A stretch of 64,000 nt of DNA, taken from positions 160,001-224,000 of the forward strand of contig JBDRCX010000006.1 of NCBI GenBank assembly GCA_043821365.1, read 5' to 3'. Source of the DNA: Candidatus Micrarchaeota archaeon. GTDB taxonomy: Archaea; Micrarchaeota; Micrarchaeia; Anstonellales; Bilamarchaeaceae. Made by a program: the position numbers and the translations under genes. Of this stretch, positions 1 to 64,000 are shown one piece after another (the first letter of the stretch is position 1; the number at the start of each line of letters is the position of its first letter). The notes below the pieces were generated by a model. That model did no database searches, was not told the origin of the DNA, and worked only from the letters and a program-made list of their open reading frames with translations.

Positions 1-18
1 AATGGGAGCAAGATTTCA

Positions 19-2445
19 ATGACAGAAAATATTGTGGAAAGAACAATTGAATCAGACATGAAAGAGAGTTATCTTGATTACGCAATGTCAGTGATTATTG
101 GCAGAGCAATACCAGATGCAAGAGACGGACTTAAGCCAGTTCATAGAAGAATATTATATGCCATGCATGAACTTGGTAATGTTTATGGAAAGGCATACAA
201 AAAAAGTGCCCGTATAGTCGGTGAAGTTTTAGGTAAGTACCACCCACATGGAGATAGTGCTGTTTACGATTCATTAGTCAGAATGGCACAGAATTTTTCA
301 CTTAGATATACTTTAGTTGATGGTCAGGGAAACTTTGGTTCTATAGATGGTGATAATGCAGCTGCCATGAGATATACAGAAGTTCGTATGTCAAAGATAG
401 CTGCAGATCTTCTTATGGATATTGAAAAGGAAACTGTGAAATTTGGGGATAATTTCGATGGTACACTCAAAGAACCTCTTGTATTGCCTTCAAGAGTACC
501 GAATCTTCTGGTAAATGGTTCATCTGGAATAGCAGTTGGAATGGCAACTAACATGCCACCACACAATCTTGGTGAAATAGTTGATGCAACAATAGCATTC
601 GTAAACGGTAGTCAAGAAGATGATATAATAAAAATGATTCAAGGACCAGATTTTCCAACAGGGGGAATAATTGTTGGGAGATCAGGGATACTTAAGGCTT
701 ACAAAACTGGTCGTGGATCCATCAAGATAAGGGCAAGAGTAGAAAAAGATCTTCAGAAGCACACTTTAGTAATAAAAGAGATACCCTACCAGGTCAGTAA
801 AAGTATTTTGATAGAAACAATTGTAGATGCAGTAAGAGATAAGAAAATAGATGGAATAAGCGGGGTTCATGATAGATCAGATAAGGACGGTATGGAAGTC
901 ATTATTGATCTGAAGAAAAGTGCAGACCCAGATATTGTATTAAACCAATTATATACTCACACCCAATTACAAGGATCTTTTGGGATTATAAATTTGGCAA
1001 TTGTCAACCAACAGCCAAAAGTAATGGGCATATATGAAATGATAAATGTATTCGTTGAATTCAGAAAAGAAGTCATCAGAAAAAGAAGTGAATTTGAGCT
1101 TAAGGAAGCACAAGCAAGGGCACATATACTTGAAGGTCTCAAAATAGCACTTGATAATATTGATCCTATTGTTGATTTTTTAAGAAAATCAAAGAATATG
1201 GAGGAAGCACGAACAGGACTTATGAACAACTACTCACTCAGTGAAATCCAGGCAAATGCCGTGCTGGATATGAAAATATCAAAATTGATTGCATTGGAAA
1301 GAGAAAAAATCGAAAATGAATACCTGGAGCTCAAGAAAAAGATTACCTGGCTTACTGATGTACTTGGAGATGTTCAAAAGATACTTGAGATCATCAAAAA
1401 TGAACTACAAGAAGTAAGAGACAGATATGCAGACGAAAGAAAAACAGAGGTCATAGAGGGTGAAGATGACTTGGATATTGAATCCCTTATTCCAAATGAT
1501 GATGTGGTTGTTGTCATAAGCAACAGAGGCTATGTAAAGAGAGTAGGACTTGATGAATATCGTGCACAGAATCGTGGTGGAAAGGGAGTAATAGGAACAG
1601 AGACAAAAGAAAAAGACTTTGTACAAGACGTAATAATAACCAAAAACCACAATTATTTGTTGTTATTTACTGATAAAGGAAGAATGTTCTGGCTGAAAAC
1701 ATATAGAGTGCCAGAAGGTAGCAGGTACGCTACAGGAAGGACACTAGTCAGTATACTTGATCTGAAGGAAGAGAAAGTAACTTCTTGGATTAGTGTTGAA
1801 AAATTCGACACTGGTGAGTATCTGTCTATGATAACCAGAAACGGAATCATCAAAAGAACCACACTTGAAAACTTCAGTAATGTTAGAAGAGGAGGTATAA
1901 TTGCCATAACACTCAAGGAAAAAGATAGTTTGGTAGAAGTATTGAAAACAGATGGTAAGCATGACCTTATCATTGCAACAAAGAAAGGCCAGGCAATAAG
2001 ATTCAAAGAAGAAGAAGCAAGAGAATTAGGAAGAACTGGCCAAGGGGTTATTGGTATAAGATTGAAAGAAGATAATGATGAAGTTGTGGGCATTGCAACA
2101 AGCATAAGACCAACTGTCCTTACAATAACTGAGAATGGTTTTGGAAAAAGAACCGCCATTGATGAATATAGAGTTCAAGGAAGAGGAGGAACTGGTGTCA
2201 TAAACATAAAAACCGAAGGAAGAAATGGTGATGTTATTGGCATAAGAACAGTTGAAGATGACGATGAGATAATCGTTATGAGCTCTAGGGGACAAACAAT
2301 CAGAACGCCAGTAAGTGGAATTTCAACCATTGGTAGGAACACACAGGGAGTTACCATAATAAGAATGGACGAAGGAGAAACGGTTGCAAGTTTTGCAGTT
2401 GTGAGAAAAAACGAAACAGAAGAAATTACTCCTGAACAGCCTTAA
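19..2445 (+). CDS. gyrA: DNA gyrase subunit A
   Basis: GKYHPHGDS, catalytic AAMRYTE, GyrA-box-like QNRGGKG, C-terminal pinwheel repeats. Confidence 0.97.
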
Positions 2446-2914
2446 GCAAAAACTTCAACAAATGTTTTTTTGTCCCTGGTTTTTTATTCCATTTTTTTAC
2501 TAATTTTTTATGTTCTTCTAATTCTTTTATAAGTTGATTCGAATCCATATCAGGACCATTGATTCTGAATAGAAGTTGGGATGTTAGAGGACAAAAACGT
2601 GTGTTTAGTTTGCCAACAACATTATAGGGATATCTACGGCAGGAAAGTGGAGTTGTTTTGTGAATCCTGCATTTGTGATTTTTTGTATTTAGAAAATAAC
2701 AGGGGTGAGACTTTAGTCCAAGAAGAAAATAGCCTTCTTTTGTATCAAAAACACAATCAGGATCATAGCTCAAAAGGCGTGGTTCAAGAAGTGTAACATA
2801 TGACTCTGGAGTTGTTTTTGTTTTTTTTATAATTCTTGCAAGATCGAATACAGAAATTGTAATGGTGTAGGTCCTACAACATTCGGATTTGCAGAATATA
2901 CACGGATTGACCAT
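2426..2914 (-). CDS. YkgJ-family cysteine cluster protein
   Basis: CxxCxxxCC at the N-terminus, then PCYFL...CRIH...PLSCRRYPY. Confidence 0.8.
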
Positions 2915-2966
2915 AAAGTTGTTTGAATACAGGATTTTAAAATAATGCTGATGATAAAAAACAGAG

Positions 2967-4157
2967 ATGACCAGTAAAGTAGAAGCATCTGAGATGTGGT
3001 TGATTGCTCGGCATCATTCAGAAGAACCCATAAGAATTGAGGCTGGTTTACGGGCAATAAAAGGACTTAATGAGGAAGAACTTATACAAGTTCTCTCTGA
3101 TAAGGGATTACCATTTCAAGTTAGACTTGCAGCAGCCAAACAAATTACATCTGATTTAGTAAACTATGAGGACCATAGAAAACTGGAATTGGTCGTAAAA
3201 ATAACAGAAAACCAGATGATTGCACAGATAGCAAGGAATGGATTGCGTGACCTTGCACTTATTGATGGTTATTTTCTTATGGAAGATGGATTTGGGGCTG
3301 GAGGAAAACTTGAGGAAGACCAGTTTGATAGTTTGGTAAGGTTATCACGAGTGGTATTAAATCATCCTGAAAAAGCATACAAAAATATTGCAACAAGATT
3401 ATTACTGGAATTTTGCAACGAAAGAAAAGGTTGTGAAACAGCAGAAACTGCTGAACTATTGATACAGATGGCAGAAGATGAGAGATTCTCTTTAGAATTA
3501 CGAAATGGTTTTGGTATTAGTGCCATGAGATATTACGTTGAAGAGGGCGGAAAAAATCAAATGCTCAAGTTACTTGGAGAAAACCAAAATGTTCCGGAAA
3601 GTGTCTGTGCTGAAGCAAATAATATACAAAATCATGAGAACGCAGATATGAACTACTTGAGAAATATTGATTTTATGCTTGATAATGAACAATTAAAACC
3701 AGAAGAAGCAGGTTTTATGTATATTGAATTCAGCAGAAGAGAGAGAACAACAGAAAAAGGAATAGCAGAGTCAATGAAGCGATTTAGGCACCTGAGACCG
3801 TGGGTTAGAGAAAAAGCAATGCGAGATTTTGAACAGGAGACAACTGCAATGGCGATAATAAATGAAAGTGTAGTAAGGCCAGATGAAGTATCTTCAATGA
3901 CAGACATTCTAATAGATTATGTCAGATGTTGTGTTGGTAGAAACAGAAACATAAGTAAATTCCTCAGAGCACTTGAGGATGGAAGAGTGCCAGAAGACCT
4001 AAGAGAAAAAGCAATTGATATTGCCAAAAGAACTGCCATAGCAGCTGCAGAAAGATATGGTTTGGGGATATTTGGTAGGCAGGAAGCACCGAGAACAAGG
4101 ATTAGAAGTGAAGGAAAAAGCATACTAAGAAGAATAAGACCAGTTGGTCATGCATAA
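2967..4157 (+). CDS. Hypothetical alpha-helical protein
   Basis: 396-aa ORF; VRLAAAK resembles a HEAT repeat; no family recognised. Confidence 0.65.
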   Translation: MTSKVEASEMWLIARHHSEEPIRIEAGLRAIKGLNEEELIQVLSDKGLPFQVRLAAAKQITSDLVNYEDHRKLELVVKITENQMIAQIARNGLRDLALIDGYFLMEDGFGAGGKLEEDQFDSLVRLSRVVLNHPEKAYKNIATRLLLEFCNERKGCETAETAELLIQMAEDERFSLELRNGFGISAMRYYVEEGGKNQMLKLLGENQNVPESVCAEANNIQNHENADMNYLRNIDFMLDNEQLKPEEAGFMYIEFSRRERTTEKGIAESMKRFRHLRPWVREKAMRDFEQETTAMAIINESVVRPDEVSSMTDILIDYVRCCVGRNRNISKFLRALEDGRVPEDLREKAIDIAKRTAIAAAERYGLGIFGRQEAPRTRIRSEGKSILRRIRPVGHA

Positions 4158-5941
4158 CTAGAATCGTGTTTTCTTTTTTTGATTATGGGAGCAACTTCTG
4201 CAGCATCAACTTGCAAACGATATTTTTGCATAATTTGCTTTAGATCAAAGTCGTTGTCAGCAACAAGTTTTTCAAGAGCGTCTCCTGTAATTTTTTGGAA
4301 TCTGAACACTTTCAGCACTGCGTCTACCCTTGCTCCTTTTGCCATTCCTTTTAGGATCTCAGGTATTGCAGCTTTCACAAATGTTCCTTTGTTATATTCA
4401 GAAAAAAGTTCGCTGAGTGTTTTTTCAAGATCAGTAAATTCCACACCTTCACGCCTCAGAGAAATAATTGTATCTTCAATTGTAGTTGCAATAAGCATTG
4501 GATCAGTTCCATCTGATATTAACCTATCAAATAAGTGAAGATGTCTTGATTTTAATATTCTTTTTGCCATTTCTTTATTTAGGAGTTTACCCAAGCGTGT
4601 TTTCTTCTCCTCTAGTGATTCACTTTTTTCAACAGATTCTAGTATTGATTTATCTATTAGAATAGGAGGGATATCAGTTTCTGGATACAATCTTGCCCTT
4701 CCTGGGAGTGGCCTCATATAGGTCGAAGTACCATCTTGATTTGCTTTTCTTGTTTCTTTAGGTACGTAGTCCATATTTGCACGTTCAGTAGCATATTTAA
4801 GTGAAAGTTCTGCTTGAACTAGAGGTGCAACAACCAGAACAAATGCATCTTGATCTTCCATTTGTAAAAGTTTTCTGAGTTGTGTTTCCTCCTCTGTAGA
4901 GATGGAATATTTTTTCAGATCTTCGTCACTATGAATTAAACCTTTTACTCCAGCTTTTTTTGCATAATCACTTAATTCAGTACCATATCTTCTTCCTTTC
5001 TGTATTTCAGCACCCAATATACCCTTGTGTTTGGATAATTTTTGTGCTAAAACCACACTTCCGGATTTTAGACCTTGAGCGATGAGTTTAGCATTGGTTT
5101 TTTGAAAAATAGAACTGGCATCAACAACACCTAGCTTGATTGGAAGTGCATTAAGTCTGCGCAAATCCAGAAGAATTTTGATGAGATTGGTTTGTCGTTT
5201 AACTTCATTCTCAACATAACTAGAAAGCATCTTTAGATCCTGTGCTCCTTTGATTTCCACTCTTGCTCCGCCTTCAGTAGATATATTAACATCCTGTCTG
5301 ATGGTTCCTAGACCGCGGGCAACTTTCCCAGTTGTCCTAAGTATAAGGCCTATTTTTTCTGCAACTTCAACCAAATGTTCACCGTCTTTAATATCTGGTG
5401 TTGTATTTATCTCAATAAGTGGAATGCCAAGTCTATCAAGCCTATAAACTGCTTTTGAATCTGAACTTGAGACAATACCTGCACTTTCTTCCTCTAATGC
5501 AATCAAAGGGATACCAATTGTACCCTTGGAAGTATGAAGATGACCATTCATGGCAATAATTGTAGTGCGTTGGAAACCAGAGGTATTGCTGCCATCTATA
5601 ACCATTTTTCTCATTATGTGAATTTGGTTGAGTATAACAGCATTAAATTGAAGAGCAATTTGGAGGGTTGTTCTAAGTGCTTCTGGGTTTAGTGAATGTG
5701 GTGGTTCTTCATCAGTTTCAACAAGGCAATTATTAGATGAGAAAACTTGGTATTCGAAAATACGATCTTTTGCAGATTCAACTTGAGATGCTGCATCAAT
5801 CTCACCAAGTTCACTAAGAACAGGATGAAGCCTTCTGTGAATTGAAAGTAGTGGTTTCTCATCATCTGTCATTGATGATGAACAATTACAAAATAATTTT
5901 TTCGTATCAAGACGTTGATGAATTTCAAGACCGATTTTCAT
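4148..5941 (-). CDS. gatE: Glu-tRNA(Gln) amidotransferase subunit E
   Basis: MKIGLEIHQRL, RKMVIDGSNTSGFQRT, LDRLGIPLIEI, RGLGTIRQDVN. Confidence 0.96.
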   Translation of the reverse strand: MKIGLEIHQRLDTKKLFCNCSSSMTDDEKPLLSIHRRLHPVLSELGEIDAASQVESAKDRIFEYQVFSSNNCLVETDEEPPHSLNPEALRTTLQIALQFNAVILNQIHIMRKMVIDGSNTSGFQRTTIIAMNGHLHTSKGTIGIPLIALEEESAGIVSSSDSKAVYRLDRLGIPLIEINTTPDIKDGEHLVEVAEKIGLILRTTGKVARGLGTIRQDVNISTEGGARVEIKGAQDLKMLSSYVENEVKRQTNLIKILLDLRRLNALPIKLGVVDASSIFQKTNAKLIAQGLKSGSVVLAQKLSKHKGILGAEIQKGRRYGTELSDYAKKAGVKGLIHSDEDLKKYSISTEEETQLRKLLQMEDQDAFVLVVAPLVQAELSLKYATERANMDYVPKETRKANQDGTSTYMRPLPGRARLYPETDIPPILIDKSILESVEKSESLEEKKTRLGKLLNKEMAKRILKSRHLHLFDRLISDGTDPMLIATTIEDTIISLRREGVEFTDLEKTLSELFSEYNKGTFVKAAIPEILKGMAKGARVDAVLKVFRFQKITGDALEKLVADNDFDLKQIMQKYRLQVDAAEVAPIIKKRKHDSSYA

Positions 5942-5995
5942 ATAATATCACCTGGGGGCTTGAAAGATTTGAACGAATCGCCATTCAAACAGATT

Positions 5996-7312
5996 TCAAG
6001 ACCTATCTTCATAATACCCCTCAAGACTAGACCGTTCGCTTATTTCACCTGCAATGTTTGTGAGCATAAGTTTTTCAACTTCTTTCATGTCTTTTGTTTG
6101 ACCAAGTGCCCAGCAAAGTTTTGCATATGCTGTTTCTGGTGTCCAATCTGCTCCATCCCCAATAACACCAGCATCAATAAGCATTCTTCCAGTTGTATAA
6201 ACACGCATGCATATCCTTCCGGAAATACATTGTGAACTCATAACAACAGGAATACCAGAACTGACAAGCTCTTTTATTGGTTTGTAAACGCTTTCGACAG
6301 ATTTATCGTGGAATGCATTAGCAGCAACGTGCCCCAATCCAGTTCCCATTAGCACAACACCATCATAATCACTGAGTTTTCTGATAAATTCTGGTTTCAT
6401 ACCAGGATGAGAATAAACAAGTGCAACATTATGATTAAGTGATTTTTTTACTATCAGACCGTTTTTATTGCGTGGCATATACTCGGACAGTTTTTCAAAC
6501 TTGTTGGTTTTGTGGTCAACTTTAAAGAGAGGTGCAGAATCTATCGAACGGAATGCATCTCTTGATGATGTGTGCATTTTCCTAACCTTGTTACCACGAT
6601 GAAGATAGCAAAAATCATCATTAGTTGATGAATGCATACAAACAGTTACCTCACCCACATCTTGTGATGCAGAAAAAACAGAATTAAGCATATTCATCTC
6701 ATTTTCACTTGAAGGACGATCAGAACTTCTCTGAGATCCAACAAAAACAATAGGAACTGGTAGTTGTTGTAGCATAAAACTCATGGCAGCAGATGTATAG
6801 GTCATTGTATCAGTACCATGCATGACAACAATCCCTTCACTCCCATCTTTGATTTCAGCTTCAATAGTGTCTGCAAGATGTTTCCAATGTGATGTATTCA
6901 TATCTTCTGACAATAATGAAAATATCTGTTTTGAATGAATATTCCACTTATTAAGATTTGGGAAGATCATCCTCAAATCTTTTGCTGTTATTGAGGGAAA
7001 AACTGCACCAGTTTTATACTCTATTTTTGAAGCAATTGTTCCACCACAACCAAGTATGGCAATGCCTCCTTTTTTTTCTTCAACCAGATCATCCTGAGGC
7101 TTACGAGGCATTGATTTTGAAACAAGTTCAATTGAATTGGTTTTTATTCCAGTGTTATAACCACTGTCTAATTTCAGAACTACCACATGTGGATCTCCTG
7201 ATGATGGCATAATCAAACCTTCAAACACACCAGCATCAGAAATAAGCTTAACCCTATCTCCAATTGATATGTTTTTTGTCTTTAGTTCTTTTTCAATTGC
7301 GTGAGAATACAT
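5996..7312 (-). CDS. gatD: Glu-tRNA(Gln) amidotransferase subunit D
   Basis: Asparaginase-like GGTIASK, HGTDTM, GSQRSSDRPSS; adjacent to gatE. Confidence 0.96.
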   Translation of the reverse strand: MYSHAIEKELKTKNISIGDRVKLISDAGVFEGLIMPSSGDPHVVVLKLDSGYNTGIKTNSIELVSKSMPRKPQDDLVEEKKGGIAILGCGGTIASKIEYKTGAVFPSITAKDLRMIFPNLNKWNIHSKQIFSLLSEDMNTSHWKHLADTIEAEIKDGSEGIVVMHGTDTMTYTSAAMSFMLQQLPVPIVFVGSQRSSDRPSSENEMNMLNSVFSASQDVGEVTVCMHSSTNDDFCYLHRGNKVRKMHTSSRDAFRSIDSAPLFKVDHKTNKFEKLSEYMPRNKNGLIVKKSLNHNVALVYSHPGMKPEFIRKLSDYDGVVLMGTGLGHVAANAFHDKSVESVYKPIKELVSSGIPVVMSSQCISGRICMRVYTTGRMLIDAGVIGDGADWTPETAYAKLCWALGQTKDMKEVEKLMLTNIAGEISERSSLEGYYEDRS

Positions 7313-7410
7313 AACTACCCCTAATTAGATAGACTTAGATGATTATAATTATTAAGACCTATGGGGGCATGAACAGAGATAATTAAGGACAATCGCAATT
7401 CTGGCTGGAA

Positions 7411-10400
7411 TCAATCAATTTTGAAAATTCTTACTGCCCCATCAGATGAACTGTAAACAAGTGTGAACCCAGGTATTTCCCCAAGGAACATTGCTCGATA
7501 AAGGTTTGAATCATAGAATTTGCCTTTTCTATCTTCATAACCAGCTTTTATAACTCCATTATCCAGCCACACTAGATCATTAGTATAGAAGAGGGTTACT
7601 TGGGTCACTTGTCCAAAATGTGCAGTCGAACCAACCTGTCCTGCCAAACCAAGCTGGGCTTTATTTATTTTAAGATCTCCATTTGAGTAGGTTTCGTTTA
7701 GATAATATGTAGCAGGAACTGTCTGACCAGTTACCAAAGTAGCATCACCAACACAGTAGGTTGGCACTGATTGATAAACTGCCTTACAATAGTCAATTAC
7801 CTGTTGATCTGTTTGTCCAATACATTGTGATGGATAAAATGGAATGGTTGTGTCACCAACTGAAAGTTTATACGCTGTATAGCCAGTTTTTCCAGTTAGA
7901 TCAGAGATAGTACATGGTATTTGAGAGACGAAAATTGTTTCCCATAGATGTTCTGCTTCACATTCAGACTCTCCTGGAGACTTTAATACAGTAGTTTCAT
8001 TGTTATACGCACATGAAAGATAGTTCAATGCACCATATTTACCGCCAAGAGAATTTCCACCAGCAACAAGTTCAATATCAAAAAGTGCATACTCGCTACC
8101 ATATGATTTCATTATTTCAATTAATTCTTCTGGAGTAGAATCAAGATAACCATTTGCAACATTACCTATCATCTCATGGGAAAGATGTTCATTTCTAACT
8201 ACTGCATTTCTCTCACCAAAATAGTTCAACCAGTGACCATAATCCCACCAGGAAATTACTCTAGCATCCGTATCAAGATTAACCTTTATCCATTCCATTG
8301 AGTCGACCCAATAGGTGGCAAGCCTAGTGCAACGTAAATATGCAGCCGGAGGTTCCCAGGGTGGAGCTTTAGAAGGATCTTGTAGATAAGTTGGGCTTGA
8401 AAATATAGAAAGCATGCATAGTTTTTGGCTATACTGATAATTTGTTCCCAAACTTGCATAACCAAGTGGGTCAGATGCAGCAGCACAAACTTCACTATCT
8501 TTTGTTGCAGCACAAAGTTGTGTGAATTTACTTGCAAGTGCATTTGGATCATTTTGGTAAAGTGTTTGGAAAGAACCCCAGAGAAAAGATGGGGCAAGCC
8601 CCATATGAGCAAACTGTAGAACAACAAATGCAAAACCGATACCAATCACAAATGGGGCATATGATTTCAATGCATGTTGCTCAGACTCCATCAATACCTT
8701 CCCCGCCTGCCCAATCGTAACTCCAATTGCTATGGCAAAAAGAACTGCAGCATAGATAGTGTATTTTGCTTTCAACAAACCAACAATAAACGGTGGTAGT
8801 AGGATTGCCAAAAAGAACAAGAATAGACCATCATCTTTTTTCTGTATAAATCTCCAAAGTGAATAAACAGATGATAAGATAAATAATAAAAACCAGAAAA
8901 GCAGGAGACTTGTTGTTTTTTCATTATATGGTATCGACGTGCCTAGGACAAGATTAATTATTGAAACGAAGATACTTAAGATCAGATTTGAAAGTATTGA
9001 AAATGGGACTAAAACAAGAAATGCAAGGCTGTCAAAAATAGATGAGTTTTGAGATAGAGAATACTCTTGAGCAATAAAACCAATTTGGCTTCCGAAGACA
9101 GTTGATGCGATACCTTGCTCTGCAATTGTTCTGTCTAATGGGGCATTATACTGGGCTATTTGGAACACTGATCTCCCAAGATCTTTTATATTGGCTCCAA
9201 ATGGTGAAAGATAGATGAGAAGACCTAATATTAGAATAATACCTAGAGCAATTGTTTGTTGTTGTTTTGGAAGTTTTTGTTTGACAAGATAAAGAATGCC
9301 AACAAATAAAATTGGGATCAAAAATGTCACTGCATTGCCTAGATAGATTGAACCAGTTTCGAAAAATGATTTGATTATTGTTGAACCAAGTAAAACACCA
9401 ATAACGTAAATAATAACGTTAATTTGCAACAGGTGTTTAAGCATACTTTCATCTTCATCCCTTAGAAACACGAGTATAGAATAGCTGATTGTGAATAATA
9501 AAACTCCAACCAACGCAACTATTTGTGAACTGCTTCCTAAGGCTAATGCAACCCATGCCAAACTTGCAAGCAGGGGATAAGTTAGTTCTTTCTTTTTAAT
9601 TGAAAGGAAATACATGGCATAGAAAAATAACAGTGCAAAAAAGGCATATGGTTGAACTTCTTGTTCTCCTGCTGCCAATTTGTATACAAAAACAGGTATG
9701 AATGTTGTAAGTCCTGCTGCAATTAAACCAAATTCTCTTTTGGTTGCTGTTGAAACAAGCAAATATACGAAAAATACTGCCAGAACTGCTGCCAGTGGTG
9801 GGTAGGTAGATGCAATAGCTGCTAAAAGCATATTGTTGTATTCTCCACCGCCAGTGTACAAAGAATACCAAACTGACTCCAAATATGAAATTGCAGGAAT
9901 TCCCCTATGATCAACTTCAGATATTGGATACCATGCTGTTGAATCATTAAATGGATTTTCACCTACTGAAAGAATCTGTGTTGCTGAGTATGTATAGAAA
10001 TATGGATCTAATTCCATAAATATTGGGCCGTAGGAACCGATTCTTATCAAATAGGTCACAACTAAAACCAACAAAAGACCAAGAGATATTAAATGTTCAG
10101 TTTGAATTTCGAAATTTTTGCCATGTGTTTTTAGAATAGACACATCCGGCAGTGTTATGTTCTCGTGAAGTTTATTTTTAACAAATAATGCAATCGAAAT
10201 AATGTAAAGTAGACCAACTGATAGTAGAGCTAATTCATAGGTATATTTTATGCCAAGAAGTAGATAGAGAAGGAATGGAATTAATGGTAATAAAACAAAA
10301 CCAATTGCAAAACCAACCATTAGTTTTTCCAAGAAATTGAATTCGGATTTATGAAGAATGGAAAATGATAGAATTGCTCCAGGTAAAAATGCAGAAACAA

Positions 10401-10461
10401 ATACCCATGCCAAAAGTAATACTAGATCAAAAGATAGAAACACAAAATTCACCAAATTCAA
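7411..10461 (-). CDS. aglB: Oligosaccharyltransferase (STT3/AglB)
   Basis: Many TM segments, ELDPYFY, SWWDYGHW motif; TTG start overlaps the ftsZ stop. Confidence 0.9.
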   Translation of the reverse strand: MNLVNFVFLSFDLVLLLAWVFVSAFLPGAILSFSILHKSEFNFLEKLMVGFAIGFVLLPLIPFLLYLLLGIKYTYELALLSVGLLYIISIALFVKNKLHENITLPDVSILKTHGKNFEIQTEHLISLGLLLVLVVTYLIRIGSYGPIFMELDPYFYTYSATQILSVGENPFNDSTAWYPISEVDHRGIPAISYLESVWYSLYTGGGEYNNMLLAAIASTYPPLAAVLAVFFVYLLVSTATKREFGLIAAGLTTFIPVFVYKLAAGEQEVQPYAFFALLFFYAMYFLSIKKKELTYPLLASLAWVALALGSSSQIVALVGVLLFTISYSILVFLRDEDESMLKHLLQINVIIYVIGVLLGSTIIKSFFETGSIYLGNAVTFLIPILFVGILYLVKQKLPKQQQTIALGIILILGLLIYLSPFGANIKDLGRSVFQIAQYNAPLDRTIAEQGIASTVFGSQIGFIAQEYSLSQNSSIFDSLAFLVLVPFSILSNLILSIFVSIINLVLGTSIPYNEKTTSLLLFWFLLFILSSVYSLWRFIQKKDDGLFLFFLAILLPPFIVGLLKAKYTIYAAVLFAIAIGVTIGQAGKVLMESEQHALKSYAPFVIGIGFAFVVLQFAHMGLAPSFLWGSFQTLYQNDPNALASKFTQLCAATKDSEVCAAASDPLGYASLGTNYQYSQKLCMLSIFSSPTYLQDPSKAPPWEPPAAYLRCTRLATYWVDSMEWIKVNLDTDARVISWWDYGHWLNYFGERNAVVRNEHLSHEMIGNVANGYLDSTPEELIEIMKSYGSEYALFDIELVAGGNSLGGKYGALNYLSCAYNNETTVLKSPGESECEAEHLWETIFVSQIPCTISDLTGKTGYTAYKLSVGDTTIPFYPSQCIGQTDQQVIDYCKAVYQSVPTYCVGDATLVTGQTVPATYYLNETYSNGDLKINKAQLGLAGQVGSTAHFGQVTQVTLFYTNDLVWLDNGVIKAGYEDRKGKFYDSNLYRAMFLGEIPGFTLVYSSSDGAVRIFKID

Positions 10462-11513
10462 AGATATTCAAAATCATTACTACTTCTTACTTCATCAGGA
10501 TCTGGACCCTTACCAAGAATATAAGGAGACTTTACACCAGTGATTATTGCAGTCACACTCAATGAATCTTTCATTGTTGGGCTTACCCTTGCACCTACCT
10601 TTATACTTGCATTTTCATCAAAGCTTTGAGTTATTAGTTCTCCTGCTTTAATTGCATCACCAAGAGATAGATCTGGCCCACCTTCAAGATGTAGAAGGCA
10701 TCCTTTTGCACCCTCATAATTCACATCAAGAAGAGGATGTTCAAGAGTGTCTTTTGCAACATCTTCTATTTTATTATGCCCGGCACCATGGCCAAGTGAG
10801 ATCATTGATAGACCACCACCTTGCATAACTGTTTTGATATCAGCATAATCAACATTCATCAAACTTGGAAATATGATTGTATCAGAGATTCCAGTTACTG
10901 CCCTCGTAGTTATTGAATCAGCAAGTTCGAATGCCTTATTAACTGGAAGATTAGGAGCATATGCTGCCAGTCGATTATTATCAATTACAACAACAGTATC
11001 ACAAACTTTAACTAATTCTTGGAGTGATTGTTGGGCCTTTTTTATCCTCACTCTTTCCAAAGCAAATGGATAGGTAACCATTGCAACAACAATTGCTCCT
11101 TGTTCTTTTGCAATCTCTGCAATTACTGGTGATGCACCACCACCAGTACCACCACCCATACCAGCACAGAGGAAAACAAGTTCGTTTTCACCAATTTGTT
11201 TTTTCAAAAGATCTCTGTCAGCATCTGCACATTTTTTTGCAACAGTGATGTCACCACCAGCCCCAAGGCCGCGTGTGATTGTTTTTCCAAGAAGCATTTT
11301 TGTGTGAGCTCCGGTCATATTAAGGTGTTTTCCATCTGTGTTTATTGCAATTGTCTTGGCACTTTTTATGTCTCCATTGTAAATTCTATTTACGCAATTA
11401 CAACCTGCACCACCAACACCCAAAACAGAAATACGGACCTGAGATGGATCAGCATCTGGCTGCTGATTACCTTCCTTAGCGGCTTTAATTATATCATCGA
11501 ACATTGAAACCAA
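10458..11513 (-). CDS. ftsZ: Cell division protein FtsZ (copy A)
   Basis: [18 protein letters not shown]7 loop NVDYAD. Confidence 0.95.
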   Translation of the reverse strand: MVSMFDDIIKAAKEGNQQPDADPSQVRISVLGVGGAGCNCVNRIYNGDIKSAKTIAINTDGKHLNMTGAHTKMLLGKTITRGLGAGGDITVAKKCADADRDLLKKQIGENELVFLCAGMGGGTGGGASPVIAEIAKEQGAIVVAMVTYPFALERVRIKKAQQSLQELVKVCDTVVVIDNNRLAAYAPNLPVNKAFELADSITTRAVTGISDTIIFPSLMNVDYADIKTVMQGGGLSMISLGHGAGHNKIEDVAKDTLEHPLLDVNYEGAKGCLLHLEGGPDLSLGDAIKAGELITQSFDENASIKVGARVSPTMKDSLSVTAIITGVKSPYILGKGPDPDEVRSSNDFEYL

Positions 11514-11639
11514 CCACCATTCACAAGTAGAACATATAGAATAGGTAAGTAACTTTTATATACCTGATTTTATTTTGGTTTGGTTAGGGGGTGCACCTTC
11601 GAATTTCTAACTCGTCTAGAATAGGTTTATTTAACAAAA

Positions 11640-11691
11640 CGGGTAGCCACCAACCAGAAGGAGGGATGGGTGGGTGGAATGGTGGCTCCCG
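11640..11691. terminator. GC-rich stem-loop directly after the stop of 11692..12294
   Basis: CGGG-T-AGCCACCA pairs with TGGTGGCT-CCCG around a G-rich loop. Confidence 0.4.
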
Positions 11692-12294
11692 TCATGAGTA
11701 CGTTGACAAATTCATCAGATCATTCATATCACAAACCTTACCTGATGGAACAAACTTTGAAGGGTCATAGATCCATGGTTTGCAGTCGATTTGAGAGGAT
11801 GGAACACTTGAAAAATCAGGTTGGGAAGAAGTGGATGCAGTATAGGAATATGGATCAGGATCTGTTGTGTAATTAGATGGTTCAACAGTTATTGAATACC
11901 AATTACAGTCGGCAAATATGAATCCTGTTTCACAGCCCATATAGAATGTATTTCCTTTTGCTATATAGGCCATTTTTTCACAATCGCCAGGTGCATCAAT
12001 CTGAGTTCTCATTTCATCTTCGCCTTTCATATAAAGCTTCATAGTTGTGGGGGTTCCTTCATAGGTGGTAGTTATATCACATTCCAATGGAACGCCAAGA
12101 GCAGCCAGAACAGAAAATGTTTGCCCAGAAAGATCATTTTGAGAGGGTTGAATTGGAGTTGATTGATTTGGTTGAGAAGAATAATTCGGAACTACCCCAG
12201 GCATATACGGAGTTGAATCTCCAGTTAGAGAACAACAACCAAACATAAAAAATGCAAAAGTACCTAATATCAGTAAAATTTTCACTCCGTTCAT
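11692..12294 (-). CDS. Exported lipoprotein-like hypothetical protein
   Basis: Hydrophobic N-terminus ending FGCC, P/Q/S-rich linker, paired Cys. Confidence 0.7.
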   Translation of the reverse strand: MNGVKILLILGTFAFFMFGCCSLTGDSTPYMPGVVPNYSSQPNQSTPIQPSQNDLSGQTFSVLAALGVPLECDITTTYEGTPTTMKLYMKGEDEMRTQIDAPGDCEKMAYIAKGNTFYMGCETGFIFADCNWYSITVEPSNYTTDPDPYSYTASTSSQPDFSSVPSSQIDCKPWIYDPSKFVPSGKVCDMNDLMNLSTYS

Positions 12295-12376
12295 GCTATT
12301 GAAACATATCTAATGTTTAAAAATGTGATGTGGCTGTAACCACCTATTTTTTATTTATTGCAAACTGTAATGAATT

Positions 12377-13297
12377 ATGTTAGAAACCAAATTTTTCGAT
12401 AAAAAAATCAAAAATCCCATTTTTCTTGCTTCTGGAATTCTGGGAATGACCAAGGCGAGTCTTGAAACTGTATGTGATAATGGTTGTGGTGGAGTAATTG
12501 CAAAATCACTTACACTGGAACCAAGAAAAGGACATGAAGGCCCCAATATTGTAGAGGTCGAATGTGGAATATTAAATGCAATGGGATATCCAAACCCAGG
12601 CATAGATTATGGATTAACGGAATTTGGAAACTGGAAAAGAAAAGAAGCATTAGTAATTAGTGTTGTTGGTAAGGATGCTGAAGAATTTGGTATCCTTGCA
12701 GAAAAAACAGAAGCAGTAAAAGAAACTTTAGGTGCCAGTGCAATTGAAGCAGTTATTTCATGTCCACACACACCAGGATATGGTACTATGGCAGGACAAG
12801 GAACACCAGAAGCAATTGTGGAGATAGTTGGTGCAATAAAAGATAAATGCAAACTTCCTTTGATAATAAAATTATCCCCGTCAATTCCAGGAGAAGGAAA
12901 GGCTGCAGAAGCTGCAGAAAAAGCAGGAGCAGATGCGATAAATATGGGAAATTCACTTGGACCTGGAATGAAAATAGACATTAACAGAAAAAAACCAGTT
13001 CTTGGATTTGGTGTTGGTGGATTAACTGGCCCTGCAATAAAACCAATAATATTACGATGTGTTTATGATATTTACAAAACAGTGAAAATCCCGATAATTG
13101 CAACTGGAGGAATCACAAAAGGTGAAGATGCAATAGAAATGATTATGGCTGGTGCTAATTGGGTAAGTGTTGGTAGTGCAGTATATTATAGAGGACCACA
13201 TACTTTCAATCATATTGCAAAAGAAATTGAAGACTGGCTAAAGAATAATGAATGTGAATTAAATCAGATAAAAGGTGTTGCCCATGAAACGATTTGA
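12377..13297 (+). CDS. pyrD: Dihydroorotate dehydrogenase family 1, catalytic subunit
   Basis: ASGILG, AKSLT, NAMGYPNPG, ISCPH, KLSP, GGLTGPAIKP. Confidence 0.93.
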   Translation: MLETKFFDKKIKNPIFLASGILGMTKASLETVCDNGCGGVIAKSLTLEPRKGHEGPNIVEVECGILNAMGYPNPGIDYGLTEFGNWKRKEALVISVVGKDAEEFGILAEKTEAVKETLGASAIEAVISCPHTPGYGTMAGQGTPEAIVEIVGAIKDKCKLPLIIKLSPSIPGEGKAAEAAEKAGADAINMGNSLGPGMKIDINRKKPVLGFGVGGLTGPAIKPIILRCVYDIYKTVKIPIIATGGITKGEDAIEMIMAGANWVSVGSAVYYRGPHTFNHIAKEIEDWLKNNECELNQIKGVAHETI

Positions 13298-14087
13298 TGT
13301 TAGTAATAAAATCCACACAAATAAAATAAAAAAAATAATAGATGAGAATTATCGAGTGAGGACAATAGAGATAGACTGCAAACTGCCAACGGCAATGCCA
13401 GGGCAATTCATAATGATATGGATACCTGGAATTGGTGAACGGCCAATGAGTATTGGGAATAATAATCCATTAACTATATCAGTTGCCAATGTTGGAAAAT
13501 TTTCTGGTGAGTTAACTAAACTAAAAGCAGGAGATACTATTTCTTACCGTGGACCTTTCGGCAGGCCATTTGACATACCAGAAAATGCAGAACAAATTCT
13601 AGTTGTTGGTGGTGGATATGGTGTAGTTCCAATGTACTTTCTTGCAAAAACAGCAAAAGAAGCAAAGATTGAACCATATGCCATAGTGGGAGGTAAAACC
13701 GAAGGTGATATTGTCTATCACAAATATCTTTTTGCTGTTTGTAAGGAAGTTTTTATCACAACTGACGATGGAACAAAAGGCAGAAAAGGAAATGTGATGA
13801 CTGAAATTGAAGAATTATTTTTAAAGAAAAAATTTGATTGTGTTTATGCTTGCGGACCAGAAAAAATGATGTATGCAATTGCACATGCATGTAAACAGAA
13901 GAATATAATGTGTCAGGTTTCTTTGGAAAGATACATGAAATGTGGAACTGGTGTTTGTGGTTCCTGTGCAATAAACGGGAAATTCACATGTGTTGACGGA
14001 CCTGTTTTTTCAGCTGAAGAAGCATTTGCACTTTCAGATTTTGGTAAAAAACATAGGGATGCAACTGGACAGACAAAAGAATGGTGA
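13284..14087 (+). CDS. pyrK: Dihydroorotate dehydrogenase electron transfer subunit
   Basis: ERPMSI, GPFG, GGGYG, CGP, MKCGTGVCGSC...CVDGPVF; start moved to ATG 13284. Confidence 0.92.
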   Translation: MKRFDVSNKIHTNKIKKIIDENYRVRTIEIDCKLPTAMPGQFIMIWIPGIGERPMSIGNNNPLTISVANVGKFSGELTKLKAGDTISYRGPFGRPFDIPENAEQILVVGGGYGVVPMYFLAKTAKEAKIEPYAIVGGKTEGDIVYHKYLFAVCKEVFITTDDGTKGRKGNVMTEIEELFLKKKFDCVYACGPEKMMYAIAHACKQKNIMCQVSLERYMKCGTGVCGSCAINGKFTCVDGPVFSAEEAFALSDFGKKHRDATGQTKEW

Positions 14088-14128
14088 GTTCTATTTTCCA
14101 GAATAAATTAGCAATGTGGTGAGAATTG

Positions 14129-14163
14129 TACCAAAAAATTAGTAGCTACCTATATATAGGTAG
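14129..14163. promoter_or_regulatory. Tandem operator-like sites upstream of the rib operon, second site overlapping the TATA box
   Basis: TACCAAAAAATTAGTAG (14129-14145) and TACCTATATATAGGTAG (14147-14163); CTACCTATATATAGGTAG at 14146-14163 is a perfect palindrome. Confidence 0.7.
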
Positions 14164-14178
14164 AGCTACCACATCACT

Positions 14179-14805
14179 ATGAATTTTATGATTACAAATG
14201 CATTAGCCAAACTTAAGAAAGGCAAATTCGTCATAGTTTATGATGGAGATGAAAGAGAAGGAGAAGCAGATCTTGTCCTCCCGGCAAAATATATTACACC
14301 GGAAAAAATACGAATAATGAGAAAGGATGGTGGGGGACTTGTATGCACTGCAATAGAGAAAAAAGATGCGGATAAAATTGGCTTGCCTTTTTTCACTGAC
14401 CTTATAGAGAAAATTAAATTATCAAAAATGACTTGTAAAAAAACAGCATATGGCGACAAACCAGCATTTTCAATACCTGTGAATCATTGCAGGGTTTATA
14501 CTGGAATAACAGATAATGATAGGGCCCTTACAATAAAACAATTAGACGAAATTATAACAAAAAAACCAGAAAGATTCAAACGTGAATTTTACACACCAGG
14601 CCATGTGTTTTTGTTAATTGGACGGGGATTGAAAAATCGAAGAGGACACACCGAACTTGCTTTAGAATTAGGTAAACGTACAGGGTTTAGAGTGATGGTT
14701 CTTTGTGAAATGCTTGGAAACGGCAAAGCACTTTCCAAAAAGGATGTGAAAGCTTATGCAAAAGAACATGGAATTGATTTTATCGAGGGAAAGGATGTGG
14801 TTTGA
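14179..14805 (+). CDS. ribB: 3,4-dihydroxy-2-butanone 4-phosphate synthase
   Basis: DGDEREGEAD, GGGLVC, GITDNDRA, PGHV, RRGHTE, CEM. Confidence 0.93.
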   Translation: MNFMITNALAKLKKGKFVIVYDGDEREGEADLVLPAKYITPEKIRIMRKDGGGLVCTAIEKKDADKIGLPFFTDLIEKIKLSKMTCKKTAYGDKPAFSIPVNHCRVYTGITDNDRALTIKQLDEIITKKPERFKREFYTPGHVFLLIGRGLKNRRGHTELALELGKRTGFRVMVLCEMLGNGKALSKKDVKAYAKEHGIDFIEGKDVV

Positions 14806-15692
14806 TGGTAAAAATTGCAATAATTGATACGACATTTTCAAGAGTAGATATGGGTGAAATCGCGATAGATGAATTGAAAAAACATCCAAACATGGAAGTA
14901 GAACGAAAAACTGTCCCTGGAATAAAGGATCTCCCAGTAGAATGCAAAAAACTTCTTGAGTCTGGTTGTGATATTGCAATGGCACTTGGGATGGTTGGTG
15001 GTGCAGACATAGATACACAATGCGGTCATGAAGCTTCAATTGGAATCCAGCAAGCCAAACTAATGACAAATAAGCACATAATAGAGGTTTTTATTCATGA
15101 AAACGAAAGCTGGAGTGAGGATGGATTAAAGGAGATTTTTGAAAATAGAATCAGAAAACACGTCCAAAATGCAGTGATACTTGCAACAAATCCAGAAGAA
15201 CTTGAAAAGAATGCGGGAAAAGGAATTAGACAAGGCAAAAATGATGAAGGTAGTTTGTCAAATAAAAAACAGATAATCTTGGGGGTTGTTGTGTCTGAGT
15301 TTAATGATGAGATAACTGAACAAATGGAAGAGAAGGCAATTGGATTGTTAAATGAAGAGGGGATTTCAGCTAAGATAGTTCATGTCCCAGGTGTATACGA
15401 CATGCCACTTGTGGTGAAAAAACTTCTTATGGAGAAAAAAATTGATGGAGTTGTTACTTTAGGTGCTGTTGTAAAAGGAGAAACAGGGCATGATGAAGTG
15501 ATAACAAAAGATGTTGCAAAAAGATTGGGAGACCTTTCATTAGAATTCAGAAAACCAGTGACTCTCGGCATAATAGGGCATAATGCAGAATTAGAAATGG
15601 CAGAAGAAAGAGCAGAAGACTACACAGAACGTGCGATTAGATCAGCGATATATTTGATCAAAATACTTAGGGATGATATTAATGATAACTAA
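14805..15692 (+). CDS. ribC-ribH: Fused archaeal riboflavin synthase and lumazine synthase
   Basis: N half: DTTFSRVDMG, TVPGIKDLPV, CGHEAS, GIRQG. C half: VSEFN, VPGVYDMP, GAVVKGETGHD, PVTLGI. No stop between them. Confidence 0.9.
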   Translation: MVKIAIIDTTFSRVDMGEIAIDELKKHPNMEVERKTVPGIKDLPVECKKLLESGCDIAMALGMVGGADIDTQCGHEASIGIQQAKLMTNKHIIEVFIHENESWSEDGLKEIFENRIRKHVQNAVILATNPEELEKNAGKGIRQGKNDEGSLSNKKQIILGVVVSEFNDEITEQMEEKAIGLLNEEGISAKIVHVPGVYDMPLVVKKLLMEKKIDGVVTLGAVVKGETGHDEVITKDVAKRLGDLSLEFRKPVTLGIIGHNAELEMAEERAEDYTERAIRSAIYLIKILRDDINDN

Positions 15693-16260
15693 AGCAGCTG
15701 AAGCTTCATTACCAACACAGTATGGAAATTTTAGAGTGCATGCATTTGTAGACAAAGACGGGAGAGAACATTTAGCTCTTGTTAGATGTGAACACAAGTC
15801 ACACAATGGATTACCAGTTAGAGTCCATTCAAAATGTCTGACTGGAGACACACTCACATCCCTCAAATGCGATTGTCGTGCGCAACTAAAAGCATCAATG
15901 AAATACATAGAAAGAAACAAATGTGGGATACTTATTTACCTTGACCAGGAAGGGAGAGGTATAGGACTTGTAAATAAAATAAAGGCTTATGCTTTGCAAG
16001 AGAAGGGGATGGATACTGTCGAAGCAAATGTTCACCTTGGATTTCAAGAAGACATGAGAGACTTTTCTATTGCATCAGACATACTAGAATGTTTTGGGAT
16101 AACTGAAATTGCACTTATGACAAATAATCCAGAAAAAATACAACAGATTGAAAAACATGGTATAAAAGTAATAAAGAGGATCCCGATCATAATCAAAGCA
16201 AACAAGCACAATAAAAAATATCTTGAAACTAAAAAACAAAAAATGAAGCATATGTTGTGA
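15682..16260 (+). CDS. ribA: GTP cyclohydrolase II (bacterial type)
   Basis: RVHSKCLTGD...CDC, QEGRGIGL, DTVEAN, MTNNPEK; start taken as ATG 15682. Confidence 0.93.
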   Translation: MITKAAEASLPTQYGNFRVHAFVDKDGREHLALVRCEHKSHNGLPVRVHSKCLTGDTLTSLKCDCRAQLKASMKYIERNKCGILIYLDQEGRGIGLVNKIKAYALQEKGMDTVEANVHLGFQEDMRDFSIASDILECFGITEIALMTNNPEKIQQIEKHGIKVIKRIPIIIKANKHNKKYLETKKQKMKHML

Positions 16261-16264
16261 TTTT

Positions 16265-17359
16265 ATGAATGATTATATGGAATTGGCAATATCATTGGCA
16301 AAAAAAGCCAGTCCATCACCCAATCCGCAAGTTGGGGCAGTTTTAGTAAGGAAAGATGAAATAATAGGGCAGGGTGTTCACAAAAAAGCAGGAACCCCAC
16401 ACGCAGAAATAGAAGCAATCAAAGATGCCATCAGAAGAAAACATGACACCGTTGGATCGGTATTGTATGTAAATTTAGAACCATGTCCACACAACGACAA
16501 AAGGACTCCGCCTTGTGTTCCTACAATAATAAAAGCAGGCATACGAAAAGTTGTTTGTGCGATGAAAGATCCAAACCCAAAAGTAAACGGGAAGGGGATA
16601 GATGCTCTGAGAAATGCAGGAATTTTGGTTACTGTTGGAGTGATGGAAAACGAAGCAAGAACACTGAACGAAATCTACATTAAACAAATAACAAAGAATC
16701 TCCCATTCATAACAATGAAAGTTGCTATGAGCCTTGATGGTAAAATCGCCACAAGAACTGGGGACTCGAAATGGATATCCTGTGAAGCATCACGAAGATT
16801 GGTTGCAGAGATTAGAAACAGATATGATGGAGTTATGGTAGGTATAGGAACAATATTGAAAGATAATCCCAGGCTTACTTGTAGAATGAAAGGTGGTAAG
16901 GACCCAGTAAGAATCATTATTGATTCGAAACTTAGAATCCCGCTTGACGCAAATGTTCTGAAACGGGCAAATGAGATGGTAGTAATTGGCTGTGGAAATG
17001 AATTCGACAAAAAGAAGAAAATCAAATTAGAAAAAATGGGTGTTAAAGTTTTTGTAAATCCTCAGGAAGATAATGAAGTTGATTTGAAAAAATTAATGGA
17101 AAAACTAGCAAAGATAAATGTGAGATCAGTATTGCTTGAGGGCGGAAGTGCACTTGACGGTGCAATGGTTGATGCTAAATTGGTAGATAAATTTTCGATT
17201 TTTGTTGCCCCTAAAATAATTGGAGGGCAAGATGCAAAAGGACCAATAGGCGGAATAGGAACAGCATTAGTAAAAAACTCAATTAGATTAAAAAATCTAA
17301 AAGTTGAACAAATTGGTTCTGATTATTTTTTTGAAGGGTATGCAGAATATAAAAATTAA
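16265..17359 (+). CDS. ribD: Bifunctional pyrimidine deaminase/reductase (bacterial type)
   Basis: PNPQVGAV, HAE, LEPC...TPPC, AMSLDGKIA, EGG. Confidence 0.95.
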   Translation: MNDYMELAISLAKKASPSPNPQVGAVLVRKDEIIGQGVHKKAGTPHAEIEAIKDAIRRKHDTVGSVLYVNLEPCPHNDKRTPPCVPTIIKAGIRKVVCAMKDPNPKVNGKGIDALRNAGILVTVGVMENEARTLNEIYIKQITKNLPFITMKVAMSLDGKIATRTGDSKWISCEASRRLVAEIRNRYDGVMVGIGTILKDNPRLTCRMKGGKDPVRIIIDSKLRIPLDANVLKRANEMVVIGCGNEFDKKKKIKLEKMGVKVFVNPQEDNEVDLKKLMEKLAKINVRSVLLEGGSALDGAMVDAKLVDKFSIFVAPKIIGGQDAKGPIGGIGTALVKNSIRLKNLKVEQIGSDYFFEGYAEYKN

Positions 17360-18510
17360 CCAATCTCATAGAATGTTGTGTTCAGCATATCATAGTTTCT
17401 TAAAATATGCCAGCCATCAGATTCAATTGAATTGTTCTGGCTTTGCCACACCACATCAAAATTGGAATATATAGAAACCTCTGGAGATAATAGCAATGAT
17501 GGAATTTTGGTAAGATTATATTTTTTTATTAGGGTGGCTGCTTCAGTTGAATTTGATTCGTAATATGTCTCATTTTTAAGATAAAATCCAGCAGCTTGAG
17601 AGAAATATGCCCCTAGTTCTTTAGGATCAAAACAAGCATCGCAACTCACATTACCAATATAAATCGCATCTACAATACCACGAACTTGATTGTCAGGAAG
17701 TTGTTTGAATGGTGGTTTTATAGTACGTAAAACAAACCACCCATCATCCTCAAATGTTCCTAAGGAAACAAAATACTGAGAAATTGGATACACAAAGAAG
17801 TCCTCATCAAGCAAAAGAACTGGTAATTTAGTAATGTTGTACTTAGAGATAAGTTCTTGGGCCATGCTATCATTTTCATCTAAAATAGTTTTATTTGAGA
17901 ATATAACACCAACTGATATATCTTCCAGTGGTGGCATAAATTCACTGGCATCCATACAATCATTACAATCAGAGGCATGGATTGCGATTCCACTGACAAG
18001 TCCGAAAGATTTCCCAAGCGCAATGTCATAATATGGTGGATAAATGCCCCTGGAAACCAAAGTGCCATCAGATTCTTGCGAACCAACATTTTGTAACCAG
18101 ATTGAGACAAGATTTTCATCTGCCTCCGGGCTGCCAGACACAATAATCACTGGAAGTTCTGTGATATTATATTGTGATATAAAATGGTCTGCATCTTCTG
18201 AAGTATAACTGAGATTTTGTACAGAATCCAAGTACACATATTCGGATTCAGACAGGAAAATATTTACTTGCTGTATTGCGAGTTCACCATAATTACACTC
18301 TACACAGGGAGATTCTATGACAGTGAGTGTAACTGCTTTTTTCTGAGTATCATTACCTAGTTGTAAAGTATTGTTTGGAAGTGATGTATTGAAACTCTGG
18401 TTTGGTAGGTTGGGTTTTACCTCAGTTGAAGGCTGGACTAATGCGTATATGATAAGCCCTATAACAACTCCAAAAATGACCCAAATAAGCAGATTGAGGT
18501 AGGGTTTCAT
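17356..18510 (-). CDS. Membrane-anchored protein with three CxxC thioredoxin-like repeats
   Basis: N-terminal TM; CVEC, CNDC and CDAC, each followed by YN(I/L)TxxP. Confidence 0.75.
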   Translation of the reverse strand: MKPYLNLLIWVIFGVVIGLIIYALVQPSTEVKPNLPNQSFNTSLPNNTLQLGNDTQKKAVTLTVIESPCVECNYGELAIQQVNIFLSESEYVYLDSVQNLSYTSEDADHFISQYNITELPVIIVSGSPEADENLVSIWLQNVGSQESDGTLVSRGIYPPYYDIALGKSFGLVSGIAIHASDCNDCMDASEFMPPLEDISVGVIFSNKTILDENDSMAQELISKYNITKLPVLLLDEDFFVYPISQYFVSLGTFEDDGWFVLRTIKPPFKQLPDNQVRGIVDAIYIGNVSCDACFDPKELGAYFSQAAGFYLKNETYYESNSTEAATLIKKYNLTKIPSLLLSPEVSIYSNFDVVWQSQNNSIESDGWHILRNYDMLNTTFYEIG

Positions 18511-18598
18511 GAAATAAACTGGCAGAGCTATATTTTTAAATTAATGACTATAATAAAAGAAAACACAATCAAAGACTCATTTTTATTTTCGTGATTTT

Positions 18599-19117
18599 AT
18601 GGACGAGGAAACGCTGAGGGCAACGGTCGAAGAACTTGAAAAAAAGAAGTCAGAGCTGATTGATAGAATAAAACAGCTCAACCGCAGGATTAGATATAAG
18701 AAGTATGAACAGAAAGCACTTCAGCCTTTCCTAGAACAAACAAAGAATGTCCAAGTTGCTTCTTATAGAAAACAAAAAAGAGCACTTGAATTCAGAATTT
18801 CAACTGCAGCTTATACTCCTAAGATGGAAAAAGATTTACTTAAACACTTGAAAAAAGTTGATGATCAGCTTGACAAAGTAAAAGAAGTTGAGAGAGCACG
18901 AAGAAAAATAAAGTACGTGGAAAGCGATATATTTGAAGGAGAAAATGAGATTGCAAAAATAGAAGTAGAGCTCAAAACAATTAGAGAAGAGCTCAAGAAA
19001 CATTACGACGAGATGAAAACCATGCGCATAAGTGCAAGGAAACATGCTGCTGCACAAGCAAGAGCAGAAGAAGACCTTGTTGCACTTGGTGACCTGGCTT
19101 TTATTGAAAAAGACTGA
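18599..19117 (+). CDS. Coiled-coil hypothetical protein
   Basis: Heptad-rich, K/E/R-rich 172 aa. Confidence 0.75.
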   Translation: MDEETLRATVEELEKKKSELIDRIKQLNRRIRYKKYEQKALQPFLEQTKNVQVASYRKQKRALEFRISTAAYTPKMEKDLLKHLKKVDDQLDKVKEVERARRKIKYVESDIFEGENEIAKIEVELKTIREELKKHYDEMKTMRISARKHAAAQARAEEDLVALGDLAFIEKD

Positions 19118-19146
19118 AATGTTTGTGGAACCACACACATTTTTTT

Positions 19147-19527
19147 CTATTGTTTAATTGCATCAGCCACTATTTTCCCATGGTCACTACATAATTTTGG
19201 CAGATTAGATAGATCGTACCATTGCGCTTCATCTGCATCATCCCCTGCTTTCAACTCACCATTGATTTCTTTCACTAAAAAAGCACCAACTATTATGCCT
19301 CTTGGATCTCTTTTTGGATCAGAATATAAACCAATTAATTTGATTATTTCGATATCAATACCAGTTTCTTCTTTCATTTCTCTTTTGGCACATTCTTCAG
19401 CAGTTTCATTATCTTCTATTCTCCCACCAGGAACTGCCCATTCTCCTTTAAATGGTTCTTTCCCCCTTTTGATAAGTAGAACTTTCCCATTTTCAATTAA
19501 AACCATATCACAGGCAAACGGTCTCAT
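19147..19527 (-). CDS. NUDIX hydrolase
   Basis: Nudix box PGGRIEDNETAEECAKREMKEETG. Confidence 0.95.
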   Translation of the reverse strand: MRPFACDMVLIENGKVLLIKRGKEPFKGEWAVPGGRIEDNETAEECAKREMKEETGIDIEIIKLIGLYSDPKRDPRGIIVGAFLVKEINGELKAGDDADEAQWYDLSNLPKLCSDHGKIVADAIKQ

Positions 19528-19549
19528 GATAGGATAATAAAACCAAAGT

Positions 19550-19804
19550 TTAAGATTTGTTGACTTTTATGTCCCAGATGTATTTGTTTCTTGTTGGTAT
19601 TGAATCAACCTTTACACTAATGCCATAATTGTGTTTTTTTATCAAGTTATCCAAATCACGAAGCAGATTATCATTAATTTCATCAGTATTTATCCAAGAG
19701 CATGATTTCCTTGTAACAATACAATCAGCAATAACCAGTGCATCATGCTCGGTAATTCCAATATTTGTTAGTTCTACAATGATTTCTTCCGACTGGTCTG
19801 CCAT
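19550..19804 (-). CDS. Small hypothetical protein
   Basis: 84-aa ORF filling the gap with protein-like composition. Confidence 0.65.
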   Translation of the reverse strand: MADQSEEIIVELTNIGITEHDALVIADCIVTRKSCSWINTDEINDNLLRDLDNLIKKHNYGISVKVDSIPTRNKYIWDIKVNKS

Positions 19805-19837
19805 GTTTTGTTTTTACCGAGAAAGTTTAATAATTAG

Positions 19838-20293
19838 TTACAAAAGAGTTTTTTGAAAAATACTTGGATCAATATTAAACATAACATCAATGGTGGCCTT
19901 CCAACTAGCGTCTGAATCAGATGGAGGTAATTCGCCTTTGAAAAATGCATTTGAAACACGCACCATAGTGGTACTTGTTGCAGATGGAGGTTCTGGTACT
20001 GCTTCTCTTACTTCTTTAACTAGGTCCAACAATCTTTGGGCATCATCTTGAGAAAGAACACCTTTCCCACTATAATTACGGCCTAGAGTAAATGCAATTG
20101 AAAGTAGATCACGTTGCCTTTGATCAGTAGCTTCCCTAAGCTTTCGAAAGTGTGCGACTCTGCCAGGCGCTGCAAGGATACTGAGCCCCTCTGTGAGCAC
20201 AGAAATAGCTGTACCTGTCCTTGCCCAACGATCAACTACCCCTGCCATTTCTTGTTTCCTGTCAGGGGGAAGACCACGATAATTAAAACCCAT
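19838..20293 (-). CDS. Hypothetical protein
   Basis: 151-aa ORF with upstream AT-rich TATA-like sequence. Confidence 0.65.
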   Translation of the reverse strand: MGFNYRGLPPDRKQEMAGVVDRWARTGTAISVLTEGLSILAAPGRVAHFRKLREATDQRQRDLLSIAFTLGRNYSGKGVLSQDDAQRLLDLVKEVREAVPEPPSATSTTMVRVSNAFFKGELPPSDSDASWKATIDVMFNIDPSIFQKTLL

Positions 20294-20453
20294 GTTAAGG
20301 ATATAGATAATAAGTTATAAAAAGGTTCATTTTGTGGATGAGAGTCAAGTTTGAAGATGGGAATGATAGTACAACGAGAAAATACAGAGATAAGAATAGA
20401 ACCAACTGAAGTTTGATTAAACATTAACATCAGTATGTAAGGAGGAAAGTTTA

Positions 20454-20507
20454 GGTCAGACGCTGTTGACTTCATCATAGATCAGAGGTTGTTCAGGTCA
20501 TCATCCC
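20454..20507 (-). ncRNA. Box C/D methylation guide sRNA
   Basis: Minus strand GGG-AUGAUGA-CCUGAACAACCU-CUGA-UCU-AUGAUGA-AGUCAACAGCGU-CUGA-CC; all four boxes perfect, two 12-nt guides, TTTATAT about 25 nt upstream. Confidence 0.88.
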
Positions 20508-20538
20508 GAATAGAATAGAATAAGATTAAGATATAAAC

Positions 20539-21126
20539 CTAAGGTTTGGTTGCTTTGAGTACTGATAACTTCTCAAAGAAGAAACTTTCTGTTTTCAATA
20601 CCTCAACAACATATTTGAGTTTTTTTAATTTTGAGATTGTTTTTTTCTCGTTATTTAGTGAACTTTGAACAAGAAATAAAGACCCGCCTGGCCTTAAAAA
20701 ACCATCAAATTCTCCCAAAAACATATCAAGAACTTTGCGTCCTGATCTGCCACCATCAAAAGCATGATTTACGTTGCCAGTTAGTTTTTCTTCTTTTGAC
20801 GTTGGTAAATATGGTGGATTGAATAGTATGAAATCAAACTTTTGTTTTGGGATTTTTGAAAACAAATTACTTTCGATAAATTTTACATTTTTAATCTTAT
20901 TGATTTTGGCGTTTCTAACTGCACATTCCACTGCTTCGGGATTTGTATCAACACCAAGAACTGTTTTTGCAGATTTAGAACAAACCAGACAAATTAAACC
21001 ACTACCACATCCGATTTCAAGAATATTTCCCTTTAATTTTTCAATAGAACCTGCGAGTAGAAATGAGTCTTCTGCTGGCTCATAAACTGAAGATGGAATA
21101 ACAATATCAAAACCTAAAAAGTTCAC
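20539..21126 (-). CDS. HemK2/PrmC-family SAM methyltransferase
   Basis: VYEPAEDS, LEIGCGSG, FNPPY. Confidence 0.92.
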   Translation of the reverse strand: MNFLGFDIVIPSSVYEPAEDSFLLAGSIEKLKGNILEIGCGSGLICLVCSKSAKTVLGVDTNPEAVECAVRNAKINKIKNVKFIESNLFSKIPKQKFDFILFNPPYLPTSKEEKLTGNVNHAFDGGRSGRKVLDMFLGEFDGFLRPGGSLFLVQSSLNNEKKTISKLKKLKYVVEVLKTESFFFEKLSVLKATKP

Positions 21127-21158
21127 AGAAATTAATTGGATTTTGTCATTAAAAACCT

Positions 21159-21175
21159 TACCAATTAATTTGTAG
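21159..21175. promoter_or_regulatory. Operator-like site immediately before rbkR
   Basis: TACCAATTAATTTGTAG has the same TACC-N8-NGTAG form as the two rib-operon sites. Confidence 0.65.
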
Positions 21176-21177
21176 GT

Positions 21178-21804
21178 ATGGATGAGCTAATTTTCACTTT
21201 GTTAAAACATGGAGCACATTTAAGACCAGTCAGAATTACAACAACTGATTTGGGGAAGATACTTGGGATGTCCCAACAAAATGCATCACATCGATTAAGA
21301 TCACTGCAAATGGAGGGATTGGTAGAAAAAACAAACAACGGAATAATATTAACAAAAAAAGCAAAGGATGAGATTGCAACTATTTATGCAGATTTAAAAG
21401 TAATGTTTGAAGGAAAAAAACTTGAAATACAGGGAAGAATAACAAAGGGGCTTGGTGAGGGAAAATATTACCTTTCATTAGAAGAATATCGAAAACAAAT
21501 AAAGGAAAAATTTGGGTTTTATCCATTCCCAGGAACATTAAATATTGAGATAGAAGAAAAAGATATGTGGAAAAAACAACAAGTGATAAGAGCCGAACCA
21601 ATTATTATTTCTGGTTTTAGAGATAAAAAAAGGGCATATGGAGATTTGTTCTCATATCGATGTAAAATTGGTAATGTTGATTGTATTTTGGTAGTACCAA
21701 TAAGGACGCACCATGGACCAAAAATTATGGAGATAGTAAGTAAATTAGACTTAAAGAAGATACTTAGAAAAAAAGATAATGACGATATAAAGGTGATATT
21801 CTGA
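21178..21804 (+). CDS. rbkR: CTP-dependent riboflavin kinase with N-terminal winged HTH
   Basis: HTH LGMSQQNASHRL; kinase GLGEGKYY, PFPGTLN, RTHH. Confidence 0.92.
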   Translation: MDELIFTLLKHGAHLRPVRITTTDLGKILGMSQQNASHRLRSLQMEGLVEKTNNGIILTKKAKDEIATIYADLKVMFEGKKLEIQGRITKGLGEGKYYLSLEEYRKQIKEKFGFYPFPGTLNIEIEEKDMWKKQQVIRAEPIIISGFRDKKRAYGDLFSYRCKIGNVDCILVVPIRTHHGPKIMEIVSKLDLKKILRKKDNDDIKVIF

Positions 21805-21830
21805 TCGAGATAGAGGGGATAGTAAGTAAA

Positions 21831-23135
21831 ATGAGATATAATTATGGAAAAAAAGAATATTTGATTACTGATGGAAATTCTGATTTTAATATTAGAAGTG
21901 AAGAACCACTTGTACAGGGATCGATAGTAAAGATAGTCGGCGAAATAGATCAGACAGGCAATATAACTGCAACAAATATAGTAAAAATTGATGATGGCCA
22001 GCAACAAAAAATTCTAGAGAAAATCAAAATGCAGATAAAAACTAAAATTCCAATAGCAAATGAACCATACCTTGTAACTGATGAACTGACAAAAAAAATC
22101 TGGCCGCAATTAAAATGGGTTGCTGAAGAGATTTTTTGTGCAAAAAAACTAGGAAGAGGAATTTTACTTCGTTTCCATGGAGATGCAGACGGAGTTTGCG
22201 GTGCATTTGCACTTACAGAAATAGTATATTGTAAAGCATTTCAGCAAAACTCAGCAATGTATAATGTGAAAGATGCTTTCAGAGACATATCAACAATTGG
22301 ACAGGAGAATAGACCACTAATAATTTTGTTGGATTTCGGTTCCAGTGATTCTTGTAAAGAAGCCCTTGAACTTGTCTCTGCTGCAGGAATAGAATATATT
22401 ATAATAGATCACCACCCATACCAGGCAAAGGAGAATACAAAAATAGTAAATCCTTTTAGCATTCAGGAAAATGCTTCAAAATACACCGCTGGTTATCTTG
22501 CATGTGAAATAGCAATTGCATGTGGATTGGACAAAGAAAAAGGAAAAGAACTTGCAAAAGTTGCATGTGCGGGAGATAAAAGCAACATACTTGAAAGTGA
22601 CGAAGATGATGGGAAAAAGGCGATGGTTCTTGATTTTCTCACCAATCACGTTCCTTTTGGGAATAATCTAGAATTCTATAAAAAAGTCATGCGAACTCCG
22701 GATCTTTTTTCTTCAATTACCCAACAGGCAAATGATTCCATAGAAGAAGCAGCAGGAAAAGCACTGGCCAAGGCTAAAAGAACACAGGAAAATAGCGTAG
22801 AGATTTGTGTTTTTCCTCTTGACTCAATTGTGGTGAAAGGAGAATGGCCATCATCAAGCAAAATCACAACCAGAGTATATGATAAAATCAGAGATAGTGT
22901 GCCGCTTATGTGTATTGGACATACTGAATATTCAGTGATAATGAGGATAAACGACGAGGGAATTGCAAAGGGCCTTAATGCAAACAATTTGGCAGAAGAA
23001 GTAAAGAAAACAATGGGGGACTTTGTAAAAGGTGGTGGAGGTCATGCAAAGGCAGGGGCCATATCAGTAAGACCAGGATTTACTAGGGAAGTGTTAGGAG
23101 AACTTCTGAGGCAAATATCAACAAAACTGGCCTAG
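21831..23135 (+). CDS. RecJ-like DHH phosphoesterase with N-terminal OB fold
   Basis: HGDADG, LDFG, IDHH, GGGGH motifs. Confidence 0.85.
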   Translation: MRYNYGKKEYLITDGNSDFNIRSEEPLVQGSIVKIVGEIDQTGNITATNIVKIDDGQQQKILEKIKMQIKTKIPIANEPYLVTDELTKKIWPQLKWVAEEIFCAKKLGRGILLRFHGDADGVCGAFALTEIVYCKAFQQNSAMYNVKDAFRDISTIGQENRPLIILLDFGSSDSCKEALELVSAAGIEYIIIDHHPYQAKENTKIVNPFSIQENASKYTAGYLACEIAIACGLDKEKGKELAKVACAGDKSNILESDEDDGKKAMVLDFLTNHVPFGNNLEFYKKVMRTPDLFSSITQQANDSIEEAAGKALAKAKRTQENSVEICVFPLDSIVVKGEWPSSSKITTRVYDKIRDSVPLMCIGHTEYSVIMRINDEGIAKGLNANNLAEEVKKTMGDFVKGGGGHAKAGAISVRPGFTREVLGELLRQISTKLA

Positions 23136-23215
23136 GAAAAGTTTAATAGATTAAGGATGGATAGTAAGGATACTACTTACTAGAGACGATATTTTTACTA
23201 ACTTAAGGTGGCATT

Positions 23216-24217
23216 ATGAAAGTTGCTATAAGTGGATTTGGCAGAATAGGAAAATCTTTTTTGAAAGCTGCAATAAAGCAGGGAGCTCTTGGAAAAACAT
23301 TCGACATAGTTGCAATAAACACAAAAAGCGCAGTTGAACAGCATGTTCATCTATTCAAATATGATTCAGTTTATGGTAGATTTGATGGCGAAGTAAAAGC
23401 AGATGATGGTAACTTTGTAGTTAATGGTTACAAAATAAAATGGATAAATGAAACTGATCCACTAAAATTACCATGGAGAGAGATGGAAGTTGATCTTGTT
23501 CTTGAGAGCACCGGAACGTTTAGAGGAAGAGACGATAGCGAAAAACACATTAAAGCAGGTGCAAAAAGAGTTTTGATATCTGCACCAGGAGAGGGAGTTG
23601 ATGGAACAATTGTTCCTGGTGTTAATGACCATTTATTGAACAAAGAAATGACCGTATTATCTTTAGCGTCCTGTACCACAAACTGCCTTGCACCAGTATT
23701 GAAAGTAATTGAAGAAAAATTCGGGATTGAAAGTGGATTTCTTAGTACCATTCATGCTTACACCAACGATCAGAACATACTTGATGCAAGCCACAAAGAC
23801 CTGAGAAGGGCAAGGGCAGGTGCAGTCAGCATTATACCAACAAGCACTGGCGCAGCAAAGGCAATTGGAGAGGTTCTACCGCAATTGAATGGAAAGATGG
23901 ATGGTGTTGCTTTCAGAGTTCCTGTGCCTGATGGATCAATGAATGACATGACACTTCTATTGAAGAAAGAGACCAACAAAGACGAAGTTAATGAAGAATT
24001 GAAGCGAGCATCAAATGAAGAACTAAAGGGGATTCTAGGCTACACTGATGAACCACTTGTGTCTATTGACATTGTTGGAACTACACAATCAGCAATTATT
24101 GATTCTAAATTAACAAAAGTAAAAGGAAAATTAGCTAAGATATCTGCGTGGTATGATAATGAGTTTGGATACTCTAATAGGCTTGTTGATTTTGTTAAAA
24201 AAATAGGGCAGCTCTAA
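23216..24217 (+). CDS. gap: Class I (bacterial-type) glyceraldehyde-3-phosphate dehydrogenase
   Basis: GFGRIG, ASCTTNCLAP, IIPTSTGAAKA, WYDNEFGYS. Confidence 0.95.
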   Translation: MKVAISGFGRIGKSFLKAAIKQGALGKTFDIVAINTKSAVEQHVHLFKYDSVYGRFDGEVKADDGNFVVNGYKIKWINETDPLKLPWREMEVDLVLESTGTFRGRDDSEKHIKAGAKRVLISAPGEGVDGTIVPGVNDHLLNKEMTVLSLASCTTNCLAPVLKVIEEKFGIESGFLSTIHAYTNDQNILDASHKDLRRARAGAVSIIPTSTGAAKAIGEVLPQLNGKMDGVAFRVPVPDGSMNDMTLLLKKETNKDEVNEELKRASNEELKGILGYTDEPLVSIDIVGTTQSAIIDSKLTKVKGKLAKISAWYDNEFGYSNRLVDFVKKIGQL

Positions 24218-24280
24218 CTAGTAATTTGCTTACAGTAGAATTACAGAGGCTTTTTAAATTTCACTTTGTATAGATTTTCG

Positions 24281-24535
24281 ATGGCAATAGGAGCAGAAGT
24301 AGTCGCAGCTGGAATCGCAGCATTTCTTACAACAATAGCACCAATAATTTCAATAATACTTCTAGTTCTAGGTGGAATTACCTATGGTATAGCGCAAACC
24401 CAACCAGCAGAAGTTAGAGGAAAATGGCAAACAGCTGCAATAAGTATGTTTGTGGGTGGAGTTATTGTAGCACTGGTAGCTGGTGCTGCAAGTGTAATAC
24501 AAACAACTTCTTCAGGATTGTTGAAACCAGCATAA
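24281..24535 (+). CDS. TrbC/VirB2-like pilin
   Basis: About 84 aa, two hydrophobic helices separated by a short basic loop (QPAEVRGKW); start moved to ATG 24281. Confidence 0.6.
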   Translation: MAIGAEVVAAGIAAFLTTIAPIISIILLVLGGITYGIAQTQPAEVRGKWQTAAISMFVGGVIVALVAGAASVIQTTSSGLLKPA

Positions 24536-24566
24536 AATTATTAACTTATTTTACTTAAGAAAATAC

Positions 24567-25739
24567 ATGAAATTAGTTTATTTATTTTTGGTGGTCTGTC
24601 TAGCATCTAGTTTTGCATATATACAAGTATCAACAATCAACGGAGAACAAATACAATACACAGAATTAACTAAGAACCAAGAGAACTCATTTGATGATTC
24701 CATAGACAATTATAATCAAAATGTCAAAACAATGCCACCCCTAATAACTGATTTTCTAGGAGATGAAACAGTACGTACTCACGTAAAGTTATCTGATGGA
24801 AGCACTGCCATAGCTGGTTCAAATTGTAAAGCCGGGCAGATAGAATCAAGCGAATTAATAGGAAATGTTGACAGCGAAAATGAGATGTTGATAAGCAAGA
24901 ATGAGCTTCTCATCAATAACCAGAAAAAAGAATACACAGTTGCACTTTACATAGATGAGGATACCATAGAAAGAATAGCAAATTCAAAAAACCCACAAAA
25001 AGAATTCGTAAATGCATGGGGAACAGAAATACGATATGAAGGGTTAAACATTTTCAGCGGTACAAAAACATTCTTCATAGGAATCACATTATTTTTCTAC
25101 TCATTTTTCATACCAGAAATAGAAAGTTGCTCAATTACTGATGTAGTGACAGCATACACGTGTAAAATGGGATCAGCCAATCTGAGTGCACATTATGAAT
25201 TAACTAGTGAAGACTTCTCTGAACTCGGTGAGGAACTAGATGAAAAGGGCCCGAATGGATATGCTGCCATAACACGTGCCGAATATGAGTACACCTATTG
25301 TCCAGATGTATCAACCACAGTAGATCAAGAAGAGTGTAACTGTACTTGCAATGCTACCATAGGAACCCTAAATGTTTCTGTTGTTATTACCCAAGATCTT
25401 CCAACCTGGACTGGTGATGGGTATGCAAATGCAACTGCAAACCAAAAAGCAGAATGGGATAGATTCATGGAAAAATTAAGGTTACATGAAGATGGTCATA
25501 GTAGTCTATACACTGCCGGTAAAAGTAAGATAGAAAATAGCATTGATTCTCCCTCAAAAACAGCAACCGCCGCAACATGCCAGAAAGCATGCGAAGATGC
25601 AGTTGGAGAATTAGACCAAGCAATCTATGAGGGTTTTGAAGCAGGAATAACTGAAGTTGATAATGATAATAAAGAATATGATGACAATACAACACATGGT
25701 GCAACCCAAGGAGCAGTACTTGATTATGGGGTAAGATAA
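24567..25739 (+). CDS. Secreted protein with a C-terminal DUF922-like putative Zn-peptidase domain
   Basis: Signal peptide; WDRFMEKLRLHEDGH and YDDNTTHGATQG. Confidence 0.65.
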   Translation: MKLVYLFLVVCLASSFAYIQVSTINGEQIQYTELTKNQENSFDDSIDNYNQNVKTMPPLITDFLGDETVRTHVKLSDGSTAIAGSNCKAGQIESSELIGNVDSENEMLISKNELLINNQKKEYTVALYIDEDTIERIANSKNPQKEFVNAWGTEIRYEGLNIFSGTKTFFIGITLFFYSFFIPEIESCSITDVVTAYTCKMGSANLSAHYELTSEDFSELGEELDEKGPNGYAAITRAEYEYTYCPDVSTTVDQEECNCTCNATIGTLNVSVVITQDLPTWTGDGYANATANQKAEWDRFMEKLRLHEDGHSSLYTAGKSKIENSIDSPSKTATAATCQKACEDAVGELDQAIYEGFEAGITEVDNDNKEYDDNTTHGATQGAVLDYGVR

Positions 25740-25769
25740 TTATTTAAACAAATAAAGCTAACGAACTAC

Positions 25770-26855
25770 ATGCATAAAAAAATCATAGTACCATTGATTC
25801 TTCTTTTAGTTATTTTTATGGCTGGGTGTAGTGAGAGTAAACCAAAAACAGTTTGTGGCGACGGTGTCTGCGAAAATAGTGAGATTGGAAAATGTACACA
25901 AGACTGTGAAGAAATTAACATAGAAAAAAACTTGACCCCATTTACTTCACCATTATACTTCACCGTAGTGATACACACAGAAGAAGATACAGGACATTGC
26001 ACTTCACCAAAACCACAAATACCAGACTATGACGGAGATGAGGAGGTATTATTGCATTTCACAATGGTTATGAGAGAGTTTGCTAGGATGGTTGCTTCGC
26101 ACAACGCCACTATTAATTTTGGTACAGATTGGACATTTGCAAAAGGAGTTGAACTTTATGATCCTAGTTTTTTCACAGATTTGCAAACAATGGGACATGA
26201 AATTGATGCCCATGGACATCAATCATGCATATTGTACCATGAATTAAGGCAATACATACTAGCTACAAACACCAGTCCAACAACTGTTGCATCAGGTTTA
26301 GAAGAGAACAACGTTTATACTCAAATGAGTTATTTTGATAATTATTATCCTGAATTTCAGATATTTTGGGGTGTTGCCATTGCCGGACATGAACAAGGAG
26401 AAGAGACTTCTGGTTGGGTATGGAGACCATCAAGAGATAATTGGCTAGAAAATGATCCAGATGGAAAATACATATACATAGGACATGGAAACCAGATAAA
26501 CAATATTACTTACATCCAAACGGCAATTGACAATAGAGTACCTAATTATATTAACACATATGCAGTTTTTACAAATCCTAGAGAATTTAAAGCATCAAAA
26601 GAAACTTCAGGAATTCCTGATGAATGGACTGCCAAACCAGAAGATCCTGATTATTGGGAGAATAGACTACTTTGGTGGGATGAGTTCCTGACTGAAATAG
26701 ATAAAATGAAAGGGGTGGAGTATGCTTCGTTAACTGAGATAGCAGATATATTTATTCAAAATGAAGACAATTTAGATTTTAATTTCAGCACATCAGACCA
26801 TCCACGATCAGACATTCCAATGCCTCAAAAACAAAAACAAGCTGGATATCCATAA
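25770..26855 (+). CDS. Lipoprotein-like protein with a polysaccharide deacetylase-like domain
   Basis: MAGC lipobox-like end of signal, IHTEED, GHEIDAHGH. Confidence 0.6.
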   Translation: MHKKIIVPLILLLVIFMAGCSESKPKTVCGDGVCENSEIGKCTQDCEEINIEKNLTPFTSPLYFTVVIHTEEDTGHCTSPKPQIPDYDGDEEVLLHFTMVMREFARMVASHNATINFGTDWTFAKGVELYDPSFFTDLQTMGHEIDAHGHQSCILYHELRQYILATNTSPTTVASGLEENNVYTQMSYFDNYYPEFQIFWGVAIAGHEQGEETSGWVWRPSRDNWLENDPDGKYIYIGHGNQINNITYIQTAIDNRVPNYINTYAVFTNPREFKASKETSGIPDEWTAKPEDPDYWENRLLWWDEFLTEIDKMKGVEYASLTEIADIFIQNEDNLDFNFSTSDHPRSDIPMPQKQKQAGYP

Positions 26856-26915
26856 ATTTTAGTTTTTTGAAATATGCTAGTTTTTAGTCCCACCTTTCTC
26901 CTAAATAGCAATTCG

Positions 26916-26946
26916 GTTTTTGGGTACCTTTTTACCAAAAAGGTAC
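26916..26946 (+). repeat. REP-like hairpin element, copy 1
   Basis: GTTTTTGG-GTACC-TTTTT-ACC-AAAAA-GGTAC. Confidence 0.75.
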
Positions 26947-26999
26947 TGCGGAAATGACCTCCCAAAATCTATTTAAATAAAAAAATAGTTAATCTCATT

Positions 27000-27030
27000 A
27001 GTATATACATATAATATAAGTATATACTTA
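27000..27030. promoter_or_regulatory. Tandem GTATATAC palindromes upstream of the radA operon
   Basis: GTATATAC at 27001 and 27020; TAAGTATATACTTA (27017-27030) is a perfect palindrome. Confidence 0.45.
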
Positions 27031-27042
27031 TGGGGGATAACC

Positions 27043-27303
27043 ATGAAAACAACAGAAGAAAAATTAGATGATGAAGGTTTTGAAGAAGTAGAATCAAAAG
27101 GGCAGGATAATGGTGAGCAACGAAGCACTGGCAACAGACCAGATTTTAGAATAGTACAAACTGATAGAGATAGGGAAGGGAATGTTATTTACAGTAATAT
27201 AGGTGGAATGTGGAAAAATATTTCAAAGAATGGAAAAACATTCTACACATTAAGAATTGGTCAATTAAAACTACTTGTTTTCCCAAATGACAAGAAATCC
27301 TAA
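27043..27303 (+). CDS. DUF736-like small protein, possible ssDNA binding
   Basis: IGGMWKNISKNGKTFYTLRI resembles DUF736; acidic N-terminus. Confidence 0.6.
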   Translation: MKTTEEKLDDEGFEEVESKGQDNGEQRSTGNRPDFRIVQTDRDREGNVIYSNIGGMWKNISKNGKTFYTLRIGQLKLLVFPNDKKS

Positions 27304-27367
27304 GGAATTTCTTGACTATCTTGAACGCTCTGCGTTCAAGCACATGAAAGAAAATAGAGGCGACATT

Positions 27368-28327
27368 ATGACAGACGATAAAAAGAAAAAATATTATAAG
27401 GATTTGGAAGATTTACCAGGAATTGGAGAAGTAACAGCTGAAAAATTAAGAGCAGCTGGATATGGAGAATTCTCACCAATTGCAACAGCAAATCCACACG
27501 AACTTGCGGAAGCAGGTGGAATGGGAGTAGAATCTGCAAAAAAAGCAATAGAAGCTGCAAAGTCCATGGTGGAAATTGGATTTGAAACTGCAGAATCAGT
27601 ACTTGAACGAAGAAAAGATATTGGCAAAATAAAAACAGGTTCAGAAAATCTTGATGATTTACTTGGTGGCGGAGTAGAAACCATGTCTATAACTGAAATG
27701 TATGGAAAATTTTCAAGTGGAAAAAGCCAGCTTGGTTTTCAACTTATTGTAAATGTACAAAAACCACTAGATCAGGGTGGTCTTGGGGGTGGGGCATTAT
27801 TTGTTGATTCTGAAGCTACTTTTAGACCAGAAAGGATTGCTCAGCTCGCTGAAGCGCAAGAAATGGATCCACAAACAGTATTGAAGAACATACATATTGC
27901 ACGAGCAGAAAACAGTGACCATCAAATAATTTTATTAGAAAGAGCAGAGGAAAAAATAGAACAAGAAAACATAAAACTTATTGTTGTTGATTCCCTTACC
28001 TCTCATTTTAGAGCAGATTATCTTGGGAGGGGTGCCTTAGGTGAACGACAACAAAAACTAAACAAACATGTACACACATTACAAAAACTATCTGAAAAAT
28101 ACAATCTTGCAGTTTACGTTACAAATCAGGTCATGGATAATCCAGGTATTCTTTTTGGTGACCCAACAACACCAATTGGAGGCCATGTGCTTGCACACAT
28201 GTCAACATATCGACTGTATGTTAGAAAGAGTAAAGATGATAAGAGAATAGCAAGACTAGTTGATTCACCAAATTTACCAGAAGGAGAAGCAGTATTTAAG
28301 GTGACGTCAAAGGGACTTACTGACTAA
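27368..28327 (+). CDS. radA: DNA repair and recombination protein RadA
   Basis: HhH LPGIG, Walker A GKFSSGKS, VVDSLTSHFRA, GRGALGERQ; start moved to ATG 27368. Confidence 0.96.
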   Translation: MTDDKKKKYYKDLEDLPGIGEVTAEKLRAAGYGEFSPIATANPHELAEAGGMGVESAKKAIEAAKSMVEIGFETAESVLERRKDIGKIKTGSENLDDLLGGGVETMSITEMYGKFSSGKSQLGFQLIVNVQKPLDQGGLGGGALFVDSEATFRPERIAQLAEAQEMDPQTVLKNIHIARAENSDHQIILLERAEEKIEQENIKLIVVDSLTSHFRADYLGRGALGERQQKLNKHVHTLQKLSEKYNLAVYVTNQVMDNPGILFGDPTTPIGGHVLAHMSTYRLYVRKSKDDKRIARLVDSPNLPEGEAVFKVTSKGLTD

Positions 28328-28339
28328 TTTTTTCTATTT

Positions 28340-29062
28340 TTATTTTGGAAAAAATTCTGCAACTTTTTGAAGCCACAATTGCTTAGCTGCTTCACCAGTA
28401 ACATCTGATCGAACAAACCACACATAGCTCACGTCTGGTTCTTTGGAACGGTATTTTGTACCTACTCCGCCTTTACCATCACAAACAGTTTCTAATTTGT
28501 CAAGGTTGTCTGGACCAAGTGTCATGACAACACGATTCTTGCAAACTATCTCTGCTCTAGTAAGAACAGCAGATCTAACTGTGAACCCTTTTACTTGAAC
28601 TTCAGCAGCAAAAAATCTTTCTTTTTTATTCCCAATACCTTCCCACAAAAGAGAAGGCTCTTTAGGTGCAGTTTTACCTGCAAATTTCGGAGGCTCTGCC
28701 CACCATGGTGAAAATTCACGAGAGGTAAAAACAAATATGTGATAGGTTCCACCTTCAGAACAATCAACCTTTAGAACAGGATGTTGTGTGAAATCAAATG
28801 GACCATTGTTATTTCCAAATGAACAGCTACTAACACAAACTGAATCATGAGATACTTCTGCTTTGTCTATATCGCAAGAATAGGAACTGCCGGCAACTGA
28901 AGTAGCACCTGGAATTATGGGTTGTATAACTGGTTTTGGATCACCACAACCAGCTAGCACAACAAGTGCACCAGCACCTAAGGCAACCTTAGTAAAAGTT
29001 GAGGACCGCTTTGCTTCGGCACCAGTTGGCCTGGTCTGAATATTAGATCTGTGAAGTCTCAT
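28340..29062 (-). CDS. Hypothetical lipoprotein-like protein
   Basis: Basic N-region, hydrophobic stretch ending LAGC; start moved to ATG 29062. Confidence 0.6.
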   Translation of the reverse strand: MRLHRSNIQTRPTGAEAKRSSTFTKVALGAGALVVLAGCGDPKPVIQPIIPGATSVAGSSYSCDIDKAEVSHDSVCVSSCSFGNNNGPFDFTQHPVLKVDCSEGGTYHIFVFTSREFSPWWAEPPKFAGKTAPKEPSLLWEGIGNKKERFFAAEVQVKGFTVRSAVLTRAEIVCKNRVVMTLGPDNLDKLETVCDGKGGVGTKYRSKEPDVSYVWFVRSDVTGEAAKQLWLQKVAEFFPK

Positions 29063-29157
29063 AACAATAATATCACAAGAAAGGTTTAAAAAGTTACATT
29101 TCTTTACATTTATTACAATATTATACAATTATAAAAGTGAGATACAAGTAGAAAGAC

Positions 29158-29751
29158 ATGGATTTGCAAAAGCTAGAGATATCAAGTGGGGTATTGATTG
29201 CAGCTAACCTACTCACAATAATTTTAGCCATTGTTTTACAATATGATTTTGGAGTGATTGTTTGGGCATACCTTATAGAGAGTATAATCATTGGGATATT
29301 TATAATTCCGAAAATGATTTTAACCGGAATTAGATCGCAAGAAGCTGGCACAATTATAACATCTTTATTCCTTAGTGGATTTTTTTGCATCCATTATGGG
29401 GGATTTCATGCTGCATACCTATTTTTCCTGACCATAATACCAATATTTGATATTGGAAATTTTGATGAATTGATTTTGATGAGTGGAATTTTATTTACCA
29501 GTCATCTTTTTTCTTTTATTCATAACATAAACAAAGAAAATAACTTGAATTCGCACTTCTTTTCTCCATATATAAGAATTATACCAATGCATATCACAAT
29601 AATATTATCTGGTTTTATAATAACGATTTTCCCAAATTTGGAAGCAATGCAGAAAACTGCCATAGTGGCTATTTTTATGCTGTTGAAAACAGTTGCTGAC
29701 CTGGATACCCATCAGAAAAAACACAATATCAATGATTCCTTAACCAATTGA
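29158..29751 (+). CDS. DUF6498-like membrane protein
   Basis: AANL, YLIESIIIG, FFCIHYGGF, PYIRIIPMH. Confidence 0.65.
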   Translation: MDLQKLEISSGVLIAANLLTIILAIVLQYDFGVIVWAYLIESIIIGIFIIPKMILTGIRSQEAGTIITSLFLSGFFCIHYGGFHAAYLFFLTIIPIFDIGNFDELILMSGILFTSHLFSFIHNINKENNLNSHFFSPYIRIIPMHITIILSGFIITIFPNLEAMQKTAIVAIFMLLKTVADLDTHQKKHNINDSLTN

Positions 29752-30637
29752 CATATTGTTTGACTCCGTCTGCAAAATTGAGTTTTTGTTTCCATCCAAG
29801 TTTCTCTAATTTTGAAACATCAAGAAGCATAAGGGGAACATCGCCCACCCAACCTTGCTTAGAACCAGTATATTTGAAGAGAGGATCAATTCCAAGATTA
29901 TTACAAACTAATTTAGCAAGATGATTGACAGTTGTTTTCTCTTGGCTTCCAACATTGTAAACATCAGATGTTTTTTTCTGTTTTTTAAATGCAGTCAGAA
30001 TCGCAGAAACACAATCAGAAACATGAAGATAGGACTTATCTTGCTTTCCATCTCCAAGTATTTCAAGTTCATTTGGATTTTTTTTCAATTTATTGTAAAA
30101 ATCAAACATTACACCATGTGTACTTCTTTCGCCAAAAATATTTGCAAATCTAAGGCAGGTTGATTTTATACCATAGGAACTTGAATAAGAGGAGAAATAT
30201 GCTTCACATGCCAGTTTACTTGCACCATAATTGCTTATTGGAGAACACATATTATCTTCGGGGGTTGGAATAGTTTCAGAGTATCCATAAACAGTAGATG
30301 TTGATGCCAAGATAATATGTTTAACTTTCGATGTCCTGCATGCCTCCAAAACACTCATAGTCCCAACAACATTAATATCAAAACCATTTGTTGGTGCAGT
30401 TGCACTTGATCGGACTTCAGGATCAGCTGCGAAATGAAAAACTGCTTCAATATCTTTGAATTCATTCGAAAGATTTTGTCGTATATCTTTTTTTATAAAA
30501 GTAGCTTTGGTATCAACATGTTCCTGTTTCCCTGCACATAGATTATCTATCACAGTAACTGTGTTTTTCTCTTCTATTAGTTTATCAACTAGATGCGAAC
30601 CTATGAACCCGGCACCGCCAGTGACTGCAACTTTCAT
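29729..30637 (-). CDS. NAD-dependent epimerase/dehydratase (UDP-glucose 4-epimerase-like)
   Basis: TGGAGFIGSH, YGASK, RFANIFG. Confidence 0.92.
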   Translation of the reverse strand: MKVAVTGGAGFIGSHLVDKLIEEKNTVTVIDNLCAGKQEHVDTKATFIKKDIRQNLSNEFKDIEAVFHFAADPEVRSSATAPTNGFDINVVGTMSVLEACRTSKVKHIILASTSTVYGYSETIPTPEDNMCSPISNYGASKLACEAYFSSYSSSYGIKSTCLRFANIFGERSTHGVMFDFYNKLKKNPNELEILGDGKQDKSYLHVSDCVSAILTAFKKQKKTSDVYNVGSQEKTTVNHLAKLVCNNLGIDPLFKYTGSKQGWVGDVPLMLLDVSKLEKLGWKQKLNFADGVKQYVNWLRNH

Positions 30638-30691
30638 GAAGTCACTAAGGTAGGTAGGATTATAAAAATGAACTGAGAGGGCATTTGGGGG

Positions 30692-32017
30692 ATGAATATG
30701 CTAGGTTGGCGAGTATTAGACCACGGCGAGTACAAACTTAATACTCCGATTCTGAGTAATCAAGAAAAAGAACTAATCCTTGCAAGTTACGACTATGCAA
30801 AAGATATGGCAAGAACAGATAATAGTAGTAAAACAATAGTTCTGAATGCAGTGAAACTAAGTGCAAGAAAACTGGGGTTCTACCTAACCCCTCCTCAGTT
30901 AGAATACTTAAATAAGATAGCATTCATGCACATTTGTGGTTTTGGATTTCTTGAACAGCTTATAGAGGATAACGAAATAGAAGAGATAAGTATTATCGGA
31001 CCAAATAAACCGGCTTATGTTTACATACGAAAAAATGGCTGGAAAAGTGTTAATGGTTGTTTTGAAACTAGTGATGATATTGCAGATGTCATAAATAAAA
31101 TGGCTAAGGGACTTGGAAGGCATATAACAATACAAAACCCACGGCTAGATGCCATACTCCCAGATGGTTCAAGATTACATGCATCGTTACCTCCGATTTC
31201 AAATGGAGAAATAACAATTAGGAAATTTAGACAACGCCCGTTTTCACCAAAGGAGTTGTGTGGGATTGTTTCGGTAGATGCTATTGCATTGCTTTCAATG
31301 GTAATGCAATGTGATTTTTCAGTGTTGATAGCAGGGAATACCGCAAGTGGAAAAACAACAACAATGAATGCACTTTTCTCTTTTGTACCGTTTGATGAAA
31401 GAATTTTGATAACTGAAGAAACACCGGAGATAAATGTTCCACACACTCACCAACTAAGATTAATAGCAAATAAAGAGATGGGGATTGGTTTGAAGAATTT
31501 AGTTTATGATTCATTGAGAATGCGACCAGATAGAATAATTGTTGGAGAAGTAAGGAATAAGGAGGAAACAGAAGCTTTATTTGATGTTTTGTTAGCTGGA
31601 CAAGCAAGAGGTAGTTATGCAACTTTCCATGCACAAAGTGCTGATGAAGTAGTGACAAGGCTAACCACTTTTGGAATAGAACGAAACGACATAAAGTGCA
31701 TAGATTGTATAATAATACAAAGAAGAATTCTCGAGTATGATAGTAAGAAGAGAGAGAATAGTGAAAAAAGAGAAATAACTGAAATTGCGGAAGTAATAGA
31801 CGGAAAAGTAAACTCATTCTATGAAAATGGTAAACTCTTACTTGAGAACTCCCAGATATTAGAGAAGATATGCCGGCATTTTAAACTAAGTAAAAACGAC
31901 TTTGAAAATGAAATGAAAAAACGAATAGACATCATTGAAAATGCAGATTCAGGATATGAAGAATTCTTTTCATATATACAAAAAGAACTTTTTGGACGGG
32001 GGCAATGCAGTGTTTGA
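30692..32017 (+). CDS. Type II/IV secretion or pilus ATPase (CpaF/TadA/VirB11 family)
   Basis: GNTASGKTT, LRMRPDRIIVGEVR, TFHA. Confidence 0.92.
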   Translation: MNMLGWRVLDHGEYKLNTPILSNQEKELILASYDYAKDMARTDNSSKTIVLNAVKLSARKLGFYLTPPQLEYLNKIAFMHICGFGFLEQLIEDNEIEEISIIGPNKPAYVYIRKNGWKSVNGCFETSDDIADVINKMAKGLGRHITIQNPRLDAILPDGSRLHASLPPISNGEITIRKFRQRPFSPKELCGIVSVDAIALLSMVMQCDFSVLIAGNTASGKTTTMNALFSFVPFDERILITEETPEINVPHTHQLRLIANKEMGIGLKNLVYDSLRMRPDRIIVGEVRNKEETEALFDVLLAGQARGSYATFHAQSADEVVTRLTTFGIERNDIKCIDCIIIQRRILEYDSKKRENSEKREITEIAEVIDGKVNSFYENGKLLLENSQILEKICRHFKLSKNDFENEMKKRIDIIENADSGYEEFFSYIQKELFGRGQCSV

Positions 32018-33572
32018 ATCTATTTGTAATCTTGTTTATTTATTCCCAAAAATTAGATTTAACACAAAAAACAAAACATATTTGAGACTCGTTAGGCCAG
32101 ATATTGACTTTGAAAAATATAACGGAATGAACGTAATAATTGCATGGATATCCTCACTAATAACATACATACTTACTGAAACGGTGGAGATAGCATTTAT
32201 TGTGTTGATATTTGCTTTTTATTTTATTTGGAATCTTCCAAAAATGGAACTGGACAAAAGAAAAAGTAGAATAGAAACGGAATTGCCTTTTTTTCTAAGA
32301 AACTTTGGGATGTTGATAGAAATAGGAATTCCATTTACTCGAGCTATGGAATTGAGTAGTTCAGGATACCGTTCCACTAAGAAAGAGCTCCAGATTGTCC
32401 TAAACAAAGTTAATACTGGATTAAGCATGCAGAAAGCATTATCTGAATTGGGGATTTTATTTAATTCGACAATTATAAAGAGAGCAGTATCCCAGCTCAT
32501 ACTTCTTTATGAAACTGGTGGATCTGGTAAGGAAATAAAGAAAGTCGGTGATGACATACTGTCATTTCAACAACACAGACTTAAAGAATATTCTGCTAAA
32601 AGCTCAATCTTTGGACTTGTTTTTGTTATGACAAGTGCCATTTTACCAACATTTTTCATAGTATACGCAATAACTGGAAGTATTGGATTTGGAACAAAAA
32701 TAAATCAAATGCAGATGGCGATTGCACTTCTAGTCATTTTTCCAGCAATTAGTGCTCTATTGTTATTATTATCAAAAACAACTATGCCAAGTTCTATATT
32801 CACTAATAGTAAATGGTTCGAATGGGAACTACTACTTCCGGGGATTTTGATAATAACTGGAACGTTCTTATTTGATTATAAAATCATATTTTTTGCAGCT
32901 GGATTGGTTGTTGGTGTATATTTAACAATAAAAAATTTTAACTATGAAAGAAGGATTGAACAAATAGAAAGTGAAATGCCAGATGCTCTTTTTGTAATCA
33001 GTTCCATGCCAGGATCAAGTGGGGTGGATTTGATTTTTGAAACGATAAAAAAAGGAGATCTTGGCAATATCTCGAATGAATTCGGAATTGCAAAAAAACA
33101 GCTAGACATGAACATAAAAACAGACATTGTAATAGAAGACTTAGTAAAAAGGAATAGATCAGAATTATTTAGACAAATGTTAGTCATGATGAAACAGATG
33201 ATTGAAACCAATTCACTGGCATATATAAGCAGCCTAGCTGAGGACATAATAAAACATATCGAGATAAAGAGGGAACGAAGTCAACTTCTTGCAACACAAA
33301 AATATACGCTAATTATGGGCACTGTAATTGTACCGATAATTCTCAGAACAGTGATCAACCTAATAGAAACAATGGAAAGTGTAGTGGGACCCGAAACAGT
33401 GAGGGAAGTAATAACGAGTTGTGGTTTTTTAGTGCCCCCATATCTGATTGTGTATGTTAGCATGGTATCCATAGCAATAGCAGATAGCGAAGGTAAAAAA
33501 TCATCTGCCAGTTTATATTTAGTGGTGCTATCAATCCTAAGCTTGGCTTCATTCTATTTTATAAATTTATAA
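32010..33572 (+). CDS. Type II secretion system F-domain membrane protein (TadB/C, FlaJ-like)
   Basis: Two repeats, IETELPFFLR and IESEMPDAL, each followed by TM helices; probable GTG start overlaps the ATPase stop. Confidence 0.85.
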   Translation: MFESICNLVYLFPKIRFNTKNKTYLRLVRPDIDFEKYNGMNVIIAWISSLITYILTETVEIAFIVLIFAFYFIWNLPKMELDKRKSRIETELPFFLRNFGMLIEIGIPFTRAMELSSSGYRSTKKELQIVLNKVNTGLSMQKALSELGILFNSTIIKRAVSQLILLYETGGSGKEIKKVGDDILSFQQHRLKEYSAKSSIFGLVFVMTSAILPTFFIVYAITGSIGFGTKINQMQMAIALLVIFPAISALLLLLSKTTMPSSIFTNSKWFEWELLLPGILIITGTFLFDYKIIFFAAGLVVGVYLTIKNFNYERRIEQIESEMPDALFVISSMPGSSGVDLIFETIKKGDLGNISNEFGIAKKQLDMNIKTDIVIEDLVKRNRSELFRQMLVMMKQMIETNSLAYISSLAEDIIKHIEIKRERSQLLATQKYTLIMGTVIVPIILRTVINLIETMESVVGPETVREVITSCGFLVPPYLIVYVSMVSIAIADSEGKKSSASLYLVVLSILSLASFYFINL

Positions 33573-33586
33573 AGAGAGCAAACTTC

Positions 33587-34051
33587 ATGGATACAATAAC
33601 TGCCATTGCAATGTCATTCCAATCCCCTTTGTTAACTGCAGTTGGCCTTTTCTTCGATAGCGCCCTTATATATAGCGGACTATTGTTTGCAATTATCTTC
33701 ATAGGTGAAAGACGAAATGAAAAAAGGCGTAAGATATTCTTATCATTATTTTTAGCATTCGTTATTGCGAGCATAGTCAAGATGGCATTTGCAATAGAAC
33801 GTCCATGTGTTGGAGACTACACTTGCCCCAACGATTACTCATTCCCAAGTCTCCATGCAGCAACTGCATTTACCCTGATGATTGGTTTTTTGAATAAGAA
33901 AAATTTCCAATGGTTTTTGTTATTTGCATTAATAATAAGTTTCACAAGATTAAATCTTGGTGTACATACCTTTCACGATATAGCAGCTGCACTCCCAGTG
34001 GCTCTTGTTTCCTATTATTTAACTGACACAATTTGGAGAAAGATGAAATGA
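33587..34051 (+). CDS. PAP2-family phosphatase
   Basis: KMAFAIERP, SFPSLHA, RLNLGVHTFHD. Confidence 0.88.
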   Translation: MDTITAIAMSFQSPLLTAVGLFFDSALIYSGLLFAIIFIGERRNEKRRKIFLSLFLAFVIASIVKMAFAIERPCVGDYTCPNDYSFPSLHAATAFTLMIGFLNKKNFQWFLLFALIISFTRLNLGVHTFHDIAAALPVALVSYYLTDTIWRKMK

Positions 34052-34608
34052 CACAAGAAAACAAAAGACAAGTGTTCCACATCCTGGTGGGGTTGCTAGC
34101 AATAGCAGTGCTCCTCTATTTCGGTAGAGGAGTTACAATAGCACTAGTGTTTTTCATAATAATCTTTGGTCTTCTCATTATGAACGCAAGAATCCTACAT
34201 TACAAAAACCCCATAACTAAACTAATTCAATGGTTTGAGCATAATTTCGAACGACCAGATGTACCATTACCAGGTTGGGGATCTGCATGCTATGCAACTG
34301 GAATTTTGATCGTATTAACAGCCTTAACAGACGTAAATGAAATGGTTGCAATAATAATCATACTAGCGCTTGGGGATGGCTTTTCTACATTAGTAGGGAG
34401 AAATGGAAAAACTAGAATACCCTACAATAACAAGAAAACAATTGAGGGAACCATAGCATTCATGATAGCAAGTTTACCTGCTTGTTATTTTATAGGACCA
34501 ATAGGAGTTCCCCTGATAATTCTTGGGGCAATAATTGAAACACTGCCTTTAATAGATGACAATTTAATGATCCCAATTGTAACTACCGCATTCTTGGTGA
34601 TTTTATGA
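34048..34608 (+). CDS. Dolichol/phytol kinase-like CTP-dependent lipid kinase
   Basis: RQVFH, ALGDGFSTLVG, KTIEG, DDNL. Confidence 0.82.
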   Translation: MTQENKRQVFHILVGLLAIAVLLYFGRGVTIALVFFIIIFGLLIMNARILHYKNPITKLIQWFEHNFERPDVPLPGWGSACYATGILIVLTALTDVNEMVAIIIILALGDGFSTLVGRNGKTRIPYNNKKTIEGTIAFMIASLPACYFIGPIGVPLIILGAIIETLPLIDDNLMIPIVTTAFLVIL

Positions 34609-35381
34609 TAATACTTTTTACCTCAAATAACATTGCAAGCAATGCAATTGCAAAGGCATTAATCTCAAAACACAATTTCAAAAAAATTGGAGAAAATGAA
34701 TGGCGAAACAACGAGACTAGGTTAATTGATACCCAACTTCCAACAGTTCTAGATATTCCAGATGATATTGGATCAGATTCCATAATCATGCTTAGTTCAC
34801 ATAAAAGTAAAACTCCAGGAAAGATGCTCACTGCCCACATACCAGGAAATTGGGGGGATGCAGGAATGGGAGGTGAGCCAAAAACACTAAATATTGCAGA
34901 TGCATGCCTTTTGCAGAAGATAGCTAAAGAAATGAAAAAAGAAGCAGATAGAATTGAATGGCAATTTTGCCTTGAAGCAGATCATCATGGACCAACAATA
35001 AAGATTCCGATAATGTTTGTAGAGATAGGAAATAACGAAGAACAATGGAGAGATAGAAAAGCAGCTGAAGCAATTGCAAATGCAATTGTTGCAAGCCTAG
35101 GACCTGTTGAAAACTGTGAGAGTGTTGTTGGGTTTGGTGGGGGCCATTATCAGAAAAGATTAACTGAAGTAGTAGTAAGTGATAATATTGCAGTTGGCCA
35201 TATGGCACCTAAATATGTCATTGATAACATAGATGAGGATATGTTTAGACAGGCCTTAGAAAAGAATGTTGAAAAAGTAACGAAGATAGTTGTATTAAAA
35301 GATGAGACAAATACAAACCAAAAAGAGAAAATAAAAAAACTTGCAGAAAAATTTAATGTTGAATATCATGAGGTAGGCTAA
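34605..35381 (+). CDS. dtdA: D-aminoacyl-tRNA deacylase (archaeal DTD2)
   Basis: LSSHKS, LTAHIPGN, EADHHGPT, FVEIG, GFGGGHY. Confidence 0.88.
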   Translation: MIILFTSNNIASNAIAKALISKHNFKKIGENEWRNNETRLIDTQLPTVLDIPDDIGSDSIIMLSSHKSKTPGKMLTAHIPGNWGDAGMGGEPKTLNIADACLLQKIAKEMKKEADRIEWQFCLEADHHGPTIKIPIMFVEIGNNEEQWRDRKAAEAIANAIVASLGPVENCESVVGFGGGHYQKRLTEVVVSDNIAVGHMAPKYVIDNIDEDMFRQALEKNVEKVTKIVVLKDETNTNQKEKIKKLAEKFNVEYHEVG

Positions 35382-35435
35382 AGCACATCAATGGAAAAAG
35401 ACTAGGTTTTTAATTATAAGAATATAGAATACAAC

Positions 35436-35513
35436 ATGGAAAAGATCGAATTTTTAGATGAAATCTGCGAAATAGAAGGGAGGGTTCTCGAAAGAGGGCT
35501 TATTGGAGGCTGA
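35436..35513 (+). CDS. Possible 25-aa small ORF
   Basis: ATG...TGA encoding MEKIEFLDEICEIEGRVLERGLIGG; below the ORF-track size cutoff. Confidence 0.35.
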   Translation: MEKIEFLDEICEIEGRVLERGLIGG

Positions 35514-35517
35514 GTAT

Positions 35518-35730
35518 ATGGAAGAACCTCGAAAAAAATTTGAGGTCCCCAAACCAGTTTCAGTAGGAGATAGCCTAACAGTTAAAATAGAAAATCAAGG
35601 TGGGCAGGGAGACGGAATAGCAAAAATAGATGGTTTTATCATTTTTGTAAAGGGTGCAACCAAAGGAGAAGAATGTAAAGTTAGTATAAAAGATGTAAAA
35701 CGAACATATGCTATTGCTGAGAAAGTATAG
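35518..35730 (+). CDS. TRAM-domain RNA-binding protein
   Basis: PVSVGD...GGQGDGIAKIDGFIIFVKG; GGAGG ribosome-binding site upstream. Confidence 0.9.
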   Translation: MEEPRKKFEVPKPVSVGDSLTVKIENQGGQGDGIAKIDGFIIFVKGATKGEECKVSIKDVKRTYAIAEKV

Positions 35731-36924
35731 TCACCTTGTTGCCCAGAAGTAGACAAATGCTAGGAATACAATTAAAACTATAAATCCAAGACTAAGTTGA
35801 GTAGCATTCAGAGTTGTGATGGGGTAGGGGAGAGAGGGACGGCTAGACACCGAATTATTTGCAGTGTTGTGGGTAAGTGTCCTGCTTAAAATTGTCTCAT
35901 TATATTGTGCAAAACCAAGAAAATTATCAATAACAAAAAGAGACAGATTATGTTTACCGATGCCGACATATGTGAAATTAAATTCATAGCTATATGCAAA
36001 TGAATTATTTTCTTCTTCAAGAAGAGATGGCGTTGTAACATTTGGACCATGTTCGATGCCCAGCAGGGTATTTTCAGATATAATTCTCTCAACACCATAT
36101 GGGCCGGTGGTGATAGAAAAATTCTTTAGTGTGAAATTGGTAGCTGAATTTCCGTCTAATAAAATTTCAGCATAAAAAAGTGGGCTTTGGGATAAAACAA
36201 TAACATCAAAATGATTGTTGCTTTCCCACTGTTCCAGTAAAATTGGTGCTCTGAGAAAGAATAGTTTTTTTTGGCCAGCAACAGCAAAAGAATCATTGAC
36301 AGATATTGGAATTGAAACATTTATTGAATAAAGATTATCATTGCACTGGAGACCATCAAACTCATTATCATTTATTAAATAGGTAAAAATAGCATCGCCA
36401 GATACAGACACATCCAATTGATCTGCACCAGATGAGGATTCCATTTTACTTGTAATTTCCTCAGGGATTTCTATTATAGTTGATGAAAAGGGAACAGAAA
36501 CTGAGGTATTTTGAAAAGTAAATAATATTTCAGCTGAATACACCACAGATGAATTTTGTTCAAACTCAGCACAGTCATCATAATCAAGATCACAGTTTGG
36601 AAGTGGGTGGTAATCAACATTACAGGTGGACTGTCCATCGTTTGAAGTAAGATGCGAAATGAAATGGCCACGTGCTAAGAGTAATGAAATGCTATCAGTA
36701 GAGTATGTTAAATTATCAATCGTCAATGTCGGACCAACAATATCAACACTTGTAAGAAGATCAAGGGATTGACCGAATATTTCCGTAGAACTAGATTGGG
36801 AAATATTAGAATTGAAATTATCTTCAAGATAATTTGCCATGTTTGAATTGTATTCTTGCACAGCATCTATGGGAGGGGCTGCGAATAAAAGAGAAAAAAA
36901 CAGTAAAATGATAACTTCTCTCAT
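35731..36924 (-). CDS. Secreted, C-terminally anchored surface protein
   Basis: Signal peptide, many NxS/T sequons, C-terminal TM. Confidence 0.75.
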   Translation of the reverse strand: MREVIILLFFSLLFAAPPIDAVQEYNSNMANYLEDNFNSNISQSSSTEIFGQSLDLLTSVDIVGPTLTIDNLTYSTDSISLLLARGHFISHLTSNDGQSTCNVDYHPLPNCDLDYDDCAEFEQNSSVVYSAEILFTFQNTSVSVPFSSTIIEIPEEITSKMESSSGADQLDVSVSGDAIFTYLINDNEFDGLQCNDNLYSINVSIPISVNDSFAVAGQKKLFFLRAPILLEQWESNNHFDVIVLSQSPLFYAEILLDGNSATNFTLKNFSITTGPYGVERIISENTLLGIEHGPNVTTPSLLEEENNSFAYSYEFNFTYVGIGKHNLSLFVIDNFLGFAQYNETILSRTLTHNTANNSVSSRPSLPYPITTLNATQLSLGFIVLIVFLAFVYFWATR

Positions 36925-38828
36925 AATAACCCGCTTAGTTTGTCTATAGTAACAAATGAAAGCATGCCATTTGTTTGTGCTATCCTAAGGCGAGCTTGGT
37001 GATTTTCATCAACAGAAGCAAGAAATTGTTTTATTTCGTTTTCATCATCTACAACGATTATTGCTTTCTTATCAAATTTGTGGTTGAAGAATCCGATTTC
37101 CATGTTTTTAAGAATGAATTTATTTTCCTGTTCCTTAAATGGCGTACCACTCTCAATGAGTTTTTCCCTTATAATACGATGGAGAACATTTAGTTTGACA
37201 TCTCCTTCACCCTTAAGTTGATAGTAGTCACGATGAGTTTCAAGATAACCAGTCTTAACTAGTTTACTTAGTATTTCTTCCACATTCCCCTCAGTAACAT
37301 CAGCACCATTTGTAAGATAACGTTTTAACGAAACAGTAAACTCATGTGGAGTTATTGGTGATTTTGATAGGTGCATATCATGCCTTACTTTTTTGAAGCT
37401 CTCGATAGCACGATCACGAGGAAGTTTTATTTCTTGGCGAATATAGGTTGAACTATCCCCGAATCTTAACCGATATGTTGGTTTTTTTGTCATCCTGACT
37501 CCAAAGTACACAATAATAACAATGATAAGACCCGGAATCCCGTATTTTATATAAAATTCAAATAGGTTTTCTTTATTATTTGTAACAACAACAGTTATTG
37601 TCTTTCCGTGGATTTCAAAATTAAAAATATTTGATCCTGGATCTAGTTGTGCATTAACAACAACTTCTCCAGCAGTAACATAAAATTTCTTCTTTATCGT
37701 TGAATTGCCGAGCCAAACCTCTGTTTCTGCATTGGTTAATGGTTTTCCATCTACAGTAATTGAAAACGTATAGGAGTTACCAAGAGAACTCACTGGAATG
37801 ATTTTGATATCCTTAATGTGTAGAAGACCGCTTGCTATGTTCCCGGAATTATCATCAATTGATAGGATATATTCTCCTGGTTCGTCATATTCGAAAGTTT
37901 GGATGAATATATTCTGATCTGTAACTTTTCTCAACTCTCTTGATTCAACCACATCACCATCCTTCCTGATTGTAAGTACTGCAGTTCCAGTTGTTTTGTT
38001 TAGTTCAAATTGTGAGGATGCTTTTTCCCATGGATAAATAGATGATGGAGTAATTGGAATTGTTTTTTGTGATTTTGTTAAGTACGGGGAATCATACGCT
38101 CCTTGCAAATCACCGATATTATAAATAACCCGAACATAACCAGAGGAAGGTAGTGAAACGATTGAACTTTGTATGCCATTTCCAGAAAGATTTATTGTAT
38201 CATTTCCCTTGATCAACCAATTATTGTAAAGAAGATCAGCATAGATAGATTTCCCATCTTCAAGAAATTGATCAAGAGTTCCGTCGTAGATAACAATCCT
38301 TTCTTTTTGTTCTGGAGTAAGCTGAGCATACCAAGAATTTTCCTTGATTCCGGTACTTAGAATAAGATTTTTAGCACCAAGATAGAGTATTGTTCCGTTA
38401 GAACTTCCTTGTTGCAGATTAAATAAAACATAAGAAGGGAGAGCCCCGCTGGGAACAACATAAATACCATCCCCAACCTTAGGCTCATCAGTAACAGTTA
38501 CTGTATAACCATAATTTTCTAATGATTTAAGCTCATCGACAAATTCTGAAAAACGAGTTGTTTGTATTGCCTGGCTGTCATTTATTATGACAATTGACTT
38601 TTGAGGCATTTTTTCATAACTAAGAATAGATAGATTTCCAGTTCCACGATAATTATAAACTGCATAACCATAACTTCCTGCAATTCCTGTTTCTAAAATT
38701 GCAAATGTTGGTGGAAGAGTTTGAATTGTTTGATCTAGTTGTTCAAAAGTAAGAACATATGCAACTATACCGCCTAGGATCAATATTAGAATGACTATAA
38801 CTCCTATCAATATGTTGAAAATCTTCAT
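36921..38828 (-). CDS. Two-TM membrane protein with a large external domain and a basic cytoplasmic tail
   Basis: TM at the N-terminus and near residue 430; beta-rich middle. Confidence 0.75.
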   Translation of the reverse strand: MKIFNILIGVIVILILILGGIVAYVLTFEQLDQTIQTLPPTFAILETGIAGSYGYAVYNYRGTGNLSILSYEKMPQKSIVIINDSQAIQTTRFSEFVDELKSLENYGYTVTVTDEPKVGDGIYVVPSGALPSYVLFNLQQGSSNGTILYLGAKNLILSTGIKENSWYAQLTPEQKERIVIYDGTLDQFLEDGKSIYADLLYNNWLIKGNDTINLSGNGIQSSIVSLPSSGYVRVIYNIGDLQGAYDSPYLTKSQKTIPITPSSIYPWEKASSQFELNKTTGTAVLTIRKDGDVVESRELRKVTDQNIFIQTFEYDEPGEYILSIDDNSGNIASGLLHIKDIKIIPVSSLGNSYTFSITVDGKPLTNAETEVWLGNSTIKKKFYVTAGEVVVNAQLDPGSNIFNFEIHGKTITVVVTNNKENLFEFYIKYGIPGLIIVIIVYFGVRMTKKPTYRLRFGDSSTYIRQEIKLPRDRAIESFKKVRHDMHLSKSPITPHEFTVSLKRYLTNGADVTEGNVEEILSKLVKTGYLETHRDYYQLKGEGDVKLNVLHRIIREKLIESGTPFKEQENKFILKNMEIGFFNHKFDKKAIIVVDDENEIKQFLASVDENHQARLRIAQTNGMLSFVTIDKLSGLL

Positions 38829-40183
38829 AGCTCTAACCTTGAGGATGTAAGGAAATCAACATCATTCTTATAGAATGTTCGTATATCTTCAAGCTCAAGC
38901 AAAAGCATAAGTGGGCGTTCAAGACTAAGGCCCCAAGCTAAAACTGGATACACTCCAGCCAATGGAATGCTTACTTCTGGTCTAAATATCCCAGCACCAC
39001 CAAGTTCAAGCCATTGTTTTTTCTTTTCAAAATAAACTTCAATTTCTAAGCTCGGTTCGGTATATGGAAAAAAACTTGGTCTGAATCGTATATTCTCGAA
39101 CCCAAGTTTTCGATAAAATTCCTTTAGAACACCAAGTAGGTCAGTAAACTTGGCATTCTCCCAAGCAATGATTCCCTCGACTTGATGGAATTCAGCAAGG
39201 TGTTTGTAATCAGTTGCTTCATTTCTGAAAACCCTCCCAATTGAAAAGTATTTTTTTGGTTTCTTGTTTTTAAGAGCTGCAAGATAGCGAGCAGAAAGAC
39301 AAGTGGTGTGCGTCCTTAAAACAGATTTAGATGCTTCTTTTGGATCCCATTTATATTTCCAACCTTTTTCATGTGCATCCCTTACCCTTTCAACTAAACT
39401 TTTATCTGATGGTAACGGTGATGAGCCTTTTATATAGAAAGTATCTGCCAATTCCCTTGCAGGGTGATCCTGGGGTTGAAAAAGTGCATCGAAATTCCAA
39501 AAAGAACTTTCTATCAAGTCACCTTCCATCTCTTCAAAACCAAGCTCAGTCATTATTGCCTGGATTTTTTTTGTAATTCTTGTGATTGGATGGTTCTTGC
39601 CAACCGGAGCATCTTTCCCAGGAACATTGATGTCAAACCCATCTGAGAACTGAGACTTGTCTATATGCTTACCAGTATAAGAAACGATGGAGGTTTTTGT
39701 AGTTTTTTTGTTCAGAAGATGCCTTTCGAAAAACTCTTCGGAGGTCTCTAAATCACTTGATGACCCTTTAGTTTTTAGATCATTATAACAAGAAAGAAGC
39801 TTTTCATTAATCACGTCAACTTCTTGTTGGGTTTTAGTTGGAACAAGCTTTCCACCTTCTATCATTACCAGACCTTTGACTTTTGCCCATCTTATTCCGA
39901 TTGATTTTTCTGATGGTGAAAGATCAGCGATGGATGCATGTGAGAGTGATTTTCTAAAAACTGATATTTCTGGAAACCCCCCCAAACAATAAACATCTAA
40001 CTCATTTGTTGGAATGCCACATGTTGTTTCTTTTGTTTCTATTTTTACATAACCTTCAGCTTTCAGAGATTCTATAATACGGCGAATACTATCTTCTTTA
40101 AATGAGGATAATTTTGCCAATTCCTGTAGAGTTAGTGGATTTTTTACGATTAAATCAAGAACAATATCAGATCCTTTGTACAT
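38825..40183 (-). CDS. pheS: Phenylalanine-tRNA ligase alpha subunit
   Basis: FWNFDALFQPQDHPARE, LRTHTT, FRNE, FPYTEPS. Confidence 0.96.
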   Translation of the reverse strand: MYKGSDIVLDLIVKNPLTLQELAKLSSFKEDSIRRIIESLKAEGYVKIETKETTCGIPTNELDVYCLGGFPEISVFRKSLSHASIADLSPSEKSIGIRWAKVKGLVMIEGGKLVPTKTQQEVDVINEKLLSCYNDLKTKGSSSDLETSEEFFERHLLNKKTTKTSIVSYTGKHIDKSQFSDGFDINVPGKDAPVGKNHPITRITKKIQAIMTELGFEEMEGDLIESSFWNFDALFQPQDHPARELADTFYIKGSSPLPSDKSLVERVRDAHEKGWKYKWDPKEASKSVLRTHTTCLSARYLAALKNKKPKKYFSIGRVFRNEATDYKHLAEFHQVEGIIAWENAKFTDLLGVLKEFYRKLGFENIRFRPSFFPYTEPSLEIEVYFEKKKQWLELGGAGIFRPEVSIPLAGVYPVLAWGLSLERPLMLLLELEDIRTFYKNDVDFLTSSRLEL

Positions 40184-40983
40184 TATTCCTCGTCCCTCCT
40201 CTTTGACATAACTATGTATGAGTATGATGCTACCAAGACTATAATTAATGCAACAAGAGCAAGCCCATGAGTACTCTTAAGAGTATCGACAAAACCTTTT
40301 ATCAAATTAGCAAAAAAATCAGAAACTTCTTTATCAATACTGTCCTCAACATCGAATATAAGGGAAAATTTTACAAGTACAACATCAGTCCATGACAATG
40401 TTGTAACTGCAGCTGTAGTAGTTGATGTTGAAGGTTGGGGATTAGTATCAAGAACTATGCTATTTTGTGGGAGGTCAATGTACAAATAAACATTTTCATC
40501 AAGAATAATATTACCTTCAGACGTGGAAGTGAATGAAAGTGAAGATGGATTCAATGTATACCTATTTGTACGTGGTTTGTAAAGTTCCACACTAAAAAGT
40601 CCTGAATCATTTGTTGAGTTCACACTAGGATAAGCAGAATAATCAAGTATTATTTCTCCATGACATGTTTTTTGGATTGGGTTGCATTGTGTACGTGGCT
40701 GTGGTCTTACTCTCAAATCCTGTATATCAACAACTGAAGGATTTACATGGAATTTCATATCTTTAAGACCAATATTAGCTGACCAAAAAGAAAGTTGATT
40801 GCTTGAAATCCCACTATCGTAAAGTGAACTTGCATAGTCACCATAAAGAATAAATTTGATACTTTCATGGACTTTGGCACTGCCATCTGATCCAATATCA
40901 CTAATAGAAACTTCTACTTTTTCTATAGCAAAATCAGCATAAATAACTGATACAAGAAGCAATATTATGAGTGCCTTACGCAT
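40183..40983 (-). CDS. Secreted or membrane-anchored hypothetical protein
   Basis: Signal peptide and C-terminal TM. Confidence 0.75.
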   Translation of the reverse strand: MRKALIILLLVSVIYADFAIEKVEVSISDIGSDGSAKVHESIKFILYGDYASSLYDSGISSNQLSFWSANIGLKDMKFHVNPSVVDIQDLRVRPQPRTQCNPIQKTCHGEIILDYSAYPSVNSTNDSGLFSVELYKPRTNRYTLNPSSLSFTSTSEGNIILDENVYLYIDLPQNSIVLDTNPQPSTSTTTAAVTTLSWTDVVLVKFSLIFDVEDSIDKEVSDFFANLIKGFVDTLKSTHGLALVALIIVLVASYSYIVMSKRRDEE

Positions 40984-41023
40984 GAAATTAACTCTCGGAT
41001 AATGTATATAAATATGCCTGGAA

Positions 41024-42499
41024 TCAATTCTCGATCAATACACCAGGTAGATTTACTTCCCAGTTGTCAAACTTAGTTCGATCTGCCATTTCTGCAACTC
41101 CTGCCAGTGGAATTGACCGGGCAGTGGGATGGCCAGCTAATGTGCCCTCAAAACCCCACAACTCTGATTCAACATACCAATCATTAGGCTCAGTATTGGC
41201 ATTGTTATCTGGGAACCCACCAACCAAGGTTGCGCTTTGATCTATTTCTGATTGGACATATGCAAGATCACAATTCAACCTGACCCAAGATAATCCAGCC
41301 CTTTTCCTAAAACCATCATAGGCATGATGTATGTGTGGCTTATCTGGAGCTGCCTGGACATGATCACGAGATGCAAAAGATACTAGAACCTTCAAATTTG
41401 GAAGTTTTTGTCCGATTAATTCAAAGTTATCAATTGGTTCGCGATACTCCCAAAAACTTTTTACTTCTTCTGGTTTGCCAAGGTCAGTAGGCCAGTTTTG
41501 CAGAGTAAAAGCACCATTGTCAAATAATGCTTGTGTTAATGCTGGGGAAAAGTACCATGTGTCATTTATTTGGGGGCCTTTGTAATCAAGGATATAAACG
41601 CTCCCATTTGAAACTTTGTGGTAGGGTCTTCCACCAAGTTCGGCATCAATCCACCCTAATGTGGAATAATCAACAGATATGGAGAATTGTGTATATGCTG
41701 AATAATTATAATATGGATTTTCTAGCCGTTTGTTTTGTTCATCATAATGCCCGATTTCAAGTGCATACATCTCAACTGTTGTTGGATTTTCCCTACCCAC
41801 AAAATATTTCAGATCTTGAAAATATTCACCATAGTATGCCATAACATTTGTTGCAACAACACCAGAGTGGGATGATGCAAACATACCAACATTATCATAA
41901 TCTGCATTTATTGACACAATTTCATGGAGATAACTTCCATTACTATCAGGAATTTCACCTAAAGCAAAACGAATAACATCTCTAAATGCAGCTATACTTT
42001 GCGGTCCACCAAAATCATATGTTCCTTCGCTTCGTATTTTGGTAACTGGGTCAGTTTTGCCTGGCCAGAGATAGGACACTGAAATCGCACCAACATCAAC
42101 AGGATTATACTCTAAATGAAATTGGGTCATATCATCATTGTATTTTTTAACAAACCAAGTGGAAGCTACAACTACAATTGGTGAACTGTTACCATACCTT
42201 GGCTCAGAAGGAACATCTATCCTAACTGCAATTTTTCCATTCTCACTATTGTTTATTTGAGTTACAATGTATTCTCCGGGTTTGGCTGGAACAACTGATA
42301 TGTTTCTTGGAAAATGTAATTTACATATTTCGAATTCTTTTTGATCAACAATTCCGTCGTTATTATCATCGCAAGGATCATGAATCGTAAGATTAGTTGG
42401 ATTTGACGGTGGTTGAGAATTGAAAATTAAAAACAATCCAGCAATAATAAGTAAAAATACAACTACAAAATATAATAAAAAATTTTTATTTTCTATCAT
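41024..42499 (-). CDS. Membrane-anchored putative alpha/beta hydrolase with a Ca-binding-like loop
   Basis: N-terminal TM, DDNNDGIVDQKE, ASSHSG nucleophile-elbow-like motif. Confidence 0.55.
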   Translation of the reverse strand: MIENKNFLLYFVVVFLLIIAGLFLIFNSQPPSNPTNLTIHDPCDDNNDGIVDQKEFEICKLHFPRNISVVPAKPGEYIVTQINNSENGKIAVRIDVPSEPRYGNSSPIVVVASTWFVKKYNDDMTQFHLEYNPVDVGAISVSYLWPGKTDPVTKIRSEGTYDFGGPQSIAAFRDVIRFALGEIPDSNGSYLHEIVSINADYDNVGMFASSHSGVVATNVMAYYGEYFQDLKYFVGRENPTTVEMYALEIGHYDEQNKRLENPYYNYSAYTQFSISVDYSTLGWIDAELGGRPYHKVSNGSVYILDYKGPQINDTWYFSPALTQALFDNGAFTLQNWPTDLGKPEEVKSFWEYREPIDNFELIGQKLPNLKVLVSFASRDHVQAAPDKPHIHHAYDGFRKRAGLSWVRLNCDLAYVQSEIDQSATLVGGFPDNNANTEPNDWYVESELWGFEGTLAGHPTARSIPLAGVAEMADRTKFDNWEVNLPGVLIEN

Positions 42500-42576
42500 A
42501 TGCAATTAATCGACAGGTAGGTATAAATGAGTAACCCATAGGCTGATTTTTAAAATTCTAGTCTAGTATAATTAAT

Positions 42577-43659
42577 ATGGACTACACTATTTCTACACTG
42601 GGAAGCCATTCGGCACTTGATGTGTCTGAGGGTGCAAAAAAAGAAGGCTACAATACTTTAGTTGTTGCGCAAAAAGGAAGAGAAAAAACTTATTTGGGAC
42701 CATATAAAACCAGAAAACGCGGAGAAAATGAAATTGGAGTTATTGATGAACTTCTTTTGCTTAATAGATTTAATGAAATCCTAGACGAAAAAAACAGAGA
42801 ATTCATGAAAAAACGGAATTGTATCTTTGTACCAAACCGATCATTTGCTGTCTATGTTGGATACGATGGGATAGAAAAACAGTTTGACATACCGATATTT
42901 GGAAATAAATATTTGCTTAGAGCAGAGGAAAGAGATGTTGAAAAAAACCAATATTATTTGATGAAGAAGGCAGGAGTTAGAACACCAAAACAATTTCGAT
43001 CTCCGGATGAAATTGATAGATTAAGTATAGTAAAAGTAAGTGAAGCAAAACGAACATATGAAAGAGCTTTTTTTCTTGCTAGAAATTATGAAGAGTACAC
43101 AGAAAGAAGTGAGAGGCTAATCAAAGATGGTAAAACAACAAAAGAACAATTAGAAAAAGCAACCATAGAGGAGTATGTTGTTGGTTCTCAATTCAACTTG
43201 AACTTTTTCTATTCACCAGTACACGAAGAACTAGAACTTTTAGGAATTGATACACGAAGGCAAACTAATTTAGATGGTTATCTAAGAATGCCTGCAGATG
43301 CTCAACTAGACCTGTTGAGAATGCAACAGCCATCAACCATAGAGGTTGGGCACATTGCATGCACTTTAAGGGAATCTCTTTTAGAACAGGTATATGAGAT
43401 TGGTGAAAAATTTGTGGGTGCTATTCAGAAAGAGTATAAAAACGGGATAATTGGACCATTTGCATTACAAGGTGCGTTTGTAGAGGAAGAAGGAGAAAAA
43501 TTCATCTGTTTTGATGTATCATTAAGAATGCCTGGCTCGCCAGGAACACGATTTACTCCATATTCAGAATATTTATTCAGGGAAAGTATAAGTTTTGGCA
43601 GAAGAATTGCTAGGGAGATAAAAGACGCAAAAAATAAAATAGAAATAATAACGACTTAA
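42577..43659 (+). CDS. purP: PurP-family ATP-grasp enzyme (FAICAR synthase)
   Basis: TLGSHSALD, VPNRSF, GPFALQ, DVSLRMPGSP. Confidence 0.9.
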   Translation: MDYTISTLGSHSALDVSEGAKKEGYNTLVVAQKGREKTYLGPYKTRKRGENEIGVIDELLLLNRFNEILDEKNREFMKKRNCIFVPNRSFAVYVGYDGIEKQFDIPIFGNKYLLRAEERDVEKNQYYLMKKAGVRTPKQFRSPDEIDRLSIVKVSEAKRTYERAFFLARNYEEYTERSERLIKDGKTTKEQLEKATIEEYVVGSQFNLNFFYSPVHEELELLGIDTRRQTNLDGYLRMPADAQLDLLRMQQPSTIEVGHIACTLRESLLEQVYEIGEKFVGAIQKEYKNGIIGPFALQGAFVEEEGEKFICFDVSLRMPGSPGTRFTPYSEYLFRESISFGRRIAREIKDAKNKIEIITT

Positions 43660-44063
43660 TAATAGCCGCGACTATTCTGCCCCAGTAAGAATGGCGTAAG
43701 CATTTTGTATGCTTTTCGAGGTTTATCTACTTTTATGGCAAATACCCCATCTTCTCTATCAGTAGATAACATTGAAAGTTCAGTTACAATGATATTTTCA
43801 AACTCCAACATTTCAGTTATCTTTTCCATCGAATTACTGGAAACTTTTACGACTATTGAATCTGGGTGCGTCATGCTAAAACCATTTGACTCAAGTATTA
43901 ATGAGGCTTTTTTGGGGTCTTTTACTTCAAGAGAGATGATTGCTTTCCCTCCTACCACATCAACGAACAAACCATCAATATTAACACTTGATTTACCTAA
44001 AATGTAAGATATGTCAGCTAATAACCCAACCTTATCATCCGATATAATTGTTACAGATTTCAT
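43656..44063 (-). CDS. Tandem ACT-domain protein
   Basis: DKVGLLADISYILGKSSVNI. Confidence 0.8.
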   Translation of the reverse strand: MKSVTIISDDKVGLLADISYILGKSSVNIDGLFVDVVGGKAIISLEVKDPKKASLILESNGFSMTHPDSIVVKVSSNSMEKITEMLEFENIIVTELSMLSTDREDGVFAIKVDKPRKAYKMLTPFLLGQNSRGYY

Positions 44064-44071
44064 AATCCCAC

Positions 44072-44350
44072 CTACAACATTTGAACAAGATCATTTCCGA
44101 TCATGTCCAACTCTCTAAATGTTTTATAATTATCAGAAGGGCCAACCATAAATGCACGGACTTTTGCTCGTGCTATTGACTTTACAACTTGCATTTTTTC
44201 TAATGTAGTAAGTTGAATTTCTTCCTTGCGTAAAACATTGCACAGTGCTTCCATATGATGGAGAACACTATATGGATCACATTCTAAGGAAGAAGTTATA
44301 CTCAATATTTTTTTGGTCCTTTGTCTACTTTTTCTGGTTTTTTTGTACAT
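44072..44350 (-). CDS. Small hypothetical protein
   Basis: ORF fills the gap; start taken as ATG 44350. Confidence 0.55.
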   Translation of the reverse strand: MYKKTRKSRQRTKKILSITSSLECDPYSVLHHMEALCNVLRKEEIQLTTLEKMQVVKSIARAKVRAFMVGPSDNYKTFRELDMIGNDLVQML

Positions 44351-44539
44351 AACTAACCCCCACATAGAAGATATATATCTAAGGTTATATTAATATGTTT
44401 CGTAATTTTTTATGTGAAATTTATCAATTAGAGCATATATTTTATGTAAAATTCCACTGTATTTTTGTTACAAACGAGTAATTGTACAACCACAACTTAC
44501 ACAGAAAAAGAATAAATTGGTTGGTAACAAATAAAAAAC

Positions 44540-45424
44540 ATGCGAATTGTTATTGCCGATCAGATGGAAGACGTAGTAGTTGAAGAAATAAAAAAACTAG
44601 GCGAAGTTGAATACAAGCCAACAGATGTGAAAAAATCCCTTGAAAATGCAGATGTAGTCATTGTTAGGAGTGCTACAAAGCTCACAAGAGAACTTATATC
44701 TGAGGTAAAAAACCTGAAAATGGTCATCAGGGCAGGTGTTGGACTGGATAATGTAGACAAAAAAGCCTGTGAAGAAAAGAATATTAGGGTATTAAACACG
44801 CCAAACGCATCGAGTAATGCAGTTGCAGAGTTAGTGCTTGGATTAATGATAGCAATGCTAAGAAACGTGCAAAAGGCACACCACCAAATGAAAAACGGTA
44901 AATGGGATAAGAAGAATCTCACTGGAACAGAGATAGCAGGAAAGACCCTTGGAATTATTGGTTATGGACGAATTGGTGCCATGCTTGGAGATAAAGCACG
45001 ATTACTTGGGATGGAGATCATTTCATACAATCCACTCCCAAGACCAGACGTAAAGAACGTTGTCTTTATAGATAGTTTAGATGATTTTCTTGCAAAGGCA
45101 GATGTCATTTCATTACATGTCCCTGCGACTAATGAAACATGTAACATGATAAACAAGGAAAATATTGAAAAAATGAAAACCGGGATTTTTATTATTAATA
45201 CGTCAAGGGGAGAAGTTATAGATGAGGATGCACTCTACGATGCATGTAAGACAGGAAAAATTGCAGGTGTTGCTCTAGATGTTTACAAACATGAGCCATA
45301 CACTGGAAAACTTCTTGAACTTGAAAACGTGTTTTTTACACCGCACCTTGGAGCAGGAACAAAAGAAGCACAAATTAGAATTGGCCAAGAAGTGATTACT
45401 ATTCTGAAAAATGAGCTGAAATAA
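44540..45424 (+). CDS. D-isomer 2-hydroxyacid dehydrogenase (SerA-like, no ACT domain)
   Basis: RAGVGLDN, GIIGYGRIG, INTSRG, DVYKHEP, TPHLGA. Confidence 0.9.
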   Translation: MRIVIADQMEDVVVEEIKKLGEVEYKPTDVKKSLENADVVIVRSATKLTRELISEVKNLKMVIRAGVGLDNVDKKACEEKNIRVLNTPNASSNAVAELVLGLMIAMLRNVQKAHHQMKNGKWDKKNLTGTEIAGKTLGIIGYGRIGAMLGDKARLLGMEIISYNPLPRPDVKNVVFIDSLDDFLAKADVISLHVPATNETCNMINKENIEKMKTGIFIINTSRGEVIDEDALYDACKTGKIAGVALDVYKHEPYTGKLLELENVFFTPHLGAGTKEAQIRIGQEVITILKNELK

Positions 45425-46158
45425 TGACAATAGATCTGTTCTTTGGTGCAATTGCAGTAACATTAGCCACCTCGCTAGGTGCCATAACATCCTCATTTTT
45501 CAACAAAATGGCATCGCGATGGTATGTTTTCTTGCTTGCATTTTCAGCAGGTATGATGACATACGCTGCGATAGAGATGTTTAATGAATCTAATCGAAGC
45601 GCAGGAATTGAAATAGCATTAACTGGATTTTTTATTGGAGTTGTACTTATATTTATTGCAGAAAAAGCAATCCCCCATTTACACAAACATATAAAAAAAA
45701 CAGATATTCCAACATCTAAAAAAAAGGTTACCTTAGTTGTTGGTACTATAGTCCTCCACAACATACCAGAAGGTTTTGCAGTCGCTGCTGCGTTTGCAGT
45801 TTCACCAACCCTTGGTTGGTTCATAACAACTGCTATTGCGATACAAGACGTACCTGAAGGTGCCCTTGTTACTGGTCCTTTGGCTTATTATGGTCTGGAC
45901 AATAAGAAATCAGTGTTTTATGGTATTATGTCTGGAGTGGTTGAGGGGTTGTCGGCAATAATTGGATATGTGTTTCTAACAATAATAGTTGGAATAACCC
46001 CGATTGCATTAGGCATATCAGCAGGTGCTATGACCTATGTAGTATTGATGGAATTGTTACCTGATGCATTTGAAAAACAAGAAAACAGAGCTGCTTGCGT
46101 GCTTGCATTTCTCGGAGGCATTACCCTAACCATTCTGCTTGCTGGTTTGTTCTCTTAG
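45424..46158 (+). CDS. ZIP-family metal transporter (ZupT/GufA)
   Basis: LHNIPEG and IQDVPEG. Confidence 0.9.
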   Translation: MTIDLFFGAIAVTLATSLGAITSSFFNKMASRWYVFLLAFSAGMMTYAAIEMFNESNRSAGIEIALTGFFIGVVLIFIAEKAIPHLHKHIKKTDIPTSKKKVTLVVGTIVLHNIPEGFAVAAAFAVSPTLGWFITTAIAIQDVPEGALVTGPLAYYGLDNKKSVFYGIMSGVVEGLSAIIGYVFLTIIVGITPIALGISAGAMTYVVLMELLPDAFEKQENRAACVLAFLGGITLTILLAGLFS

Positions 46159-46461
46159 CTATTCAATTTCTGCTTCTATAGTGTCTGCTTCTACAGTAAT
46201 TGAAGATTTTTTTGTAAAGTTTGATGGAGACATACCCTTAGGGAATACCACCGTACTCTTGTGTTTTATTGGAAGTTTAAGTTCTTCAGCAAGACGGACC
46301 ATCTCTGTCGCAGGCATATAATGTTTACATACTAAAAAAGGAACTTCGCCTTGGGAAGTGTTTTCCTTCACAACATCTAAGCGATGACTTTGTCTTAGAC
46401 CAGCAACATAAACTTTTACATCAACATAACCGCGTTTCAAAATCTCATTTTTGTCATTCAT
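46159..46461 (-). CDS. Small hypothetical protein
   Basis: ATG 46461 overlaps the NAD kinase stop. Confidence 0.65.
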   Translation of the reverse strand: MNDKNEILKRGYVDVKVYVAGLRQSHRLDVVKENTSQGEVPFLVCKHYMPATEMVRLAEELKLPIKHKSTVVFPKGMSPSNFTKKSSITVEADTIEAEIE

Positions 46462-47158
46462 TTTTACCCACCCCATTGAAGAATATCATATCAGAACCTT
46501 TCCTTATATTCACTACCTCACCAGGTTTTAAATTTCTGATGAAAATGCCATCAAGTATAAAAGCACAATCAGAACCTGCTTTTATTGATACTTTTTCATT
46601 TTCACTTAATACAAGAGGGAGAAATGCACGTTTATATGCACATATGGGCACCACACTAATGTTCCGTTCTTTTGGTTTGAATTTTCTTCCTCCTGCAGAA
46701 AATGCATATGCAGTAGAGCCAACTGGAGATGAGATTATCATCCCATCTCCTTCAAAGAAATATATTCTGCCTTTTGTTTTGACACCCATCTCAACAACCC
46801 TATAATGAGTTGCGTGAACAACAATATCATTTAACACACGATAACTTTTTCCACTAACTTCGCAGTTTAGGGTCATTATCTTTTCAAATTTTTTGGATTC
46901 TAATATTTTTACTGATTCTTTCCAGTTTTTGTGGTGAATTTGACAGATATAACTTGTATCCCCACCTATCCCAAGGACTGCTCCTTCAATGTCCCCATTA
47001 TGCCCAGCATAAAGAACAGTTCCATCGCCCCCAATACAGACAGTTGCATCTGCCTCTTTTGTCACAATGATATGTTTTTGTGATAAGAAATCACTGATTT
47101 TTTTAGCAAGAGCTTTTGCCCACGCTTTCTTAGGATTTGCAATAATTTTGATTTTCAT
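46454..47158 (-). CDS. NAD(+) kinase
   Basis: GGDGT, EGDGMIISSPVGSTAYAFSAGG; start moved to ATG 47158. Confidence 0.9.
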   Translation of the reverse strand: MKIKIIANPKKAWAKALAKKISDFLSQKHIIVTKEADATVCIGGDGTVLYAGHNGDIEGAVLGIGGDTSYICQIHHKNWKESVKILESKKFEKIMTLNCEVSGKSYRVLNDIVVHATHYRVVEMGVKTKGRIYFFEGDGMIISSPVGSTAYAFSAGGRKFKPKERNISVVPICAYKRAFLPLVLSENEKVSIKAGSDCAFILDGIFIRNLKPGEVVNIRKGSDMIFFNGVGKNE

Positions 47159-47162
47159 ATTC

Positions 47163-48266
47163 TCATTCCAGGTCTTTTTTAAACTTATTAAGCTTGACAA
47201 GAGCAAGTCCAAAACTCTGCCATTTGCCATCTTGCATTTTGTAAAAATCATTATCAGTAATCAAGATAATTATATCATTGGTGTTTTTACTACAGTCTTC
47301 CCCTTCACATAAAGAAAACTCCACCCCCACCTCTCCAAGATATTCTCCATCCTGGGGTTCAAATAGGGATGCACCGGAAAGTTCAGATATGTCTCTTGAT
47401 GTTTCAATTTTTTGCTCAGATAAACCAACCACACAGTGCCCAAGTAATTGATTTGTAGTATAAGAAGTGGTATAGCAGATAACAACCGGATTAAGATCTT
47501 TTAATGAACCGAAATTTACTTCTTCTGCATGATCATAATACCAAATACGACCATCTCCCTCATAAACAATGAATTCACCATTTCCAGATTCCCATCCTAT
47601 TACATCAGTGTCTGGATTGTTTTCTTTGATGTCATTTAGAATTGCTTTCAAAAAGAGAGAATAATCCTCACAATCTCCACCGCCTCTTGAAACTAATTCA
47701 TCCAGAGGATATAATTTATCTGGATTTTCATTTTTGTAAGAAAATTTTAAATTTTTCTTCATAAAAAACTCAATGCATGCAAGATTAAGACCATCATCCA
47801 TGCATTTTTTTTCTATATAAGACACGAAATAATCTAGAGATGGGGGCATGTTGGAATTGGCACTAAACCATTCCATTGATTCATTTATTGTTTGCTCTAT
47901 GTTTTCGACTTCAAGTTTTAAAGTTTCAAATCCTTCTTGGGCTTCTTCTAAGGATAGTGATTTGTTTGCAAGTTCTTGTTTGGTTGTGTTGAGCTCAATT
48001 TGAGTAGAAAGAAGAAGATTATGAGTATTCTCCAGTTCTTGGTTTTTCTCCATAATTTGATCGCCAAGATCATCAATTTGATCAGATTGCACTAGGATGG
48101 TTGAATTAAGCAATGTGATTGTGTTCATAAGATGGGATTTTTCAGCATCAAAACTAGTTTGTTGTTTTGTGATGTCTCCTTGAAAAGAGAGAACCAGAGT
48201 TATTAGTATTGCATTTGAAAGAAATAGCAAGAGTATAAGTGCGATATCTAGTTTAGACAGGTTCAC
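47163..48266 (-). CDS. TM anchor plus coiled coil plus transglutaminase-like cysteine peptidase domain
   Basis: GGGDCEDY, GHCVV, FEPQ; long heptad region. Confidence 0.65.
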   Translation of the reverse strand: MNLSKLDIALILLLFLSNAILITLVLSFQGDITKQQTSFDAEKSHLMNTITLLNSTILVQSDQIDDLGDQIMEKNQELENTHNLLLSTQIELNTTKQELANKSLSLEEAQEGFETLKLEVENIEQTINESMEWFSANSNMPPSLDYFVSYIEKKCMDDGLNLACIEFFMKKNLKFSYKNENPDKLYPLDELVSRGGGDCEDYSLFLKAILNDIKENNPDTDVIGWESGNGEFIVYEGDGRIWYYDHAEEVNFGSLKDLNPVVICYTTSYTTNQLLGHCVVGLSEQKIETSRDISELSGASLFEPQDGEYLGEVGVEFSLCEGEDCSKNTNDIIILITDNDFYKMQDGKWQSFGLALVKLNKFKKDLE

Positions 48267-48337
48267 AGATTGGATAGGTAAATTAGATTTAAATTGTTAT
48301 AGTCGATTATAATAAAAAAATAGAAAATAAAAAAAGA

Positions 48338-49417
48338 TTAACCTAGAACTTCAAGGTCAGAAGAATAGGTTGGGATTACTGTTTCTTCATCAATCATTGA
48401 TGAACCAGCAACTGAAGCACCTTTTACGCCAGTAACTATTGCAACTATTTCTAGTTTGCCTTCATAGTTTTGCATAATTCTTGCTCCCCATTTGACGTTT
48501 GCTTCAGCATCCATCTTTTCAGTTACCCATTCACCAGCTTTGATTGCGTCTCCTAAGGTAAGGTCACTACCACCAGTGATGTGGATAAGTGCGCCCTTTG
48601 CACCTTCAAAGTCAACATCTAGTAATCTGTTTTTTATGACTCCATCTGCAGCAGCTTTAACTTTATCATTTCCTTTACCTTCACCAACTGCAATGAAACC
48701 AACGCCTCCGCCTTCCATGATTGCACGGACATCGGCAAAGTCAATGTTGATCAAAGACGGTTGTGTAATTGTCCAAACAAGACCGCTAATTGCTCTTGAG
48801 AGAATCTCATCAGCAACTGCAAATGCTTCTGCCATTGGTAAATTTGGAACCAACTGAACCAATCTATTGTTATCAAGAATGATAACTGAATCGCAGCTCT
48901 TTTTCAGAAGTTTTATACCGTCTTCTGCCCTCTTTTTTCTTGCTCTTTCCAAAGCAAATGGGTAGGTAACCATTGCAACAACAATTGCTCCTTGTTCTTT
49001 TGCAATCTGAGCAATAATTGGAGCAGCACCACCACCAGTACCACCACCCATACCAGCACAAACGAATACAAGGTGGGCACCTTCAAGTTCTCTTTCAACC
49101 AAAGGCCTGTCTACTTCACAGGACTTGGCTCCAATATCTGGATAGCCCCCTGCACCCAAACCTTTTGTAACGGACTTACCAATCAATACTTTTTTGGCTC
49201 TCTCGTGAACAATGTTCAAATGCTGCTTATCTGTGTTAACAGCAACTAAATCAGTACCTTTAACTCCAGACTTTATAAGTCTGTTAATGGTGTTGTTACC
49301 AGCACCACCCACACCGACAGTAACAATCTTAATACATTCAGAGCTGAGTGCATCAGATGATGATTTATCGGCTTGCGGCGTATTTTCCCCGACTACTGAT
49401 CTTACCAAATCTTCCAT
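48338..49417 (-). CDS. ftsZ: Cell division protein FtsZ (copy B)
   Basis: [25 protein letters not shown]; AGGTGA ribosome-binding site before ATG 49417. Confidence 0.95.
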
Positions 49418-49615
49418 ATTTTTCACCTTATTTAAATTAAGTAAAAATGCATTGCATTTTTACACCTTAATACTTTCCTGGTCGTTTTTTCTCTCGAATA
49501 CGAGAGTAAGTAATGACCGGTCCGGGGATTTAAATAGTTTTTGTTTTACGTCTGAATAATGACAACATAAAAGAACAAATAAGAAGACATGATGAAGGAT
49601 ACCGAGGGAAAAGCA

Positions 49616-49640
49616 TAAATACATTGACTAAATGTATTTA
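49616..49640. promoter_or_regulatory. Inverted repeat upstream of the antitoxin
   Basis: TAAATACATT-GACTA-AATGTATTTA, perfect 10-bp arms. Confidence 0.55.
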
Positions 49641-49682
49641 TCAAAATATGAATAGAAATGTGTTCATTTAGGGGTGATCAAG

Positions 49683-49898
49683 ATGGTAAAGGTGATAACA
49701 ATAATGGATGATGTATACGCAGACCTTTATAGATTGAAAAAATCCAAAGCTATGAGTTTTAGTGAGATTTTGAGATTTTTGTTGAAAGAGAAAAGAGAGG
49801 GGAGTAGCATTATCAGTCTTGCTGGAAGTATAGAAGAAACTGACATTAACCACCGTGAGGTAGAACGGATAAAACGGGAGAGAGTACTTAATCGATAG
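49683..49898 (+). CDS. VapB-like antitoxin (DUF217-like)
   Basis: KVITIMDDVY...SFSEILRFLL...LAG; lies upstream of a PIN-like gene. Confidence 0.78.
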   Translation: MVKVITIMDDVYADLYRLKKSKAMSFSEILRFLLKEKREGSSIISLAGSIEETDINHREVERIKRERVLNR

Positions 49899-49937
49899 AT
49901 GTGTGCGATCAGAAAAACATGCCCAGTTAAACAAAGA

Positions 49938-49966
49938 GTTTTTGGGCGCTTTTTACCAAAAAGCGC
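49938..49966 (+). repeat. REP-like hairpin element, copy 2
   Basis: GTTTTTGG-GCGC-TTTTT-ACC-AAAAA-GCGC. Confidence 0.75.
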
Positions 49967-49978
49967 AGGTGAATAAAA

Positions 49979-50353
49979 ATGGAAAGAATTTGTTTGGATT
50001 TTGAAGCTGCACTTGATTTTCTTCGAGGAGACCCGAATATTATTGATAAGATGAGGTATTATGCGGATCATGAAGAAATTTGTATAACAAGTTTAACAAT
50101 GATGCACCTCCTCGAGGTTGTTAACAAACCAGAGGTAGTTTTATCTTTCTGTGCCAATGTCACCATATTATCATTTGATAAGAAAGCTGCCCAGATTGCC
50201 TCGAAAATACTCAGTGATATGAAAGATAAGAGTGAAGGTTTTAGAATAACAGATAGCACATTAACAGCTGCAATTTGCATGTCTAATGAAGCATTTTTAT
50301 TCACAAGAACAACCGGAAAGTTTGACGGAATAAAAGGATTAAGAAAAGTTTAG
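49979..50353 (+). CDS. VapC/PIN-domain protein with a degenerate active site
   Basis: ICLD, LSFDKKAAQIA, TAA, F..IKGL follow the PIN pattern. Confidence 0.75.
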   Translation: MERICLDFEAALDFLRGDPNIIDKMRYYADHEEICITSLTMMHLLEVVNKPEVVLSFCANVTILSFDKKAAQIASKILSDMKDKSEGFRITDSTLTAAICMSNEAFLFTRTTGKFDGIKGLRKV

Positions 50354-50381
50354 TTTATATCTTCTAATAATAGGAGATTAC

Positions 50382-50450
50382 GGACCTTGTTGCGAATGGT
50401 GATCCGTTCGCGACTATCAAAAAGCTTTGTTTTTTGACATGGTCCTTTTT
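50382..50450 (+). ncRNA. Structured leader or small RNA before purQ
   Basis: Three stems forming a junction, followed by TTTTT; TTTATAT at 50354-50360. Confidence 0.45.
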
Positions 50451-50460
50451 ATGTGATATT

Positions 50461-51231
50461 ATGACGCTCAAAGCATTAATAGTAACTGGATATGGAATAA
50501 ATTGTGAGAATGAAAGCAAATATTCAATTGAAAAAAGCGGTGGAAATGCAGAAATCATCCACGTGAATAAACTCCTTGACAATCCAAAAATGCTTGAAGA
50601 TTACAACATGTTTTTTGTACCAGGTGGTTTTGCTTTTGGTGATGATCTTGGGTCTGGAAAAGTTTTCGGCAATAAGATGAAATTCAAAATAAAAGACCAA
50701 TTAGAGGAATTTGTCAACGCAGGAAAATTAGTGGTGGGAATTTGTAATGGATTTCAGGCGTTAGTAAAGATGGGACTGTTACCAGAACCTGATTTTCAAC
50801 AAAGAGTTAGCCTTGTTGGAAATGAATCAGGCTATTTTGAGGATAGGTGGGTAATATTAAGAACAAACACTGCTTCTCCTTGTATATATACAAAGGGGAT
50901 AGAATACCTTTTTGTACCTGTTAGACACGGCGAAGGAAAATTCATACCAAAAGACCAAAATACTCTTGATCAACTAAAAGAAAAAAACCAGATTGTTTTT
51001 CAATATGTTGATGAAAATAAAAATCTTGGAGGTTATCCACACAACCCAAACGGTTCAGTTGAGAATATAGCTGGAATTTGTGATAAAAGTGGAAGGATAT
51101 TTGGAATGATGCCACACCCGGAAGCATTTAACATGCCAGAGAACTGCCCTTATTGGATTAAAGGGACGATAAAAGAAGGGTATGGATTGCGAATTTTCAA
51201 AAATGCAGTGGAATTTATGAAAGACTATTGA
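50461..51231 (+). CDS. purQ: FGAM synthase glutaminase subunit
   Basis: GYGINCE, PGGFAFGDDLG, GICNGFQ, NPNGS, MMPHPE. Confidence 0.95.
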   Translation: MTLKALIVTGYGINCENESKYSIEKSGGNAEIIHVNKLLDNPKMLEDYNMFFVPGGFAFGDDLGSGKVFGNKMKFKIKDQLEEFVNAGKLVVGICNGFQALVKMGLLPEPDFQQRVSLVGNESGYFEDRWVILRTNTASPCIYTKGIEYLFVPVRHGEGKFIPKDQNTLDQLKEKNQIVFQYVDENKNLGGYPHNPNGSVENIAGICDKSGRIFGMMPHPEAFNMPENCPYWIKGTIKEGYGLRIFKNAVEFMKDY

Positions 51232-51711
51232 TTACAAAAATTGGGAGATTAAATAGCCGATAGAAGGAATTGCCAATATTGAAAGAGAAACCAGAAAGAT
51301 TGTGTGCATCAAATCAAGAAATTCTTGTGTAAAAAAAATAGTTATTGATTCTTGTTTTCCCATTCTTTCAAAAAATCTTTTGAAATACCCCATAATAACA
51401 ATCAAGGGCACAGTAACCATTATCACAATATAAAACGATGTTATACCTGGAGTTTTAAGGAATTTAAGCACATCTGCACTGTTATTGAGAACTAGGAGAT
51501 AGATAACACTAAGAATACCCCAAAATAGAAAGAAAAAATCAATTACTCTTCCGTTTTCTGGATATAGGCCTCGAGTATATTCGCCGTCTATGAATTTTAT
51601 TGATCTTGGGAATTCCCAGATTATAAAACCAATTATGAGTAGGATAGATGAGGATAGAAATAACGAGGGTGTGAGAATAGAAAAAAAATCCCCCAGAAGA
51701 TTAAGAGCCAT
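51232..51711 (-). CDS. Four-TM membrane protein
   Basis: Hydrophobic helices from ATG 51711; the longer ORF overlaps the opposite-strand gene. Confidence 0.65.
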   Translation of the reverse strand: MALNLLGDFFSILTPSLFLSSSILLIIGFIIWEFPRSIKFIDGEYTRGLYPENGRVIDFFFLFWGILSVIYLLVLNNSADVLKFLKTPGITSFYIVIMVTVPLIVIMGYFKRFFERMGKQESITIFFTQEFLDLMHTIFLVSLSILAIPSIGYLISQFL

Positions 51712-51850
51712 TATCAGGATAATCGAATAAAATTTATAAAACATTGTCAGAAAGAATGTGCCGAACCCTAGTAAGACGATAGTCGGAATAAATATAAATG
51801 GTTGGGGCAATAAATGATTATATAAATTCAAGCTACTTGGAGGACGAAAA

Positions 51851-52540
51851 ATGGAAAAAATAAAAATGGAAATTGCTGGTGAGATATCCCTTTCAGAAGA
51901 CTCGGGAGCAACAATGAGAAAATGGAGGGAAATATTTAGTATTTCACAGGTAGAGCTAGCAAAACATTTAGACATAACAGTATCCACAATTAGTGATTAT
52001 GAAGGAAACAGAAGGAAGTCCCCTGGAACTGGAGTCATAAAAAGATTTGTAAATGCACTTTTTGACATTGATAAAATAAAGGGAGGGGGAATTGCACAAA
52101 AATTCAGAGAAAAAGAAAAACCAGTTAGTGAATATTTTGAAGTGCATGAATTCGCACGTTCAATATCCTTGAAGGATTTTGTTAACTTAATAGATGGGAA
52201 GGTTCTGACGAATGATGATCTTGTTGAAGCAAAAAAGATATACGGTTACACATTGATAGACAGCATCAAAGTGATATTAGATATGCCATTTTCATATTTC
52301 CAAAATCTCTATGGAAATGTAAACGAACGGGTGTTTATTTTCACCGGAATTAGCACAGGTAGAAGTCCTTTTGTTGTTGTGAGGGTGAGTTCATCCAAAC
52401 CATCAGCAGTGGTACTGCACAACATTGATCCAACCAAGGTCGATAAACTTGCAATTAAAATTTCAGAAAGAGAAAGAATACCTATGATTGCAACTAACAC
52501 GAGTATAGAAAAGATTAAAGATGCACTGAACAGACTTTGA
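51851..52540 (+). CDS. XRE-family HTH transcription regulator (archaeal COG1709-like)
   Basis: SQVELAKHL...STISDYEGNRRKSPG; DRTGG-like C-terminal region. Confidence 0.85.
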   Translation: MEKIKMEIAGEISLSEDSGATMRKWREIFSISQVELAKHLDITVSTISDYEGNRRKSPGTGVIKRFVNALFDIDKIKGGGIAQKFREKEKPVSEYFEVHEFARSISLKDFVNLIDGKVLTNDDLVEAKKIYGYTLIDSIKVILDMPFSYFQNLYGNVNERVFIFTGISTGRSPFVVVRVSSSKPSAVVLHNIDPTKVDKLAIKISERERIPMIATNTSIEKIKDALNRL

Positions 52541-52604
52541 TTTTTCTCTATTTTTTACGTCGTATTGTTATAAATTTAAAAAACATTCCAAAGTAATATT
52601 TCCT

Positions 52605-54212
52605 ATGCTAGAGAAAACAACTAAGTTTATAGTAATTGCTGGCTCGATAATGTCTGGGCTTGGAAAAGGAATAGTAACTTCTTCTATCGCAAAATTATTG
52701 GCTTCTAGAGGATTCAAAGTAGTACCAATAAAATTTGATGGATATTTGAATGTTGATTGTGGTACCATGAATCCATTCAGGCATGGTGAAGTGTTTGTTT
52801 TAGATGATGGTACGGAAGTTGATATGGATTTTGGTACCTATGAACGATTTTTGAATAAATCACTGCCAGGAATGTGTTCCATAACTGGTGGGAAGTTATT
52901 TCAGAGAATTATCGAAAAGGAAAGAAAAGGGGAATATTTAGGAAGAGATGTTCAGTTTGTACCCCACCTAACCAACGAAATAAAAAATTGGGTAGAAAAT
53001 GTTGGTAAAGAGAATGATGCTGACGTTGTATTAGTGGAAGTGGGGGGTACTGTTGGGGATATGGAAAACAGTTATTTTATAGAAGCTATGAGGCAGCTTT
53101 ATTTTGAAAGAGACAATATGGTTTTTATTCAACTGACCTATGTTCCAAGCCTTAGTCCTGGTGAACCAAAAACAAAACCAACACAACAAGCAACAAGATT
53201 ACTTCAAAGCTTAGGAATACAACCTGGAATGATATTGACAAGAGAACAGGAAAAACTTTCTGATGAATCACGGAAGAAAATAAGCCTATATTGTAATGTT
53301 CCTGAAGATGCTGTATTTGACGATCCAATGGTAAGTACTGTTTATGAACTTCCACTTTTGTTGGAAAAACAAAAATTTTACAAGCAACTTGCAAAGCAAC
53401 TTGGACTTGATGAAAATAAAGAAGCAGATCTTAAGGAATGGCAAAGAAAAGTTAGCCATATTATTGAACCTCGTGGAAAAGCATTGAAAATCGCAATAAT
53501 TGGAAAGTATACTGCAGTGAAAGATGCATATATTAGTGTGAAGGAAGCCCTTGTGCATGCAGGTGCTGCCGTAAATAGTAATCTGGAAATTGGATGGGTT
53601 GAAGCAAATGAATTAGAAAAAAATGATCCCAGTGAATTATTGAAAAAATATGATGGAATACTTGTACCAGGTGGTTTTGGAAGCCGTGGTATTGAGGGTA
53701 AAATAAAAGCAATAAAATATGCAAGAGAAAACAAGATCCCATATCTTGGATTGTGTCTTGGATTACAATTGATGGTAGTTGAATATGCAAGAAATGTTTG
53801 CGGAATGACAGATGCAAACTCAACTGAGTTTAATAAAAAAACAAAATACCCAGTAATCGATATGCTTCCAGAACAACAACAAATTTCAAGATTAGGCGGG
53901 ACGATGAGACTTGGGGCATATGAGTGTGTTATAAACAAAGGAACTATTGCACACAATGCTTACAAAAAAGAGAATGTGAATGAACGACATAGACACAGGT
54001 ATGAAGTAAATCCAGAATATGTGAAGCAACTAACGGATAGAGGTTTGGTTGTTTCAGCAATTCATCCAAAAAATAATATTGTTGAGATGACAGAATGGAA
54101 AGAAAACTTTGGGATTGCAACACAAGCACATGTTGAATTGAAAAGTAGACTGGAAGAGCCTGCACCAATTTTCCTTGAATTTATGAAAGCAGTAAAACAG
54201 AAAGTAGAATAG
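52605..54212 (+). CDS. pyrG: CTP synthase
   Basis: SGLGKG, KFDGYLNVD, HGEVFV, KTKPTQ, GLCLG, ERHRHRYE. Confidence 0.97.
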   Translation: MLEKTTKFIVIAGSIMSGLGKGIVTSSIAKLLASRGFKVVPIKFDGYLNVDCGTMNPFRHGEVFVLDDGTEVDMDFGTYERFLNKSLPGMCSITGGKLFQRIIEKERKGEYLGRDVQFVPHLTNEIKNWVENVGKENDADVVLVEVGGTVGDMENSYFIEAMRQLYFERDNMVFIQLTYVPSLSPGEPKTKPTQQATRLLQSLGIQPGMILTREQEKLSDESRKKISLYCNVPEDAVFDDPMVSTVYELPLLLEKQKFYKQLAKQLGLDENKEADLKEWQRKVSHIIEPRGKALKIAIIGKYTAVKDAYISVKEALVHAGAAVNSNLEIGWVEANELEKNDPSELLKKYDGILVPGGFGSRGIEGKIKAIKYARENKIPYLGLCLGLQLMVVEYARNVCGMTDANSTEFNKKTKYPVIDMLPEQQQISRLGGTMRLGAYECVINKGTIAHNAYKKENVNERHRHRYEVNPEYVKQLTDRGLVVSAIHPKNNIVEMTEWKENFGIATQAHVELKSRLEEPAPIFLEFMKAVKQKVE

Positions 54213-54345
54213 AAAAAGATTTGGGCCCGCGCGGAATCGAACCGCGTGTCTCCTGCATTTTGAATCGCCAAAATAGCGACCCCGTTTTGGGCCGCCTGTT
54301 ACCACAAGGCGGAATGTCAAGCAGGCGTCTTAACCATTGTCAGTA

Positions 54346-54395
54346 CAAGCTTCTTACAATCAAAAATAACAAGGTTAAAAAGCTTGACCAAAAAC
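54346..54395 (-). repeat. REP-like element, degenerate copy inside the tRNA intron
   Basis: Minus strand GTTTTTGG-TCAAGC-TTTTT, long loop, then AAGCTTG. Confidence 0.5.
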
Positions 54396-54443
54396 CAAAA
54401 TGATGGTTTTTAGATAACCTTTTTAGTACACCCTAAACAATCA

Positions 54444-54477
54444 GTTTTTGGGTGCACCTTTTTCCTAAAAAGGTGCA
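54444..54477 (+). repeat. REP-like hairpin element, copy 3, inside the tRNA intron
   Basis: GTTTTTGG-G-TGCACC-TTTTT-CCT-AAAAA-GGTGCA. Confidence 0.75.
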
Positions 54478-54525
54478 TCGACTACGGGCCCTAGGACTAA
54501 TTCATATGCCAATAGATTTTATATA

Positions 54526-54768
54526 TTATCCATCTGTGGAAAAAACGTATGTTTTTTCCCAAACAGCTTGTTTTTGTGTTGAAGCGATTGCTTGTTTTGC
54601 TAAATTTCTAACTGTATACGAAGGATCGTGTTCTGATATATAATTAAGAGAAAGTTTCGCCAAGTTGTTGTTTTGTACAAGTTGTTTAAGTTGCTTTATG
54701 GCTTCTTTTCTCCTCATTATGCTTTTACTAGATAATTTTTTTAGCAAATATGCAATATCATCATTCAT
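54526..54768 (-). CDS. Small HEAT-repeat-like protein
   Basis: RRKEAIKQL and DPSYTVRNLAKQAI. Confidence 0.7.
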   Translation of the reverse strand: MNDDIAYLLKKLSSKSIMRRKEAIKQLKQLVQNNNLAKLSLNYISEHDPSYTVRNLAKQAIASTQKQAVWEKTYVFSTDG

Positions 54769-56899
54769 GTTTACCCCCCTTAAACCAAGACCTTAATCTG
54801 GTCCACCTATCTACAAGAAAATCATGAATTGTTCCGACAAGATACGGTTCATACAGAACAGTTTGTTGTTTTGATTCTGTAGGTACAAGTGTTGTTTCAA
54901 CCTGACTTTGAGTGTATTCAACTGGTCTATGAGAAAGGAATGTGATCAGATAATCTGATAGATACCCTCTTTCCAGATCTAATCTTGGTCCTTGTAATGT
55001 TAGTTGTATACCTTCTCTGCTGTGAAGTATTTGTGCTGCTTCGATAATTCTATCTGAAGTATCTGGAACTAAATTATCAAATCTTGCCTGTCTTTCTGCA
55101 TCTGCGTGTATTTTTGCTTCGGCAGCTTTACGACGTTCTGGTTTCATCTGTTCAAGATCGTCAATAAGTGGTGGAACCAACATCCTATTTCTCTTAATTC
55201 TTTGAATTGCTACTGCTGCAATGGCATCTAATCTTGATAATGTATCATCAGAATATTGTCCATATGTTTGGCCTATGCAAACAATCCGATTCAGTTGAAC
55301 TAATTGATCGATAGTAAGTTCGTCAAAGTTTTGGAAGCGTTCGAGTACATGCGTTCTGAGTTCTCCAAGTTGTTCGCGCAACGCAGTTTGAGTTCTTTCG
55401 TCATTTGTTTTTTTAGCTTCTGTAAATGCCTCACGAATTCCTTCTCTAAATTCGCATATTTCATCAAAAGACATATTTTGTAATTGTTTTTGTTCAGCTA
55501 CTGGTGCGCCACCAGTTGTTCTTATGTCAAGTTGGAACCCTGGAATTTGGATTCCTGCCATGTTATATTCAATAAGAACTGATAGTGCCTTTTGTCTTTC
55601 TTCCTGTTGTTTGATTTTTCTTAATATAACTGCGCCAATACGATCAAGTTCATTTTCTTCTTCTTGAGTAAGTGTTTTTTTATCTGCCCAAATTAATCCA
55701 GTTAATTCAGCCAAGTGATTAAGAGGTAAAATATTCAACGTATCTTCATCTGCATCGCGATATGTTTCCAGTCCAGATTGTGGCGTAACTCTGATTGGCT
55801 CAATAGCAGAACCTGGCATTTTCACCCCGATTCTAACTAACATCGCTCTTCTTTCTTGAATATCATCAGTAATTGAATCCGCAGGCTCTGCATATACTGA
55901 GAGGATTTCGCTTCCAGTTTGTTCCAATAAAGGTCTTAAATAATTAAGTTCATGTTGTTGAAAAAGTTGAATCAGGTGTCTTGCAGCTATAAATTGTCTA
56001 TCATCCGCCAGATCCAGCTGTGCCCGTAATGAGTGTATTGTATGGAGTGATGTTGCTGTGGATGCAAGCTCTGGAGTTTGCGCTCCGATATCACGTGCAA
56101 TTGCATAGAAATAAGGAGGAAGTGATTCTGCATAAGTAAGAATTTCAAGAGTTGTTCTTACGATTTCAATATCTTCATCAAAAAGCATTCTTTGGAAAAA
56201 ATCAAACTTTTTTTCATATGGTGATTGAAGAATATCCATCCCAACAACAGACAAATGTTGTCTAAGATCTGCCCATGGGTGTTCTTCCCAACTAAGTCCT
56301 TCCCTCATTGGCTCTTCGAGCATTAGTTTTATGACAACAGATTGGCAAGCTTCATCATTACCAAGTAAAAATTCATCCCAAAAATTAAGATTACCATAAC
56401 AAAGTTCCCACAGTGCATTCAAACTAGCAACCTTAGCAGCAGATTTAGAGGGATCATCAGAACGATAGTGGCTTGACACGTCAGCCAAACTTCTTAGTTT
56501 GGCAACAACATCATCCAAATGAGTAGTTATTTTATCTCCCCTTTCATCAACTGGTAAATATGCTGCTGCTTCTGCAAAGAATGTAGCAATAACAGTAAGT
56601 TTTCTTGTTTGTTCTGCTGAATCAAATAGATATGACGGGATGCTGCGAAGATCTTTGGCTAATTCTCTCATTGTTTTGTGTTTACCAGCTTCAGTTAGCC
56701 CAGCAAATAGTTCCATTCCTTCTCTAAATACACTACCTGAATCCTCACCAGGATGGCGAATTGGATAACGTATCATATCTTCTATGTGCGATATTCTTTT
56801 GCTCTCTTTAAGATAATTTCTGAAGCTACCACATTGGGCTTTGTGTTCACGAAATGTTGGTCTTGATAATTGAGGCTGAGGATTGATGAATATCACCAA
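54761..56899 (-). CDS. Large helical hypothetical protein
   Basis: 712-aa ORF with HEAT-like DEDIEIVRTTL. Confidence 0.7.
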   Translation of the reverse strand: MVIFINPQPQLSRPTFREHKAQCGSFRNYLKESKRISHIEDMIRYPIRHPGEDSGSVFREGMELFAGLTEAGKHKTMRELAKDLRSIPSYLFDSAEQTRKLTVIATFFAEAAAYLPVDERGDKITTHLDDVVAKLRSLADVSSHYRSDDPSKSAAKVASLNALWELCYGNLNFWDEFLLGNDEACQSVVIKLMLEEPMREGLSWEEHPWADLRQHLSVVGMDILQSPYEKKFDFFQRMLFDEDIEIVRTTLEILTYAESLPPYFYAIARDIGAQTPELASTATSLHTIHSLRAQLDLADDRQFIAARHLIQLFQQHELNYLRPLLEQTGSEILSVYAEPADSITDDIQERRAMLVRIGVKMPGSAIEPIRVTPQSGLETYRDADEDTLNILPLNHLAELTGLIWADKKTLTQEEENELDRIGAVILRKIKQQEERQKALSVLIEYNMAGIQIPGFQLDIRTTGGAPVAEQKQLQNMSFDEICEFREGIREAFTEAKKTNDERTQTALREQLGELRTHVLERFQNFDELTIDQLVQLNRIVCIGQTYGQYSDDTLSRLDAIAAVAIQRIKRNRMLVPPLIDDLEQMKPERRKAAEAKIHADAERQARFDNLVPDTSDRIIEAAQILHSREGIQLTLQGPRLDLERGYLSDYLITFLSHRPVEYTQSQVETTLVPTESKQQTVLYEPYLVGTIHDFLVDRWTRLRSWFKGGKHE

Positions 56900-57023
56900 T
56901 CTAATTTATGCCAGAAAGTGTTTATAAATGTGTATGTTTATGGTAAAACGAGGTTATAATCTTTTAAAGAAAGGAATTTGAATGCTATTAGACCAATACC
57001 TATCACAACTTCTAGGTGTTCAT

Positions 57024-58769
57024 ATGAAATTCAAACGTTCACCCATAATCTGTATTTTGGGTCATGTTGATCATGGCAAAACAACACTCCTAGACAGTAT
57101 CAGAGGGACCACAGTAGCAAAAAAAGAAGCAGGCGGGATAACACAGATGATAGGGGCAAGCTATGTATCAAAAAAAGACATCGACAATTTAGCAAAAGAC
57201 CTTGCAGAAAAAATGAGGGTAAACCTGGGAATACCTGGATTGTTATTCATTGATACGCCTGGCCATGAAGCTTTCACAAATTTAAGAGATAGGGGAGGAA
57301 GTTTAGCAGATCTTGTAATCTTGATTGTAGACGTAAATAGTGGTTTTCAACCACAAACAATTGAGAGCGTAAAAATACTCAAACAGTATAAAACTCCTTT
57401 TGTAATAGCAGCAAATAAGATTGATGCCATAAATGGATGGAAAACAGCAAAAACAACATCAATTATGGAAGCGATTTCAAAACAACCAGAACATATTCAA
57501 GCTCGTTTAGACGAAAAATTATATGGAATTATGGGGAAAATATCTGAATATGGTTTTGATAGTGAACGATTTGACCGTGTTAATGATTTCACCAAACAAA
57601 TTGCCATAATACCAATAAGCGCCAGGACAATGGAGGGACTGAGTGAGCTTCTTGTTTTGATTGGGGGGTTAAGTCAAAAATTCCTTGGGCAGGAACTGGA
57701 AATTGAAGATACTGGACGAGGAAAAGGTAGTATTGTAGAAGTGAAGGATGAAAAAGGACTTGGAACTACTCTTGACGTTATAATCTATGATGGAATTGTA
57801 AGAAAAAATGATGAGATACTTTTTATGAGTACAAATGGAATTGCAAAAACAAAAATACGTGGACTATTAGAACCAAATCTTGGAGGAAAAGAAAAATTTG
57901 TATTTGTTAATGAAGTTGTTGCAGCAGCAGGGGTAAAAATATATGCGCCAGGATTTGAAAATGCCATACCCGGCTCCCCAATAGAAGTTATCCAGGATTT
58001 TGAAAATGATCGTAAAACCATAGAGGCACAATTCAAGAGTGTTATTTTCCAGAAAAATAATGAAAGTGGAGTTATTTTGAGGGCTGACAGCCTAGGTTCT
58101 GTAGAAGCACTTTTAAGACTGCTCAAGGATGCTGAGATAGAAGTTTCAGATGCAGCAGTTGGTAATATAACCAGAAAAGATGTGCTCGCAGCCTCTGCTG
58201 TGGCTCAGAACGACCAATTTCTGGGTGTTGTTCTTGGATTTAATGTGAAAGTGTTGGATGAAGCACGAGAGGAAGGGAATAAATCAGAGATACCAATAAT
58301 TTATAGTGATATTATCTATCGTTTGATAGACCAGTACAAAGAATGGGTAAAAGAAGAAAAAGAAAAAATAAAGAAAAATGCACTTCAGAAAAATGTTTGG
58401 CCAGGAAAAATAAAGATATTAGATGGGCATATATTCCGTGCATCAAAACCAGCAATATTTGGTGTTGAAGTTCTTGCAGGTAGAATAAGAAAGAACTATC
58501 GCCTCATGAATAAACGTGGCGATGTTGTTGGGGAAATAAGAGAGATACAAAAAGAAAAAGAGAAGGTTGAGGAAGCGGGAGTAGGAGACCAACTTGCAAT
58601 ATCCTGTGATGGCATACATGTTGGAAAGAACGTAGAACCAACAGAACTTCTCTATAGCTATATGAACGAGGATGAAATAAAAAAATGGGACGAACAAATT
58701 TCAATGCTCAATGAACATGAAAAAATTGTTTTTGAAGAAATGAAAAAGATTTTGAGGAAATACTTCTAA
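57024..58769 (+). CDS. infB: Translation initiation factor aIF5B
   Basis: RSPIICILGHVDHGKTT, DTPGHEAF, NKID; start moved to ATG 57024. Confidence 0.97.
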   Translation: MKFKRSPIICILGHVDHGKTTLLDSIRGTTVAKKEAGGITQMIGASYVSKKDIDNLAKDLAEKMRVNLGIPGLLFIDTPGHEAFTNLRDRGGSLADLVILIVDVNSGFQPQTIESVKILKQYKTPFVIAANKIDAINGWKTAKTTSIMEAISKQPEHIQARLDEKLYGIMGKISEYGFDSERFDRVNDFTKQIAIIPISARTMEGLSELLVLIGGLSQKFLGQELEIEDTGRGKGSIVEVKDEKGLGTTLDVIIYDGIVRKNDEILFMSTNGIAKTKIRGLLEPNLGGKEKFVFVNEVVAAAGVKIYAPGFENAIPGSPIEVIQDFENDRKTIEAQFKSVIFQKNNESGVILRADSLGSVEALLRLLKDAEIEVSDAAVGNITRKDVLAASAVAQNDQFLGVVLGFNVKVLDEAREEGNKSEIPIIYSDIIYRLIDQYKEWVKEEKEKIKKNALQKNVWPGKIKILDGHIFRASKPAIFGVEVLAGRIRKNYRLMNKRGDVVGEIREIQKEKEKVEEAGVGDQLAISCDGIHVGKNVEPTELLYSYMNEDEIKKWDEQISMLNEHEKIVFEEMKKILRKYF

Positions 58770-58806
58770 ACGTATCTTTTTATTTATTACCACACAATAA
58801 ACATTT

Positions 58807-59343
58807 GTGAGAAACATAATTTTACCCACAGACCAAGTAATGCAACTAACTAGAGTTAGATCTGCAAAAAAGGAATTGCAACTAAGATTTATGGGACCAG
58901 AAGGACTGGCTCCAGGAGCAGATAATAGATGGACAAATGATCATAAAGAGGTTTTTGTTTCACTATCAGGAAGAGATGGGAAGAAAAAAGACCATAGAAT
59001 AGCAGTAGTTTGTGGTGTGGGACATCATGAAAAAGTAGAAGGATTGGGCATAATGGCCCACATAAAATTTGAAGATGGATGGGTTGAAATTGCAAGTATT
59101 AGCACCGGAGAAAGAGTTGGATATGTTGCCCCACCTCCAGAGGCAAGAGGCCGTGGACTTTTTGGAGTGGTATTGGCAGAGACAGTTGCATTGGCTCTGG
59201 AAAATGATGTTAGAATAGTTTCTGTTATTCCAGATAATAAAAAATTAAGATATTATTATGCAGGATATGATTTTGTGGGGTCCCAAAAAGGAGCGCTATT
59301 TTTACCAATAGATAATTTCTCCCTTGAACCTAGTTATAGCTAA
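58807..59343 (+). CDS. GNAT-like hypothetical protein
   Basis: EARGRGLFGVVL motif A, LRYYYAGYDF motif B. Confidence 0.6.
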   Translation: MRNIILPTDQVMQLTRVRSAKKELQLRFMGPEGLAPGADNRWTNDHKEVFVSLSGRDGKKKDHRIAVVCGVGHHEKVEGLGIMAHIKFEDGWVEIASISTGERVGYVAPPPEARGRGLFGVVLAETVALALENDVRIVSVIPDNKKLRYYYAGYDFVGSQKGALFLPIDNFSLEPSYS

Positions 59344-59368
59344 ATAACTTTCCGATCAAACAATCATC

Positions 59369-60373
59369 ATGATTATTGGACTCACTGGTGAAAACTGTGC
59401 AGGAAAAAGCACAGTTTGTGAATACCTAAGAAAAAAAGGATTTTACTATTTATCACTTTCAGACGTGATTAGAGAGGAACTAAGCACAGATGGTGTGGAA
59501 ATTACACGCGAAACCCTCATCAAAAAAGGTAACAAAATGCGTGAGCAGTTTGGGCCTGGTATCCTAGCTAAAAAAATATTATTGAAAGTAGACAGTGATA
59601 AAAACTACGTCGTGGATTCAATAAGAAATGCCGCAGAAGTTGAAGAATTGAAAACCAGCCAGGGATTCTTTTTATTTTATATTACTGCACCAGAAGAGGT
59701 TCGATTTAGAAGAATGAAAATGCGCAAACGAGAAGGGGATCCGGTCACGTTTGATGCATTTATTAGAATAGAAGAGATTGAGAAAAAAAGTACCAATGTT
59801 GCTCATCAATCAATTATTGATGCAATAGAAAGAGCAGACAAAAAAATAGTAAATGATAGTGATCTACAACGCCTATATGATTCAATAGATTTGGCATTGG
59901 GAGAAATATCTGAAGATTTCAAATTACATCGCCCAAGTTGGGATGAATATTTTATGGGAATAGCTAAAGTCGTTGCATCAAGAAGCAATTGCATCAAAAG
60001 AAAAGTTGCTGCAGTTATTGTAAAGGATAAGAGGATAATCTCAACTGGATATAATGGCACACCAAGAGGCGTGAGAAATTGTAACGAAGGGGGGTGTCCG
60101 AGGTGTAATTCTTTTTCAGATAGTGGAAAGAATTTGGAGGAATGTTACTGTTCACATGGAGAAGAGAATGCAATTGTTCAAGCATCTTACCACGGTATTT
60201 CAATAAAAAATGCAGTTGTTTACACTACTTTTTCACCGTGTTTAATTTGCACAAAAATGATATTAAATGCGGGAATTTCCGAGGTTGTGTATAATGCAGA
60301 GTATCCACTTGGAGAAGCACCATTGAAACTTTTAAGAGAAGCAGGGGTAATTGTCAGGCAGGTTAAGATTTAA
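59369..60373 (+). CDS. P-loop nucleotide kinase-like domain fused to dCMP deaminase
   Basis: GENCAGKS; then RPSWDEYFM, TGYNG, HGEENAI, PCLIC. Confidence 0.88.
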   Translation: MIIGLTGENCAGKSTVCEYLRKKGFYYLSLSDVIREELSTDGVEITRETLIKKGNKMREQFGPGILAKKILLKVDSDKNYVVDSIRNAAEVEELKTSQGFFLFYITAPEEVRFRRMKMRKREGDPVTFDAFIRIEEIEKKSTNVAHQSIIDAIERADKKIVNDSDLQRLYDSIDLALGEISEDFKLHRPSWDEYFMGIAKVVASRSNCIKRKVAAVIVKDKRIISTGYNGTPRGVRNCNEGGCPRCNSFSDSGKNLEECYCSHGEENAIVQASYHGISIKNAVVYTTFSPCLICTKMILNAGISEVVYNAEYPLGEAPLKLLREAGVIVRQVKI

Positions 60374-60397
60374 TACTCGCTATACAAATTAGAATTG

Positions 60398-60457
60398 GCA
60401 ACGATGAAATTACCGTCCCAGGCTGATCTGTGATGAGAAGAGTAGCTTTTGAGTTGC
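60398..60457 (+). ncRNA. Box C/D methylation guide sRNA
   Basis: ACGAUGA-guide-CUGA-UCU-GUGAUGA-GAAGAGUAGCUU-UUGA, flanked by GCAAC/GUUGC; same D'-UCU-C' spacer as the sRNA at 20454. Confidence 0.7.
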
Positions 60458-60543
60458 TTTTTATTGGTTTGTGGAACCTGCGGTTTCACACTTCCCTTAG
60501 CCTTTTATTTCTTCTCGCACTAACTATTATGGGAGGTATTAGT

Positions 60544-61287
60544 ATGAAACTAGTTGTGCAAGATGCTCCAGCATTAAAATCTGCAATTGATTCGATAGTT
60601 TGTTTAGTTGAAGAAGGGCAGTTTGAGATAAAAAACGATGGCCTTTACCTTAAGGCAATGGACCCTTCACAGATCTCGATGGTATCTTTTACCATGCCAA
60701 AAACAGCATTCATAGAATATCATCTTCCAGAAGAGAGAAAATTAGGTTTGGATATTGGACAATTAGCAAACATATTAGCAAGAGGCAAAAGAGGGGAAAA
60801 AGCAGAACTTTCTGTCGAAGAAGGACGGCTCATCATAAAATTTTTTGGTGAGAAACACAAACGAACTTTCAAAATTCCACTTATCGAAACTGGAGATAGA
60901 ATACAGAAAGAACCAAAAATTGAATTCCAAAATTTTGCAAAAGTAAAATCAGATGCAATAAAAGAAACATTAAAGGATGCAAAATTGATCAGTTCGCATG
61001 TAAGACTTCAGCTCACTCCAGAACAATTTATTGTTGATGTTAGAGGAGAAAATGGAGATGTAAGAGCTGAATTTGATAAAGGAAGTGTGGAAGTATCTGA
61101 ACTCAATGTTGCAACTGCTTCAAGAGCAACTTTTCCTCTTCAGTATTTAGAGGACATGGTAAAGGCAACCAATGCTAGTTCTATTGTGACTGTGAATTTG
61201 GAAACAGACAGGCCGCTTAAACTAGAATATGACATAGAAGGGGCAAAAGTAGTGTATTATTTGGCACCGAGAATAGAAACTGATTGA
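60544..61287 (+). CDS. pcn: Proliferating cell nuclear antigen
   Basis: AMDPSQISMV and YYLAPRIE; GGAGGT ribosome-binding site before ATG 60544. Confidence 0.95.
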   Translation: MKLVVQDAPALKSAIDSIVCLVEEGQFEIKNDGLYLKAMDPSQISMVSFTMPKTAFIEYHLPEERKLGLDIGQLANILARGKRGEKAELSVEEGRLIIKFFGEKHKRTFKIPLIETGDRIQKEPKIEFQNFAKVKSDAIKETLKDAKLISSHVRLQLTPEQFIVDVRGENGDVRAEFDKGSVEVSELNVATASRATFPLQYLEDMVKATNASSIVTVNLETDRPLKLEYDIEGAKVVYYLAPRIETD

Positions 61288-61404
61288 TCTGTGTTTAAGT
61301 ACATATACGAGAAGGAAAAGAGAGAAAAAGTTAGTGTAACACAGATTTAAAAATATATGGTGGCATTAAATATATATTCGTAGTAGCGAAGCGAGTAGGT
61401 CAGT

Positions 61405-62280
61405 ATGAAAAAGGTTGAATACACGTTTGTGCATAATGCGGAAGACAGATTACAGGCATTAGGTACTGGCAAGTATGACGACTACGAACTCCCAGAGTTT
61501 ACAAAAGAGGTTCCAGTTTCATCTAGAAAACAAGAAAATAGTGACAGTGTCACACTAGATTACTCCTGGAAACCAAGTAAAAGTGAGAGCATAAGAATCA
61601 AGAAAATAAGATTCAGAAAAGGAGAAGAGTTTTCTGACCTTTACAGAATAGCAGCAAGAGATGGAGCAGATAGCATAACATTCAAACACAACAATGTAAC
61701 TTACGTCATGAGAAAAACAGTGAGAGAAATAGCAGAGGCTCTGTTTAATGCATATGGAAAAATAAAGGGTGCATTAGAGCAAATAATTGGCTACCTTAGA
61801 ACAGCAATAGGAAATGATTATGTGATTGCCAAAGTTGACGGTGAGTCCTGGTCATTTGATAAAAGAATAGCAAAAAATGGAATACAATATGCAGACGTAG
61901 ATTCACTGGATGGACAAAATAAAAGTAAATTAGTTGATATGATAACAGAAAAGATATCAGAACTTCATTTTAGTAATTTAATAATAGGTAGATTCACACT
62001 GAATAATGTGCTTCTTGAAGAGAAAGACATAATATTCACAGATCTAAGAAAACTTCGTGTATCAAGAAAACGACCATTTGTTATAGAAGAATTCAAAGCA
62101 ATTCTACAATATTTGTTTGCAATAGGGATTGCACGAAGAGAGGACATATACGCATCAATAGCACATTACGCAGCAAAAAATGAAGATAGCTGTAATGAGT
62201 GGTACTGTGAAAAAACAGGTAAAAAGGCACGCGAAACTCTAGACGTAGTAAGCAAAATAGAAAGTGAAGTTTATAGTTAA
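61405..62280 (+). CDS. Hypothetical protein with a possible degenerate kinase-like fold
   Basis: LHFSNLIIGRFTLNNVLL...IIFTDL. Confidence 0.65.
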   Translation: MKKVEYTFVHNAEDRLQALGTGKYDDYELPEFTKEVPVSSRKQENSDSVTLDYSWKPSKSESIRIKKIRFRKGEEFSDLYRIAARDGADSITFKHNNVTYVMRKTVREIAEALFNAYGKIKGALEQIIGYLRTAIGNDYVIAKVDGESWSFDKRIAKNGIQYADVDSLDGQNKSKLVDMITEKISELHFSNLIIGRFTLNNVLLEEKDIIFTDLRKLRVSRKRPFVIEEFKAILQYLFAIGIARREDIYASIAHYAAKNEDSCNEWYCEKTGKKARETLDVVSKIESEVYS

Positions 62281-64000
62281 TTACATATTCTCTATTTTTG
62301 TAACTCCATCATTAGTTTTATCTCGGTCTAATCTATAGCTAGAAGCAAATTCAGAACCCATAAGTGCCTCATCGTGAGTAATTACAAATGTTTGATTTAC
62401 TACTTCTGGAACTTTATACTGTAGAGCAGATGAAAGAAGAGCAACTGCTTCAGTATCAAGATTATGAGTTGGTTCGTCAAGAATAAGCCAGCTTAAATTT
62501 GGAGTCAGGACCATGGCAAATGCAACCCTTAGTGCAAGCGCTGCGCATGCTCTTTCCCCCCCACTTGCCATTGTTTCAAGAGCTTTCCAATCATGCCCAT
62601 CATGAACCTCAAAAATATAATCTTTTTCACTAACCCCAAGCCTAAGGGCATGGTAATTTTTATATGGATAAAAAATCAGCCAGATTTCATTCATTGCATT
62701 GTTGATTGCCTCGATAAGATTTAGCCTTAATGACGTTTGAGTTTCTAGAAGAGCGTTCTTATAAACCAAAAGCTCCTCCCCCAATTTACTTAAAAATAAA
62801 AGCTCTTCTTCAATTAATTTGAACTTTGAAAGATTTTCCTGGATTATCTTTAATGTGTCTTTAGATGTACGCAATTCTGCTTCTAATGATTTTTTTAATG
62901 CAAGAAGACGTTCCACAATCAAACGTTCTTCTTCAGTCTGACTTCGTAGAGAATCAAATTCAGACAAATCGAATTTAGTTGAAGATAATTTTTCTTTTAC
63001 AACACTAAGTTGGTTATTTATTTGATCCCATTCTTTTTGTTTTTCCAAGAGCTTTTGCATATCTTTCAGTTGCTGACGCAATAAATCAAGATCAGCACTT
63101 ACTTTATCAATATTGATTTGGATTTGTTTCTTTTGTTCTGTTAATACAATTAAATCTGATTCATAAGTTTGTTTTTTATCGTTTAGTTTATCCATTGGTT
63201 CTATTTTCAACATCGAAAGTTTTTCAGATATAGAGATTATTTTTTGCATGCGACTATCAAGAAGTTTGCTTGTGTTGGTAAGGTCAGTTATAGATTTGGA
63301 CAGTTCTTTCAGTTTGGAATTTTTAAGTTCAAGTGTTTTTTCTTTCTCTATTTTTATGTGTGAAATAGAATGACCATCAAGATCAGAAAGACAGAGAGGA
63401 CATTTTGAAATTCCTTCTTTCAATTTTGGAACCAGTTCATTAATCTCGCTTATTTCCCTTTCTACTGATTTCCTATCTGAAGAAAGACCTAGAAGATTTT
63501 GTTTGGTTTCATCAAGTAGTTTTGTTAGAGATGCTATTGTTTCAGCTTTAAGTTCCTTCTTCAACTCTTCATTTAGAGTTGTGATATTCTTCTCAGTCTG
63601 TGAAATGTTTTTCAGAGTATTTTCAATGGACCCCAATTCTTTAGAAATGCTGTTTTGTTTTTGTTCTATTGTTTTTAGTTCATCAAGAAGTTTGTTCTTT
63701 TTAATGGTTGAATCAGTTGATTTTTTTTCTAATTCCTGGATTAAGATTGGTTCTGGTTTTTTATCACCAAGTTCTTTTTTTAACAAATCAACCTGAGTAG
63801 AAAAACGTAGAAGATCGCGGTCCAATTTTTCAAAAAGCTCTTTTTCTTTCTTTAAGTTTTCGAATTTTTTTACATTAGCTTCGAGACCAATAGATTTCTG
63901 TTCGATTTGCAGAGTTGTATCATTTAATTTTGATTCTGTAGTTGATATGGTTGTTGTGTATTGTTTTTCTTCGTTTTCCATTTTTTGCATTTCTGTTTTT
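62281..64000 (-). CDS. rad50: Rad50 DNA repair ATPase, C-terminal part; the gene runs off the window
   Basis: Zn-hook CPLC, coiled coil, signature MASGGE, Walker B LDEPT. Confidence 0.9.
   Translation of the reverse strand, partial: KTEMQKMENEEKQYTTTISTTESKLNDTTLQIEQKSIGLEANVKKFENLKKEKELFEKLDRDLLRFSTQVDLLKKELGDKKPEPILIQELEKKSTDSTIKKNKLLDELKTIEQKQNSISKELGSIENTLKNISQTEKNITTLNEELKKELKAETIASLTKLLDETKQNLLGLSSDRKSVEREISEINELVPKLKEGISKCPLCLSDLDGHSISHIKIEKEKTLELKNSKLKELSKSITDLTNTSKLLDSRMQKIISISEKLSMLKIEPMDKLNDKKQTYESDLIVLTEQKKQIQINIDKVSADLDLLRQQLKDMQKLLEKQKEWDQINNQLSVVKEKLSSTKFDLSEFDSLRSQTEEERLIVERLLALKKSLEAELRTSKDTLKIIQENLSKFKLIEEELLFLSKLGEELLVYKNALLETQTSLRLNLIEAINNAMNEIWLIFYPYKNYHALRLGVSEKDYIFEVHDGHDWKALETMASGGERACAALALRVAFAMVLTPNLSWLILDEPTHNLDTEAVALLSSALQYKVPEVVNQTFVITHDEALMGSEFASSYRLDRDKTNDGVTKIENM

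Follow-up and report, generated by a model that had tools for sequence, protein, structure and literature searches.

The genome of a Candidatus Micrarchaeota archaeon (family Bilamarchaeaceae) encodes full-length archaeal riboflavin synthase (RibC) joined to full-length 6,7-dimethyl-8-ribityllumazine synthase (RibH, LS) in one polypeptide. The gene lies in a stretch of 64,000 nucleotides, referred to here as the window, where a single open frame begins with the ATG at 14805 (a TTG at 14802 is likewise open) and closes with the TAA at 15692 (Table 1). This is an uncharacterised domain architecture, present family-wide and made of two well-known enzymes, those of the final two steps in vitamin B2 synthesis. 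With considerable confidence, the protein is interpreted as a bifunctional RibC::RibH created by loss of a stop codon, with two predicted activities and an assembly of paired rings that we infer from the behaviour of both folds.

The original prediction placed RibC and its paralog RibH in one polypeptide and proposed a domain search, which bore it out with profile matches to both enzymes over their full length. Both halves pass the curated equivalog cut-offs: NCBIfam TIGR01506 (ribC_arch) aligns with residues 3-150 at 214.3 bits (cut-off 100.55 bits; profile positions 1-150 of 151), and TIGR00114 (lumazine synthase) with residues 159-288 at 137.7 bits (cut-off 84.6 bits; profile positions 3-135 of 138). 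Pfam PF00885 (DMRL_synthase) finds two matches in the open reading frame (ORF), and the RibH half scores 163.9 bits. Inspection of the RibC-RibH junction in the window sequence found neither a stop nor a frameshift. The RibC domain ends in its conserved C-terminal tail, AGKGIRQGxxDEG, and is separated from the RibH domain by about 8-10 residues; the linker is RibC tail plus RibH head and nothing else. Across 89 fused sequences the length of this linker is narrowly conserved and its sequence freely variable; the anchor glycines G149 and G160 stand 10 residues apart in 58 of the 89 and 9-12 apart in 80. This narrow length range may stem from descent from a single ancestor instead of from constraint.

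The gene belongs to the Micrarchaeota rib operon, which consists of ribB, ribC::ribH, ribA and ribD. The genes are tightly packed: the TGA of ribB shares a base with the ATG of the fusion, and the last 20 nt of the fusion ORF overlap the start (ATG) of ribA. In the segment from 15673 to 17359, a bacterial-type RibA and a fused RibD accompany the archaeal-type RibC, in place of the archaeal ArfA/ArfB/ArfC route. Two TACC-N9-GTAG sites precede ribB, one of them the palindrome TACCTATATATAGGTAG, and a third was located at 21159-21175; the window thus contains 3 distinct sites, against 0.65 expected by chance. These sites are candidates for a putative operator of the rib operon.

Table 1. Features of the rib operon and of the fused gene (positions in the window)
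Feature	Position	Strand	Basis or remark
Two TACC-N9-GTAG sites	14129..14163	.	abutting, just upstream of ribB; candidate rib operator
ribB (DHBP synthase)	14179..14805	+	PF00926 176 bits, TIGR00506
ribC::ribH fusion ORF	14805..15692	+	295 aa (295 codons) + stop; homologs match full length
RibC domain, archaeal pentameric riboflavin synthase	14811..15254	+	residues 3-150; TIGR01506
Junction/linker	15255..15278	+	residues 151-158, SLSNKKQI
RibH domain, 6,7-dimethyl-8-ribityllumazine synthase	15279..15668	+	residues 159-288; TIGR00114, PF00885
ribA (GTP cyclohydrolase II, bacterial type)	15673..16260	+	PF00925 213 bits
ribD (bacterial-type fused deaminase/reductase)	16265..17359	+	TIGR00326 350 bits

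Judged by their sequences, both the RibC and the RibH half look active. The N-terminal half aligns with the Methanocaldococcus jannaschii riboflavin synthase 2B98 (E 4.7e-48; chain residues 4-153 of 156; identity about 56-57%), and this alignment takes in the conserved C-terminal AGKGLRQG tail. The original prediction had stated that the motifs of both enzymes are retained; indeed, they are invariant in the 89 fused sequences, whose pairwise identity falls to 33-37% in each half. In RibC these motifs are TVPGxKD, CxHExS, HExE and AGxGxRQG, and every invariant column of this half (F11, TVPG36-39, K41, D42, C73, H75, E76, S78, E101, R115, H119 and AGxGxRQG137-144) is identical in 2B98. In RibH, the invariant residues F166, H229 and R269 align to F22, H88 and R127 of the Aquifex aeolicus enzyme; in bacterial lumazine synthases, Phe22, His88 and Arg127 (A. 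aeolicus/B. subtilis numbering) are the stacking, acid-base and phosphate-binding residues. The RibH half also has the short alpha4-alpha5 loop of the archaeal type. An AlphaFold2 monomer model built on the 89 fused sequences (mean pLDDT 92.6, pTM 0.74) contains two well-folded flavodoxin-like domains, which a coil at 137-157 connects; pLDDT is lower in the linker, and the pTM of the model only hints at a defined arrangement of the domains. By Foldseek, the N-terminal half of the model superposes on 2B98 (TM 0.95, rmsd 1.1 A) and the C-terminal half on lumazine synthases (TM 0.84-0.87), and no solved chain covering both halves was found.

It is accordingly hard to credit that one of the halves is a degenerate, non-catalytic scaffold. 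The RibH half is the more divergent of the two, with a mean pairwise identity of 59% against 69% for RibC, which is nothing specific in favour of such a role, and split gene pairs show the same kind of RibH/RibC divergence asymmetry. The catalytic residues, by contrast, are invariant in both halves. Moreover, the full rib operon is kept, yet a search of the organism's own genome (1.2 Mb, 87% complete) for an extra ribH, ribC or ribE copy returned neither a second PF00885 gene nor a bacterial RibE (PF00677). Both halves must therefore work, if the operon makes riboflavin.

The distribution of the fusion was surveyed, as had been proposed with the original prediction, and it proved to be family-wide. 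About 5.8 billion proteins were searched by word index, with 751 matches; the best 120 of these, which come from NCBI, JGI, ENA and Logan assemblies, are all 286-348 aa long and, at 60-77% identity, span 97-100% of the query, the closest among them being that of Ca. Bilamarchaeum dharawalense (77% identity). A six-frame search was conducted on 201 genomes of the phylum, 37 from the window's family (Bilamarchaeaceae-like) and 164 from other families. Within the family the gene is present in 30 of the 37 genomes, and in 28 of these 30 it is a single continuous ORF; the fused gene was not found in the 164 genomes of the other families. The search flagged a stop inside the gene in 4 of the 28 fused genomes, where the stop comes after the C-terminus in each, and in split-form genomes, where it falls exactly at the junction. 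Across the family, the fusion is retained at divergence down to about 54% identity.

One in-frame stop is all that separates the split relatives from the fused form, which is the one point in favour of a sequencing or assembly error that deleted the ribC stop in this genome. Against such an artefact stand the recurrence of the ORF throughout the family, the more than 100 distinct metagenome proteins that come from several sources and cover 97-100% of the query, and the fact that some identical fused proteins recur on many contigs. The family-wide distribution and the metagenome homologs together exclude a lost-stop artefact, whose probability is negligible.

In the phylum outside the window's family, ribC is followed directly by ribH as a separate gene. 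In the sister family, which belongs to the same taxonomic order, the two genes are in frame, with one stop between them and then 0-9 codons to the ribH start, as in the junction ...EDEGEIKG*NIMVKIAIIV... (asterisk, stop). This in-frame pair with its single stop, together with the adjacency seen elsewhere, makes loss of a stop codon between adjacent, translationally coupled ribC and ribH genes in the family ancestor the likely origin of the fusion. Comparison of genomes shows the fusion to be the derived form, shared across the family, of a ribC-ribH gene pair that is ancient and widespread. In a tree built from the concatenated RibC and RibH halves, with the linker left out, 19 fused family sequences form one clade (SH-aLRT 98) that adjoins the sister-family split pairs, and a single origin of the family clade is well supported by this topology. 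Overall, the tree allows up to 6 changes between fused and split forms, and its well-supported branches force only 1. Fused representatives outside the family clade include P0125 (labelled Woesearchaeota; 10 contigs) and P0126 (11 contigs), and the proteins P0121-P0128 are scattered in the tree. The fusion thus probably happened more than once, a reading that the well-supported branches do not force.

When one genome from each GTDB species was scanned, the best 80 loci comprised 11 fused Micrarchaeota, 1 fused Thermoplasmata metagenome-assembled genome (MAG) and 68 split ribC-ribH pairs, whose aligned halves lie 24-192 nt apart. The hosts of split pairs include methanogens (Methanosarcina, Methanoregula, Methanospirillum, Methanohalophilus and Methanomassiliicoccales) as well as Thermoplasmata, Thermoproteota, Hermodarchaeota and Aenigmat-, Woese- and Iainarchaeota. 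All 68 split loci among these best 80 are in frame, which reflects a ranking bias of joined tblastn matches; in the unbiased phylum sample from the six-frame search, about one third of the split pairs are in frame, as expected by chance, and in-frame adjacency was thus rejected as a special feature of the pair. In the Thermoplasmata MAG (L111), ribC and ribH are fused, and its two nearest relatives (L109 and L110) keep a stop at the same position; this locus arose either through a recent fusion of its own or through misassembly of the long-read MAG. Within the window's own family, one genome (G087) carries a split ribC-ribH locus, L028, which groups with the pairs of other families (SH-aLRT 99) outside the fused clade. 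This placement suggests that the gene pair was replaced there rather than that the fusion was reversed.

Another claim of the original prediction, that an in-frame TTG at 15255 preceded by GAAGGT could yield free RibH, did not survive comparison with relatives. The production of two proteins from this ORF, whether by internal initiation at that codon or by proteolysis, is very unlikely. Besides the TTG and the GAAGGT before it, the only point in its favour is that two relatives (L008 and L035) among the 22 other fused loci share the TTG. However, GAAGGT represents the Glu-Gly codons of the conserved DEG motif at the RibC C-terminus, and it ends only 3 nt upstream of the TTG. In roughly half of the 22 other fused loci, the linker is devoid of ATG, GTG and TTG; residue 151, which the TTG encodes, varies between I, V, L, A and F across homologs; and only 12 of 89 proteins have a Met in the linker. 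TTG 15255 was rejected as a RibH start on the basis of this codon comparison and these residue statistics, by which the ancestral ribH start is lost.

Lumazine synthase and archaeal riboflavin synthase both form their active sites at the interfaces between adjacent subunits of a pentamer, as seen in 1HQK- and 2B99-type structures; thus, both halves of the fusion would have to pentamerise. The RibH half is predicted to convert 5-amino-6-ribitylaminouracil and DHBP into 6,7-dimethyl-8-ribityllumazine. The RibC half would then dismutate two lumazines into riboflavin and the aminouracil, and the latter would return to the RibH half. Because riboflavin synthase gives back the substrate of lumazine synthase in this way, co-localisation at a 1:1 ratio would be a sensible benefit: the fusion would fix the stoichiometry and hold product and recycled substrate close together. 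As the tether is so short, the simplest assembly would consist of five chains forming two coaxial rings, with the RibC ring stacked on the outer face of the RibH ring. Alternatively, a RibH 60-mer capsid could carry twelve RibC pentamers on its outside at the five-fold axes, where they may sit over the five-fold channels.

The active sites of lumazine synthase face the side of the ring opposite the N-terminus. A RibC ring stacked at that terminus would thus not be adjacent to them, which argues against a direct tunnel, and proximity effects would rather be expected. It is plausible, as the original prediction proposed, that the fusion forms a stacked double pentamer and channels its substrate. 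Lumazine synthase exposes its termini on the outer face of pentamers and capsids alike and accepts fusions at its N-terminus (PMC7369331).

How far the physical link matters to the enzymes can be argued in two directions. The fusion might be a hard-wired, hitherto undescribed archaeal complex of lumazine and riboflavin synthases, either as RibC5-RibH5 double rings or as a RibC-capped RibH 60-mer, that passes lumazine on and recycles the aminouracil; this proposal is tentative and leans towards the unlikely. If it is true, the RibC and RibH encoded by the unfused pairs of methanogens and Thermoplasmata would assemble into the same complex without a covalent link, and the topology of the complex would be inverted relative to that of the Bacillus heavy riboflavin synthase. 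Alternatively, the loss of the stop may simply have been tolerated, leaving two independent enzymes on a flexible tether with neither special architecture nor channelling, a serious possibility if still a minority one. Split ribC-ribH pairs are the rule in archaea and work in most of them, in-frame adjacency occurs at about the chance rate, and the sporadic fusions elsewhere (the Thermoplasmata locus, P0125 and P0121-P0128) suggest an event that happens easily; a linker composed merely of the ends of the two proteins fits this as well. Neutrality is harder to reconcile with a family in which nearly all gene-bearing genomes are fused despite deep divergence and without reversion, or with a linker tight in length while its sequence varies. 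Furthermore, since both folds must pentamerise, the tethered domains cannot be fully independent.

The free RibC of M. jannaschii (MJ1184; 2B98/2B99) resembles the N-terminal half over its whole length, including the C-terminal tail and the fold; its chain stops after the tail, whereas that of the fusion runs straight into lumazine synthase. The C-terminal half, for its part, shares its fold and the equivalents of F22, H88 and R127 with lumazine synthases (A. aeolicus 1HQK and archaeal RibH), and, like other archaeal RibH proteins, it is without the N-terminal extension strand of bacterial enzymes. Unlike free RibH, it lacks its own start codon and is attached to RibC through its N-terminus.

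The bacterial heavy riboflavin synthase also brings these two consecutive enzymes into physical contact; in it, the LS60 capsid of B. subtilis encloses a riboflavin synthase trimer. Kis and Bacher are said to have described, in 1995, substrate channelling in that complex. However, the bacterial association is non-covalent and the archaeal one covalent; the bacterial partner is the unrelated trimeric RibE (PF00677), the gene family that marks the heavy complex and that the search of the window organism's genome (87% complete) did not find, whereas the riboflavin synthase of the fusion is RibC, a paralog of lumazine synthase. The position of the partner differs too: riboflavin synthase lies inside the bacterial capsid, but attachment at the N-terminus of lumazine synthase would place RibC outside.

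RibBA, the RibD deaminase-reductase and RbkR likewise join consecutive or related steps of riboflavin metabolism in one chain. These proteins combine unrelated folds, whereas RibC::RibH combines two paralogous folds that both form pentamers. Fused neighbours in the pathway, such as RibBA and RibD, are common. In fused riboflavin enzymes, the domains can work when separated (PMC13151069, PMC5397151). Engineered proteins provide further parallels. MscL-RS (4Y7J/4Y7K) shows that a coaxial partner can be fused to the RibC pentamer, and in the I53-40 cage (5IM5) this pentamer was used as a five-fold building block. MscL-RS, however, is artificial and fused at the N-terminus of riboflavin synthase, whereas the natural fusion is at its C-terminus.

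The original prediction held that this fusion was not known to have been characterised, and the searchable literature agrees: no description of a RibC-RibH fusion was found there, including in the Bilamarchaeum genome paper and its supplement, nor is one mentioned in the archaeal riboflavin regulon paper or a 2026 pathway review. Where the fused matches have a database name, it is 'riboflavin synthase [Candidatus Micrarchaeota archaeon]'; a similar single-activity name is attached to a 72-member cluster of the ESM Atlas. Hundreds of entries that carry just one of the two names, 'riboflavin synthase' or 'lumazine synthase', are thus predicted to be bifunctional, and pathway reconstructions for DPANN archaea could wrongly count one riboflavin step as missing.

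The pairing of lumazine synthase with riboflavin synthase is a classic example of associated, channelling enzymes and a mainstay of protein-cage engineering, all of it drawn from the bacterial capsid and its enclosed trimer. The fusion can be read as a 'Rosetta stone', which hints that archaeal RibC and RibH act together physically, and, going by the model, it may offer a ready-made two-tier pentameric building block. It is also a clear-cut case for evolutionary study, with fused and split forms side by side, essentially one stop codon apart.

Several related proteins depart from the common architecture. P0159 (316 aa), a single observation on one 1.6-kb Logan contig, has the reverse order, with a PRK12419-type lumazine synthase at residues 7-150 followed by an archaeal RibC at 159-312. 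P0212 (327 aa) is a tandem of two lumazine synthases, with two full TIGR00114 matches. In longer RibC/RibH proteins (P0134, P0137, P0138 and others), Pfam partner domains beyond PF00885 were not found. Finally, in the fused proteins P0014, P0084 and that of genome G180, the loop behind helix 2 is extended after RibC residue 52 by about 15 inserted residues rich in Gly, Pro and Ala.

Follow-up and report, generated by a model that had tools for sequence, protein, structure and literature searches.

How the introns of archaeal tRNA genes arrive is an open question, and reviews of the subject have asked for snapshots of intron insertion events (PMC4033280). It is raised by a tRNA-Val(GAC) gene of a Micrarchaeota archaeon (GCA_043821365.1; 1.2 Mb in six contigs, 87% complete, 36% G+C), located in the stretch of DNA analysed here, which comprises 64,000 nt of contig JBDRCX010000006.1 (positions 160,001-224,000) and is referred to below as the window. 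A preliminary description of this DNA had proposed that the gene carries a long, non-canonical intron in its D region, born or expanded from a mobile repeat that tRNA splicing had rendered harmless. Could such a gene still supply a tRNA, where would its intron be cut, and from what was the intron built? We consider it probable, reading from the sequence and its relatives, that this is a functional, single-copy tRNA-Val(GAC) gene with two BHB introns, one of 140 nt at position 15/16 and another of 57 nt at 37/38.

A tRNA-Val(GAC) gene in three exons

The gene runs from 54491 to 54222 on the minus strand of the window and is composed of three exons and two introns (Table 1). Removal of both inserts leaves a 73-nt sequence with a regular cloverleaf that ARAGORN calls as tRNA-Val(GAC), in agreement with the identity first proposed. 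It has a perfect 7-bp acceptor stem, U8, A14, the GG of the D-loop and a 5-bp anticodon stem, and its 3' half supplies the T-loop UUCGAUU and discriminator A; CCA is not encoded. A motif-guided solver ranked the pair of introns at 15/16 and 37/38 first for this gene. The preliminary description had placed a 13-nt exon (GGGCCCGTAGTCG, 54491-54479) 140 nt before the rest of the gene, with which it restores a perfect 7-bp acceptor stem; the distance and the stem stand, but exon 1 is most likely 15 nt long, and the remainder, treated there as one piece, contains the 57-nt second intron at 37/38, which went unmentioned. All exons lie in order on one strand within 270 nt, and not at separate loci or in permuted order as in split or permuted genes.

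Table 1. Features of the tRNA-Val(GAC) locus and of a related module copy, in window coordinates
Feature	Position	Strand	Remarks
TATA-like box ATAATATATAAAAT, putative promoter	54516..54529	-	25-38 nt upstream of G1; read from sequence
Exon 1, tRNA nt 1-15	54477..54491	-	acceptor 5' strand, U8 A9, D-stem 5' strand G10-G13, A14, U15
Intron 1, 140 nt, position 15/16	54337..54476	-	three stem-loops and a free 3' tail; register from orthologues
Module copy, 5' end of intron 1	54428..54477	-	11-bp hairpin 54477-54453, then CCAAAAAC and TGATTGTTTAG; nhmmer E=3.2e-9
Degenerate opposed half-copy of module, AAAAAGCTTG-A-CCAAAAAC on plus strand	54377..54398	+	nhmmer E=2.2, 8.5 bits, not significant
H3 segment UGAC of intron 1, partner of G10-G13 (54482-54479)	54339..54342	-	bulges A14-U15|G and A-A|U16; orthologue pairing
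Exon 2, tRNA nt 16-37	54315..54336	-	remaining D-arm, anticodon stem 5' strand, loop to A37, anticodon GAC
Intron 2, 57 nt, canonical 37/38	54258..54314	-	central helix UUGA/UCAA atop anticodon stem; CCGCC...GGCGG hairpin, then CCCAAAAC
Exon 3, tRNA nt 38-73	54222..54257	-	anticodon stem 3' strand, variable loop AGACA, T-arm, acceptor 3' strand, discriminator A
T5 tract, putative terminator	54213..54217	-	5 nt past discriminator
Related module copy outside tRNA genes, in vapB-vapC spacer	49899..49978	+	spacer with ~68-nt insert; insert missing in nine relatives

Boxes of A/T similar to the one in Table 1 precede most other tRNA genes of the genome at approximately -40 to -25, and T4-T7 tracts lie 3' of most of them. 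In its unspliced form the gene is missed by standard tools: default ARAGORN and Rfam at the gathering threshold report zero tRNAs in the 64-kb window, and at a permissive threshold the Rfam tRNA model gives it 15 bits (E=4.7). With introns allowed, ARAGORN run on the whole genome again missed the gene and mis-assigned several others. The genome yields only 18 tRNA hits above the Rfam cut-off, from which it follows that most of its tRNA genes are interrupted. An apparently essential gene is thus missed by default ARAGORN and Rfam, and valine decoding would seem incomplete in annotation. The locus recurs at 99.7% identity, with intron 1 identical, in public sequencing data from two independent runs, which rules out an artefact of assembly. 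When metagenome contigs were scanned for strain-level variants by exact pattern, no match was returned, and in two Logan contigs intron 1 is the same and does not vary in length.

Register and geometry of the D-region intron

The intron in the D region most likely sits at 15/16, two bases from the 13/14 junction of the preliminary description, so far as can be judged by comparing orthologous genes; the mature junction would then most likely read GUCGAU-UGGUUAAG and the D-loop AUUGGUUAA. We assembled Val(GAC) orthologues from the genus (24 genomes) and from a small number of more distant genomes. The D-loop insert is absent in 13, where the D-loops have AUC, ACU or AAU before GG, and present at the same site in 11, at lengths from 19 to 140 nt, which answers the earlier suggestion that relatives be searched for absent or shorter introns (those in relatives measure 19-54 nt). 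Among the 11 intron-bearing orthologues, the helix that G10-G13 forms with intron positions -6 to -3 has 43 of its 44 cells paired (97.7%), by means of seven intronic tetramers (UGAC, GGAC, UGAU, CGAC, CGUC, CGAU, CGGC) and including one compensatory change, from G13-C to C13-G in G003. Slid controls, with the 3' partner shifted, paired in 12-66% of cells. Only 3-8% of the tetramers within each intron are able to pair fully with the D-stem strand, and the conserved placement of H3 is therefore not due to chance.

The same intron stretch, ACUGACAA, permits both pairings, UGAC for 15/16 and ACUG for 13/14, and the two registers would produce mature tRNAs differing at nt 15 alone (A or U). It is improbable, in our estimation, that this functional gene has its D-region intron cut at 13/14, with U8-U11 paired to ACUG and a mature A15. 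The UAGU/ACUG helix described earlier does exist here, with 4 bp, the solver scores of the two registers are nearly equal (-0.8 against -0.5), and A15 is found in the genome's other two Val tRNAs; but across the 11 intron-bearing orthologues only 58.5% of its cells are paired, it does not hold in either of the closest relatives, G015 and G024, the near-universal A14 is lost under this junction in G010, G011 and G047, and the genome's tRNA census revealed no other 13/14 intron. When the precursor was folded, the 15/16 constraint gave -101.4 kcal/mol and the 13/14 constraint -99.0 kcal/mol, against an unconstrained minimum of -104.7 kcal/mol; 15/16 is thus 2.4 kcal/mol better than 13/14 and 3.3 kcal/mol above the minimum, in whose structure its helix is absent, and the helix probabilities are 0.06 and 0.0003 respectively. 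It is on orthologue pairing and fold energy that 13/14 is rejected. Since both helices have 4 bp here, the choice of register depends on the relatives and on the modelled 2.4 kcal/mol. Registers 14/15 and 16/17 were also tried and discarded, with 0-2 bp.

Placing the intron at 15/16 also bears on the A15/A48 pair that had been flagged as atypical. Position 13/14 puts A15 opposite A48, whereas 15/16 gives U15-A48, as in G015 and G024. The U15-A48 combination is confined to this clade; other orthologues have C15/A48, U15/G48 or A15/U48, an unusual co-varying set (loci L027-L087, L109-L176).

A census of the genome's tRNA genes found an insert directly after nt 15, in the same layout, in at least six others: in the Gly(CCC), Asp(GUC), Asn(GUU), His(GUG) and Thr(GGU) genes, and a sixth in a tRNA gene at C6:418044, whose anticodon arm was incompletely parsed and of which only the 15/16 insert was used. 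These inserts are 17-88 nt long. The helix was itself a search criterion of the census, so that these genes show recurrence of the site and not independent support for the helix. The 140-nt intron is the longest of the parsed 15/16 introns; its size, which had been thought unusual, falls within that of the genome's 37/38 introns, which reach 178 nt.

As read from the sequence, both introns of the Val(GAC) gene have a 4-bp helix and two 3-nt bulges, with a predicted cut after the second bulge nucleotide. The motif of intron 1 has a GUCG/UGAC central helix with bulges AU|G and AA|U, and in that of intron 2 the anticodon stem runs into UUGA/UCAA, with bulges CA|U and AA|U, in the classical layout. 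Intron 2 has helix h in the form of the anticodon stem. Intron 1 departs from the strict hBHBh' form: nt 8-9 cannot pair with nt 17 onward, outer helix h is absent, and a local hairpin and a multiloop stand where h' would be. Without an outer helix, and with a local hairpin past the 5' bulge, the motif is of the relaxed kind (HBh'-like), as the preliminary description had it. Folded alone, intron 1 reaches a minimum of -44.2 kcal/mol (z=-5.19), with none of 200 shuffles folding as well, and its last 9 nt, including UGAC, are unpaired in that fold and free for G10-G13. We saw no C box (RUGAUGA) and no Rfam match below E=0.1 that would mark a C/D-box sRNA of the tRNA-Trp type in intron 1.

Processing enzymes, copy number and transcription

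The genome encodes the enzymes that processing of such a transcript would need. EndA is a 393-aa ORF (L090:1207-2388, minus strand) of which residues 5-393 align with residues 4-387 of PDB 4FZ2, the ARMAN-2 enzyme (E=3.5e-132), and this full-length homology, in one polypeptide of three units, points to the epsilon2 type. The ARMAN-2 epsilon2 endonuclease cleaves strict and relaxed motifs in vitro (Fujishima et al. 2011, PMC3239211), and epsilon2 structures are available (PDB 4FZ2, 9W2K; PMC3488258, PMC12397907). A gene for RtcB is also present. Its match (C6:673872-676544) is split into two parts, covering profile positions 23-50 and 45-426, by ~1.4 kb in one 910-aa frame, and the encoded protein looks like an intein-containing RtcB. 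A second EndA-like ORF of 163 aa (C6:480404-480895; L091:1291-1782, plus strand) resembles the alpha4-type subunit 1A79 of M. jannaschii (E=2.4e-9) and is 24% identical to the epsilon2 catalytic unit.

With these enzymes, transcription would start downstream of the TATA-like box, about 30 nt before G1, and end at the T5 tract past A73. In the precursor the acceptor and T arms would form, and G10-G13 would pair with the UGAC situated 3-6 nt from the 3' end of intron 1; the resulting 4-bp helix would present the bulges A14-U15|G and A-A|U16, with the module hairpin stacked past the 5' bulge in place of h' and with no outer helix h. The epsilon2-type endonuclease would cut both introns and RtcB would join the exons, whereupon the D-stem could form with A22-C25 and CCA be added.

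The preliminary description had allowed for an insertion-inactivated pseudogene accompanied by an intact Val(GAC) gene elsewhere. No second Val(GAC) gene was found in the 1.2 Mb of this 87% complete genome by exon-pattern and anticodon-arm searches: the only other Val-like exons are those of Val(UAC), at C6:290943, and Val(CAC), at C6:554193; every other hit of the anticodon-arm pattern is an AT-rich match in which no tRNA-like features are seen. The Val(CAC) gene (C6:554193 onward, plus strand) has a module-bearing 37/38 intron of its own and a second interruption within the T-loop. GUU and GUC make up 61% of the valine codons in long ORFs, and the gene described here is the sole decoder found for them. 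All four of its stems and its conserved nucleotides are intact and match those of the orthologues, the splice helix is maintained, the locus is conserved in other samples as noted above, and introns of like build occur in many tRNA genes of a genome with few spare tRNA copies. The gene is, judged on these features, very probably functional. That repeat insertions have inactivated it and its tRNA is no longer made we regard as quite improbable, even though the motif is relaxed and lacks the outer helix, the assembly is incomplete, and T5 tracts in the intron could stop transcription.

Premature termination at such tracts is a real concern. Four T5 tracts lie on the sense strand of intron 1 and are no shorter than the tracts 3' of tRNA genes. 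All module-bearing introns share T tracts, which suggests an unrecognised tolerance rather than a point against Val(GAC) alone. Sense-strand T5-T7 tracts are common within the tRNA introns of this genome, including those at positions 54258-54476 of the window. The same four tracts could be taken to mean that the gene is split into two transcripts joined in trans, a 15-nt piece with the hairpin ending at the T tracts and the remainder starting from an internal promoter, and tRNAs spliced in trans are known from Crenarchaeota and from other lineages of DPANN (PMC4033280, PMC3491384). The pieces are however colinear with a gap of just 140 nt, the last 50 nt of intron 1 showed no TATA-like box of the type that precedes other tRNA genes (TTTATAAA, TTTAAATA), and the 19-54-nt versions in relatives leave no room for a promoter, all of which makes joining in trans highly improbable. 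Splicing of one transcript in cis remains the reading that we prefer.

The hairpin module, the history of the intron and known systems

One base past the cleavage site, intron 1 starts with an 11-bp hairpin in the order stem, CUUUUU, AGG, AAAAAG, stem, followed by CCAAAAAC and UGAUUGUUUAG; the stem begins right past the 5' cleavage bulge. This hairpin with its flank belongs to a family of modules, of which 32 copies were found in the 1.2-Mb genome by pattern and 37 at E<=0.01 by an nhmmer profile built from 30 genomic copies. The outer stems differ among copies yet stay paired, and the many dispersed copies share a conserved core. The copy in intron 1 is the second-best profile match in the genome, which upholds the earlier view that the intron starts with a repeat hairpin. 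From the sequence context of each copy, about 60% lie in or adjoin tRNA genes, and within tRNA introns the hairpin typically opens with base 2 of the intron, the expected start of helix h'. Some tRNA introns hold two opposed copies, whose CCAAAAAC and GUUUUUGG are able to pair. Another copy (C6:734172-734191) abuts the 5' end (+1) of tRNA-Ala(GGC), and so lies in the leader and not within an intron.

Intron 1 had been described as ending with a second, opposed copy. What is found there is a degenerate half-copy (Table 1), internal to the intron at approximately 40-60 nt inside the 3' splice site, so that the 5' copy is the sole significant one and the two ends of intron 1 do not carry terminal inverted repeats. 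For the inner ~90 nt, the genome gave only chance matches of 12-17 nt, and a search of 41 related genomes returned nothing at E<=0.001. Over 43 nt, intron 2 shares 90.7% identity with an intron of the Thr(GGU) gene (C6:753919-753961), and its CCGCC/GGCGG hairpin with CCCAAAAC is a diverged member of the module family. Two bases of this hairpin differ between the genome and two other samples (L188, L189), with TTGT/AACA here and the canonical TTTT/AAAA there; both differences in the assembled genome break A-U pairs.

Was the intron born from the module, or did it grow? Synteny between the Val(GAC) gene and CTP synthase is kept in many relatives, and the relatives found through the neighbouring CTP synthase gene are all Candidatus Micrarchaeota or Micrarchaeia metagenome assemblies, in line with the phylum to which the preliminary description had referred. 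Identity of CTP synthase is highest with G024 (86%) and G015 (85%), and at most 81% with all others. The syntenic Val(GAC) genes of G024 and G015 have 15/16 introns of 53 and 50 nt, which start with the same kind of hairpin and end in CGAC-AA, and their upstream flanks are alignable with this genome. Because both of the closest relatives have an intron at this site, the intron is older than this species, and birth, the first of the two origins suggested earlier, can be set aside. The sequence comparison is better fitted by the second, expansion of an existing intron of ~50 nt built on a mobile hairpin module, unless the introns of the relatives shrank; the extra ~90 nt would either have been added here or been lost there. 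Intron 1 would on the preferred account be an enlarged ~50-nt intron that opens with a hairpin-and-CCAAAAAC module concentrated in tRNA introns and occasionally inserting elsewhere.

The 15/16 site is filled in nine of 23 genes across the genus, and in two more distant genomes, with inserts of 19 and 28 nt; this patchy occupancy implies repeated gain, repeated loss, or both. The divergence between the species (72-86% for CTP synthase) is too large for a recent event to be caught. One candidate snapshot of recent gain, the 28-nt intron of Bin_091 against three intron-less genomes with identical exons, was rejected, since at 72-73% identity of pyrG the identical exons reflect conservation only. 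The 37/38 introns of the Val(GAC) genes are unrelated between G015 (L037) and G024 (L038), at 217 and 86 nt, and intron 2 of this genome is common to the more distant G006 and G054, which together suggest fast turnover of introns.

Evidence that the module moves comes from the spacer between vapB and vapC (Table 1). The spacer is 80 nt long here, including the ~68-nt stretch with the module, which is absent from the orthologous spacer of G024, G015, G044, G014, G002, G046, G012, G018 and G001; in the syntenic operon of these nine relatives, the two closest among them, vapB and vapC are ~10-30 nt apart. The filled spacer here and the empty one in nine relatives amount to an insertion at the DNA level in this lineage, and the module evidently inserts into DNA, as had been supposed of the repeat. 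At the tRNA-Val 15/16 site, which is likewise filled or empty among orthologues, loss is equally possible. The insert is antisense to the operon and ends just before the ribosome-binding site of vapC; its flanks are too diverged to define a target-site duplication.

A link with IS200/IS605 elements was considered and rejected: the genome has a lone Y1 transposase gene of this type (TnpA; C3:96623-97072, L093:1465-1914), whose flanking hairpins are GC-rich, unlike the A/T-loop module, and give no hit to the module profile. Fragments of TnpB occur near other tRNA genes, such as the TnpB-like fragment at C6:553800-553997 between tRNA-Val(CAC) and tRNA-Gln(UUG), and no link from them to the module was found. 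We put forward, tentatively and with somewhat more doubt than confidence, that the module is a tiny non-autonomous mobile element of Micrarchaeota which survives mainly where an endonuclease of relaxed specificity excises its copies, that its insertions create and enlarge tRNA introns, and that its hairpin supplies the helix next to the 5' bulge. Were this so, the Val(GAC) series of 0, 19, 28, 40, 50 and 140 nt at one site would, together with the vapB-vapC insertion, represent snapshots of intron gain and growth.

Multi-intron tRNA genes and the epsilon2 enzyme are already known for the phylum. Candidatus Micrarchaeum acidiphilum ARMAN-2 resembles this organism in its full-length, three-unit endonuclease and in its many tRNA genes with multiple, non-canonical introns of relaxed motif; the introns tested in PMC3239211 are 13 and 25 nt long, with no shared repeat described, whereas those considered here reach 140-178 nt and are built from a hairpin-and-CCAAAAAC module that also occurs outside tRNA genes. 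Our searches of the literature found no description of the module family or of a link to intron growth, and this modular family of introns is apparently undescribed so far. With REP and MITE-like repeats (PMC3184786, PMC3733652) the module has in common that it is a short hairpin in many copies, conserved in its flank and variable but still paired in its stems, and that it occurs in intergenic spacers, sometimes as opposed pairs; it differs in being concentrated in tRNA introns next to splice sites, and in having neither a definable target-site duplication nor a cognate transposase that we could find.

Two further systems concern the spread of introns themselves. The intron transposition of Thermoproteales (Fujishima et al. 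2010, as related in PMC4090602 and PMC4033280) is similar in that near-identical segments recur across tRNA genes and positions. As far as those accounts describe it, that case belongs to another lineage and endonuclease type and concerns whole introns, whereas the unit here is a short hairpin module, one copy of which shows insertion polymorphism at a non-tRNA site. A census of tRNA introns in Asgard archaea (bioRxiv 10.64898/2026.10.13.758758) likewise describes inserts hidden from annotation, often in the D-loop, with repeated gains and losses at the same positions, at sites that permit BHB splicing. That census presents no general route of arrival and almost no intron families across isotypes, while here the shared module is obvious: one tRNA position holds, across related genomes, nothing, a bare hairpin or up to 140 nt, and its building block is a repeat that has inserted into the spacer of protein genes, which makes it a concrete and testable candidate for the gain and growth of tRNA introns.
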